From NCBI RefSeq assembly GCF_000189555.1, contig NC_017276.1: DNA of 64,000 nt; one strand, 5' to 3'. The stretch is from Saccharolobus islandicus REY15A (GTDB taxonomy: Archaea > Thermoproteota > Thermoprotei_A > Sulfolobales > Sulfolobaceae). This document shows positions 1-64,000 of this stretch, piece by piece. Every line of letters starts with the position of its first letter. Within the stretch, counting starts at the first letter, position 1. The notes under the pieces were generated by a model, which saw nothing but the letters and a program-made list of their open reading frames with translations, was not told the DNA's origin and did no database searches. The translations under genes were made by a program, and so were the position numbers.

Positions 1-1427
1 GTCATTCGTTTCAAAACCATTCCTTTTAATAAACCTGACGTATCACTTAAGTCTTCACTTAATATTTCATCTCCTACATCATAAGCTAACTTTGCTCCCT
101 TCGTCAATGCACCGTAAACTGTAGATACTGTATAAATATGTATGCCATATCTTTCTTCCCAAAGATCAAAAGATGGTTTTGGTAATCCCTCTTCCATAAA
201 GGACATCATAAATTTTAAGGCCGGCTTTACAAACTTCTTATATAAGGGAAGTATTTCGTCAATGTCTTCGTATTTTTCGTAATGGCTAACTATTGCCCAT
301 ACTTCTAATGCTGTCTCGTCTTCTTGGATTGGATATATCCTTTTCCCCTTATAAAACCAAGGATGCCAAGAACTAGCTAGAGTTGTATTTGGATTATATT
401 TATGGTACAAGAAACCTTCAGAATTTACTATATTAGAAATAAATTGAAAATGTCTTAATGCTAGTTCTTTATAACCAGCTAGATCTAGGGCATAAGCAGC
501 AATTGCCGCATCCCTAGGCCAACAGTATTGATATGAATCCCCATAGATCTTTACAAAGGAGAAGTCTGAGGAGGCTATTATTGACCCGTTAATGTCCATG
601 TGATTTCTTATTACAAAAAGACTAACATCATAGACTCTCTTAATATCTTGCATTAAACTGTTTCTGAAGAGTTTATTTTTCTTTAGCCAATTCCGCCAAA
701 ACATATAGGTCAGCGTGAATGAGGTCTCTACGTTTGCGAAGTTTATTTTTCTTATTTTTTGCCTTAAATCCTCTAGGTTTCTATCTGCAACGATTACATT
801 GTATAATTTCACATAGGAATTAGGATCTATATTTGCCTCTATACCCATACTTGAATTTACATCTCCGTTTTCTATACCGTTAAGCCCCAAATTGCCATCG
901 TAAATATCACCAATCAAGTCACCTTTGCCTACATTATATTCAGAAAATATTGATGTTGTAGTAAATACTTTAAAGGCCAGATATCGTTTAGATTTATAAT
1001 GAACAATTGAAAGGGATAAGGGATCATAAAATGCAGTATCCCCAAATGGATTTGAATATAAGTTTATATCATGTATAAAGAATATTTTTATATTTCTGTT
1101 ATTATTTTCATTATTTGCTACTTTTATAATAGACATATAAATCGGATCATCAGGGTCTAGAAAGTTGTAAGAGAGAAGAGAAAGTCCCAATTTCCTAATG
1201 TCGCTCCTAATCTCAACCATATTTGCTTCATCCAGATACAATACAGTAGTTTCCCATTCTTCATCTAAGGAGATGACATTCTTATCTTTATCCCAAATGG
1301 CTAACCTAATTGGGTTTCCAGAAGTCTGGTTTTCCATTCCAATGTAAGGATAATAAATATCAACTATTCTACCCTTCTCATCGAAGTTTATTAACATTCT
1401 ACCATTTCCTATGGAAGAAACTCTCAT
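1..1427 (-). CDS. Glycoside hydrolase family 15 glucoamylase (3' end runs off the window; missed by the ORF track)
   Basis: Hand translation from ATG at 1427: [33 protein letters not shown]...[16 protein letters not shown]...PIQEDETAL...[16 protein letters not shown]; WPRD and DLWEE are GH15 motifs; frame still open at base 1. Confidence 0.9.
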
Positions 1428-1441
1428 GGTGAGATGCCTTA

Positions 1442-2707
1442 TCACGTTAATATTGTATCATGAATTCTACTGCCGGCATTTATAAACTTGTGTGGGTAAA
1501 TTCTAGAACCTATAATCTCACTACCTTCCCCTATTATTACATCGTCGGCAATTACACTATCTATTATCCTAACTGGTTTCTCATCGTTTGACCTTATCTC
1601 GACATGCCTAGCTATTATCGAATTTTCAATGTATACGTTATCTCCAATATAACCTCTATCCATAATCGCGCTTCTTACTATCTTTACTCCCTTCCCAATC
1701 ATCGTGAAGTTATCTACATTAGACTCCTCTATATATGTATAGTCACCTATTTGACAATGTCTACCTATAAGCACATCCCCTTCAATTTTTATGAGTCCTT
1801 TCTTGAATTTTCTCTGTATCTCCTTTCTTCTCTTCCTTGAGTCCGGACTTGTTCCTTGTACAAATATACGTCTATTAGGATCTATCCTCATTCCACCTAT
1901 TTCAGAATCTGGCAATGTGTGTAATAGCGTAATCATTGCGTCCAAATAACGTTCTGGAGTACCTATATCAAACCATATTTCTTTCATGGGATATCCGTAA
2001 ACTGGATAACCTTTATTTATCAAGTATGGAATTATATCCTTTCCGAAATCCATTTTACCCATATTATACATTTCCTTCACGTCATTACTCTCAAAGATCT
2101 TTCTTATTTCGGGGGATAGAATATAAATTCCAGTATTTATTAGATCTGATGGCGCGTCCTCTCTTCTCTTAGGCTTTTCAACAAATTTTCTTATTGCCAA
2201 GTCCCCAGTAGTATCGGCTACACCAAATTCACTTAGGTCTCCTTCATATTTCTTCAGTACTATGGTCATCAACGAGCCTTTAGATTCGTGAAATTCCAAT
2301 GCCTTTGCTATATCCAACTTGAATATGTTATCTCCTTGTACTACTATAATAGGCTCATTAATGTCATAATATTCGATATTTATTCTCACAGAATCGGCGT
2401 TACCTATACTATCTACTCTTGGTTGATACTTAAAGTGAACTCTTGGCTTAATCTTATATCTTGCTGAAAAACCAATACCCTCCTTGAATAAGTCAAACAA
2501 AGACCTATAATTTACATACCCCCTTACACCAAAGATGAATTCCTTAATCCCTTGTTTAGCTAACTCTAAAATTGTATATTCAATAAGTGGTCTGTTAAGT
2601 AATCTAATAGCTGCCTTAGATGTTTCTATTGTTAAAGGTCGTAATCGGGTAGCTTCCCCACCTATGGGAATTATGACTTTTACATCTGATATATCCCACT
2701 TTGTCAT
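1442..2707 (-). CDS. Sugar-1-phosphate nucleotidyltransferase (NDP-sugar pyrophosphorylase, GlgC-like) with C-terminal left-handed beta-helix
   Basis: [13 protein letters not shown] signature, FVEKP, WFDIGT, hexapeptide repeats; ATG at 2707 (ORF track starts at TTG 2710); sits in glycogen cluster. Confidence 0.9.
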
Positions 2708-2744
2708 CAAATAATATTTATGAACGTGTAACTTATAAAAAGAT

Positions 2745-4088
2745 ATGAAAAGAATAATATTAGGATTTGAAGTTCATCAGCCGTTCAGGATTAGAAGAGA
2801 TTTCTTCTGGAACCCGAGATTTAGGCAAAGCTTAGAGGATAGGTTTTTCGATACTCAGAGAAATAAGGATATATTTGAGAGAATAAAGAAGAACTGCTAT
2901 ATCCCTGCAACTAATATAATACTAAACTCCATTGAAAGAGCTGAAGAGGAAGGTAAAGACGTTAAATACTTCTTTTCAATTTCAGGTACTTTCTTAGAGC
3001 AAGCTGAAAGATGGGGAAGAGAAGTAATAGACTTGTTTCAACAATTGGCTTACACTCATAAAGTTGAATTTCTAGCACAAACATACTATCACTCAGTAAC
3101 TGGTCTTTGGGAGGATAAAAGTGAATGGAGAGAGCAAGTTAAGATGCATAGGGATGCTATAAAATCGTATTTTGGGCAATATCCTACTACTTTTGAAAAC
3201 ACTGAATTAATAACTAAAAGGGATATTATAGAAGAAGCTGAAAGGATGGGCTTTAAGATGATGTTAAGCGAAGGGACTAGTAGGAATTTAAGGGGAAGAA
3301 GTCCAAATTATGTCTATAAATTAAAGGGACATGAGATTAGAATATTGTTTAGAAATTACATATTAAGTGACGATATAGCCTTCAGGTTTTCTAATCCAAA
3401 TTGGGATCAATATCCGTTAACGGCTTCCAAATACGCTGATTGGATAAGTAAGAGTGAGGGAAATGTGGGATTAATATTCGTAGATTACGAGACTTTTGGA
3501 GAACATCACAAAGAGCATACTGGAATTTTAGAATTTCTCAAATGGCTACCAATAGAGCTTGAGAATAAAGGGGTGGAAATGATGATGCCAAAGGACGTTT
3601 ACAATGATGTCTATGATGAAATAGAGATCTCTCACACTACCTCATGGGCGGATATAGAAAAGGATGAGAAAAGTTGGTTAGGTAATATAATGCAATGGGC
3701 TTACGACGACGCAGTTAGAAGGGCTGAGATGCCCTCAAGGGAATTGGGGAATGAGTACTTAAGAGTTTGGAGGTATTTCACTACAAGCGATAATTACTAT
3801 TATCTTTATTTAGGGCATGGGAGTCCAGCTGAAGTACATTCCTATTTCAACGCCTTTGGATCTCCTATAGACGCATTTATAAATGAATTTTATGCAATAT
3901 CGACATTTATACATGAGGAGATAAATAAATTAAATATTAAGAATGAGCCTTATATATTTATGTTAGGAGATAAGAGAGCGTCAATAGCTTGGAATGAAAA
4001 AGAATTCATGGAAATTATAATGAGAGATGAAAGGTTTAAAACTCATTTGAAAAACTTAAGGCAGTGGTTAGGAAATGAAAAGGATTGA
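2745..4088 (+). CDS. Glycoside hydrolase family 57 (alpha-amylase/amylopullulanase type)
   Basis: HQP (CSR1), FENTEL nucleophile region, VDYETFGEH acid/base region. Confidence 0.9.
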   Translation: MKRIILGFEVHQPFRIRRDFFWNPRFRQSLEDRFFDTQRNKDIFERIKKNCYIPATNIILNSIERAEEEGKDVKYFFSISGTFLEQAERWGREVIDLFQQLAYTHKVEFLAQTYYHSVTGLWEDKSEWREQVKMHRDAIKSYFGQYPTTFENTELITKRDIIEEAERMGFKMMLSEGTSRNLRGRSPNYVYKLKGHEIRILFRNYILSDDIAFRFSNPNWDQYPLTASKYADWISKSEGNVGLIFVDYETFGEHHKEHTGILEFLKWLPIELENKGVEMMMPKDVYNDVYDEIEISHTTSWADIEKDEKSWLGNIMQWAYDDAVRRAEMPSRELGNEYLRVWRYFTTSDNYYYLYLGHGSPAEVHSYFNAFGSPIDAFINEFYAISTFIHEEINKLNIKNEPYIFMLGDKRASIAWNEKEFMEIIMRDERFKTHLKNLRQWLGNEKD

Positions 4089-5775
4089 ATCACTGTGGTT
4101 ACCTGAGGACATTAAAAAAGTGTGGATGATAACATTTGAATTGCAAAAGATAGCAAGTGTAGGAGGATTAGGAAATGCTGTATATAACATGGCTAAACAT
4201 CTAGCTGAAAAGGGAATAGATATTACGGTTTTCATGCCATCTCATGGAAGGCATCTAAATGAATACTATAGGTCTCTCTTAAGTTTGAGGCACATTGACA
4301 TGGTTGTTGAGGGAAGAAGAAAGGGATTAGATAATAACTATTATCATTATAAAATAGGGTTTGAAGAAGGAAAAATAGATAATTTCAAGGTGATTTTGGT
4401 AAAAGGATTAGATTATAATACTGGTAGAATATTGGATTCATGGAACGTATATGATAACACAATGGAGAAAACTTCGCTCCTTACAAGAGGATTAGAGGGA
4501 TTCACTTTAGGCAATCTATCTAACCTTCCAGATATAATCCATGCACAAGATTGGCACGCTGTAATTCCCGCAGTAAGGATAAAACAACTCTTGGAAGAGA
4601 GACGAATAATCGTCCCAGTTATTTACACCATTCACTTGCTGAATTACATTGGCGTACCTTGGCACTACGCTTCTCAGGACTGGTCTGGAATTGAGGATTG
4701 CTGGCATTATATTTGGATGGTGGCTAGGCATGAATTATATAAATATTCATATGTATGGGATGTGTTGTCAAATGGAAAAATTGAGAAATTTGGTTGTTAC
4801 GAGGCTGATATGTTAAGTAGTGTAAGCTACAGTTATTTAAGTTTTGACGTATTCAATTTTGTAGGAAATTGGGTAGCCAATAAATCATGTGTAACGTATA
4901 ATGGCACAGATTGGGATGTAGAAGAGATCCAGAATAAGGCTGTTACAGTGTATGGAACTAAGGACAGAAGGGAGTTAAGGAGAAGGCTCCTTTCATCTCT
5001 ACACTCACTCAGAGTTATTCCAGAGGACTACACTACCGGCAATATGCTATGGAATAGTAGGGGTAAGTTAGGGGTAAGAGATGATTGGACTTTCGATGAT
5101 TTAGGGGAAGGGCCCTTGGTTTTATTTACTGGGAGATTAGTGTATCAAAAGGGTATAGATTTACTTTTTAGGGCTATGAAGACAGTTGTGAATGAAATAA
5201 ATAATGCTAGACTCTTAGTTTTTGGAATTCCGTCCGGAGATTATAACTTGCTTTGGGATATTATAGAGAGAGCTTCAGAAATTAGGGATAACATGAGGCT
5301 AATAGTAGGTAGAATGGATTTAGATATATATAAGCTATTTCATTACGTTTCCTCAGTCTTCGTAATTCCATCTAGATGGGAACCGTTTGGTATAAATTCG
5401 ATCGAGGCTATGGCTATGGGATTACCAGTAATTGCCTATGCTGTAGGGGGTTTAAGAGAGACAATCGTTGACATTAGAGAGGATAAAAATAATGGCACAG
5501 GTTTCTTGATTAAGCCTGAAAGTATAGACGAATTAGCTAGAGCTATAAAAAATGCGTTATATTTGTCAGAGGCTTCAGAGCTTAATAGAAGCGATTTGTT
5601 ATATAAGGCTAGTGAGGTTAAAGTAGATGATACGAGATACTGGGAGAAGGTACGTGAAAATGCAATAATTAGGGTTAAGACTAGATTTAGATGGGATGCA
5701 GTGATAAACTCTTTAATTGAGTGTTATAGAAGGACTCTCGATATGGCTAAATATAGGGCTTTAGCCTCCTTTTGA
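4075..5775 (+). CDS. glgA: Glycogen/starch synthase (GT5)
   Basis: K-x-x-x-GGLG N-terminal motif, HAQDWH, GRLVYQKG, PSRWEPFG; 14-nt overlap with GH57. Confidence 0.92.
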   Translation: MKRIESLWLPEDIKKVWMITFELQKIASVGGLGNAVYNMAKHLAEKGIDITVFMPSHGRHLNEYYRSLLSLRHIDMVVEGRRKGLDNNYYHYKIGFEEGKIDNFKVILVKGLDYNTGRILDSWNVYDNTMEKTSLLTRGLEGFTLGNLSNLPDIIHAQDWHAVIPAVRIKQLLEERRIIVPVIYTIHLLNYIGVPWHYASQDWSGIEDCWHYIWMVARHELYKYSYVWDVLSNGKIEKFGCYEADMLSSVSYSYLSFDVFNFVGNWVANKSCVTYNGTDWDVEEIQNKAVTVYGTKDRRELRRRLLSSLHSLRVIPEDYTTGNMLWNSRGKLGVRDDWTFDDLGEGPLVLFTGRLVYQKGIDLLFRAMKTVVNEINNARLLVFGIPSGDYNLLWDIIERASEIRDNMRLIVGRMDLDIYKLFHYVSSVFVIPSRWEPFGINSIEAMAMGLPVIAYAVGGLRETIVDIREDKNNGTGFLIKPESIDELARAIKNALYLSEASELNRSDLLYKASEVKVDDTRYWEKVRENAIIRVKTRFRWDAVINSLIECYRRTLDMAKYRALASF

Positions 5776-5785
5776 GGAAGATATT

Positions 5786-6472
5786 ATGGATATAAAGAAC
5801 GCATTGGAAAGAAAAGACATCAAATATTTGATAAGGTATATAAGAAGTGTACTTAATTTGCTGAAAAGTAAAGATAGATTAGAAAGAGAAGTTGGATGGA
5901 AAGCTATAGATTTCTTAATCGAAACTGGGAATGTTAATGAACTAGTCCAGTATAGGAATTACTTAAGATCATTGCTGTGGCATAGATTGCAAGGGGTTAG
6001 AGATGACGCCTGGAAACACTTACATGTGTATAAAATCTTACAGACAAAGGGGATTGAAAGAGCATTAACTGCGCAATCAGACAAAATAAAATGGTCTGCT
6101 TGGAGTAATGTTCTAAATTTAGTTCAACTAGGGATGGTTCCAAAAGAACACATCAGAAGCGTGAGATACGCCTATTGGAGATTATTAAGAAGTATATATC
6201 CAACTATTAGGAAAAAAGCTTGGAGACTGTTTGTTAAATTAGTTCATGAAGGGATATTTGACTCCTCAGATAAGCATAGGTTTTCTGAATTGCTAAAAAG
6301 CAATAAAGCCAATGTTAGAATTCTGGCCTGGAGGACGGCTTTCATGCTTGTTAAAGAAAATTTCATCAGTGTAGATGAGTTAAAGGCAAATATTGGATAT
6401 CTAGAGGAGCTAACTATGCAACAAAGTAAAGTTAAAAAAGTTGCTGAGAAATTAATTAAAGAACTAACTTGA
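5786..6472 (+). CDS. Conserved hypothetical protein, probably all-alpha HEAT/ARM-like repeats
   Basis: 228 aa; recurring L-L-x-S-x-x-x-x-(V/I)R-x-x-AW pattern; operon position after glgA. Confidence 0.65.
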   Translation: MDIKNALERKDIKYLIRYIRSVLNLLKSKDRLEREVGWKAIDFLIETGNVNELVQYRNYLRSLLWHRLQGVRDDAWKHLHVYKILQTKGIERALTAQSDKIKWSAWSNVLNLVQLGMVPKEHIRSVRYAYWRLLRSIYPTIRKKAWRLFVKLVHEGIFDSSDKHRFSELLKSNKANVRILAWRTAFMLVKENFISVDELKANIGYLEELTMQQSKVKKVAEKLIKELT

Positions 6473-7566
6473 AAGTTGGAATTGTAGGAGGAGGGATAGT
6501 AGGCTTATTTACTGCTTATTACCTAGGTAAGGAAGGGATAAAAGACATTATAATATATGAAAAAGGTTTCCTAGGAGCTGGTTCTATACACGCTGCAGGC
6601 TTGATAGAGCCTTATAGATTTGATAAAATAAATACCCTTAGCATGATTAAAAAGATGTTAAAATATAAAATGAATGGGAGTACTGACATAAAGGAAGTTG
6701 ACAAACTTTGGTTGATAGAGCTTATTAAGAATCTAGAAAAGAATCCTCCAAAAGAAGCTTGGGATACAATGAGAGAAATGGCTAAGTTTTCTCTATCGGA
6801 ATACAAGAGAATGGCTGAGGAAAAGAACGATTTCGATTATCATGAAGATGGTCTTCTTGAATTGTATCATAATTCTAAAGAGTTTGAAAATGGAATAGAG
6901 GATGAGAAAAAGAGTCCGTTTAGTCCTAAGTTTGAAGTTGAGGAAGTAAAGGGTTTTGCAGGTGGGATATTCTTTCCGGAACTAAGTAGAATATCTACTG
7001 AAAAATTCGTTGATAGAATTTCAAGAGAAATTACCGACAATATAAAGGTTAGAAATGAAGAGGTTAATAAGGTATCTAAAGAGGGATACGTAGGTGAGGA
7101 AAAGTATGACTTGGTAATAGTAGCAGCTGGGGTTTGGTCTAGAATACTTAAAATTCCACTAACTGCGTTTAAGGGTTATGGGTATAGAGTTAAAGGCGTT
7201 AGTAAGTTAAATCGCGCAGCAGTTATTGTGGATTACGGTCTAGCTATCTCACCGTTAAGTGATCACATAAAGATAACTGGAGGATTTGATGCAGACTTTT
7301 CCATTTACTCCAAAAGAGCTGAAGAATTTCTAAAAAAAGCTAAAGAATTAGTTGATATCCAATACGTTAATGATTTAAACATGGGCTTTAGGCCATGTTC
7401 ACCAGATGGTTTCCCAATAATTGGGAGGAGAAATAATCTAGTATTAGTCACTGGAGCGTGTAGGTTAGGATGGAGTTATGGACCAGCTATGGGTAGATAT
7501 GCGGCTGATTTAGCCCTAGATAAGGTGAAAGATCTTGGTTATATTTCACGATACTTTCATGAATAA
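6469..7566 (+). CDS. FAD-dependent oxidoreductase, D-amino-acid dehydrogenase/oxidase (DadA/DAO) family
   Basis: GGGIVG Rossmann motif, GFRPCSPDGFPIIG, G..LGWSYGPAMG; TTG start in a TTGA 4-nt overlap. Confidence 0.88.
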   Translation: MKVGIVGGGIVGLFTAYYLGKEGIKDIIIYEKGFLGAGSIHAAGLIEPYRFDKINTLSMIKKMLKYKMNGSTDIKEVDKLWLIELIKNLEKNPPKEAWDTMREMAKFSLSEYKRMAEEKNDFDYHEDGLLELYHNSKEFENGIEDEKKSPFSPKFEVEEVKGFAGGIFFPELSRISTEKFVDRISREITDNIKVRNEEVNKVSKEGYVGEEKYDLVIVAAGVWSRILKIPLTAFKGYGYRVKGVSKLNRAAVIVDYGLAISPLSDHIKITGGFDADFSIYSKRAEEFLKKAKELVDIQYVNDLNMGFRPCSPDGFPIIGRRNNLVLVTGACRLGWSYGPAMGRYAADLALDKVKDLGYISRYFHE

Positions 7567-7577
7567 CAACTGGATAC

Positions 7578-7586
7578 GCTAGATCA
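7578..7586. repeat. Left target-site duplication GCTAGATCA
   Basis: Identical 9-mer at 8537-8545 on the other side of the IS relic. Confidence 0.85.
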
Positions 7587-8536
7587 TGCTTTATGGGCTA
7601 CTTTAGAATTATACAAAAATCTATAACTTATTATGTCGATTATTACCCATGAGAAAGAGGAAGTACAAAAGAGACTGGAGCAACTACGACAAGAACGTCA
7701 TAACTAGGTACAAGCTAATGTTCCCCCCTTCTACGTTTTCGAACACTGGTTAACTAGCAGAGGAGAATAGGTACGCCAAAACCAAGTATAGAGCTCCAAA
7801 GGAGTTCAGCGAATTCCTAGCCTTCCTACCTTATATATAGAAGGAATATTGAGAGCCCTAGAGAGATTGAAAATAATCCCAACCAACCTCTCAATGGGAG
7901 AGAGTAAGAAACATAAGCGTGACCTTCCCAGAAGCAAACGACCAACTTGAAGTAATAGCAGATACAACGGGAATAAGCACAAGTAAGGGAGGACAATACA
8001 TTATAGCAAAATGGGGTAAGACTAGGATTCAAAATTCCTCAAGATCGAGATAATAATGGATAAGGACCAGTTCAACGTGATAAACGCTGAGGTTACCAGC
8101 AACGAGGTTGAAACTGCGATTAGGGATTTACGAGATAAGGGAAAGAAGTTTTATGGAGGCTTATGATGCTAACGAGATTTACAAGACTGGAGTTGGGGTT
8201 GTTGTCCCACCTAGGTTTCTACGAAGCGTGGTCATCCTTTTAGGCTGTGCGGGAGTTCAAGAAGTTGGGTTATGGTGTTAGATGGAGGTTGAGTCCTTGT
8301 TTTCTGTTGTTAGCTTTTGGAGAATCTGTTAGGGCTATGAGTTTTTCATATAAAGTGGTTGAGGCTAAGCTCTGGGTTTACGCGTGCATGGTCCACCTGG
8401 CTAATTCTGTAGTCGGTAGGGCTCCGGGTATTAAGGTGTGAGCTTGAGAATAACGTTGAAATAAATACTAGTTATCAAAAAATTCTCCTTGTATTATATC
8501 ATCTTTATAAAATAAAATGAACTAATCAACAAAGCA
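7587..8536 (+). mobile_element. Degenerate IS5-family (IS903 group, ISC1058-like) insertion sequence, 950 bp
   Basis: Imperfect terminal inverted repeats TGCTTT...AAAGCA, perfect 9-bp direct repeats outside them, fragmented transposase inside. Confidence 0.88.
7649..8441 (+). pseudogene. Frameshifted, internally deleted DDE transposase
   Basis: Fragments in changing frames: MRKRKYKRDWSNYDKNVITRY, LAEENRYAKTKYRAPKEF, VIADTTGIS, AYDANEIY, GVRWR.ESLFS, MVHLANSVVGRAPGIKV*; several frameshifts. Confidence 0.88.
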
Positions 8537-8545
8537 GCTAGATCA
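8537..8545. repeat. Right target-site duplication GCTAGATCA
   Basis: Identical to 7578-7586. Confidence 0.85.
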
Positions 8546-8647
8546 ATAATGTTAAAGATAAAGAAAATTTCCATCCAATTTTAGTGTAATTTAAAAGAAA
8601 TGGGGTTTAAGAAATAATTTAAACTATTAATACGTAGAGTATTATTG

Positions 8648-9160
8648 ATGAGCGAGAGTCAAGAACTAAGAAGAAAATTAATTGAAGCTAAAAAACTGAT
8701 ATTAGATGGTTTCGTTGAACAAGGAATTGAACTACTCTCTAAGACAATTACATCAGAAAACATTAAAGAATCAAATTGGATTATATGCAATGTAATAGAT
8801 ACAGCAGATTGTGATGCAGTTGTAAAAACCCTAGATTCCATAGGAAAAATATTTGATATGTCCCCTTGTGCTAATATAAAGAGAATAGTTTACTGTTATG
8901 CGTTAGTGAATAAAGCGAGTGAATATGTTGATTTGGCACTAGATATTATAGTCAAGTCAAATAAAAAGGATGCATTAGATAAACTATATAATGATTTGAA
9001 AAATGAAAAAATTAATCCAGAGTTCTTATTGAAGATAGGAATTGCATATAAGAAACTAGGTGCAGTTAGAGAAAGTAATGAAGTCCTAAGAAAGGCATGT
9101 GAAAATGGATTAAAAGAGGCATGTGAAAACATTAAAGAAATAGCTAGTAAGATTATGTAA
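8648..9160 (+). CDS. DUF1955-family helical repeat protein
   Basis: Recalled similarity to Sulfolobus DUF1955 proteins (ends GLKEACENI); ATG at 8648 about 28 nt after TTTAAAC; 1-nt overlap with pyk. Confidence 0.7.
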   Translation: MSESQELRRKLIEAKKLILDGFVEQGIELLSKTITSENIKESNWIICNVIDTADCDAVVKTLDSIGKIFDMSPCANIKRIVYCYALVNKASEYVDLALDIIVKSNKKDALDKLYNDLKNEKINPEFLLKIGIAYKKLGAVRESNEVLRKACENGLKEACENIKEIASKIM

Positions 9161-10509
9161 TGAGAAAAACTAAAATAGTTGCCACTTTAGGTCCTTCCTC
9201 AGAGGAAAAAGTAAAGGAGCTTGCTGAATACGTTGATGTTTTTAGAATAAATTTTGCTCATGGTGATGAAAAATCCCACAAGAAGTATTTTGATCTCATT
9301 ATGACATACGCACCAGAGTCTAGCATCTTAGTAGATTTACCAGGGCCTAAATTGAGACTGGGAGAGCTTAAAGAACCAATAGAGGTGAAGAAAGGAGATA
9401 AAATAATTTTCTCCCAAAAAGATGGAATTCCAGTCGATGATGAGCTATTCTATTCCGCTGTAAAAGAAAACTCATACATCTTAATTGCAGATGGAACAAT
9501 ACGTGTAAGGGTCACGTCGAAAAGTAAGGATAAAGTAGAGGGAATTGTTGTAGAGGGTGGAATTTTATTATCGAGAAAAGGAATAAATATCCCTAACGTC
9601 AGTCTAAAATCTGGGATAACAGATAACGATTTAAAACTTTTGAAAAGAGCGTTGGATTTGGGAGCAGATTATATAGGTCTCTCTTTTGTAATCAGTGAAG
9701 ATGATGTAAAGAAGGTAAAGGAATTTGTAAAAGATGAAGCGTGGATTATTGCAAAGATAGAGAAGAGTGAGGCGTTAAAGAACTTGACCAATATTGTCAA
9801 GGAATCAGATGGAATAATGGTAGCTCGAGGCGATTTGGGAGTTGAGACTGGGCTAGAAAATTTGCCTTTAATTCAAAGGAGAATAGTAAGGATTTCAAGA
9901 GTATTTGGCAAACCCGTTATTTTAGCAACTCAAGTACTAACTTCAATGATAAACAGTCCTATACCTACTAGGGCGGAAATTATAGATATTTCTAACTCAA
10001 TCATGCAGGGCGTAGACTCTATAATGTTAAGCGATGAAACTGCCATAGGTAATTATCCAGTTGAAAGCGTAAGAACTCTTCATAATATTATAAGTAATGT
10101 AGAAAAGAGTATAAAGCACGGACCAATTGGGCCTCTTAATAGTGAAAGTGATGCAATAGCTTTAGCTGCTGTAAACGCAAGTAAAATATCTAAAGCAGAC
10201 GTAATAGTAGTGTATAGTAGATCAGGGAATTCAATATTGCGTGTATCGAGATTAAGGCCTGAGCGTAACATAATAGGAATCTCTCCTGATCCTAAACTAT
10301 CTAAGAAGTTTAAGCTATGTTATGGTGTAATACCTCTAAGTATAAGCAAGAAAATGGAATCAATAGACGAGATAATAGACGTTTCCACAAAGCTGATGGA
10401 GAAAAAGGTTAAGGACTTAAGATTTAAAAAAATTGTTATTGTAGGAGGGGATCCAAAACAAGAGGCAGGGAAGACTAACTTCGTCATAGTCAAGACATTA
10501 GAACAGTAG
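9160..10509 (+). CDS. pyk: Pyruvate kinase
   Basis: RKTKIVATLGP, FRINFAHG, DLPGPKLR, IAKIEK, MVARGDLGVE, VMLS-type IMLSDETAIG. Confidence 0.97.
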   Translation: MRKTKIVATLGPSSEEKVKELAEYVDVFRINFAHGDEKSHKKYFDLIMTYAPESSILVDLPGPKLRLGELKEPIEVKKGDKIIFSQKDGIPVDDELFYSAVKENSYILIADGTIRVRVTSKSKDKVEGIVVEGGILLSRKGINIPNVSLKSGITDNDLKLLKRALDLGADYIGLSFVISEDDVKKVKEFVKDEAWIIAKIEKSEALKNLTNIVKESDGIMVARGDLGVETGLENLPLIQRRIVRISRVFGKPVILATQVLTSMINSPIPTRAEIIDISNSIMQGVDSIMLSDETAIGNYPVESVRTLHNIISNVEKSIKHGPIGPLNSESDAIALAAVNASKISKADVIVVYSRSGNSILRVSRLRPERNIIGISPDPKLSKKFKLCYGVIPLSISKKMESIDEIIDVSTKLMEKKVKDLRFKKIVIVGGDPKQEAGKTNFVIVKTLEQ

Positions 10510-10833
10510 AAGGAATGATAGAATTATTGCAAAAATTATAATTATAACAGAAAAGATAGTATTCTCAGTCTTTTTTGGTTTAATAGAACCTTTCTCTAAA
10601 TCCTTTTCGTAAGCTAAATACGTATATAAACCGTAAAGTATGGTTATTACACCTAAAATTATCATGACCTCACCGTAAATTATTGACGTAGACTGAGTAT
10701 TGCCAGTTGGCTTTAGAAGATGTAGAAAGAGTACGAATTTAGCTATAACAAAGCCAAAACCTATAAGAGCAATTCCAGTTCTTATCCATGCTAATAAGGT
10801 CCTTTCATTTGCTAGATGATCTGAGTTTGACAT
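10498..10833 (-). CDS. DUF202/YidH-family small membrane protein
   Basis: DHLANERTLLAWIRT signature and three hydrophobic segments. Confidence 0.88.
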   Translation of the reverse strand: MSNSDHLANERTLLAWIRTGIALIGFGFVIAKFVLFLHLLKPTGNTQSTSIIYGEVMIILGVITILYGLYTYLAYEKDLEKGSIKPKKTENTIFSVIIIIFAIILSFLLLF

Positions 10834-10879
10834 ATTTAAACACCCTAAGGTTAAATACCTATGAAATATAATTTGTTTA

Positions 10880-10935
10880 TAAGTGATGAGCTTCCAGGCT
10901 TAGATCGATGAAGAGGGATGTGCAAACGCTGAGTT
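10880..10935 (+). ncRNA. Candidate box C/D sRNA
   Basis: C GTGATGA 10883-10889, guide GCTTCCAGGCT, D' TAGA 10901-10904, C' ATGAAGA 10908-10914, guide GGGATGTGCAAACG, D CTGA 10929-10932; TTAAATA TATA-like at 10851-10857. Confidence 0.75.
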
Positions 10936-10968
10936 AGGTTTTATATTTACTTTACCAACCATTTACTC

Positions 10969-11652
10969 GTGGATCCAAAGGAATTATTGGCAACGTATAC
11001 TTTGAACTATCTAAGAGAAAAGAAGATAATAGGTGTTGGTACAGGAAAAACTGTTAAAAAATTGATAGAAGTTTTGAGTAAAGAAGAAAATCTTAAAGAA
11101 ACTGTATTGTTCGTTGCGAGTTCGCTCGATACTGAAATCGAATTGAGTAAACACGGTTTTAAAGTAATTTCACTCCTTTCCGCTATTCAACCTGAAATTT
11201 ACGTTGATAGTTTCGATGTAGTTACCAAAGACGGTATAATGATAAAGGGTGGAGGAGGTGCCTTGCTTAGAGAGAAGCTTTTAACATATTTTTCTAAGTA
11301 TAGGATTTTTATAGGAGAATTCAATAAGTTAAAGGACTCTAAACTAATTGACGTTCCAATCGAGGTCGTAAGCGTCGGCGTAAGTTATGTCAAAGATAAG
11401 CTAGAGAAAATGGGATTTGCTGTAAAAATAAGAGAGGGAAGCGGTAAAATGGGACCAATTATTTCAGATAATGGAAATGCGATTTTAGATGTTTCTGTTA
11501 AGACTGAAAATTTATGCGAGTTTGACAGAATGATAAAGACCATTCCATCAGTAGTAGAAACTGGGATTTTCTGTAAGGAATTATATAATAAGATAATATT
11601 GGCTAATGAAAAAGGTAGGATTGAGGAAATGTATGCGGGGGACGGGATTTGA
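10969..11652 (+). CDS. rpiA: Ribose-5-phosphate isomerase A
   Basis: GVGTGKTV, DSFD, MIKGGGGALLREK, ISDNGN, VVETGIF; GTG start. Confidence 0.95.
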   Translation: MDPKELLATYTLNYLREKKIIGVGTGKTVKKLIEVLSKEENLKETVLFVASSLDTEIELSKHGFKVISLLSAIQPEIYVDSFDVVTKDGIMIKGGGGALLREKLLTYFSKYRIFIGEFNKLKDSKLIDVPIEVVSVGVSYVKDKLEKMGFAVKIREGSGKMGPIISDNGNAILDVSVKTENLCEFDRMIKTIPSVVETGIFCKELYNKIILANEKGRIEEMYAGDGI

Positions 11653-11732
11653 ACCCGCGAAGGCCTTCGCCAGCGGATCTCTTACTAAAGGGTCTTGAGT
11701 CCGCCCCCTTTGACCAGCTCGGGCACCCCCGC
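11634..11732 (-). tRNA. tRNA-Leu(CAA) with 15-nt intron at 37/38 (intron 11679-11693), CCA not encoded
   Basis: Acceptor stem GCGGGGG/CCCCCGC, anticodon stem GCGGA/TCCGC around CT-CAA-G[ACCCTTTAGTAAGAG]A, long variable arm, GGTTCAAATCC T-loop. Confidence 0.97.
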
Positions 11733-11757
11733 ACATTTTAAATATAAACTCGTTTTC

Positions 11758-11770
11758 CTTAAAAAGTTTT
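11758..11770 (-). promoter_or_regulatory. BRE-TATA of tRNA-Leu
   Basis: AAAAC-TTTTTAAG on minus strand, 26-33 nt upstream of tRNA G1. Confidence 0.65.
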
Positions 11771-11780
11771 AGAAGAGGAT

Positions 11781-13166
11781 TTACATTTTCTTAAGGACTA
11801 ATGACGTTAGTGTTGATCTCACACCTTTAGTTGCTCTTATACTTTCAATTATCTGGTTTAATTCGTTGGAATCCTTAGCTTGAACTTTAACCAATATGTC
11901 GTAATCGCCGGAAATTTCCATAACCTCCTTAACACCATTAATAACTGACAAACGACGGGTCACTGATGTGGTATAAACGTTAGAATCACATTTAACTGAA
12001 ATTAACGCCTCTATTTGTTCGGGTGGCCTTGGCTTTAAAACTCTTCCAGTTACCTCTTCAGCTAACTCAAGCAAATCCACATCTCTGTAAAATCTTATGG
12101 TTGTATTTGACTTGATTTTGGCTAAAATCTGATCCATTTCAGCGTCACTAATCTTCACACCTAGTTTTTCATATTTATCCCTCAACGCATGCTTTCCCGT
12201 ATATTTATCAATCGTATAATCTCTTGTTCTACCAAATGTCTCTGGAGGCATAAATTCATATGTTCTAGGATCATTTAACACTCCTGCCACATGGACCCCT
12301 GCCTTATGCAAGAATGCGTAATCCCCAGTAATGGGGTAGTTGGGTGGCATCGGAATTCCACTGTACTTTTCCACCAAACTGGAAACATACTGCAATTTAT
12401 CTAGTTTAACGATTTCTATACCAAAATGATATTTAATAGCTGCTGCTATTTGTTGCAAAGGTACTATACCAACCCTCTCTCCAAGCCCATTGACTGTAGC
12501 ATGGATAATTGTGGCTCCACCTTCTATCGCAGCTAACGCATTTGCTACTGCCAAACCTAAGTCATTGTGAGCGTGAATATCAAACTCCAAGTTTGGTACT
12601 TCCCTTGTCAATGCACTGAATAATTCCTTCGTTTTAGATGGATATAAAATACCTACAGTATCCGCTATACTAACCCTATCTGCCCCTGCATCTCTAGCCG
12701 TTTTCGATACTGTAACTAAGAAATCGAAGTCTGTCCTTGAACCATCTTCTGCGGTAAATCTGACTTTTACGCCATGATTTTTAGCGTAGCTGATCGTCTC
12801 AGCTATTGTCCTTAAGGCCTCTTCTCTAGTTGCTTTGTGTTTTGCCTTTAAATGTAAATCACTTACACCATAGAATATTGCTATCCTATCTACCTCCAAT
12901 TCTGCTGCAATTTCTATATCTCTTTTTACGGCTCTACTATGTCCTACAATTTCTGATGTTATAATACCCTCTTTTTTCAATTTCACTATTCTTTTTATCC
13001 CTTCATAAATATCTGGGGATACTGCTGGATGGCCAGCTTCTATCATAGATACTCCTAAATCGGATAAGGCTTTGGCTATCTCTACTCTTTGATCTACAGT
13101 AAATATCACTCCAGGGGTTTGTTCTCCTTCCCTTAACGTTGAATCTAAAATACCTACTTTTATCAT
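11781..13166 (-). CDS. Homocitrate synthase (DRE-TIM metallolyase) with C-terminal RAM/Lrp-type regulatory domain
   Basis: DSTLREGEQTPG, HAHND, NGLGERVG, HKAGVH; C-terminal GVKEVMEISGDYDILVKV RAM domain; likely ATG at 13166. Confidence 0.85.
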   Translation of the reverse strand: MIKVGILDSTLREGEQTPGVIFTVDQRVEIAKALSDLGVSMIEAGHPAVSPDIYEGIKRIVKLKKEGIITSEIVGHSRAVKRDIEIAAELEVDRIAIFYGVSDLHLKAKHKATREEALRTIAETISYAKNHGVKVRFTAEDGSRTDFDFLVTVSKTARDAGADRVSIADTVGILYPSKTKELFSALTREVPNLEFDIHAHNDLGLAVANALAAIEGGATIIHATVNGLGERVGIVPLQQIAAAIKYHFGIEIVKLDKLQYVSSLVEKYSGIPMPPNYPITGDYAFLHKAGVHVAGVLNDPRTYEFMPPETFGRTRDYTIDKYTGKHALRDKYEKLGVKISDAEMDQILAKIKSNTTIRFYRDVDLLELAEEVTGRVLKPRPPEQIEALISVKCDSNVYTTSVTRRLSVINGVKEVMEISGDYDILVKVQAKDSNELNQIIESIRATKGVRSTLTSLVLKKM

Positions 13167-13229
13167 ATAAGTGAGAATCAAGGTAAAGGATATATAATGA
13201 ATTTGGTAAAGAAAGGTTCGAATTACAAA

Positions 13230-14406
<1,177 letters not shown>

Positions 14407-14517
14407 ACTTTCTCTATAATACTACTATAGGACTAATTTTATAAACCTTTCCATGAGTTAGATGAAGTATAATACCTTAAGTCCTTCAAGGGTAATATTA
14501 AAGGTTTATTTTAGCCC

Positions 14518-15315
14518 TTAAATCGCTCTTGTCATTCCACCATCAATTAAAATTGACGTTCCATTAATGTATCCTGCGTAATCTGATGATAAAAATACCA
14601 AAAGAGCACCTAACTCATTCTTTATATCCCCAGTCCTTCCAATAGGAATTTGAGAGATTACCTCCCTCTTCCAAATCACATCTAATGGTTGACCAACTTT
14701 TTCTGCATACCTCTTTAAAGATCTCTTAGCTCCTTCGGTTTCGAAGCTACCCATTAAGATTACGTTAACACTTATGTTGTATTCACCCAATTCTTTACTA
14801 AGCAGTTTTGCCATCTGGATTAATGGGGCTCTTGTAATATCCGCTAATGAGAACATTCGTTGGGGCTCTTTAACTGTCCAAGACGATAGAAAGAATATTC
14901 TACCCCATCTTTGAGCCTTCATGTGTTGATATACCAGATTTGTCAGTTTTATCGCACTTAATAGATATAGTTTAGTAGCATATTCCCAATCCTCCATAGT
15001 ATTCTCAAAAAAATAGGAAGGTTCTTTAGGAGGATTCCCAGAGTTTACAACTAAGATATCAATTCCGTTCATCATCTTTAAACTATAGTTAATCAACTCC
15101 TCTAGAGATTTGAAATCAGTTAGATCTGATACAAAACCCCATACTGATGGTCCTATTTTCCTCATTTCTGAAACAGCTTTTTCTACTTTCTCTTTACTTC
15201 TTGAAGATATTACAACATTACACCCTTCCCTTAAAAAAGCCTCAGCAACTCCCCTCCCAATTCCTTCTGTAGACGCTGTAATGAGGACTCTTTTACCAGA
15301 AATATTAATGTTCAT
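14518..15315 (-). CDS. Short-chain dehydrogenase/reductase
   Basis: TASTEGIG cofactor motif, LVVNSG, C-terminal INGTSILIDGG; non-canonical catalytic loop (LADITR). Confidence 0.88.
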   Translation of the reverse strand: MNINISGKRVLITASTEGIGRGVAEAFLREGCNVVISSRSKEKVEKAVSEMRKIGPSVWGFVSDLTDFKSLEELINYSLKMMNGIDILVVNSGNPPKEPSYFFENTMEDWEYATKLYLLSAIKLTNLVYQHMKAQRWGRIFFLSSWTVKEPQRMFSLADITRAPLIQMAKLLSKELGEYNISVNVILMGSFETEGAKRSLKRYAEKVGQPLDVIWKREVISQIPIGRTGDIKNELGALLVFLSSDYAGYINGTSILIDGGMTRAI

Positions 15316-15342
15316 AATAATTTTAGGTATAAAAAGGGATTT

Positions 15343-16212
15343 TTAGGTTTTGGGAGAAAGCTTCTTAAAGACTTCAACAATTGAAATGAAATCGACTTCT
15401 GAATATCCTAATGCTTCAGTCATTTTATACAGTTGTAATGCTAATGACGAAATTGGCGTAATTATCTTTAAATTTTGAGCTTCCTTTATGACAATCTCTA
15501 AATCTTTCCTCATGTGTTTAGTGGCAAACTGAGTTGAATAGTCTTCTTTTAGTAATTTAGGTGCTTTTAATTCAGTCGTGGGAGATCTAGCACTACTTAA
15601 CGTAGTTAAAATATTAATAACCTGCTGAGGGTCTAACCCAGCTCTTATTCCGAAATTATAGGCTTCCGCTATGGCTGCAACATAGGAGCCTAAAAGTAAG
15701 TTATTTACCAGCTTGGCATAAAGTCCCATACCATTAGGACCCATATAAACTACTGACGATGCAGTCTCTTTAGCTATATCATTAACGATATCAAACTTAT
15801 CCTTAGGTCCACCTACTAATACTATCAATTTCTTTTGCTCAACAAATATCGAAGTTCCTATGACTGGAGCATCGAACATTGTACCGCCATTACTTTCTAT
15901 TCTCTTAGCTAAGCTAATACTTAATGTTGGGCTTATAGTACTCATATCGATTAAAATTTTGCCTTTCATTAGTGGTATTAAGGGTTCTACTATAGACTTC
16001 ACTGCATTATCATCAGCTAACATTGTTATTATAACATCTGATGATTCTACAAGTTCTTTAGGATTTAGCGCCCTATTTACCTTATACTCCTTTACAAAAC
16101 TTTCAGCTTTTTCTTGAGTTCTATCGTATACTACATTAAGTTTATTAGCCTTAGCTAGATTAGCTCCTATTCTATATCCCATTATACCTAAGCCTATAAG
16201 ACCTACCTTCAT
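15343..16212 (-). CDS. Beta-hydroxyacid dehydrogenase (3-hydroxyisobutyrate/6-phosphogluconate dehydrogenase family)
   Basis: GLIGLGIMG, IDMSTI, DAPVIG, AKLVNN, KDL motifs. Confidence 0.9.
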   Translation of the reverse strand: MKVGLIGLGIMGYRIGANLAKANKLNVVYDRTQEKAESFVKEYKVNRALNPKELVESSDVIITMLADDNAVKSIVEPLIPLMKGKILIDMSTISPTLSISLAKRIESNGGTMFDAPVIGTSIFVEQKKLIVLVGGPKDKFDIVNDIAKETASSVVYMGPNGMGLYAKLVNNLLLGSYVAAIAEAYNFGIRAGLDPQQVINILTTLSSARSPTTELKAPKLLKEDYSTQFATKHMRKDLEIVIKEAQNLKIITPISSLALQLYKMTEALGYSEVDFISIVEVFKKLSPKT

Positions 16213-16235
16213 AAAATAGCATATATCTTTAACAG

Positions 16236-17348
16236 CTAAAAAGATTTTAGATAAGTCCCAACTATATCCTTGATTCTTCCCTTAACATCAATTAAATCAA
16301 TAGATAGTATTATAATTTCGTATTGAGACTGTAGTTTACTTAATTTCTCCTTAAGCTCACTAAAAGATTTGACGTCAATAAAGAGGTCGTATATGTTTCC
16401 ATATACTCTTGCAGCTTCACTTAAACTACTTGTAGAATAAACTGTAACTCTATATCTCCTCATAGATGGTTTAGCGGATGATATGACTTGTAATTCCCTC
16501 TTTCCAATGGTCATTACTTTGGAAATATTATACCCTCCTATCTCTATCTTATCTCTTTCCTCGTTTTCTATAACAATAGGGTACTCTGCAAGGACCCTTA
16601 TACTCGTGGGTTCAGAAAATGCGAAAATAATCTTTTTCTGAAGTAAGCTATCAAGTCCTTCATTTCCTTTTTTGGAGAACCAAGAGGATATCGGTAGGTT
16701 TCTATTTAAACGATTATAAACGTATAAGGTTCTTATATTTTTGGATATAATAAATACTTGCCTATCAGAAATCCTATAAACTATCTCTACTTCAGGGCTC
16801 TCCATGTTTGGAGGATATCCTCTTTCCGCTAACATTTTACCTACTTCTCTTTTTATTTCATGTTTTATACTCTCGTAATATATGAGAGCGAATTCTTTAA
16901 TTATTTCATTTTCCTTCTTTTTAGTATCCTCATCTAATTCGACACCAAGCACATAACTTTTAGTACCTAATCCAGATAGCAGCTTGAACGCTTTTTCAAA
17001 GAAATCTTGTTTTATTTCATCTATTTTATTTTGGCATAAATAGCAAGGATAAGTGTGAAATTCTGAAGAGAGATAAAGCTTGTACCACTTTTCCGCTATT
17101 GGTCCGAGATTCTCCATTATACTTTTTATTGAAATAAGGTCAACTATTTTATGATCTTTTATCTTTTCGTCCAAGAACATCATTAATGAAATCTTTATGG
17201 CCTTACCCCTTTCTTTATTCTCTAATCCATATCCTAGTCTTGCAAAACATCTTCCTAAACAGCTATCACACAAGGGATATTTTGATAATATTTGTATAGC
17301 TTTCTCAATTATTTTATTATCCGATTTTCCCTCCGAAGAGTTTATCAA
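16236..17348 (-). CDS. Pus10-like protein (Zn-site + THUMP) with degenerate catalytic domain
   Basis: LCDSCLGR and CYLC, THUMP-like middle, YRVTV and terminal GTYLK aligning to Pus10, but no GRED motif. Confidence 0.75.
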   Translation of the reverse strand: MINSSEGKSDNKIIEKAIQILSKYPLCDSCLGRCFARLGYGLENKERGKAIKISLMMFLDEKIKDHKIVDLISIKSIMENLGPIAEKWYKLYLSSEFHTYPCYLCQNKIDEIKQDFFEKAFKLLSGLGTKSYVLGVELDEDTKKKENEIIKEFALIYYESIKHEIKREVGKMLAERGYPPNMESPEVEIVYRISDRQVFIISKNIRTLYVYNRLNRNLPISSWFSKKGNEGLDSLLQKKIIFAFSEPTSIRVLAEYPIVIENEERDKIEIGGYNISKVMTIGKRELQVISSAKPSMRRYRVTVYSTSSLSEAARVYGNIYDLFIDVKSFSELKEKLSKLQSQYEIIILSIDLIDVKGRIKDIVGTYLKSF

Positions 17349-18660
17349 TACTGCCCCTCCTTCTTTTTACCATTTTCAAAAGCTTATTCATGTTGTTATA
17401 CCACTCTAAAAGTTCTCTTACATCTTCAACCTCTAATCCTGATCCTTCAGCTATTCTTCTCATTCTTGACTTATCAATTATACTAGGATTTTCCAATTCC
17501 TTATACGTCATAGAATTTAAGGCTGCTAGCCATCTCCTAATCTTTTCCTCTCCTAATTTCAATTGGTCTTCGCTAGGGGTGGGAAGCATAACACCTAAAC
17601 CCGGGATATGTTGTAGCACTTTAGAAAGGGGACCCATTTTCCTCAAAGCCATGATTTGTGCATAAACATCTCTAAGTGTTAGCTTTCCTTTACCTTCCAT
17701 AACATCTTCCATTTTCTTTTGTATTTTCTCGTATTCCTCTAATCCTTTAACTTTCTCTAGAATTGATTCTATATCTCCCATCCCTAATATCCTAGAAACA
17801 TATCTCTTGGCATTAAATATTTCTAATTCGTCTATTTTTTCTCCAGTACCTATAAACTTTATCGTAGCTCCAGTAGCTGCTACTGCTGACAACGCTCCGC
17901 CTCCCTTTGCAGTGCCATCCATCTTCGTTATTATTATAGAACCGATTGGACTTGCTTGATGGAATCTAGATGCTAAATCATAGGCTTTTTGTCCAATGGA
18001 CGCGTCAATGACCAAGATTACATCATCGGGTTTCAATGCCTCATATATCTCCTTCATTTCCTCTAGAAGCTTAGTCTCTTCACCATATCCATGTCGTCCT
18101 GCAGTGTCTACTATGATTATATCCATTTTGTTCTTTACAAACGTATCAACTCCTTTTTTAGCTATCTCGATGGCGTTTTGATTATTTGGTTCTCCATATA
18201 CTGGTACTCCAATTTGATTACCTAACTGCAACAATTGATCATAAGCAGCTGGCCTATACACGTCAGCCGCCACTAAACCTACTTTATAACCTCTTCTTTT
18301 GTAGAAATAAGCTAATTTCCCTGAAGTGGTTGTTTTTCCGCTTCCTTGAACACCAACCAACATTATTATAAAGGGTAACTTGGTGGGATTAACATTAGGT
18401 TCCTTATCTCCGCCAAACAATTTGGAAAGTTCATCATAAACTATAGAAATGAACCATTCCTTCCTTTCTAAAACAGATGGAGGCTTTTCCTTATTTAGCC
18501 TTTCTTTAATCTTGGCGGTTAATGAAAAAACTAGCTTTACATTTACATCGGATGAAATAAGAGACTTCTGAAGTTCTTTTACAAACTCATCTACAGCCTT
18601 CTCGTATGGTGTAGACCCTGTAAGGAACTTTCTTACGGCATCCCTTATATTTTCTAACAT
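17317..18660 (-). CDS. srp54: Signal recognition particle protein SRP54
   Basis: [29 protein letters not shown]-domain [11 protein letters not shown]. Confidence 0.97.
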
Positions 18661-18662
18661 TA

Positions 18663-19058
18663 TTACTTGACCCTAACTATTTTTCTTCTTCCCATTATTT
18701 CCCAATACTCTAATTCCGCATTAGGTCTTATTTTAGAGGCTAGTTCGTCCTCTGTTGGTTTCTCGATCTCGAAGGTCTCATAAGTTTCTAAATCCATTAC
18801 TTGTATTTTGTCACCCATATCTGCAATTATTTGACCAATATGCTTTTCTATGATGGGAACTTCAACTTGCTGATCTACTGGAGCCATTAAAGTTTTTTTA
18901 GCTCCGCTAAAAACGCCAATTGCAACTACATTAGCTTTTGCGCTACCGTGCTTACCCGTTTTAGCCTTAGTTACTTCTACAACCCTACAAGGCTCTCCGT
19001 CTATTACTACATAACTACCTACCTTGAGCTCACCGACGGTCGTGTACGTTATGCTCAT
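18663..19058 (-). CDS. eif5a: Translation factor aIF5A
   Basis: [10 protein letters not shown] hypusination motif. Confidence 0.97.
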
Positions 19059-19116
19059 CTTTAACCCTCTATGATATAAAAAGTGTTAAACTTTAAACTC
19101 TTACTCTTATTAAAAA

Positions 19117-19170
19117 CGCTCCGAGCTTTGGCCCCTCATCACTTTTCAGGCCTAGCTAGGTCTTCACAGC
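19117..19170 (-). ncRNA. Box C/D sRNA (sR14-like), predicted guide for Um34 of tRNA-Gln(UUG)
   Basis: C GTGAAGA, guide CCTAGCTAGGC, D' CTGA, C' GTGATGA, guide GGGGCCAAAGCT, D CGGA; D guide complementary to GGCUUUGGCCCCU. Confidence 0.85.
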
Positions 19171-19203
19171 AATTTTATTTTATTTAAAACTAGATATTAA
19201 AGT

Positions 19204-19356
19204 ATGCCATGGAAGATAAGGTGTGCAAATTGTAATACTGAGAAAGTATTAAATATTAGCTTTGATATAAGTTCACAAAAAACCATATATATCTATTGTA
19301 ATGTATGTAAGAGGAATACTTTTAATGAGATTCTAGGTTATTATGAACAAGAGTGA
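19204..19356 (+). CDS. Small zinc-ribbon protein, 50 aa (not in ORF track)
   Basis: MPWKIRCANCNTEKVLNISFDISSQKTIYIYCNVCKRNTFNEILGYYEQE*; two CxxC motifs. Confidence 0.75.
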   Translation: MPWKIRCANCNTEKVLNISFDISSQKTIYIYCNVCKRNTFNEILGYYEQE

Positions 19357-19405
19357 TGAAACCCATAAAATTGATGAAAATGAAATAACCTGTCTCGGCT
19401 GATTA
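19350..19405 (+). ncRNA. Box C/D sRNA (sR3-like), predicted 23S rRNA peptidyl-transferase-centre guide
   Basis: C GTGATGA 19353-19359, guide AACCCATAAAA, D' TTGA, degenerate C', guide ATAACCTGTCTCGG, D CTGA 19399-19402. Confidence 0.78.
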
Positions 19406-20572
19406 AGAAATATAATCCTTATTGGTTATCTTTTCTGGAATATATTGGAAGGCGAGAAACTTAAGACCCTTGCTTGCCATAGCCTCTATTTCCAACTTAG
19501 CCTTCCTCTGTAGAAAAGTATTTATCTCCTCTTGCCATGCTTTAGTCTTAAACCATTCATAGTTTTTAATCTCCTCAGCTCTCTTTATGTCTGCATCCTT
19601 AGCCTTAATTATATAGTTCTTTCTCTCAGCTTCACTTAGATAGGGTTTCTTTCTGGAGTTACCGAAGATATCACCCATTGATACGCCCAAAAATTTAGAA
19701 TCTGGAGTAGCTAGCCTCTCACTCTCATAAGATAAAGATATCGAACCTATCCTGAACACACTAAATATATACCATCCGTAAGGATCAGCGTCAGTTAAGA
19801 TATAAACTGGCAATTTTAATTCCTCATTAAGTCTTCTAACAAACCTTCTAGTAGCCCTATCTGGTTGACCTGCACTAGTTATTAAAATGGACTTGTACTG
19901 TTTCCAAAAACCAGCTCTATGTAATTGTTGGAACACTGCATCCTTCTCCACTACTAGCACAAATTCTGCATCTACGTCAATGAAATCTATCAAATCTGGA
20001 GTAGGTTCAATTGCATAGGCTCCATGACCGGTTTTACTTAGATCTATTACATCATTTCCACTCCTTATCCTTAAATTACCTACAACTTTACCCTTTTCCT
20101 TACTGAGAATTAGCATTTCTTCTCTAAGAAGAGATGTAAATACTTCAATATCAACTATAACACTATCGGACTCCTTTTGCTCATCCCATGTATTCTCTTC
20201 GGATACAATCTTATTGCCTTCGATTGACTTTAACAAAAGTGAGTGTTTCCCTCTGTAATAAAGATCACGTATCGTGGGATATTCATCACTCACTAAAGCA
20301 TCGTAAATTATTGATGCCATTAACACAGTTTGCATAAATCGCTTCGCTTCGTTCAAATCTAGGAAATTCCTCTTGAGTTTCTTTTCTCCCAATAATAGCA
20401 GCTTTCTTTTTTCATCGTAAATCGCATTAGATAGAGTTCTCATCGGGATTTCCATCACTAGTGGTTCGCCTTTCTTGAGTTGCTCAACTAGATTAAGGAA
20501 TTTATCACGCAATATATTAGCAGCTTTCCTTCTCGCTTCCTTATCAACTTTTGATATAAATTCAGAACTCAT
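19403..20572 (-). CDS. top6A: DNA topoisomerase VI subunit A
   Basis: TIRDLYY (catalytic Tyr), VEKDAVF, DADPYG, KLEIEA TOPRIM motifs. Confidence 0.97.
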   Translation of the reverse strand: MSSEFISKVDKEARRKAANILRDKFLNLVEQLKKGEPLVMEIPMRTLSNAIYDEKRKLLLLGEKKLKRNFLDLNEAKRFMQTVLMASIIYDALVSDEYPTIRDLYYRGKHSLLLKSIEGNKIVSEENTWDEQKESDSVIVDIEVFTSLLREEMLILSKEKGKVVGNLRIRSGNDVIDLSKTGHGAYAIEPTPDLIDFIDVDAEFVLVVEKDAVFQQLHRAGFWKQYKSILITSAGQPDRATRRFVRRLNEELKLPVYILTDADPYGWYIFSVFRIGSISLSYESERLATPDSKFLGVSMGDIFGNSRKKPYLSEAERKNYIIKAKDADIKRAEEIKNYEWFKTKAWQEEINTFLQRKAKLEIEAMASKGLKFLAFQYIPEKITNKDYIS

Positions 20573-22161
20573 TCACTATCCACCCTATAGACCTTTCTAT
20601 ATTCTTCAATGTTAATCAAATCTAATTTCTTAGAAATAAGTTTAAATAAACCTTCTGAGATCTCGTTCTGGTACTTAGACACTAACTCTTTATTGCCAGA
20701 TGCTAAAAAGGTTGCTAAAGATCTGCTAACCTCTGGTATATATTTTAAATACGCAAGTAATTTCTTCTTAGCTTCTTGTTCCTTTCTCTTCTCACTCAAA
20801 TACTGTTTAAGTTTTCGTGCGACTTCCATCAATGCGTTCTTTATTTCCTTCTCTATATCCTCTACTTCAGCTATACTTTCCTTTCCAGCACTCTTATATG
20901 GTATCTTGGTACTACATAAATGAACCATTACCACCATTTGATATTGATCCGACTCAATACCATACCTTTTCCAATCCAGCTCTTCAACGACTTTCCATAT
21001 GACATCTGATTTCTCGTCGTAAATTAACGGAATCTTATTGGCATATCTTAAAACTATAGGCTCTTCACCAACGGGTATACTACCGCCAAATGCGACACCT
21101 GCTTCAACTATGAATGGATGTCCTTGGTAAGCTTTAGGTTTCCTAGTTATAGAGGCTGCGAAGTCTGGATTAAAAATCTTTTTTAAACCTAATTCAATTA
21201 AATCTTCCCCTATTACAGAAAGTGAATCCGCTGATGGAGATCTAAAATCCTCATACTTTTTAAAAGTCTCAACTAACCTAGTTATTTCCTCTTCTGTTAA
21301 GTTCTTAACTTTCTTATTGGGCTTTAATCCAGCTAATTCTAGGATCTTATCTGCAGTAGTATCCCCTATACTTTGAAATTCATTAACCAAAAATTCTTTT
21401 ATGGTATAGTCTCTCTTTAGATTATTTATTAGTATCTTTATTTCTTCCCTATCTACTCCATAGGGATGAGGCTTAACTTCTTGTGGCGGCTTAGGAATCT
21501 TATTTGTTAATCTCGGATAATATGTTACATTTCCTTCAGGATCTTTGAAGATAAATTCTGCGTAAGGGGTAATAATGTAAGTCCTCTTAATATACTCGTA
21601 AATTCTTGATTTAGCTTTAGGCCAATCTCCCGGTATAGAAATTGCAACGGACGTTCCATGAAAACCCCTAGTGTTTTCCACAGATCCCCTTTCTACAATT
21701 ATTGGCTCGTTCTTATTTATATCAATTTTTAACTTAAAAGTGTATATTCTTTTAGAATTTGCTGGGGAAGTCTCTATTTCTATGGGCTTATCTTGATGCA
21801 TTTGGCTATAGAGAACAGCTGCCTTTACACCTAGACCATACATACCCCTAGTTTGCCTATTTACATATTTCGAACTGTATAATACTCTACCAAAGGCATT
21901 GGGAACCTCCTGGGGAGGAATGCCTATTCCATTGTCAACCACATTAACTTTATATATTTGCCTAGCTTCGTCAATTAAGTCAATCGTAATCTTAATATTA
22001 GGCAATATCCCGTGCACATCGGTAGCGTCCAGCGAGTTCTCTATTAACTCTCTAACTGTTTGATAAAGAGCCCTCGCTGGATTAGGGAATCCGGCCAGCT
22101 CCGGATTCCTTTTAAAGAATTCTGCAGGAGATAAGCTTGTAAACTTTTCTTTAGCAGACAT
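20569..22161 (-). CDS. top6B: DNA topoisomerase VI subunit B
   Basis: GHKL ATPase ELIENSLDA, DNGIGI, QTRGMYGLG; H2TH domain; KIPYKSAGKE. Confidence 0.97.
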   Translation of the reverse strand: MSAKEKFTSLSPAEFFKRNPELAGFPNPARALYQTVRELIENSLDATDVHGILPNIKITIDLIDEARQIYKVNVVDNGIGIPPQEVPNAFGRVLYSSKYVNRQTRGMYGLGVKAAVLYSQMHQDKPIEIETSPANSKRIYTFKLKIDINKNEPIIVERGSVENTRGFHGTSVAISIPGDWPKAKSRIYEYIKRTYIITPYAEFIFKDPEGNVTYYPRLTNKIPKPPQEVKPHPYGVDREEIKILINNLKRDYTIKEFLVNEFQSIGDTTADKILELAGLKPNKKVKNLTEEEITRLVETFKKYEDFRSPSADSLSVIGEDLIELGLKKIFNPDFAASITRKPKAYQGHPFIVEAGVAFGGSIPVGEEPIVLRYANKIPLIYDEKSDVIWKVVEELDWKRYGIESDQYQMVVMVHLCSTKIPYKSAGKESIAEVEDIEKEIKNALMEVARKLKQYLSEKRKEQEAKKKLLAYLKYIPEVSRSLATFLASGNKELVSKYQNEISEGLFKLISKKLDLINIEEYRKVYRVDSE

Positions 22162-22189
22162 GAATGTTACACCCTATATATTACAATAT

Positions 22190-24573
<2,384 letters not shown>

Positions 24574-24647
24574 TTTTCAATCAAATAGAGATATTACTTA
24601 GCCTAAATAAAACTACACCTATTAATGGAGTATTTATTTCAATAACC

Positions 24648-24887
24648 TTAAATTTTCTTTTCAGCTTTTTTGCTCACCTGCTCTAATATCTCATCGTATT
24701 TCTTTCTCACTTTCTTTAATGAAGAATTAATGCAATCCGTATCAGCCTCCATAACCATCTCTTTAAGGAACTTGTACGCACAACTTTTGCTGTGAAAGTA
24801 TAGTTTATCACCACCAATTTCAATTATTATTCCTTGACCTTCTGGAAAAGATCTTCCACATACATTACAAGTATATTTATGAGACAT
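24648..24887 (-). CDS. TRASH/eL24-like small zinc-binding protein
   Basis: CNVCG...GQG...LYFHSKSC resembles the eL24 CxxC...FCSxxC site with His in place of the third Cys. Confidence 0.7.
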   Translation of the reverse strand: MSHKYTCNVCGRSFPEGQGIIIEIGGDKLYFHSKSCAYKFLKEMVMEADTDCINSSLKKVRKKYDEILEQVSKKAEKKI

Positions 24888-24961
24888 AGATTGAACGTTG
24901 ATTTTATATTTTTAAAAATAACGGTAAATGGTGCTATTCAGTAAATTTGGCGTGATAATTA

Positions 24962-27757
24962 ATGCTAGATCATCTTGACCAGCGATTAAGAAAGCTAATA
25001 GAGGAAAAGAATTGGATTAAGCTAACTAGAGTACAAGAGATGTCCTATGAACCAATTACTAATGGATACAACACTCTCATCATTGCACCTACTGGTTATG
25101 GAAAGACTGAAGCAGCAATGTTTCCGATATTGAATAGAATGTTAAAAGAAGATGTTAAACCTGTTACTGTAATTTATATTACACCATTGAAAGCACTAAT
25201 CAATGATCTTCTTTATAGAATAGACTGGTGGGCCTCTAGACTAGGCTTTTTAGTAAACAGGAAACATGGAGAAGTTCCTCAAAAGGAGAAGAACTTACGA
25301 TTAAAGAAAATACCTCACATAATTGTTACTACACCAGAAGGATTAGAAATAGATCTAGACTGGGCTAGTAGGTTTAGGGAGCATTACAAAAACGTTAAAT
25401 GGGTCATAGTCGACGAGATTCATGAGTTAATAAACTCCAAGCGAGGAACTCAGCTATCAATACTACTTGAAAGATTAAAACACTTCATTGGCTACGACTT
25501 TCAACGAATTGGCTTATCAGCTACAGTGAGTGATGAGAACAAAGTAGCGCAATTTCTCTTCGGATCTTCCGAAAGAAAGATGAAGATAATAAGATTAAAT
25601 GATACGAGGAATTTTGAAATAAAAATAAATAAGATTGATAATAATTTCACTTTGTGGAGAAATGCAGCAGAAAAAATAAACCAACTAATAGAAAAGCCTA
25701 CACTAGTCTTTACAAATTCTAGGTTTTCCACGGAAAGACTTCACGAAGAATTAGAAAAATTAGGAAATAAAGAAATCTACGTGCATCATTCGTCAGTTTC
25801 TAGAGACCTTAAGAACTTAGCTGAAGGAGAATTAAGAAATGGCAATGCGAAGGCAGTAGTATGCACTAAAACACTAGAACTGGGAATTCACGTAGGAGAT
25901 ATAAAGAAAGTAATAATGCTTAGACCACCGACTTCAGTATCCTCGTTTCTCCAGAGACTAGGCAGAAGTGGACATATAGTCCATGGAGTTCCTAAGGGAG
26001 AAATAATCTGCTTCTACGATTTCGACGTATTAGAGTCCTTAGCACTATATCTTTCAGCAAAAGATGGTAAAATGGAAAAACCTTTCATAGATGATGGATT
26101 AGATGTTGTTGCAAGAGAAATAGTTGGCATGGTATTACAAAATCAAAAAATGAGCATAGAAGAGGCTCTTAGTATTATTCGAGGAACTTATATTTATAGG
26201 AATCTGGAATCATCGAGATTGATGGATTTAATACAGTATCTAGTAAAAAATAATATAATAAAGATTGAGGAGAACTACTTGAAACTAGGACAAGGATTCT
26301 TTAAGATATGGAGATTTAATAGGGATGCTAGAAGTAGCTGGGGAAAAGACTTCTCAGAATTCTTTTCACTAATTAACAATGACGAAACATTTGCCTTAAA
26401 ACATAATGGTATAACCGTAGGCGAGATAGACGCAGTTTACGTATATAAACATGTGAGAGCAAATGATGTAATAAGAATAAGTGGAAAGTTCTGGAAAGTA
26501 TTGCGTATAAATACCCATAAGAATACGATAGATGTTACTCCAGCTAATGAGGGTGAAGGTGAGATACCGATATGGAAAGGAGAAAATACATCTAAATCTT
26601 CATTAATAGTAGATTACATTAGAAAAATTATAGAAAATTTCAACGAATATTATCTTACAATGAATGAGATAATGGATAAAAATTCAAAGGAAAGTATAAT
26701 TAAGATATTTGAAGAGTATAGAAAGTTAGGACTTAAAATACCCTCTGGAGATATAGTACTAGTGGAAAATAAGGAGGATGAATGGATTTACACTGTACTG
26801 ATTGACGAGAGAATTTCAAATACTTTATCTCATATATTACTTTATCTAGTAACTAAAAAATATACGTTAAACGCTTCTAGTAGAAGTTCAATATATGGTT
26901 TCTCAATAAAGGGGACTCCAGTAGATTTATTCAAAGACATCATAAATATGGATGAGAGGAAAATCGTAAAAATCGTATTGAGATCTATATTGAGATCTCC
27001 TCTTTATATAGCTACACTTAAGGAGATCCAACCAAGCTTTGGTAAAATATCAAAAATCAACACAAAAGAAGATAAATTCTTAATAAAAGAAGCGCTAAGA
27101 CAGACAATAAAAAGATACTTTAGCATAAAGAGAACTCTAGAATTTATCAAAAAAGTTAGGGAAGGCAAAATAAAAATGATATATACTGAAAACGCAGGAT
27201 TGTTGAGAGAAGCGATATTCGCTCATGCGCAGATTAGACCTTGGCTTTCTGATCTAAATCTAACCATATATCAAGCACTAAAAGGTGGTGCGTATACGGT
27301 TAATGAGCTGTCGGAGATCTTAGGGATCTCAGCTAAAAGTCTTGAAAATAAGTTGAAACAACTTAGAAGAAATAACAATAAATATAAAGTAACATCATTC
27401 GTAGATGTAGATAGTAGGGAAACTAGATGGTGCTTGTACGAAGATTTCATTGATATAGTTAAATCTGAAGAATATTATTCCTCATTCTCACCTTTAAATA
27501 ATAATGAGATATTTGCAGTTAACCTTAAGTCAGGGGATAATCAAGTTGAAATATTGTTTAAACCATTTGATTTAATTAATAACCCAGAAGAGATATTGAG
27601 AAAGATTCCATTCAATAATATTGAGGAGGTTAAGATTAGGGAAGCTATAGATACTTCCTATCAATTTCTACAAAAATATTACCATGTAGGTAAAGACACT
27701 ATAGTATACTTATTGCTAAATGCTGTCGCCTACTTGCAAAGCTTAAAATACTCTTAA
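24962..27757 (+). CDS. Lhr-family SF2 DEAH helicase with extended C-terminus
   Basis: APTGYGKTEAA, TTPEGL, DEIH, SAT, TLELGIHVG, QRLGRSGH; C-terminal wHTH-like segment. Confidence 0.88.
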   Translation: MLDHLDQRLRKLIEEKNWIKLTRVQEMSYEPITNGYNTLIIAPTGYGKTEAAMFPILNRMLKEDVKPVTVIYITPLKALINDLLYRIDWWASRLGFLVNRKHGEVPQKEKNLRLKKIPHIIVTTPEGLEIDLDWASRFREHYKNVKWVIVDEIHELINSKRGTQLSILLERLKHFIGYDFQRIGLSATVSDENKVAQFLFGSSERKMKIIRLNDTRNFEIKINKIDNNFTLWRNAAEKINQLIEKPTLVFTNSRFSTERLHEELEKLGNKEIYVHHSSVSRDLKNLAEGELRNGNAKAVVCTKTLELGIHVGDIKKVIMLRPPTSVSSFLQRLGRSGHIVHGVPKGEIICFYDFDVLESLALYLSAKDGKMEKPFIDDGLDVVAREIVGMVLQNQKMSIEEALSIIRGTYIYRNLESSRLMDLIQYLVKNNIIKIEENYLKLGQGFFKIWRFNRDARSSWGKDFSEFFSLINNDETFALKHNGITVGEIDAVYVYKHVRANDVIRISGKFWKVLRINTHKNTIDVTPANEGEGEIPIWKGENTSKSSLIVDYIRKIIENFNEYYLTMNEIMDKNSKESIIKIFEEYRKLGLKIPSGDIVLVENKEDEWIYTVLIDERISNTLSHILLYLVTKKYTLNASSRSSIYGFSIKGTPVDLFKDIINMDERKIVKIVLRSILRSPLYIATLKEIQPSFGKISKINTKEDKFLIKEALRQTIKRYFSIKRTLEFIKKVREGKIKMIYTENAGLLREAIFAHAQIRPWLSDLNLTIYQALKGGAYTVNELSEILGISAKSLENKLKQLRRNNNKYKVTSFVDVDSRETRWCLYEDFIDIVKSEEYYSSFSPLNNNEIFAVNLKSGDNQVEILFKPFDLINNPEEILRKIPFNNIEEVKIREAIDTSYQFLQKYYHVGKDTIVYLLLNAVAYLQSLKYS

Positions 27758-27771
27758 AAATAACTATCTTA

Positions 27772-27826
27772 TTAGTGATGATGCCCTTCAATTTGATTGA
27801 TGATAAGGGCCCGTGTTACTGAACAT
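27772..27826 (+). ncRNA. Candidate box C/D sRNA
   Basis: C GTGATGA 27775-27781, guide TGCCCTTCAAT, D' TTGA 27793-27796, C' TTGATGA 27797-27803, guide TAAGGGCCCGTGTTA, D CTGA 27819-27822; intergenic. Confidence 0.82.
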
Positions 27827-27868
27827 TAGATTTATTTTTGCATATCCACTTATGACTCGTGAGAGAAG

Positions 27869-28138
27869 ATGACAGAAAAATTAAATGAGATAGTAGTTAG
27901 AAAAACAAAAAATGTAGAAGATCATGTTTTAGATGTAATTGTCCTATTTAATCAAGGAATAGACGAAGTAATATTAAAAGGAATAGGAAGAGAAATTTCT
28001 AAAGCAGTAGACGTTTACAATTCATTAAAGGACAGATTAGGAGATGGCATACAATTGGTAAATGTACAGACTGGAAGTGAGGTTAGAGATAGAAGGCGTA
28101 TATCATACATTTTGCTCAGACTTAAGAGGGTTTACTAA
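27869..28138 (+). CDS. albA2: Chromatin protein Alba2 (Sso10b2)
   Basis: 89 aa, Alba fold with [10 protein letters not shown]. Confidence 0.93.
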
Positions 28139-31100
28139 GGTAGATATCTCACTAAATATTTCTAATAACACTGTAGATGCGCTTAACTTGCTTAGTGCAA
28201 TATCATCCAGTTTGCTCATTAATTTCGCTGTTGTACCTTCAGATACCAGATCGTAGAATTTGGAACTTAGAAACTGGTACGCTGAGATACCACGATTTGT
28301 TGCTATTAGATATGACTTCCTTTTACTACTAACTATATACCCATGCCTCACTAGGTTCTCTATAGTTTTTGCATATGTACTAGGCCTCCCAATCCCCTTT
28401 GATTTCATTAATGATATTACGTCCGAGTAACTTAGCAATTGTTCACTTGATCCTTTACCAGTGTTAACTTTAGGTTTAACCTCACCCAAAGGTAAATTGT
28501 ACACCTTAACCGGATATACCTTAATAAACCCACCTTCAGCATTACTTAATAATTCTGTATTGATATTGTCATCCTTGTTTAGCTTTATCAAATATCTACT
28601 CTTAGTACCTACTGCATGAGGCATCTGGCTCGCCATAAATCGCCTAAAGATTAAGTCGTAAATTAAGAAGTGCAATTTGCTAAACCTTATTGAATACTTA
28701 TAAGGATTTTCCTCTATTTCTTGAATTAGCTCATTAACATCCATAGCTCTAGTTGGTCTTATTGCCTCATGAGCACCTTCTTCTGATGATTCCCACGACC
28801 TGGGAACAAAATCTTTAATAAGCCCCTGCTTTTGAAGATACTCCTTAGCTATTTCTATTCCTACAGAGGAAATATGAGTACTATCAGTTCTATGATATGT
28901 TATTAGACCAGCCTCAAATAAATCTTGAGCAATCTTCATTACAAGATTAGCTGGTAGTTTATATTTCATATTAGCCTCAATAAGTAAAGTGTCTGTAGTA
29001 AAAGGAGGCAAGGGGGATAGCAATATTTTTTCTTCAGAGATTTTTTCAATCTTAACGACTTGTAAATTATTTATATATTCCTCCATTTTCTTTCTTTCAC
29101 TGAAATACATTTTAATGGAGTACCCTGCGATGTCGATATAAACCACATAACCCATTGAACTCTTGTACTTCATCGTTTTATCCACTATCCAACCTAAAAC
29201 CGGGGTTTGTACTCTACCTGCACCATGATTATGCCCATTAAACTTCGTTTTTAGTAGGTTACTTAGTGTGAAACCTATCCACCTATCTTCTATCCTTCTA
29301 ACTATCTGACTCATCACTAGATTAGTATTGATCTTCATGGGATTCCTTAATGCCTCCAATATTGCCTTCTTAGTAATTTCATGGTATGTTATTCTGTAAA
29401 CATTGGAGTTATATGGAGACAAGAATGAAGCTAGATCATATGCTATTTTCTCACCTTCAGTGTCGGGATCAGACGCTATGAACACTTTATCCACTGACAA
29501 CGCCAGTTCTCTGAGTAAATTAATCGTAGTCTGAGCTGTTTGAACGTTTGTAGAACCACAGTAAGGGCATTTATCTGAAGTAATAGAAAATGTCTTATTA
29601 CAATCTAGGCATTTCTTTATTAAGTCATAATATGGTTTTATAATCCCACTATCCTCTACTTTTATTCCATAATATCCTATATCCTCTAAGGTCAGATCTA
29701 CAATATGACCTTTTGAGGCTACTACATCTAGCACATATATTTGATTGCCATCTACTATGATAGTTTCGTATACTGGTACTTTATTTATCACCCTAACCGA
29801 AGGTCTGCTAAACATCTTAGCTATAGTCTTTGCTTTTGTTGGAGATTCTACTATGAGTAAACCAGTTGATATATTAAAATGTACTCTATTTCCCTCTTCT
29901 TTTCTAGATTCTTCTAGTTTAGTTTTTATTTCAGATAAATTTATATTAGATAATGAAGTAAAGTTAGTGTTAGGAAACAATTTCTGCATTTTCTTTTTCA
30001 ATATTTCAAAGATATGTTTATCATCTACCAGAATTATTGAAAACCCAAGAGTTAATCCTCCATTGTAAAGTCTACTTGCCCTTCCAGAGCCTTGCAAATA
30101 CGTTATCATATCTGGGTAAATTATGTAATAATTCGTATTTTGCTTAGTAATTACGAAATTATCTGAAATTAAAGTCTCCTCTCCTATCTCCTTTAACTTA
30201 TCTTTAACTAAGGAAATATAATACAGTAATTCCTGTCTTAATTGATCTAGTTTTTGATAGTTTATAGTCTCCCCTTTTATTATAGAGAACTTTAACAACT
30301 GAGTCTCAGAAGGACTCAGTACCAAAATCTTATTCTGTAACTCCGAGAAATTGACTCCAATCATTTTGCCTACTCTTAGTAAAGTAAATGGATTAGATAA
30401 GGCATCAAATAGCTTAGCCTTTATTTTTGGGACTCCATAATATATTACATATTTTAATCTTTTAGGCTCATCAATTCCTCTAACAGCAACACCGTAATAA
30501 GATGCAGAACCCACTAGAATATCTACTTTACCTTGAGAAAAATCATCAAGGAATTTTCTTCCACTTATTGCTAGCTTAGCGTTGAAACCTAAATCTTCGA
30601 CATATTTCTTTATTTCATTTAATCTAGATCTTCCATATTCTTTCGAGACTAGAATCAACCCACCACTTCCCAGCTCCTTAACTATTGAAAGATCTAGATT
30701 GTCCGTGTAAGTATCAATGATATTCCTAGCGTACAACTGAATAGAAGAGGGTTCAAAACCAGTTAGTAACCTTAAGGCTTTTTGCTTAATACCTTTAGGT
30801 CGTATTGTCGCGCTGGCTATAACTAGCTGGGAAATTTTATCCTTAAATTCAGCTATCTTAAGTTCCAATTCCCTAATTTTCTCTTTAATTTCTTCCGTAA
30901 ATTCATTAGAGAAATAATATTTATTCCTTAATCTAATCAGTTGAATTGCACTTTCATAGACATCATTTGGAATCCCCAATAGACTAACCAATCTATCAGT
31001 AGTTTTACCACTTTTGATTACCGCATCTGCGTCGTCTATTGCCACAAAGTTTGGCTTATAACTTGTTATTGAGTTCGCGTTCTTATTAAGGTAACTTATT

Positions 31101-31603
31101 GTTATTACGCTTACTTTCCTTTGATCAACCTTTCCACAAGATACTTGAGCACCCAATTTCTCTAGCCTTTTACAAACTTGTTCCATTAAGGACTTTGTAG
31201 GAACAATATATACTACGTCTTGGCCGATAAAGACGGAATAGGTCATCAATGTGGTTGTCTTTCCTAATCCAGTAGGAGCTGACATAGTGAAGCTCTGATT
31301 ACTTACAAGCCTTCTTAACCATAATTTCTGGAGGGACCAAGGTTCATATCCAGTTTTATCTTTAAAATATTTAAACACTGTTTCAAATGTAGTAATATTA
31401 TAATATAAATTCCAGTAATTTTTAATCTTATCGTTATCAAGTAGAATATTGTATAGTGCTTTTACCTTTGAAATAATATCTACACCATCAATTCCATTAA
31501 TATACGGTAAACAAGTCTCGCATGGTAGACCATTCAGTAACCTATCAGCAGAAATATCTCCACCACAGTTAGGGCAGGAATTTTTATACATTACATTAAT
31601 CAT
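28103..31603 (-). CDS. rgy: Reverse gyrase (TopR2 type)
   Basis: N-terminal CPNC..C..C finger, [27 protein letters not shown], second Zn finger, GLITYHRTD catalytic Tyr; 1166 aa. Confidence 0.97.
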
Positions 31604-31722
31604 AGCTAGAAAAAACTTTATGATGGTAAGATCTTTTAAAAGAGTTATCGAAGTGTTACTCTATTCGGTTAACTTTTTTAGCTTTATATGAATGACTATT
31701 TGAGACCAAATAGGTGGAAAAG

Positions 31723-32016
31723 ATGAGCAGCGGAACCCCAACTCCAAGTAATGTAGTCTTAATAGGAAAGAAACCAGTAATGAACTATGTCTTAGCTGCA
31801 TTAACTCTACTAAATCAAGGAGTTAGCGAAATTGTAATCAAAGCTAGAGGAAGAGCTATTAGTAAGGCCGTAGATACTGTGGAAATAGTAAGGAACAGAT
31901 TCTTACCAGACAAGATAGAGATTAAGGAAATTAGAGTAGGAAGTCAAGTAGTAACAAGCCAAGACGGAAGACAATCAAGAGTTTCAACAATAGAAATTGC
32001 TATAAGGAAAAAGTAA
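31723..32016 (+). CDS. albA1: Chromatin protein Alba1 (Sso10b)
   Basis: [22 protein letters not shown]; AGGTGG SD at 31712-31717 favours ATG 31723 over GTG 31714. Confidence 0.97.
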
Positions 32017-32018
32017 GT

Positions 32019-32044
32019 GTCTGAGTTTTTTAGACTTTTCTTTT
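32019..32044 (+). terminator. Possible T-rich terminator of albA1
   Basis: GTCT...AGAC short stem followed by TTTTCTTTT just after the stop. Confidence 0.4.
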
Positions 32045-32097
32045 ATTATGCGCTACTTTTAATAGGGAGCTTAACAGAAAATATTCTTGCGATATAA

Positions 32098-32418
32098 ATG
32101 AACCAGCCTACAATTAAAGTTGAATTTGAGGGAAAGGCAAAAATAGGAGAAATGATGGGCAATTTTAAAGCTATACAATTGAAGCCAGAAGATTTCTCCA
32201 GCCCATTGGCATTACAAATGGCGCTCTCTAGAATATACTCTGAGTTGATGAACATGATGAATCAAAGGCAAGAACTCCACTATGTTGCTGATGTAAAATT
32301 TACAGACTCTATGGGAAACCCAGTAAGCGTGGGAGTAGATTTTGGAGACAAAATACCACCATTAAGCAAGAAAGAGGTAAAAGTAAAGATAACTATTGAA
32401 TTCTACGACGAAGAGTAA
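32098..32418 (+). CDS. Hypothetical protein
   Basis: 106-aa ORF with ATG and normal composition; no motif recognised. Confidence 0.7.
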   Translation: MNQPTIKVEFEGKAKIGEMMGNFKAIQLKPEDFSSPLALQMALSRIYSELMNMMNQRQELHYVADVKFTDSMGNPVSVGVDFGDKIPPLSKKEVKVKITIEFYDEE

Positions 32419-32677
32419 CTCTTCTTTCCAAATAAGGTTTTGCCAAGAAGGAAAGAACAAAGTCGTCAAAGGGATTAAGCCTATATTCAACATTACTTAG
32501 TTTAGTTATTAGGCCTATTTTAGTCATATAGCTTATACTATTGTATGTTACTTTTTTAGAAAAATAAGGTCCTAAAACAGAAAAAGCGTCAGCTATATTA
32601 AATTTCTCATATCTAAATTTCTTGAAAAGAAGAAAATATATTATTACCTCCCTCTTTTTAAGCCATCTCATATTCAT
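32393..32677 (-). CDS. Hypothetical basic protein, possibly winged-helix
   Basis: 94 aa; helix-helix-helix-GLI-wing pattern (ISYMTKIGLITKLSNVEYRL). Confidence 0.6.
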   Translation of the reverse strand: MNMRWLKKREVIIYFLLFKKFRYEKFNIADAFSVLGPYFSKKVTYNSISYMTKIGLITKLSNVEYRLNPFDDFVLSFLAKPYLERRVTLRRRIQ

Positions 32678-32727
32678 CAGCCTGGTTACTCATCAACCAT
32701 TCAGTCCTTACAAGTCCATACATCCTT
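32674..32727 (-). ncRNA. Candidate box C/D sRNA with tRNA-like guides
   Basis: Degenerate C AGGATGT 32726-32720, guide ATGGACTTGTAAGGA, D' CTGA, C' TTGATGA, guide GTAACCAGG, D CTGA (or overlapping ATGA). Confidence 0.6.
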
Positions 32728-32759
32728 AATATTTTTTATTTGTAGTATATCTCTTAATA

Positions 32760-33275
32760 TTGCTTAATATGCCTTACGTAGACGTTGACAGCAAAATATG
32801 TAGACCTAATGAGGTAAAGGAAATAAAAGAGGGAGATATAATATTAGTATATCCTGCTACTCTAAACGTAAATGGAAAAATAGTAACTTTCCCCCCGCTT
32901 TCATTAATTAGCGAGGAGTGCACAAACGAGATTAAAAATTTGAGCTGGGTAGAAGGTATAATAGTAAACCAAGAAATATTTCATAACGTGACTTTTCTCA
33001 AATGTGAAAACTATATTGAAGGAGAGATAGAAATTTTAGAACCTACCCTTCTTACAGCTTTCACTTTTAAACACATGATTGGAGGTAAAATAAAAGGCTA
33101 CACAAGCCAGCTTATTAAAGGTATACCTCTATTAAAAGTAAATAACCAACCAATAATAAGCATAGATAAGGGAAAAGTTAGCGTTGGACTCTGTTTTTTA
33201 GATAAGAGAGATATTCTAGTAAGATTATTGGGATATTCTATATTTTACTACATAAATCCATCCTTATCGATCTAA
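32760..33275 (+). CDS. Hypothetical protein
   Basis: 171-aa ORF; start TTG 32760 or ATG 32769; no motif recognised. Confidence 0.65.
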
Positions 33276-34946
33276 AGGACTAAGTTTATCTTGATCCTTA
33301 TCGAAGTTTTCGGAGGATTGATAAGGTATACCCTCAAATGTGAGAATATCAGTTTCTTTTCTCTTTTTAGCTTGATACTCCTCCGGAGTACCACTTACAA
33401 CTATCTCATAAAGTTTTGCTTGCTTGCCATTATAGGGCCTCATAATCCTACCTAATCTTTGAATAAACTGCCTTCTAGAACTTGTTCCAGTTACAATAAT
33501 TCCTACATTAGCATCTGGAATATCGATTCCCTCATCCCCCACAGTAGTCAAAACAAGAATTCCTGCACTCATACTTTTAAAGGTTGCTAAAACTCTCTTC
33601 CTCTCCTCTTTAGACATCTTACCGGTTAATAATAAACAGTTATACCTTCTAGCTATTTCTTCGGCTTGATCAACGTACTGAGTAAATATTAGAATCTTTC
33701 CTTTTTCGGATTTAAGTATCTCGTCTAATGCCCTCATTTTCTCTGAAGCAAAATTCACTATTTTTCTCATTTCATTATAAACCCTCATGGCTTCAATAGC
33801 ACTTTCATCACCTTTCTTTACTAACTCAATTAACTCACTTACCTTTCTGCCTTTAGATAATGCCTTAAACTTATTTAATAGCTCATTGTACCTCTTTCTC
33901 TCTTCTAAGGTTAGTCTTACTTTTTTCTGAATAATTTCATAGGAGGCTAGATAACCTAACTTAGCTAGTTCGGTAACTGACTTATAATATACTATTCCAC
34001 CTATTAGACTAAATAACTCATTATGTTTATTATCTTCTCTATGGGGAGTCGCCGAAAGACCCATCCTATAAGGAGCTATTAAGCCTTCTGCTATCGCTTT
34101 AAACTTATCTGCAGGTAAATGATGAACTTCGTCCACTATTAGTAGGTAAAATTTATCAAATAGTTGTGGAAGATGCCTATACGCCGTATGATAAGTAGTT
34201 ATGGTTATTGGTCTTATTCTCTTTTCCTCTGAGTAATAAAACCCAATGTCAGGCCTTTTTGAGGTAAACTTTAGTATAGCTTCTTTCCATTGTAGCATTT
34301 GCTCTTTGGTAAAGGTTACAATGAGAGTAGGCTTTCTGATTACATCTATACCTTTTATTCCAACTACTGTCTTTCCAGCCCCTGTCGGAAGTGCTATAAC
34401 TCCCCTATTTCCATTCTTAATCCAATTCTCTATGGCCTCTCTTTGATATTCCCTTAATTGCCCATTAAATTCAAACTCAAACTCTTTGAATGAAAGGTTT
34501 AATTCCTTGACCTCTAATCCATTTTCTCTCAATTTTTGCAATAGGTTATAATAATCCATTGGACGTATTATGAATCTTCTATTTTGCTTATCATATTTAA
34601 TTTTGAACTTGTACTCTCCATTCTCATTTCTCTCATTAATTTTCTCTAGAACGTCTGCAAGATAAGTATATGGTTTCATAATTATTTTACCGGCCTCTAT
34701 TTCAAAGGAACAGTCCAGGAGTTTTTCCTTCAATCTTGCAACATCCTCTTGAGAAAGCTTCACATCGTAATCCTCTAAAATTTCCATTATCTCGCTTGGT
34801 TTTACTCCATTTCTTTTAGCTCTTTCCAAATCAATTACGAACTGAGATCCATTACTATCTCTCCCTAAATATCTCGAGAACAATAATAATCTCTTGAAAT
34901 CATCTTCATCCAACCACTGTTTGATATAGAAAGTCCTCAAGGACAT
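33264..34946 (-). CDS. xpb1: XPB/Rad25-family SF2 helicase (XPB1 type, not paired with Bax1)
   Basis: [34 protein letters not shown]. Confidence 0.88.
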
Positions 34947-35277
34947 TTTTAATCACTTCAACATATATAACCTTTAAATTAGAACCAAGAATATTTATAA
35001 GTTCCGAAATATCCCCTACATCATAAATAAAGTATTTATCTCCATTAAAATTTGAGAAAACTCCTATCGAAGGCAAATTATATCTAGACTTGCTCATTAA
35101 AAGTATTTTATATATATCATTTAAAAATGGATTTACGTATAAAATTAGACCATCTCCATTATCTAAAGTGATGCCTATAAAGTTCTTGCCTAAAGCTTCT
35201 GCTTCAGAGAAACCGTATTGTAACGCTTCTTCCAATCCGATCCAAGGTAAATTTGTGATTAATTCCTCTATTTTCAC
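34906..35277 (-). CDS. Hypothetical protein
   Basis: 123-aa ORF overlapping the XPB start by 41 nt. Confidence 0.6.
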
Positions 35278-35387
35278 AACTATTATGTTAGGAAAAAGCT
35301 AGTTTAAAATGTATCGTGGCCATTAGATTTAATTTAGGCAGATTTTTGCTGAATGAAAATATAAACTAGTTCTCTGAAGTGTTATCA

Positions 35388-35681
35388 ATGAAAATAGAGG
35401 TCAATAAGAATTTAATTAAACATTTAGAAAACTTATCTTTAATTCAATTAAGTCAGAATGAAGAAAAAATGTTGGAAAATGATATAACAAATATCATAAA
35501 ATTCTTTGAGAAGATAAACGAGCTTGATTTAAGTAATGTAGAACCACTATTTCATCCTCTCCCTCAAGGGAGACTAAGGAAAGATACTCCAAGAGATCCA
35601 TTAGATAGGGAAAATGCACTCAAAAACGTGAAAAGAAAAGAAAACGGATATATAGTAGGACCTAGAACTTACGGTGAATAA
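35388..35681 (+). CDS. gatC: Asp-tRNA(Asn)/Glu-tRNA(Gln) amidotransferase subunit C
   Basis: [30 protein letters not shown]; precedes gatA; ATG 35388 (ORF track GTG 35379). Confidence 0.9.
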
Positions 35682-37110
35682 GATTATGATAGTGGAATTA
35701 GTCAATGATTTGAAAAATAAGAATTTAGAGGCTGAAGAATACGTTGAGAGAACTTATGAGAAAATAGGCAAATACGATAAGTACACCAACGCGTTTATAA
35801 CTATTAGAAGCAAGGAAGAGGTATTAAGGGAAGTAAAAGAAAACATTAACAAAGGGGGCAAATTAGCAGGGATACTAATTGCCATCAAGGATAACATCTC
35901 AACCAAGGGAATTAGAACTACTTGTGCATCAAAGATGTTAGAAGATTACATACCTCCATATGATGCTACAGTTATAGAAAAATTAAAGAAGGAAGGGGCG
36001 GTAATTGTTGGTAAAACGAATATGGATGAATTCGCTATGGGTTCAACTACAGAGACGAGTTATTTTGGTCCCACTAGAAATCCTTGGAATTTAGAAAGAA
36101 CCCCTGGAGGTTCATCTGGAGGTAGTGGAGCAGCTCTAGCAGCTGGTTATGTCGAATTGGCGTTAGGTAGCGATACTGGAGGTTCTATAAGAGCGCCAGC
36201 TGCATATAATGCAACTTTTGGTTTAAAGCCATCTTATGGCACAGTGAGTAGATTTGGTCTAGTAGCTTATGCAAATAGTTTAGAACAAATAGGGCCTATG
36301 GCTAGAAATGCTGAAGACTTAGGATTGCTTTTCTCAATAATTGCTGGACCTGACGATAAGGACGCTACTACAATTGACTTATCTCTAAATTTTGAGTTTA
36401 AGGAACAGAATGTGAAAAGCGTTAGGATAGGTATTCTTAGTGATATTTTAGAAATGTCAGAAAAACCAGTATCTGGTGTGATAAAAGATGTTATAGATAA
36501 ACTATCTAGTGAAGGAGCTCTAATTGAAGATACCAAATTAGGTAATGCAGAATACGCACTACCAGCATACTACATAATAGCAATGTCTGAAGCAAGCTCT
36601 AATTTAGCTAGATATGATGGAGTTAGGTACGGATATAGCAAATACATGGAAGGGAATTGGCGTGAGGTTTATGCTAAAAATAGAGGAGAAGCGTTTGGTA
36701 TAGAGGTAAAGAGGAGGATCCTCCTTGGTAGTTTTATCTTAAGTGCTGGATATTATGAGGAATTTTACCTCAAGGCATTAAAGGTTAGAAATTTAATTAA
36801 GAAAAGTCTAGACGAATTATTCAAAAAATATGATATTTTAGTCTCTCCTACAATGCCTATATTACCGCCTAAAATAGGTGAGGTAATCAATGATCCTGTG
36901 AGAATGTATGCAATGGATCTAAATACTGTAATAGCTAACTTAGCTGCAATACCAGCATTATCGTTGCCAGCGGGATTTTATAATGACTTACCAATAGGAT
37001 TACAATTAATGGGAAAATATCTATCAGATATTTATTTAATTAACATTTCATCCTATATAGAGAGAAATGTTACAAAATTGTACAATTTAACAGCACCAAT
37101 TAAGATCTAA
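35674..37110 (+). CDS. gatA: Amidotransferase subunit A
   Basis: Amidase signature [37 protein letters not shown]; [11 protein letters not shown]. Confidence 0.96.
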
Positions 37111-37137
37111 TAATTTTTTAATCCTATATGCGGTAGA

Positions 37138-38223
37138 ATGTACAATATGCAAAGTAATTTAAGGATCGATACAGTAAGTGAGATATTTAAAGAGTTACAA
37201 AAAGAGAAATACCACATCATTGGCACTCACAGTGCATATAAAAAATGTCATTGGACTCATTCTGCTCTTGTAGCTAATAGATCTTGCTATAAGGGCAAAT
37301 TCTACGGAATTGAGAGTCATAGATGCGTACAAATGACTCCAACTGCAGCCTGGTGCTGGTTTAGATGCGTACATTGTTGGAGATTAGAACCAGAGGATGT
37401 TGGACTAGAGTGGGACGATACGAAAATGCCCGCATATGATGATCCTGAATATATTGTAGAGAGGAGTATAGAAGAACATAAGAAGGCCGTTTCTGGATAT
37501 CTAGGAAGAAATGATGTTAACATCCAAAAGGTAAAAGATGCGATGAGACCCGCGCATGTTGCAATAAGTTTGACTGGAGAACCTACACTTTATGAGAAAC
37601 TTGGTGATCTTATAAAGGAGTATCATAAAAGAGGAATGACAACCTTTCTTGTAACAAGTGGTGTAAGACCAGATATATTAGCAAGCTTAGAAGAAGAGCC
37701 TACTCAGTTATTTGTATCTCTACAAGCTCCGAATGAGATAAAACACAAGATGATTAATAGACCAGTAGTTGCTAATTCTTGGCAATTAGTTATGAAGACT
37801 TTAGAGATCTTACCTAGTTTTAGTTCTCCAACTGTGATAAGATTTACAATGATAAAGGGATACAATATGAGTGAGCAAGATGCAAGAGAATTTGCGAAGT
37901 TAATGGAAATTGCAATGCCCACATATATAGAAATTAAAGCTTATATGCACGTTGGACCATCAACCTATAGATTAAGTAGAGATGCGATGCCAAAACATAA
38001 AGAGATAAGAGAATTCGCAAAAACCTTAGCACAATACACTGGATATAAAATCTTATCAGAGCACGTGCCCAGTAGAATAGTTCTTCTAAGTAAATTGGAT
38101 AAGCCAATTAAGATTGGAAATGCGTGGAATGAGAAATGGGATTGGTCTACTATTGATATAGAAGATGATATGAGTGGAGAATATAAGGAAGCAGAACAAG
38201 GTTGTACAGAGGGATCAACTTGA
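37138..38223 (+). CDS. taw1: Radical-SAM 4-demethylwyosine synthase (TYW1/Taw1)
   Basis: [29 protein letters not shown] CxxxCxxC, SLTGEPT. Confidence 0.93.
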
Positions 38224-38883
38224 AAAGATGAGTCAAACGCTTGTATATTAGCTAAAATTATAGCCTATTCAAAGGGCAAATCATACGTAACGCAGTCAGA
38301 GCTAGCTAAGATGCTCAATTTCTCACAGCAATCAATATCTCGTAAATTAAAAGAATTAGAGGATGATAAACTGATAGTAAGAATAATATCTAAAGAAGGA
38401 GAGATAATAAGATTAACAGAAGAGGGAGAAAGGTTTTTGAGTTCATGTTTAAGTAGCTTAAAAGATGCCATATTGTCACTTCATAGTCTTGAGATAAAAG
38501 GAAATATCGTATCTGGGCTTGGGGAAGGCAAAATATTTCTATCAATGGATTACTATAAAAGCCATATAAACAAAGTAATGGGATTTGACCCTTATCCAGG
38601 TACGCTAAATATTGTAATATACGATAAACTATCTCTAGAAAATAGATTACTCTTAGACTCATCACCTTCTCTAATAGTGCCCGAATATAAGCAAAAGGAT
38701 AGAGTATTAGGCGCAGTTAGATTATATCCTGCCTCAATTAATAAACTAACACCGGCTGCAGTAGTAATTCCCTTAAGAACTACACATCCAAAGAGCGTAA
38801 TAGAGGTAATTTCTCCATTTCATCTCAGGGAAAAACTGAATTTAAAAGATGGCGATGAGGTAACAATAGAGGTTTATGTTTAA
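38224..38883 (+). CDS. ribK: CTP-dependent riboflavin kinase with N-terminal HTH (5' end unresolved)
   Basis: [37 protein letters not shown]; [24 protein letters not shown] begins upstream of the first ATG (38311); frame open back to TGA 38221. Confidence 0.88.
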
Positions 38884-39560
38884 CGTTGTTCTAATTTACA
38901 ATACCTCTTTTTAATTTCATTTATTATATCCGTTGTACTTGAATGAGGCCATTTCCTTATTCTCTCGTTTAATCTAATTATTTGAGGACTTAAGCCTCGT
39001 TTTTTTAATTCCTCAAGAAGCTTAGTTTCATCGACTCTCTGGTCTGGACCTAGGAAAATTATATCGGGATTTATTCTTTCCACACTTTTTAGAAAATCTT
39101 CTTGATCGCCTAATATTGCATCAAAAACGTATCTTACACTCTTAATAATTTCTAATCTAGTTTGCTCATCATTAATAGGCTTTCTACCTTTAATTCTCTC
39201 TGAATTGGAATCCCTAGCCACAGTCACGTAAACTCTTCCATATTTCGATGCCTCCTTCAAGAATTCTATATGTCCAGGATGCAATATGTCAAAAGTACCC
39301 GCGACAAATACTTTTTTCGATACATTAGATTTAGGATCATTATTCTCATAAATCTCCTTCGCGTCCAACAAACCCTCAGCATAAACAATATCGACTAATG
39401 CGGTTACGTAATCACCTTTCTCTAAATAATATTTAGAATCCTCAGTATATAATCTAGCTAATTCTACCACCTTATTGTTGGCACTGTCGATATTCTTTAA
39501 TCGTTCATCCATTCCTTTAATGTACTTTTCTATTCTTTTCCTTAACTCATCAACATCCAT
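38880..39560 (-). CDS. ribL: DUF357 domain fused to FAD synthetase (RibL-type cytidylyltransferase fold)
   Basis: N-terminal [24 protein letters not shown] (DUF357); [25 protein letters not shown]. Confidence 0.8.
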
Positions 39561-40315
39561 TTTATAGCATCAGCCTCCATATAATGAAGGTTACCAGGAA
39601 TTATAATAATATGTGGTGTATTACCGAAGTCATATAAGGTAGCCTCTTCTACTGTGAGAGCAACAATTTTCTCATCATCACAGCCTAATCTAGCACCAAC
39701 TATTACAATATCAGATTTTGAAAGAACATTTTTTCTATGTTTATCTTCAAGTCGCAATAAGATCTGTAGTGCTTCATTAGCAGTCATGGCTCTCTCGCTT
39801 TTCAAATCCAGATATAGTATGGTATGAAGACCTCTTTCCTTGTTATCCTTAATCACATTATAAGGAGTAGGATCTATGAAATCGTTGTAAGGAAATGTCA
39901 CTGTGACCGACTTACCGAATTTATAGGAAGATAAGAGAGATTTCGATATAAGATAGCAATGTACCGAAATACCTGGAATCACTTTTACATTATGCCCCCG
40001 CTGTTTAGCCTCTATAAGTAGTGAAACATGAGTTGTAGCTATTAATACATCTCCGATACTAGCTATACTCACGTTATAATTCTTATCTAAATAATCCATG
40101 ATAATCTTCGAGTTGTTTTCTAATAAACTCCTGTCCGCTTCAATGAGAGTCTTCCCTCCCTTTACTAATCTCCTTAATACATCAACGTTTATATCGCAAG
40201 ATCTAGACGTATATTTATCGAAAATTATGATATCAGAATTATTTAATGTATCTATAGCATTCTCAGTTATGAATTTCTTAGAGATTCCAAGACCCACTAG
40301 GCTTAAGATGCTCAC
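39542..40315 (-). CDS. dph5: Diphthine synthase
   Basis: [44 protein letters not shown]. Confidence 0.93.
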
Positions 40316-40357
40316 AAAAAGAATGTATAAAATGGTGTTTAATATTATCTTATCTAA

Positions 40358-41113
40358 ATGCTAGAGCTCACTAAAGGTATCTTAATTGCTGAGGATCTAC
40401 CAGCACTTTACGTAAAACATGCTAATAGTGTAGTGATGTCCGACGTACACATAGGCTATGAAGAGGAGATGTCTAGAAAAGGTATATATATTCCTAGAAT
40501 ACAGAAAAAAAGATTTCTTAGTATAACGAATAGAGTATTCTCAGTTTTTAATACTAAGAAGTTAATAGTAAACGGAGATTTCAAGCACACCTTTGAAAAA
40601 CTTACTAGACAAGAAAAAGAGGAATTAAATGAAATTTTGAAATATTTAAAGGATAACGGAGTAGAAGTTATAATAGTTAGAGGAAATCATGATAACTATA
40701 TTTCTTTAGTTACGGAAAAATTTGATAATGTAAGATTAGTTGATGAGTTAGACCTTGGAGAAATACTAATAACTCATGGACATAAAGTAATAGAGCCGAG
40801 AAACAATACAACATACATCATAGGCCATGAGCACCCAAGATTGTCAATAAGAGATAAGTTAGGTTTCTCTAGGAAACTGCAATGTTTCTTGTCAATACCC
40901 ATAAAGGAAAGGGAAAACTCTCAAATTATAGTATTGCCTGCAATTGGAATATATCAAGCGGGCAATGATATATCATTAATACATTCAAATTATATGAGTA
41001 ATTTGATAAAAGAGCACGCAATATTAGAAAAAGCGAAACCATATGTTATAATTGAGGGAGAAGGTATAATGGAGTTCCCAGAATTAGGCTTAATTAAGAA
41101 CATACTTATTTAA
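40358..41113 (+). CDS. Calcineurin-like metallophosphoesterase
   Basis: SDVHIG, NGDFKH, RGNHD, THGH, GHEHP. Confidence 0.9.
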
Positions 41114-41162
41114 AAGAGGGATTTATAAATGCAGAATCAAAAAGTTTTTAAGGTGATCTTTT

Positions 41163-41759
41163 ATCTCCAATTCAGCGGTATCGTATAAACCCATTGTAAA
41201 TATAGAAAATATCGTGGCAACAGTTACGTTAGAGCAAAGTTTGGATTTATACGCTATGGAAAGAAGTATCCCCAACATAGAATACGATCCAGATCAATTT
41301 CCAGGATTAATTTTCAGATTAGAACAGCCCAAGGTTACTGCTTTAATATTTAAATCTGGAAAGATGGTAGTAACTGGGGCGAAAAGTACAGAAGAACTAA
41401 TAAAGGCCGTAAAGAGAATAATTAAGACACTTAAAAAATATGGTATAAAAATAATGGGCAAACCTAAAATCCAAATCCAAAATATAGTTGCATCCGCTAA
41501 CTTACATGTAAACGTTAACTTAGATAAAGCTGCATTCTTACTGGAAAATAACATGTACGAACCAGAACAATTTCCGGGATTAATTTTTAGAATGGATGAT
41601 CCTAGAGTTGTACTCCTAATTTTCAGTAGTGGCAAAATGGTAATAACTGGGGCAAAGAGAGAAGATGAAGTATCTAAAGCAGTAAAGAGAATATTTGATA
41701 AGCTAGCGGAGCTGGATTGCGTCAAACCCATAGAGGAAGAAGAAGAATTAGAGCTCTAG
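41163..41759 (+). CDS. tbp: TATA-box binding protein; probable non-canonical ATC start at 41163
   Basis: Two TBP repeats (NIVATV...[16 protein letters not shown]; NIVASA...[16 protein letters not shown]); first strand lies upstream of GTG 41214; AGGTGA SD at 41151-41156. Confidence 0.95.
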
Positions 41760-42593
41760 AAGCCTAAGTAAACCATTTATTACACTTTTACTTTTAACGC
41801 TTTTTATTCCCTTCTTCTCTAACTCCCTACTGAAAAAGGATACGTAAACTGGAGATTCATACATGCCACCAAAATAGTAGACCACATTAGAATTTACAGC
41901 TTTGCATACTATTTGCACTAAAGTAGAGAATTCTGACATACAACTATTCAAAATTCTAACTGCCTTTGTGCTATTTCGCTTTACAGCGTTTAACAAATTA
42001 ACTGAATATTGCGCTATTTTGGCTGGATTACAAGAGTTTTTATAAAGGAACCTCACTAGATCTTCTTCAGTTTTAAAATTAGAAAATTGGATTAAGCTTT
42101 TATCATTAGATAGCCCTTGAAACTCTCTTAACAACTCATGTAAGAACTCTCTACCTAACCAGAATCCAGAACATATATCGCCAACTAACCATCCTCTATC
42201 GCCCTTTATTATCCTTTTACTTCCATCAAAACCATATACTATACTACCAGTTCCTGCAATAGTTATACATCCCTTATTCGCATTAGACATAAGCACAACG
42301 TGAGCATCATGTTCTATGATTACCTTATCCGCGTATTTACTTAGAAGTTGATATAGTTGACTTTTTACCTCTTTCGCCATGACTTCACTGTCAATACCGG
42401 CTAAAGATATTGCAATTCCGTTAAATTTCTTATTGAATGACGAGATTATACTGCTTAATCTTAAAACTGACTTATAGGGGCCTACTTTATCTATACTTGC
42501 CGGTTCGTATTTGTACTGTCTTACTACTTTTTCACCATCATAAACGAAAACTTTAGTAGATGTACCGCCGGCATCTATTAATAGGTATTCCAC
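41748..42593 (-). CDS. BadF/BadG/BcrA/BcrD-type ATPase, N-acetylglucosamine-kinase-like
   Basis: [36 protein letters not shown]. Confidence 0.85.
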
Positions 42594-42638
42594 AAACGAT
42601 ATAAACGCTAAACGACATTAAAATTTTGGTGTCTAGAA

Positions 42639-42848
42639 ATGCTCAAACATGGTAAGTACGTTTATGTAGATCTAAATAATGGTAAATATATTAAGGTAAG
42701 GATACTAAAGTCAAGGGATGATAATTCCGCTGAAAAATACATCTTAACCAACTATGTGAATAAGAATAAACCTAAGAATGGTATGATAATAAAGATGGAT
42801 AATCTACCAATAGAAGTTAAAGATAAAATAACTAGATTCTTTTTATGA
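42639..42848 (+). CDS. Crenarchaeal ribosomal protein aL46 (L46a)-like
   Basis: 69 aa MLKHGKYVYVDLNNGKY.KVRILK... matches recalled Sulfolobales L46a. Confidence 0.72.
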   Translation: MLKHGKYVYVDLNNGKYIKVRILKSRDDNSAEKYILTNYVNKNKPKNGMIIKMDNLPIEVKDKITRFFL

Positions 42849-43899
42849 GTTTCTCTAAAATCCCATATTTTTCTAATGCTGTTAAGGTAATATATATCGA
42901 AATGATAACTATAGAAGCTAATATTAACGTGTATAGTGACTGAATAGTCAGAATATATGTATTATCTATAATATCTTTCACAACGGTAAATAATATAAAG
43001 TAAATTATAACTATGTTTATGATCTTAATTATATCATGCCATACCCTAATATCTTTATTTAATCCCTTGGAGACAGCCTTACCACCAAACAATATTATGG
43101 CGGAAAATGAAGCGTATGGTAAAATTTGAAGAATTGCAAAAGCGAATTCTTGGACACTACTTAGTCCTCTAACTAGCTGAAGTTGTATATAGAGGTTAAT
43201 CACGCCTATTAAAAGTGAGATAATAGACACCGTAGACGTTATTACCATTATTGTGGAATTCTCCCACCAACTCTCCATGAGATCATCAATTTTGAGACCT
43301 TTTATGACCATTGCACCTCCTAATATAATTAATATTGTTGGTTCTATGTAAACTGACAAATTCAGAGCAGCCAATATTCCAGCTAAGGCTAATATTATGC
43401 CGGGTACACCTAAGAAAACTCTCGCATATCTCTTTTCCGTTATGGCCTTTCTTATGTATTTTGCAAGAAGCATATATGTTTCCTCTACTCCCCTATACTG
43501 CTCTACTATAACTTGCTGAACTGCAGAAATCTTTAACCTGGATTGAATTATGGGTATTGCACGAGCGTCATCCGGACTATCATATACTACTACTGCATAT
43601 TCTGGTGATAGCTCCTCAATTACTTTGTCTAATTTTTTTGAAAATTCCAACTGCGACTCGGTACCACCTTTTTTTGAGCCTGATATGAAGACTATCTCAA
43701 CATCTTCTCCTTTTCTTTTTAGATCAACATAAATATTAAATGCCACTACCATCGAATTAAAATCGGAATCTGTGGGCATAAAATAAGCTGCTTTGTCAAG
43801 AGCTAGCTTACATTTCTCTTCTCCTATAATTGGTGAAGAAAACCCTAAATTTCCTATATCATCATCGATATCAACGTATATTACTATTGTCTTTACCAT
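42832..43899 (-). CDS. DUF373-family membrane protein
   Basis: VDIDDDIG, DSDFN, DSPDD, VEQ.RGVEETY followed by multiple TM segments. Confidence 0.85.
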   Translation of the reverse strand: MVKTIVIYVDIDDDIGNLGFSSPIIGEEKCKLALDKAAYFMPTDSDFNSMVVAFNIYVDLKRKGEDVEIVFISGSKKGGTESQLEFSKKLDKVIEELSPEYAVVVYDSPDDARAIPIIQSRLKISAVQQVIVEQYRGVEETYMLLAKYIRKAITEKRYARVFLGVPGIILALAGILAALNLSVYIEPTILIILGGAMVIKGLKIDDLMESWWENSTIMVITSTVSIISLLIGVINLYIQLQLVRGLSSVQEFAFAILQILPYASFSAIILFGGKAVSKGLNKDIRVWHDIIKIINIVIIYFILFTVVKDIIDNTYILTIQSLYTLILASIVIISIYITLTALEKYGILEKLIKRI

Positions 43900-44767
43900 C
43901 CTTATTATCTACTTCCCCGTAAAGTATTAAAAATTCTTCAAAAGATAACCTCTTATTCTGCTTGAGCTTTTCCTCTATACTCTTCTTCTTTTTTTCAATA
44001 ACTTCAGTAGTATTAACTTGTACTGGGTTTTCTTGAAGGCTTTTTAGTCTTCTTTGCGTCTCATTCAGTTCGTTACTCTTGTTTTTAATTTCTGTATTCA
44101 AATCTTCTATCTGTTTAGAAATATTCTCTATTTCGCTATTTAAATTATTTATTTCATCTCTTAGCTTATTCCTCTCTTCGACTAATTTCTTTATAATATT
44201 CTTCTTTTCTCCTATCTCGTTAACAAGTGCCTTAATCTTCTCCCTAATTGTATTTAACTCAACCCTTTTTGCTAGTAATTCAGCTTTTTCTTCAGTTTTC
44301 TTCTCCTTTATTTTCATAGCCTTTTTAGCATCTTGTAATTTCTTCTCTAGCTCAGCAATTCTCTGTATAACTTTTTTCTCTTCCTCTAATGTTAAGGAAC
44401 TAGTTTGCAATTTCCATTCTAGCTCCCTTATTTTCCTCTCTATTGAATCAGGGTTACCTAGATTTTGAGAAGAAAGTTTTTTAACTTCCTCAAAATCTTT
44501 TCTGATTTGCTGAATTATTTCTACTAGATTTTTTCTTCTCTCCTTTAACTGGTTAAATTCCTCTAATTTCATTTTATACTCTTGCCTTATTGTGTTAATT
44601 TGCTGTGTCAACTCTTTTGCTTTGGCTATCTTTTCCCTTCTCTTCTCTCTCATTTTTTTAACTTTTTCAATAAGTTCTAACTTAAGTTGCTTCAGTCTAA
44701 CTATATTCTCTTTAAGCTCAGATATCTTCTTATATAACTCGTCTGTGTCCGTTGATATAGATGACAT
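43871..44767 (-). CDS. Archaeal long coiled-coil protein
   Basis: E/K/L-rich heptads throughout with LEWKLQTSSLTLEEEKKVIQRI core. Confidence 0.85.
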   Translation of the reverse strand: MSSISTDTDELYKKISELKENIVRLKQLKLELIEKVKKMREKRREKIAKAKELTQQINTIRQEYKMKLEEFNQLKERRKNLVEIIQQIRKDFEEVKKLSSQNLGNPDSIERKIRELEWKLQTSSLTLEEEKKVIQRIAELEKKLQDAKKAMKIKEKKTEEKAELLAKRVELNTIREKIKALVNEIGEKKNIIKKLVEERNKLRDEINNLNSEIENISKQIEDLNTEIKNKSNELNETQRRLKSLQENPVQVNTTEVIEKKKKSIEEKLKQNKRLSFEEFLILYGEVDNKDGKDNSNIR

Positions 44768-44921
44768 TCTTGTCTATTTTAGTAGCGAATACGTATAAAT
44801 AACTATTTCCCACATAATAGCCTTCAGTAAGCCCTAAAAATGAGCTTCGCCAGTTAAGATGAATACATGGGTATTATCAACAAATAATAATAAACCCATA
44901 TAGACGTAACATAAAAATGAG

Positions 44922-45194
44922 ATGAAAAACAACTTTAATGAAATTGGCACATTTACAAAGAATGTTTTAAAAGATAAGATTCTTATTAAATTAAAGAGTG
45001 ATTTAGACTTTACGAAGTACAACATAATAGGAAAGGCTATATATAATGGAAAGGAGCAGAAAATAGGAAAGATCCTAGATGTATTAGGAAACGTAAAAGA
45101 ACCTTATGCTTTAGCTATGTTAGATAAAAATTCAAAAATTTTAGTGAACGAGAAAATATTCGTTAGTTATAGTGAGAGGAGGGCAAGAAAATGA
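44922..45194 (+). CDS. gar1: H/ACA RNP protein Gar1
   Basis: [16 protein letters not shown]; ATGA overlap with tfb. Confidence 0.88.
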
Positions 45195-46072
45195 AATGTC
45201 CATTTTGTGGAACGGAGGACACAATAACATATGATATGGAAAAGGGAATGTACGTATGTACAAACTGCGGCAGTGTAATAGAAGATAATGCAGTAGATCC
45301 AGGTCCAGATTGGAGAGCCTATAACGCAAAAGACAGAAATGAGAAAGAGAGAGTAGGTAGCCCAAGTACTCCAAAAGTACATGACTGGGGATTTCATACT
45401 ATAATAGGATACGGTAGAGCTAAGGACAGACTAAAAACATTAAAGATGCAAAGAATGCAAAATAAGATACGTGTGTCACCTAAGGATAAAAAGCTAGTCA
45501 CCTTACTTTCTATTTTAAATGATGAGAGTTCGAAATTAGAGTTACCAGAACATGTCAAAGAAACTGCATCGTTAATAATAAGGAAAATGGTAGAAACTGG
45601 ACAAACCAAAAGGATAGATCAGTATACGCTAATAGTTGCTGCCTTATATTATTCTTGCCAAGTGAATAACGTACCAAGACACCTCCAAGAGTTTAAAGTT
45701 AGATATTCCATATCTTCTAGCGAATTTTGGAACGCTTTAAAGAGAGTTCAATCTGTTGCAAAATCAATACCGGACTTTCGTCCTAAAATCAGACCAACAG
45801 AATATATACCAAAAATAATATACAGATTAAATTTACCACCAATTATAGGAACAAAGGCATCCGAGGTAGTAGACTTAATGCATAAACAAGGGCTGACTAG
45901 CGGAAAAGGATACTTATCTTTAAGCGCAGCTTCGGTTTACTTAATATCGGCACTAATGGATATAAAAAAGACGCAGAAAGAGGTTGCAGACTCGTTAGAT
46001 ATTACTGAAGTAACTATTAGGAATAGATATAAGGATATAGTGGATAATTTTGATATTATTGTTACATTATGA
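45191..46072 (+). CDS. tfb2: Transcription factor B paralogue (TFB2 type)
   Basis: Zn ribbon CPFC/CTNC, B-reader GPDWRAY, two cyclin repeats, [10 protein letters not shown]; 293 aa. Confidence 0.85.
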
Positions 46073-46253
46073 TTTTTATAGAATTATATAAAAGTATTGT
46101 GTGTAGTATTTGCTCATTTTAAATCTTATTTATTATTAAAACTATTGAAAAGTAGTCAATTGTCACTAAAGAGTGTTTAACGTACCCATAAAAACAGTAA
46201 AATAAATAAGCGTGGAATGCATATATATATTTTAGCCAACACGGGTGTAAAAG

Positions 46254-46631
46254 ATGGAATCAGATTCAACAAGTAATTATGAAGCAATAGTACATAAAAA
46301 GATAAAAGAAATGGGAGAAAAAGGAATTTCGCAACAAGAATTGGCTAAATCAGTTGGTTTGCCCATAAGAGAAATTAGTGGAATTATAAAAAGATTAGTT
46401 GAGAAGAAGCTAATTATTAAAAAAGCTGTGAAAGAAAATGGAAAAAACATAGTTAAATTATTTGCAGTTGACAGCAATTATAATATAAACATTTATATAA
46501 ATCTTAACGGTTTAGATGAGATTCCTTGCTTAAGTTGTAAAAGCTTAACCAAATGTGGGAATGGAATACATTTAAGCCCACAGACTTGTAGTAAATTATC
46601 GGGCTGGATCTTGGAAAAAGCTTTATCTTAA
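46254..46631 (+). CDS. TFE beta subunit (Rpc34-like wHTH plus Fe-S domain)
   Basis: N-terminal wHTH, C-terminal PCLSC..LTKC...SPQTC four-Cys cluster. Confidence 0.85.
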
Positions 46632-47759
46632 ACTCTTAACGCATCTAATTATTTCTTCATATCCCTTATCGGTTCTTATCCCAGTAGGAGCAAAATGAGT
46701 CTTAGAGGCATCTCCTAGACATTCTAAAATCGAATCAATTGGAGGAATAGCTGAGACTTTTAATTTAGATGCTAGCTTACTAATATTGTAAAATACACTT
46801 TTATATTTCGCCTCCTTTTCTATTACATTAAGTAGCTTCTGTATTCTGTTAAAAGAGGACAAGTAATTGAAATCACTGTATGTATCTATCATTCTTTTTA
46901 AAAATTCCATATTGTGAAGAGGACCAATGTATAGAGGACCGATAATGATAAAATTTTCACCACATATTGGACACTTAGTCTTGCAATTCTCGTCTACGAA
47001 CGTCTGAAATCCACAGCGGGGGCATTCCCCGAAATATTTAAGATTCTTATTAATGTTCTCATCTGCTTTTCTAGCACCACTTTCCACTATTACGAATAGT
47101 CTATAATAATAGTCTGCATAAAAAGAGAATAACGGATGCACGGTTTTTTCCAACGTCGCAGCTTCTCTAATTATCTTGCCGATAAGTATTCTTAATCCAA
47201 GCTCCTTTGACGAGGAAAGTTTATAGTTAATAGCATCATATTTTCGTCTACAAGAAGTTCGTGAAGATCCCTCAAGTGGAGATAGATCAGTTGCTGTAAA
47301 TGCTACTATTCCATTTCTTATTGTCGCGTTTATGGATGAAAGAATAAACGGTACTGGAGATCCAAAGGGATCTATATCAATGTACTCGCTTTTTATTTCG
47401 TAGAGCAACGCATTTGCATCTTTATTATAAATTTTAGCGTTTTCAATTCCATTATTTTTCACATTTATTTGGATTAGGGAAGCAGCTGTTGAATTTTTAT
47501 CATTCAGAATTAGTTGTTCACTTTTCCACGACTCTACATAATATCTAATTCCTCTTATACCCGTTGCGCTTAATGCGTCTAATATTATCTTAGGCTTTAA
47601 CAGGCTAACCACGATTACGCTAAGGTCTCTGTTGAAAGTCATTTTAGGATTATAGAACACTGGAGCCCATGATGGATCGAATTTCCCTTCTATCATATAT
47701 TCTTTAGGATCTGGTACGAATATTCTAACTTTGCCTTCCGTTACTTCCTTTAATTTCAT
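46623..47759 (-). CDS. trm1: tRNA (guanine-26-N2)-dimethyltransferase
   Basis: [34 protein letters not shown], CxxC...CxxC. Confidence 0.95.
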
Positions 47760-48657
47760 CTAATAAAGAATGTATGTCATTTTCTTCATAAGTTTTATAT
47801 CCTAGATCTTCACATTCCTTTAACATCTTTGAAGTCCTTATGATTATCAATAATTCAGATTTAGTGTAAGATGCAAGTTTCTTAGCTTCATAAAATTTCT
47901 TCATTGACTTATTGTAATCCTTGTTCTCTATTGTAACTAAATATCTATTATTTTCGTTGTCTTTAACTATCAAATCTGCTGCAGTTAATTTCAATGATAG
48001 GATGTTTAACCCATTTTCTTTCAATTTGTATATTAACTTTGATTTAAAACTCTCCGGAGAAAACTCTGTTATATCCTCTTCAATGACTTCTTTTTTACCT
48101 TTTATAGAGTCCCATATTACATCGCCTATTATATCATCCCCAAACAAATCTATCAGCTTCTCGGCAACTTCAAGCGATACGTCGGAATCCCCTTTCTCAT
48201 AATCATAAATGGCCTTTCTAGAAACACCAAGAAATTTAGCTACATCTCCTATACTATATCCCATTTCCTCTCTCTTATGTTTCAATATATAATTTCTGAT
48301 CTTTATGAATATACCTCCTCTAGTTCTATAAAGGAAAATTTTCTCACCATTGATTACTTTCTTAAACCCTTCTGGTGAGACTGCAAAAACATTATCAGCC
48401 TTAACTGAGACAATATCCTCCTCTTCTTCATTAGTGACTACTAATGACGCGGTTAACGTAGATACTGCAATCTTCTTCAAATCTGAAATTTCCTCTTTAG
48501 TCACCTTATCCTCAGATACTCTAATCAGAGTGGGTTCCTTAGAGTTGAGAACGATATCTACGGATTTTCTATTATGTTCTGGATATTCAATCATTGTATA
48601 AGTATACTTTTTATCCTCCAATATGTCTATAACTTCGTTGATAATTTTTTTGCTCAT
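47725..48657 (-). CDS. Cro/C1-type HTH transcriptional regulator, archaeal conserved family
   Basis: [32 protein letters not shown]; RTRGG motif. Confidence 0.85.
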
Positions 48658-48660
48658 ATC

Positions 48661-49077
48661 TTACATCTCACTTAATTCTGTTTCTTCTGTATAACTTCTA
48701 GTAGAGCTAAGAATTATAAATATTAATGATGTATATTCCCTTAATAGCTTCTCGACATCCACATTTAATATTACATTAGATATTTCTCTTCCAAGTAAAA
48801 TTGAAATTGCCTTTCTGTTCCATTGCTCCCCACTAATGAAATATTCTCCAATGTCAGGTGATTTAATAAATATAAATGGGATTTTTACTAAAGACCATAA
48901 ATAAAGTGGAATTTTACCTGAAAGCCTTTCCACTTCGTCCTTTTTTATCTCATGATAAAAATTATTATTTAGTCTAATCTTTAATTTACCTTCCAATGCA
49001 TCTTTAATGGTAACGTATTCAGCAGGAGAAGAAGAGAATATGTCTTTAAGTCCAAACTCAAAAATTTTATCTATCAA
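48661..49077 (-). CDS. DUF61/UPF0216-family protein
   Basis: 138 aa, conserved position after fibrillarin; YLWSLVKIPF. Confidence 0.7.
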   Translation of the reverse strand: MIDKIFEFGLKDIFSSSPAEYVTIKDALEGKLKIRLNNNFYHEIKKDEVERLSGKIPLYLWSLVKIPFIFIKSPDIGEYFISGEQWNRKAISILLGREISNVILNVDVEKLLREYTSLIFIILSSTRSYTEETELSEM

Positions 49078-49081
49078 ACTC

Positions 49082-49789
49082 CTACCCTTTATATCTACTC
49101 AGAACTATTGCATGGTCCTTATCGTAGGGATCTAGGTTAATAATTTGTATTGTCTCAAAATTGGAATTTTCTAATTTCTCCACTTCAGCTTTATATATCT
49201 CCTTAGGGTCTTTAGTAACATCAATACTTCTCGCTTTAATCACTAAAAGCATATATCCATTTACTTTAAGGAAGAATCTGGCATTGTATATAGCTATATC
49301 TGTTTGATCTGGTTGGGCAATATCGACATAAAGTACGTCAACGTTCTCTACTACCGACTTATAACTTTGAGGGAATCTGGCATCAGCTAATAATGGAAAG
49401 ATATTAGGCCTCCTTTGAGCTACTAATAATAATTCTCTTACAACTCTTGGAGAAAATTCAACACCATAGGCCTTGCCATTTAACTCTATAATATCAGAGA
49501 CGTGACTTATTGTAGTTCCAGAAGCGGCTCCTAAATATAAGACCTTAGTGCCTTTTCTAATCGGATTAGTCTTAAGACCTTTAAGTATTGCTCCCGCTAA
49601 CTTACTTCTAAACGCATTCCATTCCCTATATTCTACACCCTCGTATTTAATTAGCCTTTCACCGTAAACATTAAAGCCTGATACTAGGTTTCTTGTACAT
49701 AGCCTAAAGCTACCATCGTTAAACTCGCATTCGTAAATGTTTTCCATGTTAGTTTGTTTTACGGTAATTACTTCAGACATTTTTATCAC
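49082..49789 (-). CDS. flpA: Fibrillarin-like rRNA/tRNA 2'-O-methyltransferase
   Basis: [41 protein letters not shown]. Confidence 0.97.
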
Positions 49790-51027
49790 TTTCTTCCTTT
49801 ACCTCTTCTTTTTCCACCTTTTTTACCTTTTGCTTGCTGTTTTTGAGGCTGTTGTGGCTTTTGTTGTTGAGGCTTTTTAGGTGGTGGCTGAGCGAATTTC
49901 TCCTTAATCTCATCTATCCTCTTCTTTAGTTGTTCGTTTAGTTGATCACCTATGAATCTCCCACTAAAAGCATCAACTCTGGCAGCTATTGCTAATTTGG
50001 CTGCTAAAGCTCTAGCAATCTTACCCCTTTGCCATCTAGGTGATGTGTGAATAGCTGGATACTGAAATATTACACCATGTTTAGGTGGTCTTCCTCCACT
50101 TCTTAACGCCCTGAATAAAGCCTTTTCGGCTCCCAATACTTGGATCGTACTAGCTGGCATTTTGGCTAATTCCTCCAGACTCCCTGATATGCTCAATAAT
50201 CTAGCACCTAACGCTGGACCAACTAAGGCCGTTATATTTGGTGCAACTTCTTTCATTACGCCTTCTAGATAATTATTAAGGTTTCTCCTTATATTATACA
50301 GGTCTAAAATAGTGTTTGCGATCATCCTCATCGCAGATAAGTCATCTTCTGAGATATCCGCACCTATACTTTTCTTTGCTGCATCGACTATCCTATTTAT
50401 TCTTTGCTCATTGAAACCCAATTCCTTTAGAGCATCAGTAGTTAAGAGTCCCCTATCACCAAACCTAGACACTATGGTTGCGTATTCTTCGTGATCCTCA
50501 ATAAGCTTATCTAATTCTGGAAAATGAATACTATACCATTCTCTTAATCTTTCTGAGAAAAGATTTATGGTCTTATCTATATCATCCATTGCCCTTACTG
50601 CTTGAATAGCCAAAAGATCTCTCTTTTGCGCTGCAGTCCTTAACTTTCTCCTAGTGTACTCTAATGAAAGTTCATGAAGAAAATTATAATACTCCTCTTC
50701 ATCACCTGTAAATTTTATATCTGTAGCTACTTTAGGTAATGATTCCCTGAATATCCTCGAAATCTTACTATATGGTTCATACGTAACCCTATAACCTAGG
50801 GCTTGCAATTTAGGAACTTCAGCTTCGTTCTCGACTACTACCTCTTGTGGGTTAACTTTCTTTAACAACTCAACTGTCGCATTAAATGGTATGCCCTTTT
50901 CATTATTTAAAAGTTCCTCAGTTATTTTTCCCAAATCTCTTGGATTTGTAATATAGTCTACAATATTACCGTTTTCATCGTAAGCAATTGCTCCAATAAC
51001 ATGCTCGATTAGGTATATTTTCATCAT
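49786..51027 (-). CDS. nop5: C/D box RNP protein Nop5 (Nop56/58)
   Basis: [45 protein letters not shown]; K/Q-rich tail. Confidence 0.96.
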
Positions 51028-51092
51028 CTCTCACTACAAACCTATCTGACAAATTTTTAAGTTTAAATGCTCAAGTTATAACAAGAGTAAAT

Positions 51093-51251
51093 ATGCCTTC
51101 ACACGGTTCGTTAACCAAAGCGGGAAAAGTTAGAAGTCAGACACCAAAAATACAGCCTAAAGAAAAACATAAAGAGGTACCAAGAGTAAGGAATAGAAAG
51201 GAATATGAAAAGAGAGTAGTAAAAGCTAGGCAACAAGCTCCTGCTAGATAA
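51093..51251 (+). CDS. rps30e: 30S ribosomal protein eS30, 52 aa (not in ORF track)
   Basis: [52 protein letters not shown]. Confidence 0.95.
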
Positions 51252-51284
51252 TAAACTATTTTTGCTATTACCTAATCTTTTTCT

Positions 51285-52622
51285 GTGCAAGAAAATTATA
51301 AAGCAAAGGCTTATGATATTTTGAAAAATCTAAATATAGAGGAAGGGGACCTAATAGAGATTAAGAAAGGGGACCTAAGAATAAGAGGCATATTGTTACC
51401 AAGTTACTCAAAAGATGAAAGAATATTCGTAATAAAATTAGATAACGGTTACAATATAGGAATATCTATCGATAATATATCTGAGATTAAACTAATCACA
51501 AAAAATTCAAGTAAAGCTCAAGAGAGTGAAAGAAAGAAAGTTAGCCGTAATGGTGCTAAAAGCGAAATAAAGATAATTAGCACAGGAGGTACAATAGTAA
51601 GTAAAGTTGAATACGAAACTGGTGCAGTCAGACCCGCGCTGACCACTGAAGAAATAGTACAATTTTTGCCAGAAATAAACGAAATAGCAAAAGTTGATGC
51701 TGAGGTACTTTTCTCTATATTAAGCGAAAACATGAAACCTGAATACTGGGTTAAGATAGCTGAATCAGTAAAGAAAGCGTTTGATGAAGGAAACACTGGA
51801 GTGGTTATTGCTCATGGTACTGATACTATGGCATACACAGCCTCTGCCTTAGCTTTTTCTCTAAGATCATTACAAGGACCAGTAGTGTTGGTAGGTTCGC
51901 AGAGAAGTAGTGATAGACCTAGTAGTGATTCAGCAATAAATCTCTTATCCGCAGTTACCACAGCTAAATATGCGCCTTTTGGAGAAGTAGTAGTAAACAT
52001 GCACGCTGACTCCTCCGACACTTACGCATTAGTACATAGAGGAGTGAAGGTTAGAAAAATGCACAGTAGTAGAAGAGATGCTTTTCAGTCAGTAAACGAT
52101 AAACCTTTAGCCAAAGTCCTTTGGAAAGAAAGGAAACTGGTTATGCTCGACAAGAGTTACATGAGCAAAAAAGGCGAAACTACACTTGACGCTAAATTTG
52201 ATAATAGAGCATTTTTACTATACTATTACCCTGGATTAGATAGAGACTTCTTAGAGCACATTTTAACTAATACTAAAATAAGAGGTCTCATAATAGCTGG
52301 TACTGGTTTAGGTCATACTTCATCAGATTATGTGGAATTATTCAGAAAAGCTACTAAAGATGGCATATTTATAGGAATGACAACACAGTGTTTATTTGGA
52401 AGAGTTAATATGAATGTGTATACTACTGGAAGACAGTTACTCGATGCTGGTGTCACCCCATTGGAAGATATGCTACCAGAAGTTGCATTAGTTAAACTCA
52501 TGTGGGTACTTGCGCACGAACAAGATCTAGAAAAAATACGAAGTTTAATGATATCGAATCTAGTGGGGGAAATAAATCCTCGTCACACTTTGGATCTCTT
52601 CCCAAGGTGGTCATATGAGTGA
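51285..52622 (+). CDS. gatD: Glu-tRNA(Gln) amidotransferase subunit D
   Basis: [43 protein letters not shown]. Confidence 0.96.
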
Positions 52623-54516
52623 GTTAAATTATGAAGAGTTAGGATTAAAAGTAGGATTAGAAATTCACCAACAGCTTAACACTTCTCATAAATTATTCTG
52701 CAACTGTAGTACTAATTTGAAAGAAGATTATAAACTAACCTTAGAGAGATATTTAAGACCTGCATTAAGTGAATTAGGGGAAGTCGATGTCGCAGCATTG
52801 TTTGAGTGGAAAAAAGGTAAAAAATACGTATACAGAATACCTATTACTACAAGTTGTCTTGTAGAAGCTGATGAAGAACCTCCACATGCAATAAATGAGG
52901 AAGCGTTAAAAATAGCGTTAGCTATCGCTATAGCGCTAAATAGTAACATAGTAGATGAAATTTATGTCATGAGAAAAATTGTAATAGATGGTTCAAACAC
53001 CACTGGATTCCAAAGAACAGCAATAGTAGCACTTGGTGGCATGCTAAAAGATGAGGGAGTTACAATACAAACTATTGCAGTTGAGGAGGACGCTGCAAGG
53101 AAAATAGATGAAGGAACAGATCAAGTAACCTATTCGCTTGATAGATTAGGGATTCCCTTAATAGAAATTTCAACTGGACCAGATATAAGGAGCCCAGAAC
53201 AAGCTGAGAGAGTTGCACTAAAAATTGGCCAATTGCTTAGAATGACAGGTAAAGTTAAAAGGGGTATAGGCACAATAAGACAAGATCTAAATATCTCTAT
53301 AAAAGGAGGTACAAAGATAGAAATTAAAGGAGTACAAAAACTGGAATTAATACCCGATATAGTTAGATATGAAGCAATGAGACAATTTAACTTACTAAAG
53401 ATAAAAGAAGAATTGAATAAAAGAGGAGTGAGTAAAAATCTAATTTTGTCTAATTTTGTTGTAAAAGATCTCACAGAACTTTTTAAAAACACAAATAGTA
53501 AAATCATTAAAAGCGGAATAGAAAAGGGAGGATTAGTATACGGAATAAGAGCGTATAAGTTAAAGGGAATATTGGGTTGGGAACTGATACCAAAAAAGAG
53601 AAGATTTGGAACAGAAATTGCAGATTACGTTAGAGCACTTGCAGAATTAGGTGGACTCTTCCATTCTGATGAACTACCCAATTACGGCATAACTGAGGAG
53701 GAGATAAACAAAGTTAGAGAAGCCCTTAATGCGACGACCGAAGATGGTTTCATTCTAATCGTTGGCGAAAGAGAGAGGTTGGATAAAGCTGTAGAAGTAA
53801 TAAGGGACAGGATACTATTAGCGTTTGATGGTATTCCTAAGGAAACTAGAGGAGCGTTAGATGATGGAACAACGAAATTCTTAAGACCACAGCCAGGCTC
53901 AGCTAGAATGTATCCAGAAACTGATATTCCACCTAGAAGAATAGATGAAAAACTGCTTGAGGATGCTAAAAAATTTGTTCCGGAATCGCCAGAGTCTAAA
54001 ATGAAAAGGTATATCACACTGGGTTTAAGTGAGGAACTCGCTAAGGAGATAATTAGAGATCCCAGACTCGACTTATTTGAAGAATTAGTTAACAAATATT
54101 CACCAAAGGTCTCTCCAGTTGTAATAGCGAGTACGATTACTAACACATTGAAGTATGTTAAGTCAAAAGGTGGTGATATATCAAAGATAAATGAGGAAGA
54201 TATAGAGGAGCTAATAAAAAGCGTTTATGAGAACAAAATTAGCAAGGATTCGATTTCGGAAATACTTCTAGAATACACTACTAATAAAAATGTGGAACTA
54301 AAGGATGTCATACGTAAATACGAGGCATTACCAACTGAAGAATTAGAAAAGATAATAGATGATGTAATTAGTTCTAATCTAGACGAGATAAGGAAAAGAA
54401 AAGATAAAGCAGTAAACCTAATAATGTCAAAAGTAATGAGCAAAGTTAAAGGAAGAGCTGAGGGGAAAGTTATATTAGAATTAATAAAGTCAAGACTCAA
54501 AAATGTTATGGAGTGA
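52615..54516 (+). CDS. gatE: Glu-tRNA(Gln) amidotransferase subunit E
   Basis: [58 protein letters not shown]. Confidence 0.96.
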
Positions 54517-54535
54517 AGAATTACCCTCGGACAGA

Positions 54536-54595
54536 TTAATGATGAAGAGAAGGCATTTGTCGGATTTAAATGATGAGCTTGACCACTTATGAAGC
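54536..54595 (+). ncRNA. Box C/D sRNA (sR11-like), predicted guide for Gm18 of tRNA-Gln
   Basis: C ATGATGA 54539-54545, guide, D' CGGA 54561-54564, C' ATGATGA 54570-54576, guide GCTTGACCACTT, D ATGA 54589-54592; guide pairs 10 bp with AGUGGUCAAG of the tRNA-Gln gene in this window. Confidence 0.85.
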
Positions 54596-55629
54596 TAGAT
54601 GATATAACAAAGGTAGCCGCTGAGTATCCATTCAAAAATCTTAGTGAAAATATAGAGTTGCAAGATGACATGCTTAATATAGAACAACTCCCACAATTGC
54701 TGACTATTGGCGGAGTTAAGAGAGTGAAATGGAAATATAAGGCAAAAATTCTCGGTCCCGATCTATCTACAATATCAACTGAAGGAGGAGAAAATAACGA
54801 AGAATTAATAATGAGAACACCATTAAACAAGACTTCAATTCCTTGGACATTTACCAGATTAGATACTAATTCATTAAAAAAGCTGGTAGAATATTTGGCA
54901 CCTTGTAAAGAGGGGACTTCACTTTTTAACATCTCTCCTTGGCCAAGATATCACTTTACGCAAAACAGAACCATAGAATTAAAAGAGGGTGAGATTGGAA
55001 ATGGTAGAAATGTTGAGATAGAAAATATAAAACTAGAAGAAAATCATATAAATATAAACACGAAATTCTTAAATCCTCAATTCTTCTACATAAATCCTTA
55101 TTATATAGAAAGTGGTTATAATTCAATAGATAATACCTTCGCTACAAGCCTAGAACTGACAGAGACGTATTCTTTTGTAAGCAATTCACTCTTGGACTTA
55201 AAATTTGAACTAGGAAAAGTTAGTGTGGAAACCAATGGAAAAATTTTAGTTTCGAAGACAAAGAATTTTGCTGAAGCCAAACTCCATAGATTATTATGGG
55301 ATATGACAAACGAGGTAATAGAAATAGAATGTAGTCCGCAATTTCCTCTTTCCCTATATCGAATCGAACCTTCTGCTGTAATTCCATTACATATAAAATT
55401 TGATGAGAAATCCAATATTTTACAAATGGTATTAGAAAACTTCAGCGATAAGCCAGTTATAGCTACTCTGTATGTCTCAGCGAGAATAACTAAAATAATA
55501 AAGCCGAATAACACGATGACAACGGAGTATGATAGAGTTAAAATTCCTATCAGAAGATGGGGAATTGTCAATTTAGAACTAGAAATAAAAAAATTACCAG
55601 ACTTATTACTTAAAAGAAAAGCTATTTAG
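54589..55629 (+). CDS. Hypothetical protein; C-terminus resembles a GH38 alpha-mannosidase C-terminal beta-sandwich
   Basis: 346-aa ORF; weak pattern similarity only, no catalytic domain recognised. Confidence 0.65.
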   Translation: MKLDDITKVAAEYPFKNLSENIELQDDMLNIEQLPQLLTIGGVKRVKWKYKAKILGPDLSTISTEGGENNEELIMRTPLNKTSIPWTFTRLDTNSLKKLVEYLAPCKEGTSLFNISPWPRYHFTQNRTIELKEGEIGNGRNVEIENIKLEENHININTKFLNPQFFYINPYYIESGYNSIDNTFATSLELTETYSFVSNSLLDLKFELGKVSVETNGKILVSKTKNFAEAKLHRLLWDMTNEVIEIECSPQFPLSLYRIEPSAVIPLHIKFDEKSNILQMVLENFSDKPVIATLYVSARITKIIKPNNTMTTEYDRVKIPIRRWGIVNLELEIKKLPDLLLKRKAI

Positions 55630-55990
55630 GTTCAACTGTAGTCTCATATAGGCATGGGCTTAGAGTGTACCCATGCTTTGTAAGAACTTTTTTACCTTCA
55701 GAACATAAAATACAATAATATACAGAAAGATTAGAATTTGAGTTTAAAATTCTTTCCATAACTTCATTTACAAGATCCATAAATTTTTCATCTTTCTCTA
55801 GAAGAGATCTTAAATTACTACCCCTTCTACTTTTTAGATAATTTGAAACTGCTGCTGGTGTTAACCCCATTAAATTCGCTGCCTTGTACTCAGATAAATT
55901 TCTCTCCTTTATTAGTTTTTGAGCAACTATACTTCTAACTGCTGGTAAAATCTCCCTAACTGAAAATTCACATGGTAACTGTAATGACAT
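55622..55990 (-). CDS. HTH transcriptional regulator with Cys residues (COG2522-like)
   Basis: LPCE...LPAVR..VAQKL..ERNLSEYKAANLMGLTPAAVSNYLKSRRG; C-x2-C and a further Cys. Confidence 0.8.
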   Translation of the reverse strand: MSLQLPCEFSVREILPAVRSIVAQKLIKERNLSEYKAANLMGLTPAAVSNYLKSRRGSNLRSLLEKDEKFMDLVNEVMERILNSNSNLSVYYCILCSEGKKVLTKHGYTLSPCLYETTVEPK

Positions 55991-56043
55991 GGCTAATACA
56001 CTTCAGTCCAGTATAATATAAAAACCGATAAATAAAAATGTTT

Positions 56044-58569
56044 TTATAATTCACACGTTTTACATCCGCCAGCATAAGTCTCTGAAACTTCGACAAACTT
56101 CTTTTCCATCCTTAAACTGGAAGGAAGTAACTGTGTTTTCTTTCCCTCCTCTTCCTTTTTCTTCTCGTATTCTTCCCTCTCTTTTTTAACTCCGAAGTAG
56201 ATTACTTGTTGTTGCTTGCTTTTATCTCTATAGACAGTTATACCTTTTATACCAAGTTTCCACGCTAATAAATAAACCTTCTCTACAGTCTCTGGTGGTT
56301 CCTCGGACCTTAAGTTAATAGTCTTAGAGGTTCCAGAGTCATTCCATTGTTGCCAAGCTGCTTGATGCAGAACGTGGTAAATTGGTGGAACCTCGTGAGC
56401 AGTTCTGAACAATTTCCTTAATGATCTTGGCATAAATACATTATCGCCAATTATTCCACTTTCAGCTATCTTCTGAATGACTTCCGGATCATCTAACTCA
56501 TATTTTCTGAGATACTCTAAGAAAAGTGGATCAATCTCTATAAACTTTCCAACTGCAACATTTCTGACAAACGCTAACGCAAAGAGTGGCTCTATTGAAG
56601 ATGAGGTTCCGGCTATTATTGAGATAGTACCAGTTGGAGCTATAGAAACTACAGTGGAATTCCTTAAACCATATTTTAACCTTTCGTCTTTTAGTAAATC
56701 AAAGTCTAACTTATCCACTACACTAGTTAGCTTTTTAACATAATCTGACGGTTTATCAGTGACTTCAGCAATTTGAAGTAATGAATTGAAGTCCAATGCG
56801 CTCTCCCAGATATCTCTATACAATTTTGAATCGTAGGTAGGGAATGGACCCTTCTCCTTAGCAACTTCAATAGATGCCTTATACGCATGATAGAATATAA
56901 ACTTGGCTAATTGGTATGACAAGTATATTGCGTCTACGCTATCATAAGCAATACCCAATTTAATAAACATCCTGGCTAATCCCATGACACCTAAACCAAC
57001 TTTTCTAGTCCTCTTGGTTGCATCTTCAATTTGCTTTAATGGGTAACGATTTGCATCAATTACATTATCTAAGAACCTTACTCCATAACTGATAATTTCT
57101 GCTAATCCGTCCCAATCTATCTCAACTTTACCGTTTCTCTCTATAATAAATTTCTCTAGATTTATAGAACCTAAATTGCAACTCTCCCAAGGTAATAGTG
57201 GCTCTTCACCACATGGATTAGTAGCGTTAATCTTACCTAAATACCATACCGGGTGCCTCCTATTAATAGTATCAATAAAGAGAAGACCAGGATCACCACT
57301 ATCCCAAGCTCCTTTAACGATTTCATCGAATAGTGATTTAGCATTAACATATCTTACAACAGCACCCTCCTTCGAGGCTATTATGAGGGCCTCATCAACT
57401 GTAATGACTTTACTCTCATCCAATGAAACTACTCCACCTTTTTCTTCTAGTTCTGATATGATAACCTCTTGAATCCACTCCTCATTCATATAACCTCTAG
57501 CTTTTGTAATATAATATTCGTGATCCCTTCCTGCTATTTTAGTCTTTCTAGGGTTAATCAAAGGTACACTCTCGCCTTTTACAACAGCCTCCATAAAGTA
57601 GTCATAAGCACCTACAGAAATATTGAAATTCTGCAACTGAACGTCCTTCAATTGTCCAGTTTTTGCTCTTATGAAATCCTCAATATCAGCGTGCCATGCA
57701 TGCATAACTCCCATATTAGCTCCTCTTCTCTTTCCACCTTGCTTTATGACATCAGTAGAGGCATCAAATACTTTCATAAATGATACCGGGCCAGAGGCTA
57801 CACCTGCAGTCGAAGCAACAACATCGCCCTTAGGTCTTAATTCTGAGAAATCGAAACCTGTCCCTCCACCTTGTTGATGAACCAGAGCAGTAGCTCTTAA
57901 TGCGTCATATATACCATCTCCCTCTGGTGTAGTCATAGCATCTTTAACTGGAATTACGAAACATGCTGATAAGATGCCTAATCTAGTTTCACTATTCATT
58001 AAGGTTGGCGAATTAGGTACAAACTTTAGGCTGCTTATCATTTCGTAAAACTTCTCTTCTAACTGTTTAACTTCAGCCTCAGACTTATCATACTTTCTCT
58101 CAACTGACGCAAGAAATCTGGCTACTCTTCTGAATAACATCTGTGGTGTCTCAATATATCTTAAGGTATTTGGATCTTTCAATAAGTATCTAGCTTCCAA
58201 TACTTTTAATGCATTGTAAGAGAGAAGCAAGTCCTTTTCATTAAAATCTTTCCATTTCCCTTTACCGAAAACGTGATTGTAAATTCTAGCTAAGACATAT
58301 CGCTTCGCTAATTCCATTAAGAAAGGATACTTTAGAGAGTTCTCTATGAGATTTCTTTCTACTATATCAGCAATTGCTCTAGTATCTATAGCGTTATCCT
58401 TAACATTTGCTTGGACATCATTAACTATACCATCTGTTACCTCATCTGGTACAGAAGAAAGTTTAGATAATATCTTCTCTAATTTAAACTCGTCAACCCT
58501 TCCATCTCGTTTAATTACTTTAATCTTTCTTAAAGATGTAGAGTATAGTAACTGCTCCATTGTCTTCAA
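56044..58569 (-). CDS. nrdJ: Class II (adenosylcobalamin) ribonucleotide reductase with N-terminal ATP cone
   Basis: VIKRDGR cone, [50 protein letters not shown]-terminal CKTC; no intein seen. Confidence 0.95.
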
Positions 58570-58736
58570 GGATTATTATAACCTAGATCAATTTAACTTT
58601 ATACTGTACATGAGAAGAGTATTACCTCGTCGTATTTCAAAAAGATAATATCTGCTTTTTCAGAACTCAAAATTTAAAGGCATCATTAAAATAATTGAAT
58701 AGCTCCGAGTGAGAATTCTCATACTTACTAGCTAGG

Positions 58737-58809
58737 TAGCCGGGCAGGGATTCGAACCCTGGTCCCAGGGGCCAGAGCCCTGGATCCTTGACCACTAGAC
58801 TACCCGGCT
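58737..58809 (-). tRNA. tRNA-Gln(CUG), no intron
   Basis: AGCCGGGTAGTCTAGTGGTCAAGGATCCAGGGCT-CTG-GCCCCTGGGACCAGGGTTCGAATCCCTGCCCGGCTA; A1-U72 pair; AAACTTTTAAG promoter about 26 nt upstream. Confidence 0.98.
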
Positions 58810-58971
58810 GTATTTAAATAAGGGAACATTACTTAAAAGTTTATTACCACGTAGATAAGAAAGACCAACCCTAGATAAAAGAGACAAGAAGAATAAACGA
58901 GAATTAGGAAAAACTTACTCCTTCCTTTACCGCAATAAGCTTTAAATCTTATTATATGATAGTTTTCTTAA

Positions 58972-59062
<91 letters not shown>

Positions 59063-59269
59063 TCTTCCAAATATTTTTCTATAGCCATTCTAATTATTTC
59101 GCTTCTACTCATTCTACTATTTAATGCAAATAAATCTAGTTTTACTAAAAGTTCCTCCTCTGCTTTAAAAGTGATTACTCTAACCAATTTTCCTCTTTTA
59201 TAAATTGGTTAAGTAGTATATTATAGGAAAATTTCTATTATAAGCAAATAGAGAGGGAGTTGAGTGAAA

Positions 59270-60439
59270 CTAATATCCCAAAGACTTCAAGATTTCTTCT
59301 ATCCTATCCTTAAGCGTCTCTGGATCTTGCTCTTCAATTATAAAACCCCTTATTATAATCCCTTCAGCCTCTCTTTTACTTAACCCCCTAGTTTGTAGAT
59401 AGAAGATTTGATTTTCGTCTATCCTACTTACTGCAGCAGAGTGTTTAGCCATAACTACCCTGCCAGTTTTTACTTCAAGCATGGGAGAAACTACTGCTTT
59501 AGCATCTTTTCCTAAGACTAATGATCTACCAATTATCGATGTGGAAGAGTTAATTGCAGTCTCATCTATAGTTGCAACCCCCCTTACCACAGTAAACGCT
59601 TGATCGTTGGAGATTGCCTTCATAAAGCCATTGCTTACACTCCTCTGGCCTAGATGAATGACATTATTAACTACATCTATCTTATTGCTGTGCGTCCCAA
59701 AAGCTCTTGATGAGAACTCACTTACACTGCCCTCCTCTAGCCTAGTGTTAAATTGAACGTGACCCATTTTGTTACCGTTCACAAATATTGATGAATGCAT
59801 TGTACCTTTTATGTTAGCCTTAATGTACGAGAAAAGAAGACTGTTGTTGCTAGAGAAGTTCACAAATTGGAAATCTAAAGTAGAACCATCTTCTATATTA
59901 ACAGATATTATTGGAGTTATTAAGGAGCCTTCACCAAGATTTAGACCTTCATAAATTACCTTGATTTGTTTATCTTTAGGTACGTTAATTATTAGATGTG
60001 AAGGTAAAAGATATTTGTTTTTATTGACGACATGCCTAACGTGATACTCTCCTTCGTTACTTATTGTTATCCGCCTAGATAGAGAATAGGCAAGTGATAC
60101 TAATTTATGCTCATCACTACTTATAACATTATCATTCAATAAGTCATCTACTTCTATGTTATTTTTTGGAATTCTTATAGTGTCATCTATAATTTCAATT
60201 GTATTTTCAGTTTCACTATATTTTACTTCTTGCCTAGAAATTTCACTGAGGTTTAATGACTCGTATAAGTCCCATTCAGTATAATGTTTGATAGTTGGTG
60301 AGTCATGTATCAATTGATATGGCTTAGAAAGATACAAAGAAAACGCTTTTTCCCTCTCTCCTCTATCTTGTGTAAAGTTTTCATTAATTATTTTTTTAGC
60401 TAATTGTATATCGACTACTCCCAACTTAAGCCACTGCAC
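59270..60439 (-). CDS. sufD: Fe-S cluster assembly protein SufD-like
   Basis: Beta-helix core, VSPMLEV, AKHSAAVSRIDENQIFYLQTRGL. Confidence 0.9.
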   Translation of the reverse strand: MQWLKLGVVDIQLAKKIINENFTQDRGEREKAFSLYLSKPYQLIHDSPTIKHYTEWDLYESLNLSEISRQEVKYSETENTIEIIDDTIRIPKNNIEVDDLLNDNVISSDEHKLVSLAYSLSRRITISNEGEYHVRHVVNKNKYLLPSHLIINVPKDKQIKVIYEGLNLGEGSLITPIISVNIEDGSTLDFQFVNFSSNNSLLFSYIKANIKGTMHSSIFVNGNKMGHVQFNTRLEEGSVSEFSSRAFGTHSNKIDVVNNVIHLGQRSVSNGFMKAISNDQAFTVVRGVATIDETAINSSTSIIGRSLVLGKDAKAVVSPMLEVKTGRVVMAKHSAAVSRIDENQIFYLQTRGLSKREAEGIIIRGFIIEEQDPETLKDRIEEILKSLGY

Positions 60440-61865
60440 CTAGCTTATCTAATTCTAACTTTATAACCTTATTTAACATGGTAGCGTACTCAAATGGAAG
60501 TTCTTTCATGATCTCATCTATGAACCCTAATACTAGCATCGAAGTGGCCTCTTTTTCATCTATACCCCTTGTCATTAGATAGAAGAGTTGATCCTCATTC
60601 ATTCTGAATGTATGCGCTTCATGTCCTACGTCTGCGTCTTCCTCTAACACTTGATTATGTGGATACGTGTAGGCTTTAGTTTTATCATCAAGCATTAGAG
60701 AGTCGCATTTCACAAATGCCTTAGAACCTACTGCCCCTTTATTTACTTTAATTAATCCTCTATATACGTTAACACCACCATTGAAACCAATATTTTTGTT
60801 TACCACTTTGCTCTTAGTATAAGGTGCAGCATGGATCATTTTCGAACCACTATCTTTCCACTCACCCTCTCCACTGGTCATTGTAACTACTAAACTGGTT
60901 GATGAAGCGTTCTTCCCTCTAAGGATAGTTGATGGGTATACAAAACTGTACTTGGAACCTAATGATCCTTCGACCCATTCCACAGTCGAATTTTCGTCAG
61001 CCCATGCTCTCTTATTATTGAAATTAATCACGTTTTTGCTCCAGTTCTGGATTGTAGTGAACTTTATGTAAGCGTTCTTTTTTGCGTATAATTCTACCAT
61101 ACCATCATGGAATGAGTATTTCTTAAGTTGTGGTGCTGTACAACCTTCAATAAAGTGGATATACGATCCCTCGTCAGCTATTAGTAGAGTGTGCTCAAAC
61201 TGTCCTTCAAGCTCCGATCCTATTACGAAGAATCCTTCTACTGGTGTTGTTATCTTCACATTCTTTGGAACGTATACGAATACACCCCCACTCCATAATG
61301 CGCCATGTAAAGCGGCAAACTTGTGATCAGAGGCTGGAAATATCTTCATAAAGTACTCCTTCATAAGGTCCGGATATTTATTCACAGCTTCATCTATTGG
61401 TAGCATTACTACTCCTTTTTTCATTAGTTCAACTTTAACGTTAGAGTAAATTGGTTCTGATTCTAATACTGCTACAAGACCTCCTAGGAACTTTTTCTCA
61501 CTTTCAGGTATACCTAATTCATCGTAATATTTTCTTATTTCTGGTGGTAGCTCTTCCCAGCTTTGGGCTTTATCGACACCAGGCTTAACGTAAAGTTCTA
61601 ATGCTGAAATGTCTAAACTTGATAAAACGTCTGGTAACCAATTTGGCGTAGGTAATTTTTCGAATAATTCTAAGCCCTTTAATCTTAATTTTAACATCCA
61701 TTCTGGTTCTTTCTTTATTCTGGAAATTTCCTCTATCGTAGATCTGCTTAATCCCGATTCTACTATTCTTCTATGAAATTCTAACTGGTTAAGTTTATTG
61801 TACTTGGCGTCTATAGTAGCGTTTATTATCTCATGAAGATCTAATGATATTTTATCTTCTTGCAT
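60426..61865 (-). CDS. sufB: Fe-S cluster assembly protein SufB
   Basis: KKEPEWML..RL, KFAALHGALWSGGVFVYVP, GQFEHTLL, EGCTAP, CDSL, HEA, YLMTRG. Confidence 0.96.
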   Translation of the reverse strand: MQEDKISLDLHEIINATIDAKYNKLNQLEFHRRIVESGLSRSTIEEISRIKKEPEWMLKLRLKGLELFEKLPTPNWLPDVLSSLDISALELYVKPGVDKAQSWEELPPEIRKYYDELGIPESEKKFLGGLVAVLESEPIYSNVKVELMKKGVVMLPIDEAVNKYPDLMKEYFMKIFPASDHKFAALHGALWSGGVFVYVPKNVKITTPVEGFFVIGSELEGQFEHTLLIADEGSYIHFIEGCTAPQLKKYSFHDGMVELYAKKNAYIKFTTIQNWSKNVINFNNKRAWADENSTVEWVEGSLGSKYSFVYPSTILRGKNASSTSLVVTMTSGEGEWKDSGSKMIHAAPYTKSKVVNKNIGFNGGVNVYRGLIKVNKGAVGSKAFVKCDSLMLDDKTKAYTYPHNQVLEEDADVGHEAHTFRMNEDQLFYLMTRGIDEKEATSMLVLGFIDEIMKELPFEYATMLNKVIKLELDKLGAVA

Positions 61866-61878
61866 ACTTATAACCTAT

Positions 61879-61897
61879 TCTTTAACTCTGTTAAAGA
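61879..61897. promoter_or_regulatory. Perfect 8-3-8 palindrome TCTTTAAC-TCT-GTTAAAGA upstream of sufB
   Basis: Read directly; 14-32 nt upstream of the sufB ATG, overlapping a TTTAAC TATA-like element. Confidence 0.45.
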
Positions 61898-61930
61898 TGA
61901 ATATAAGTCTATCTTTAATAAAAAATAAAC

Positions 61931-62677
61931 TTATGAATTCCTCTCTAGGACTGCTTCATATCCTTTTTCGTCAATTAATTTGGCTAGTTCCATTCCTCCT
62001 TCCGCTATAATCTTCCCCCTATACAATACGTGAACTTTATCCGCACTTATGTGATCTAAAATTCTCCTATAATGGGTTATTATTAGATAGCCAACATTTA
62101 ATTCATTCTTAAGCTTATTTATAAAATACGAAATCATTCTAAGTCCATCAACGTCCACACCAGAATCTGGTTCATCTAAAATAGCTATCTTAGGCTTTAA
62201 TAGAAGCATTTGTAGGATTTCTACCCTCTTCTTTTCACCACCACTAAAGCCTTCAAACACTCCCCTATTCAATAAAGAATCTGCTATTCCAACTTCTTTG
62301 CTAATATTTTTAACTTTTGATATTACCTCCATTACTGAAGCGTTGGCACCACTTACCTTATTGTACTCTGCAACTAAAAGTGTCGATAACCTAACTCCGG
62401 CAATTTCTATCGGATTTTGAAAGGCCAAGAAAAGACCTCTTTTAGCTTTCTCATGAGGTTCTAAATTAGTTATATCCTCACCATCTAATGTTATCCTTCC
62501 CTTAGTAATTTTATATTTGGGATGTCCCATTAACGCCAAGGACAATGAAGTCTTACCGCTCCCGTTTGGACCCATTAATGCATGTATTTCTCCGCTCTTA
62601 ACTTCAAGATTTATACCCCTAAGTATTTCTTTGCCTTCAACCTCTACATGTAAATCCTCTATTTTTAACGTTACCAT
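61931..62677 (-). CDS. sufC: Fe-S cluster assembly ATPase SufC
   Basis: GPNGSGKTS, FLAFQNP, FSGGEKKR, LDEPDSGVD, ITHY. Confidence 0.96.
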   Translation of the reverse strand: MVTLKIEDLHVEVEGKEILRGINLEVKSGEIHALMGPNGSGKTSLSLALMGHPKYKITKGRITLDGEDITNLEPHEKAKRGLFLAFQNPIEIAGVRLSTLLVAEYNKVSGANASVMEVISKVKNISKEVGIADSLLNRGVFEGFSGGEKKRVEILQMLLLKPKIAILDEPDSGVDVDGLRMISYFINKLKNELNVGYLIITHYRRILDHISADKVHVLYRGKIIAEGGMELAKLIDEKGYEAVLERNS

Positions 62678-62693
62678 ACTCTATCCTCTCCTT

Positions 62694-63695
62694 TTACGCC
62701 GTTAAATCTTTTTCTATCCAAGGTAAGTCCTCTAAGAAAATCCCACACATGGAATTGTTTAGAGCATTTTCTAATAGATTTACTAAATCTTCTAAATACA
62801 AATTAAATGAGCTCGGTAAGGAATCCTTGATTTTTAAGAGATTTTGTCTTATTTGCGATATTAGATTGAATCCATTTGATATTCTTTTTACACTAGGGAA
62901 TAAGACGCTCATCACTATCTCATCTAATACATCATTTATACTAGTGAAAATCGATTTTAACGTATCCGTCTGGCTCGGGCTAACATCAAAGTTACCTCTA
63001 AGTTCAGAAATCTTTGACACTATATAATCTATATTTGTCAAAATAGATATATTCAATAAAATAAATGAATTCCTATAATATTCCGTACTACTGGATTGAT
63101 ACTTATTTCCTATTATTCTCCTAAGTAACATCAAATATATTTTCCTTAAATCGTCATTATTAGTTATACCGATTTGATGGGTTGTATTAAAATTAGTTAG
63201 AAACTTGGATACTTCGTCAATTCTTTTTGAGATAATATTTAATATACGTCTCAGTAAGGATTCAACTCCGACTTTCTCTGTATCTAGTAAACACTCTAAT
63301 TTGATTTTTTTCTCGGAATTCTCAACAACTTCTGCTCCAACTAGATGTTTAGATATGTAGAGAACATCTTCGAAATCCTTTTTAGTGAAATCTTTCTTTG
63401 TTTCAAAAACTATTTCATCGAATCCTAAAATGTATAGACATGGAATTATATTAATTAATGGCTGTTTTAACGAGTCTGCATCAACTAATATTGTCTTTTT
63501 CCCTGCGTTAGACTTAGCCTTCTCTGCTATTAGCCTTAAACTACCATCATCCAAGGCCTCAAGAATTACCTTGTCACCCGGCTTTATGCTCCATTTATTT
63601 ATCCATTTTTTCGGAAGTGTGATAAATAATGATGAAGAACCTAATTTCTGGACTTTTCTAGTCTCTATATCCCTGGCTATTTTTTCCTCACTCAA
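62694..63695 (-). CDS. AbrB/SpoVT-domain plus PhoU-like transcriptional regulator
   Basis: RKVQKLGSSSLFITLPKKW...IKPGD AbrB domain, then Y..G.D.I middle domain and helical PhoU-like repeats. Confidence 0.85.
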   Translation of the reverse strand: MSEEKIARDIETRKVQKLGSSSLFITLPKKWINKWSIKPGDKVILEALDDGSLRLIAEKAKSNAGKKTILVDADSLKQPLINIIPCLYILGFDEIVFETKKDFTKKDFEDVLYISKHLVGAEVVENSEKKIKLECLLDTEKVGVESLLRRILNIISKRIDEVSKFLTNFNTTHQIGITNNDDLRKIYLMLLRRIIGNKYQSSSTEYYRNSFILLNISILTNIDYIVSKISELRGNFDVSPSQTDTLKSIFTSINDVLDEIVMSVLFPSVKRISNGFNLISQIRQNLLKIKDSLPSSFNLYLEDLVNLLENALNNSMCGIFLEDLPWIEKDLTA

Positions 63696-63767
63696 AAGTA
63701 GTCCCTCTATATTATTTTCTTAAACAGTGTTTATAAAAGTCTTTCAAACTCTTAGAAAAGCTAATAC

Positions 63768-64000
63768 TTAATCTTTTCTACGCTTTACAGTAATTTTAAC
63801 TAACCATTTTACTCTTGTAACAGATAAACTGTCAATATCAGCATCCTCTGGTACCTTTACATTTAGAACATACTTCTTATTACTCTTATCTTTACAACTG
63901 ATTTTTAGACTATTATTGTTTTCAACTTTTACATATATTGTAGATGTGTCAACATTAGGAATGTCGATCAAGTAGTAATAGAAATCCTCAGATTCATAAA
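63768..64000 (-). CDS. Hsp20/alpha-crystallin-like small protein (5' end outside window)
   Basis: Frame open to the edge: YESEDFYYYLIDIPNVDTSTIYVKVENNNSLKI...VKVPEDADIDSLSV; DIP.V motif. Confidence 0.6.
   Translation of the reverse strand, partial: YESEDFYYYLIDIPNVDTSTIYVKVENNNSLKISCKDKSNKKYVLNVKVPEDADIDSLSVTRVKWLVKITVKRRKD

Follow-up and report, generated by a model that had tools for sequence, protein, structure and literature searches.

The locus examined here is tbp of Saccharolobus islandicus REY15A (NC_017276.1), on the plus strand of a 64-kb stretch of DNA that we call the window. Assembly of every archaeal transcription initiation complex is nucleated by its product, TBP. At its 3' end, tbp shares 12 nt (41748-41759) with the 3' end of a convergent BcrAD_BadFG-family gene (41748-42593, minus strand). 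Within Saccharolobus this overlap is conserved, as is the order of the genes: TP_methylase, Metallophos, tbp, BcrAD_BadFG, DUF5622, DUF373. The features of tbp, including codons that database records use as its start, are:

41122-41129, plus strand: TATA box 1, TTTATAAA, the likely tbp promoter, with a transcription start site predicted near 41151-41153
41145-41152, plus strand: second TATA-like element, TTTTTAAG, with AAAG in front at 41141-41144
41151-41158, plus strand: Shine-Dalgarno sequence, AGGTGATC, with 8-nt complementarity to the 16S rRNA 3' end
41154-41156, plus strand: in-frame TGA closing the tbp frame upstream
41163-41165, plus strand: proposed initiation codon ATC, aligned with ATH in 22 lineages and with ATG in HS-7
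41163-41759, plus strand: tbp coding sequence, 198 codons and the stop codon TAG (41757-41759)
41193-41195, plus strand: ATT, the start in 188-aa NCBI records (record P0129), rejected here
41202-41204, plus strand: ATA, the start in 185-aa NCBI records (records P0002 and P0128), rejected here
41214-41216, plus strand: GTG, the first canonical start, encoding Val18 in strand S1, rejected here

From the upstream stop, the frame reads AGG TGA (41154) TCT TTT ATC (41163) TCC AAT TCA GCG GTA TCG TAT AAA CCC and continues ATT GTA AAT ATA GAA AAT ATC GTG (41214) GCA ACA. The original prediction took this layout to mean that TBP starts at the AUC codon, and most of its particulars are borne out by the sequence. 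TGA closes the frame; AGGTGA (41151-41156) stands 6 nt ahead of ATC, with TCTTTT (41157-41162) as the spacer; the frame is open from ATC to TAG, giving a 198-aa product; and TATA box 1 lies where it had been placed. The first canonical start falls within core strand S1, as the Val of NIENIVAT, and the likeness of this strand to IQIQNIVAS of repeat 2 is evident. The second BRE-TATA element is also present, but one base away from the position it had been given. A scan of the window sequence found no ATG, GTG or TTG in frame between TGA 41154 and GTG 41214, and ATC 41163 is the sole codon one base off ATG between the stop and the conserved YKP.

A chance origin of this arrangement is unlikely, since it is unique to tbp in the window and recurs in 22 distinct lineages. 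Counting both strands, the window contains 63 copies of GGTGA, roughly one in every 2 kb of each strand, and tbp alone joins this motif to an ATH codon (ATC, ATT or ATA) heading a long ORF that has no upstream canonical start. Nor is ATC a sequencing error, because 13 independent assemblies carry the same stretch from Shine-Dalgarno sequence to start. The 5' region with its ATC is identical in 11 of them (the window, L089-L093 and L104-L108), and the S. solfataricus contigs L081/L082 share the shorter stretch.

The product is a complete TBP. It scores 366 bits against NCBIfam NF001592 (cut-off 270) over residues 7-198, and Pfam PF00352 is recorded on it twice; a score above the curated cut-off together with two TBP repeats places it in the family. 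Its best match among solved structures is PDB 1MP9, the TBP of S. acidocaldarius (E = 2.5e-109).

We collected tbp loci from one genome per species, from exact-protein look-ups and from metagenomes, and counted genes with the Sulfolobaceae-type YK(P/A) N-terminal motif. They comprise 22 distinct regions from Shine-Dalgarno sequence to start, spanning Saccharolobus, Acidianus, Metallosphaera, Sulfolobus, Stygiolobus, Sulfurisphaera, Sulfuracidifex, Aramenus and further lineages. The S. acidocaldarius DNA was taken via its 166-aa model, the exact look-up (P0004) having given no gene call; that for S. tokodaii (P0158) gave none either. All 22 regions consist of GGTG(A/G), a non-conserved spacer of 5-6 nt and then ATH. 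The codon is ATC in 6 lineages, ATT in 5, ATA in 11 and ATG in none. Aligning the tbp 5' regions, as had been suggested as a check, thus reveals a near-cognate codon conserved throughout the sampled Sulfolobaceae, and the close relatives that might have carried ATG at the position of 41163 have ATC, ATT or ATA instead. The S. acidocaldarius sequence, GGTGA TAT ATT ATA CCT, is again devoid of a canonical start.

The codons right after ATH vary synonymously (Ser TCC/TCT/TCA, Asn AAT/AAC, Ser TCA/TCG/TCC, with YKP further on) and are therefore translated. Over the 7 codons ahead of ENIVAT, entropy is 0.44, 0.21 and 1.23 at codon positions 1, 2 and 3, a three-base periodicity. The spacer, which varies in sequence and in length (5 or 6 nt), is non-coding. 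Where it is 6 nt long, the TGA of GGTGA becomes an in-frame stop. In Acidianus hospitalis (L002/L010), A. copahuensis (L007) and Stygiolobus (L006), a stop codon stands immediately ahead of ATH, as in GTG ATT TGA ATC TCT AAC; since the stop adjoins ATH and the conserved Ser comes next, these three lineages have no other start codon available. More widely, 15 of the 22 lineages are without an in-frame canonical start upstream of strand S1, one of the 15 having only a GTG three codons before ENIVAT.

ATG is present at the tbp start of two related lineages, which indicates that this codon is tolerated there. Sulfolobales archaeon HS-7 has GAGGTGAT, 4 nt and then ATG AGC AAC GGT (MSNG), aligned to ATH-Ser-Asn. 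A metagenomic Sulfolobales-like lineage (L120/L121, 84% identity) has ATG CTT CCA TAC AGG without GGTGA. Close upstream of that ATG is a TATA-like element, which suggests a leaderless ATG version of tbp.

Several properties point to a near-cognate start: none of the canonical starts would leave the conserved N-terminal domain intact, a ribosome-binding site is found at working distance (6 nt in the window and 5-6 nt in 22 of 22 regions), and ATH is conserved in orthologues with coding constraint directly downstream. We propose, with a probability of roughly 0.8, that tbp is translated from the near-cognate AUC at 41163, which the Shine-Dalgarno sequence would place in the P site of a short-leader mRNA, to give the 198-aa TBP. 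Comparison strongly supports the start that the original prediction had put forward, through the invariant ATH, the constraint downstream of it, the stops upstream and the ATG of HS-7.

Gene callers have preferred GTG 41214, the only ATG, GTG or TTG in frame, and the resulting 181-aa TBP, the model given in the genome record of S. solfataricus P2, occurs on 112-128 contigs. That codon, however, is GTA, GTT or GTC in 16 of 19 lineages and GTG in 3, it has no Shine-Dalgarno sequence in front, and the 17 codons upstream of it are under coding constraint. In TBP structures of archaea, yeast, plants and humans the alignment begins at query residue 11-13, so a start at Val18 would delete residues 11-17 of a universally aligned core. 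We regard this start as very improbable. Initiation at the internal ATT 41193 or ATA 41202, near-cognate codons too and the choice made in the 188-aa and 185-aa records, is also unlikely. Neither has a Shine-Dalgarno sequence at a suitable distance, and Ser-Asn-Ser and YKP, which lie upstream of both, are conserved at the protein level with synonymous changes. The choice between internal ATH codons moreover differs between records of one species, which suggests that it is a product of annotation software.

It is conceivable that the conserved GGUG(A/G) is itself a GUG start near the 5' end of a leaderless mRNA, giving TBP directly in lineages where it is in frame and, in the others, a mini-ORF that stops ahead of the ATH codon or runs across it, followed by re-initiation at ATH. 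The start site predicted from TATA box 1 coincides with GGTGA, leaderless GUG mRNAs are translated by S. solfataricus, and three lineages have the arrangement GTG-NNN-stop-ATH. In 7 of the 22 lineages this GTG is in frame without an intervening stop and could be the start there. In 12 of the 22 it is out of frame. The window is one of these: here GTG begins an ORF of 11 codons that runs past ATC to 41188, so that re-initiation at ATC would have to run backwards. The spacer, furthermore, is not conserved as coding sequence, and spacing of 5-6 nt is typical of a Shine-Dalgarno sequence; we consider this reading improbable. A missing start could also reflect a sequencing or assembly error, a pseudogene or recoding from an upstream ORF. 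One ENA record (P0145) does read the TGA as Trp to give a 219-aa protein, and a 19-codon ORF in another frame starts from an ATG at 41129. Yet the sequence is identical in 13 assemblies and different genera share the layout, lineages vary in which stop codon lies upstream and where, and ATG 41129 is absent from other Saccharolobus lineages. Folding of 41151-41240 is no better than that of shuffled controls (z = +0.5), and an Rfam search of 40900-41400 gave no match. With an upstream ATG that is not conserved, stops that vary, and neither a predicted structure nor an Rfam match in these intervals, programmed recoding was rejected, and comparative data effectively refute error and pseudogene along with it. 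The ATG at 41129 overlaps the TATA box, and its ORF (41129-41188) is probably meaningless, given that this ATG is missing in other Saccharolobus lineages.

Archaeal TATA boxes usually lie near -26/-27 from the transcription start site. From this position and that of TATA box 1, the start site of tbp is predicted near 41151-41153, on or beside GGTGA, which would make the leader about 10 nt long. In 18 of 23 regions scanned, across genera, the start is preceded at 39-44 nt (mostly 40-41 nt) by a TTTATAA(A/G) box. An archaeal mRNA is classed as leaderless when its transcription start site lies within 5 nt of the start codon. In the window the distance from TATA to ATC is 41 nt, whereas likely leaderless genes there show a peak, though a weak one, at 27-34 nt. 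The supplements of Cappable-seq papers yielded no tbp start site entry.

Initiation at AUC 41163 would then proceed as follows. The dedicated promoter (TATA 41122-41129) would give an mRNA with its 5' end at or beside AGGUGAUC and with a leader of about 10 nt. Pairing of AGGUGAUC with the 16S rRNA 3' end would set AUC, 6 nt downstream, in the P site, where the initiator Met-tRNA (anticodon CAU) would be mismatched at the third codon position. The product would be the 198-aa TBP, probably with its initial Met removed, as residue 2 is Ser. The pairing amounts to 8 base pairs in the window and 5-9 in the other lineages, counts that depend in part on the GAUCA that we take to precede CCUCC in this rRNA. 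For S. solfataricus, the terminal CCUCC has been measured (PMC11698992). It is unusual for an mRNA to have its Shine-Dalgarno sequence right at the 5' end, and this counts against the explanation that we favour.

Efficiency of initiation at AUC would probably be low, as expected from knowledge gained elsewhere and from the action of aIF1, which in S. solfataricus destabilises non-AUG initiation complexes, according to work cited in PMC6237735. A weak start might keep TBP synthesis low relative to its mRNA and sensitive both to the stringency of start-codon choice (aIF1) and to how initiation is divided between the Shine-Dalgarno-led and the leaderless mode; we offer this as a tentative possibility, more probably wrong than right. 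If the near-cognate codon does limit TBP synthesis, it would form a family-wide link between the fidelity of translation initiation and the capacity for transcription.

In most of the 23 regions scanned, the tbp promoter has a pair of TATA-like elements (for example in the window, L002, L003, L006, L008, L084 and L094). In all Saccharolobus lineages TTTTTAAG is conserved at -18, where it overlaps the predicted transcription start site and the Shine-Dalgarno sequence. In Acidianus, Metallosphaera, Sulfolobus, Stygiolobus and Sulfurisphaera the second box lies at -27 to -29, a position from which transcripts would begin at the ATH codon itself. Binding of TBP at a second site of its own promoter could be autoregulatory, and the paired elements might in this way add transcriptional autoregulation of tbp.

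It is tempting to ask whether ATH is kept at the tbp start by selection rather than tolerated, gating TBP synthesis through a near-cognate codon on a Shine-Dalgarno-led mRNA. At least eight start-codon changes, one of them the ATG of HS-7, are counted on a TBP protein tree that is too poorly resolved to date them, 2 of its 22 inner branches being well supported. On the same tree, about seven changes at the third base are among A, C and T, and none is to G. With G at 11% of fourfold sites, its exclusion from the third position is not significant (P ~0.4 over about seven changes), and the same test gives 0.08 if the 22 lineages are treated as independent, which they are not. We hold such selection for an ATH start to be doubtful. 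Were it at work, TBP supply and global transcription capacity would track the stringency of aIF1 and the balance of Shine-Dalgarno-led and leaderless initiation (eS26), and other Thermoprotei TBP clades without canonical starts might be gated likewise.

Near-cognate starts on central genes have precedents. Bacterial infC, which encodes IF3, starts at AUU or AUA, and IF3 discriminates against its own start codon. Like tbp, infC has a conserved ATH start with a third-position mismatch to the initiator tRNA, and how efficiently this start is used depends on a factor for initiation fidelity, which we count as a trait that the two would share. In infC, however, IF3 feeds back directly on its own codon, and to our knowledge TBP has no role in start-codon selection or translation initiation. 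Since TBP is not a translation factor, it would have no loop of the infC type; the comparison is one of analogy, not membership, and does not transfer directly to tbp. Control of the tbp start, if there is any, would have to act via translation factors, be it aIF1 or another.

For Deinococcus dnaA, N-terminal mass spectrometry has confirmed that translation begins at ATC (Baudet et al. 2010, PMC2830850). As with tbp, this gene encodes a master initiator and lacks a canonical start, ATC is conserved in the family, annotated N-termini were heterogeneous until aligned, and residue 2 is Ser, hence the removal of Met. Unlike tbp, whose start is supported by comparison, dnaA is bacterial and its start was shown by mass spectrometry, and in tbp, unlike in dnaA, the third base drifts among C, T and A. 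A further precedent is ribosomal protein L12ae of Staphylothermus marinus (Smar_1096), for which an ATC start was deduced from alignment (PMC2678158). This too is an essential crenarchaeal gene without a valid start, but it was described in a single genome note without a conservation survey.

The 198-aa N-terminus is itself known. Swiss-Prot P58178 (S. solfataricus P2, 198 aa) begins at the codon equivalent to ATC, and Q9UWN7 (S. acidocaldarius, 197 aa) and PDB 1MP9 share an equivalent N-terminus; the exact 198-aa form of the window is also in UniRef and nr. Curators extended these proteins to the codon discussed here, in Q9UWN7 to the ATT one codon earlier. Those entries concern the protein, and we did not find in them the codon, its conservation or its meaning. 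Other records of S. solfataricus start at four codons other than ATC (167, 181, 185 and 188 aa), so that with the 198-aa form public databases hold at least five N-termini for the TBP of this species. Lengths within a single species scatter from 166/167 to 201 aa (records P0002, P0121-P0145 and P0149-P0200), and every genus is similar. The proposed start at a conserved AUC, AUU or AUA accounts for this disagreement between databases. A 2020 review of archaeal translation initiation gives AUG, GUG and UUG as the only start codons, and our literature search found no paper on an ATH start of archaeal TBP or on its conservation.

Truncated TBP models are missing a core DNA-binding strand and would be misleading in cloning, in proteomics databases and in the prediction of structures. 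A Shine-Dalgarno sequence, 5-6 nt and then ATH make up a simple rule by which TBP N-termini can be corrected. Moreover, the pattern provides a natural test mRNA, that of tbp, for the initiation assays that already exist in S. solfataricus.

Sulfolobaceae may not be the only group with ATH starts on tbp. In two other Thermoprotei TBP clades the protein has a long extension at its N-terminus (...SLDSYY... and ...AESYHDELAKKYF...) and the gene has no canonical start; their loci are L163-L165, L177, L166, L169, L170 and L176, and L058, L064/L149, L070 and L147. The two clades share G(A/G)G YGT G(A/G)G AYY ATH at the putative N-terminus, and in L051/L139 an ATG GTG lies three codons upstream of it.
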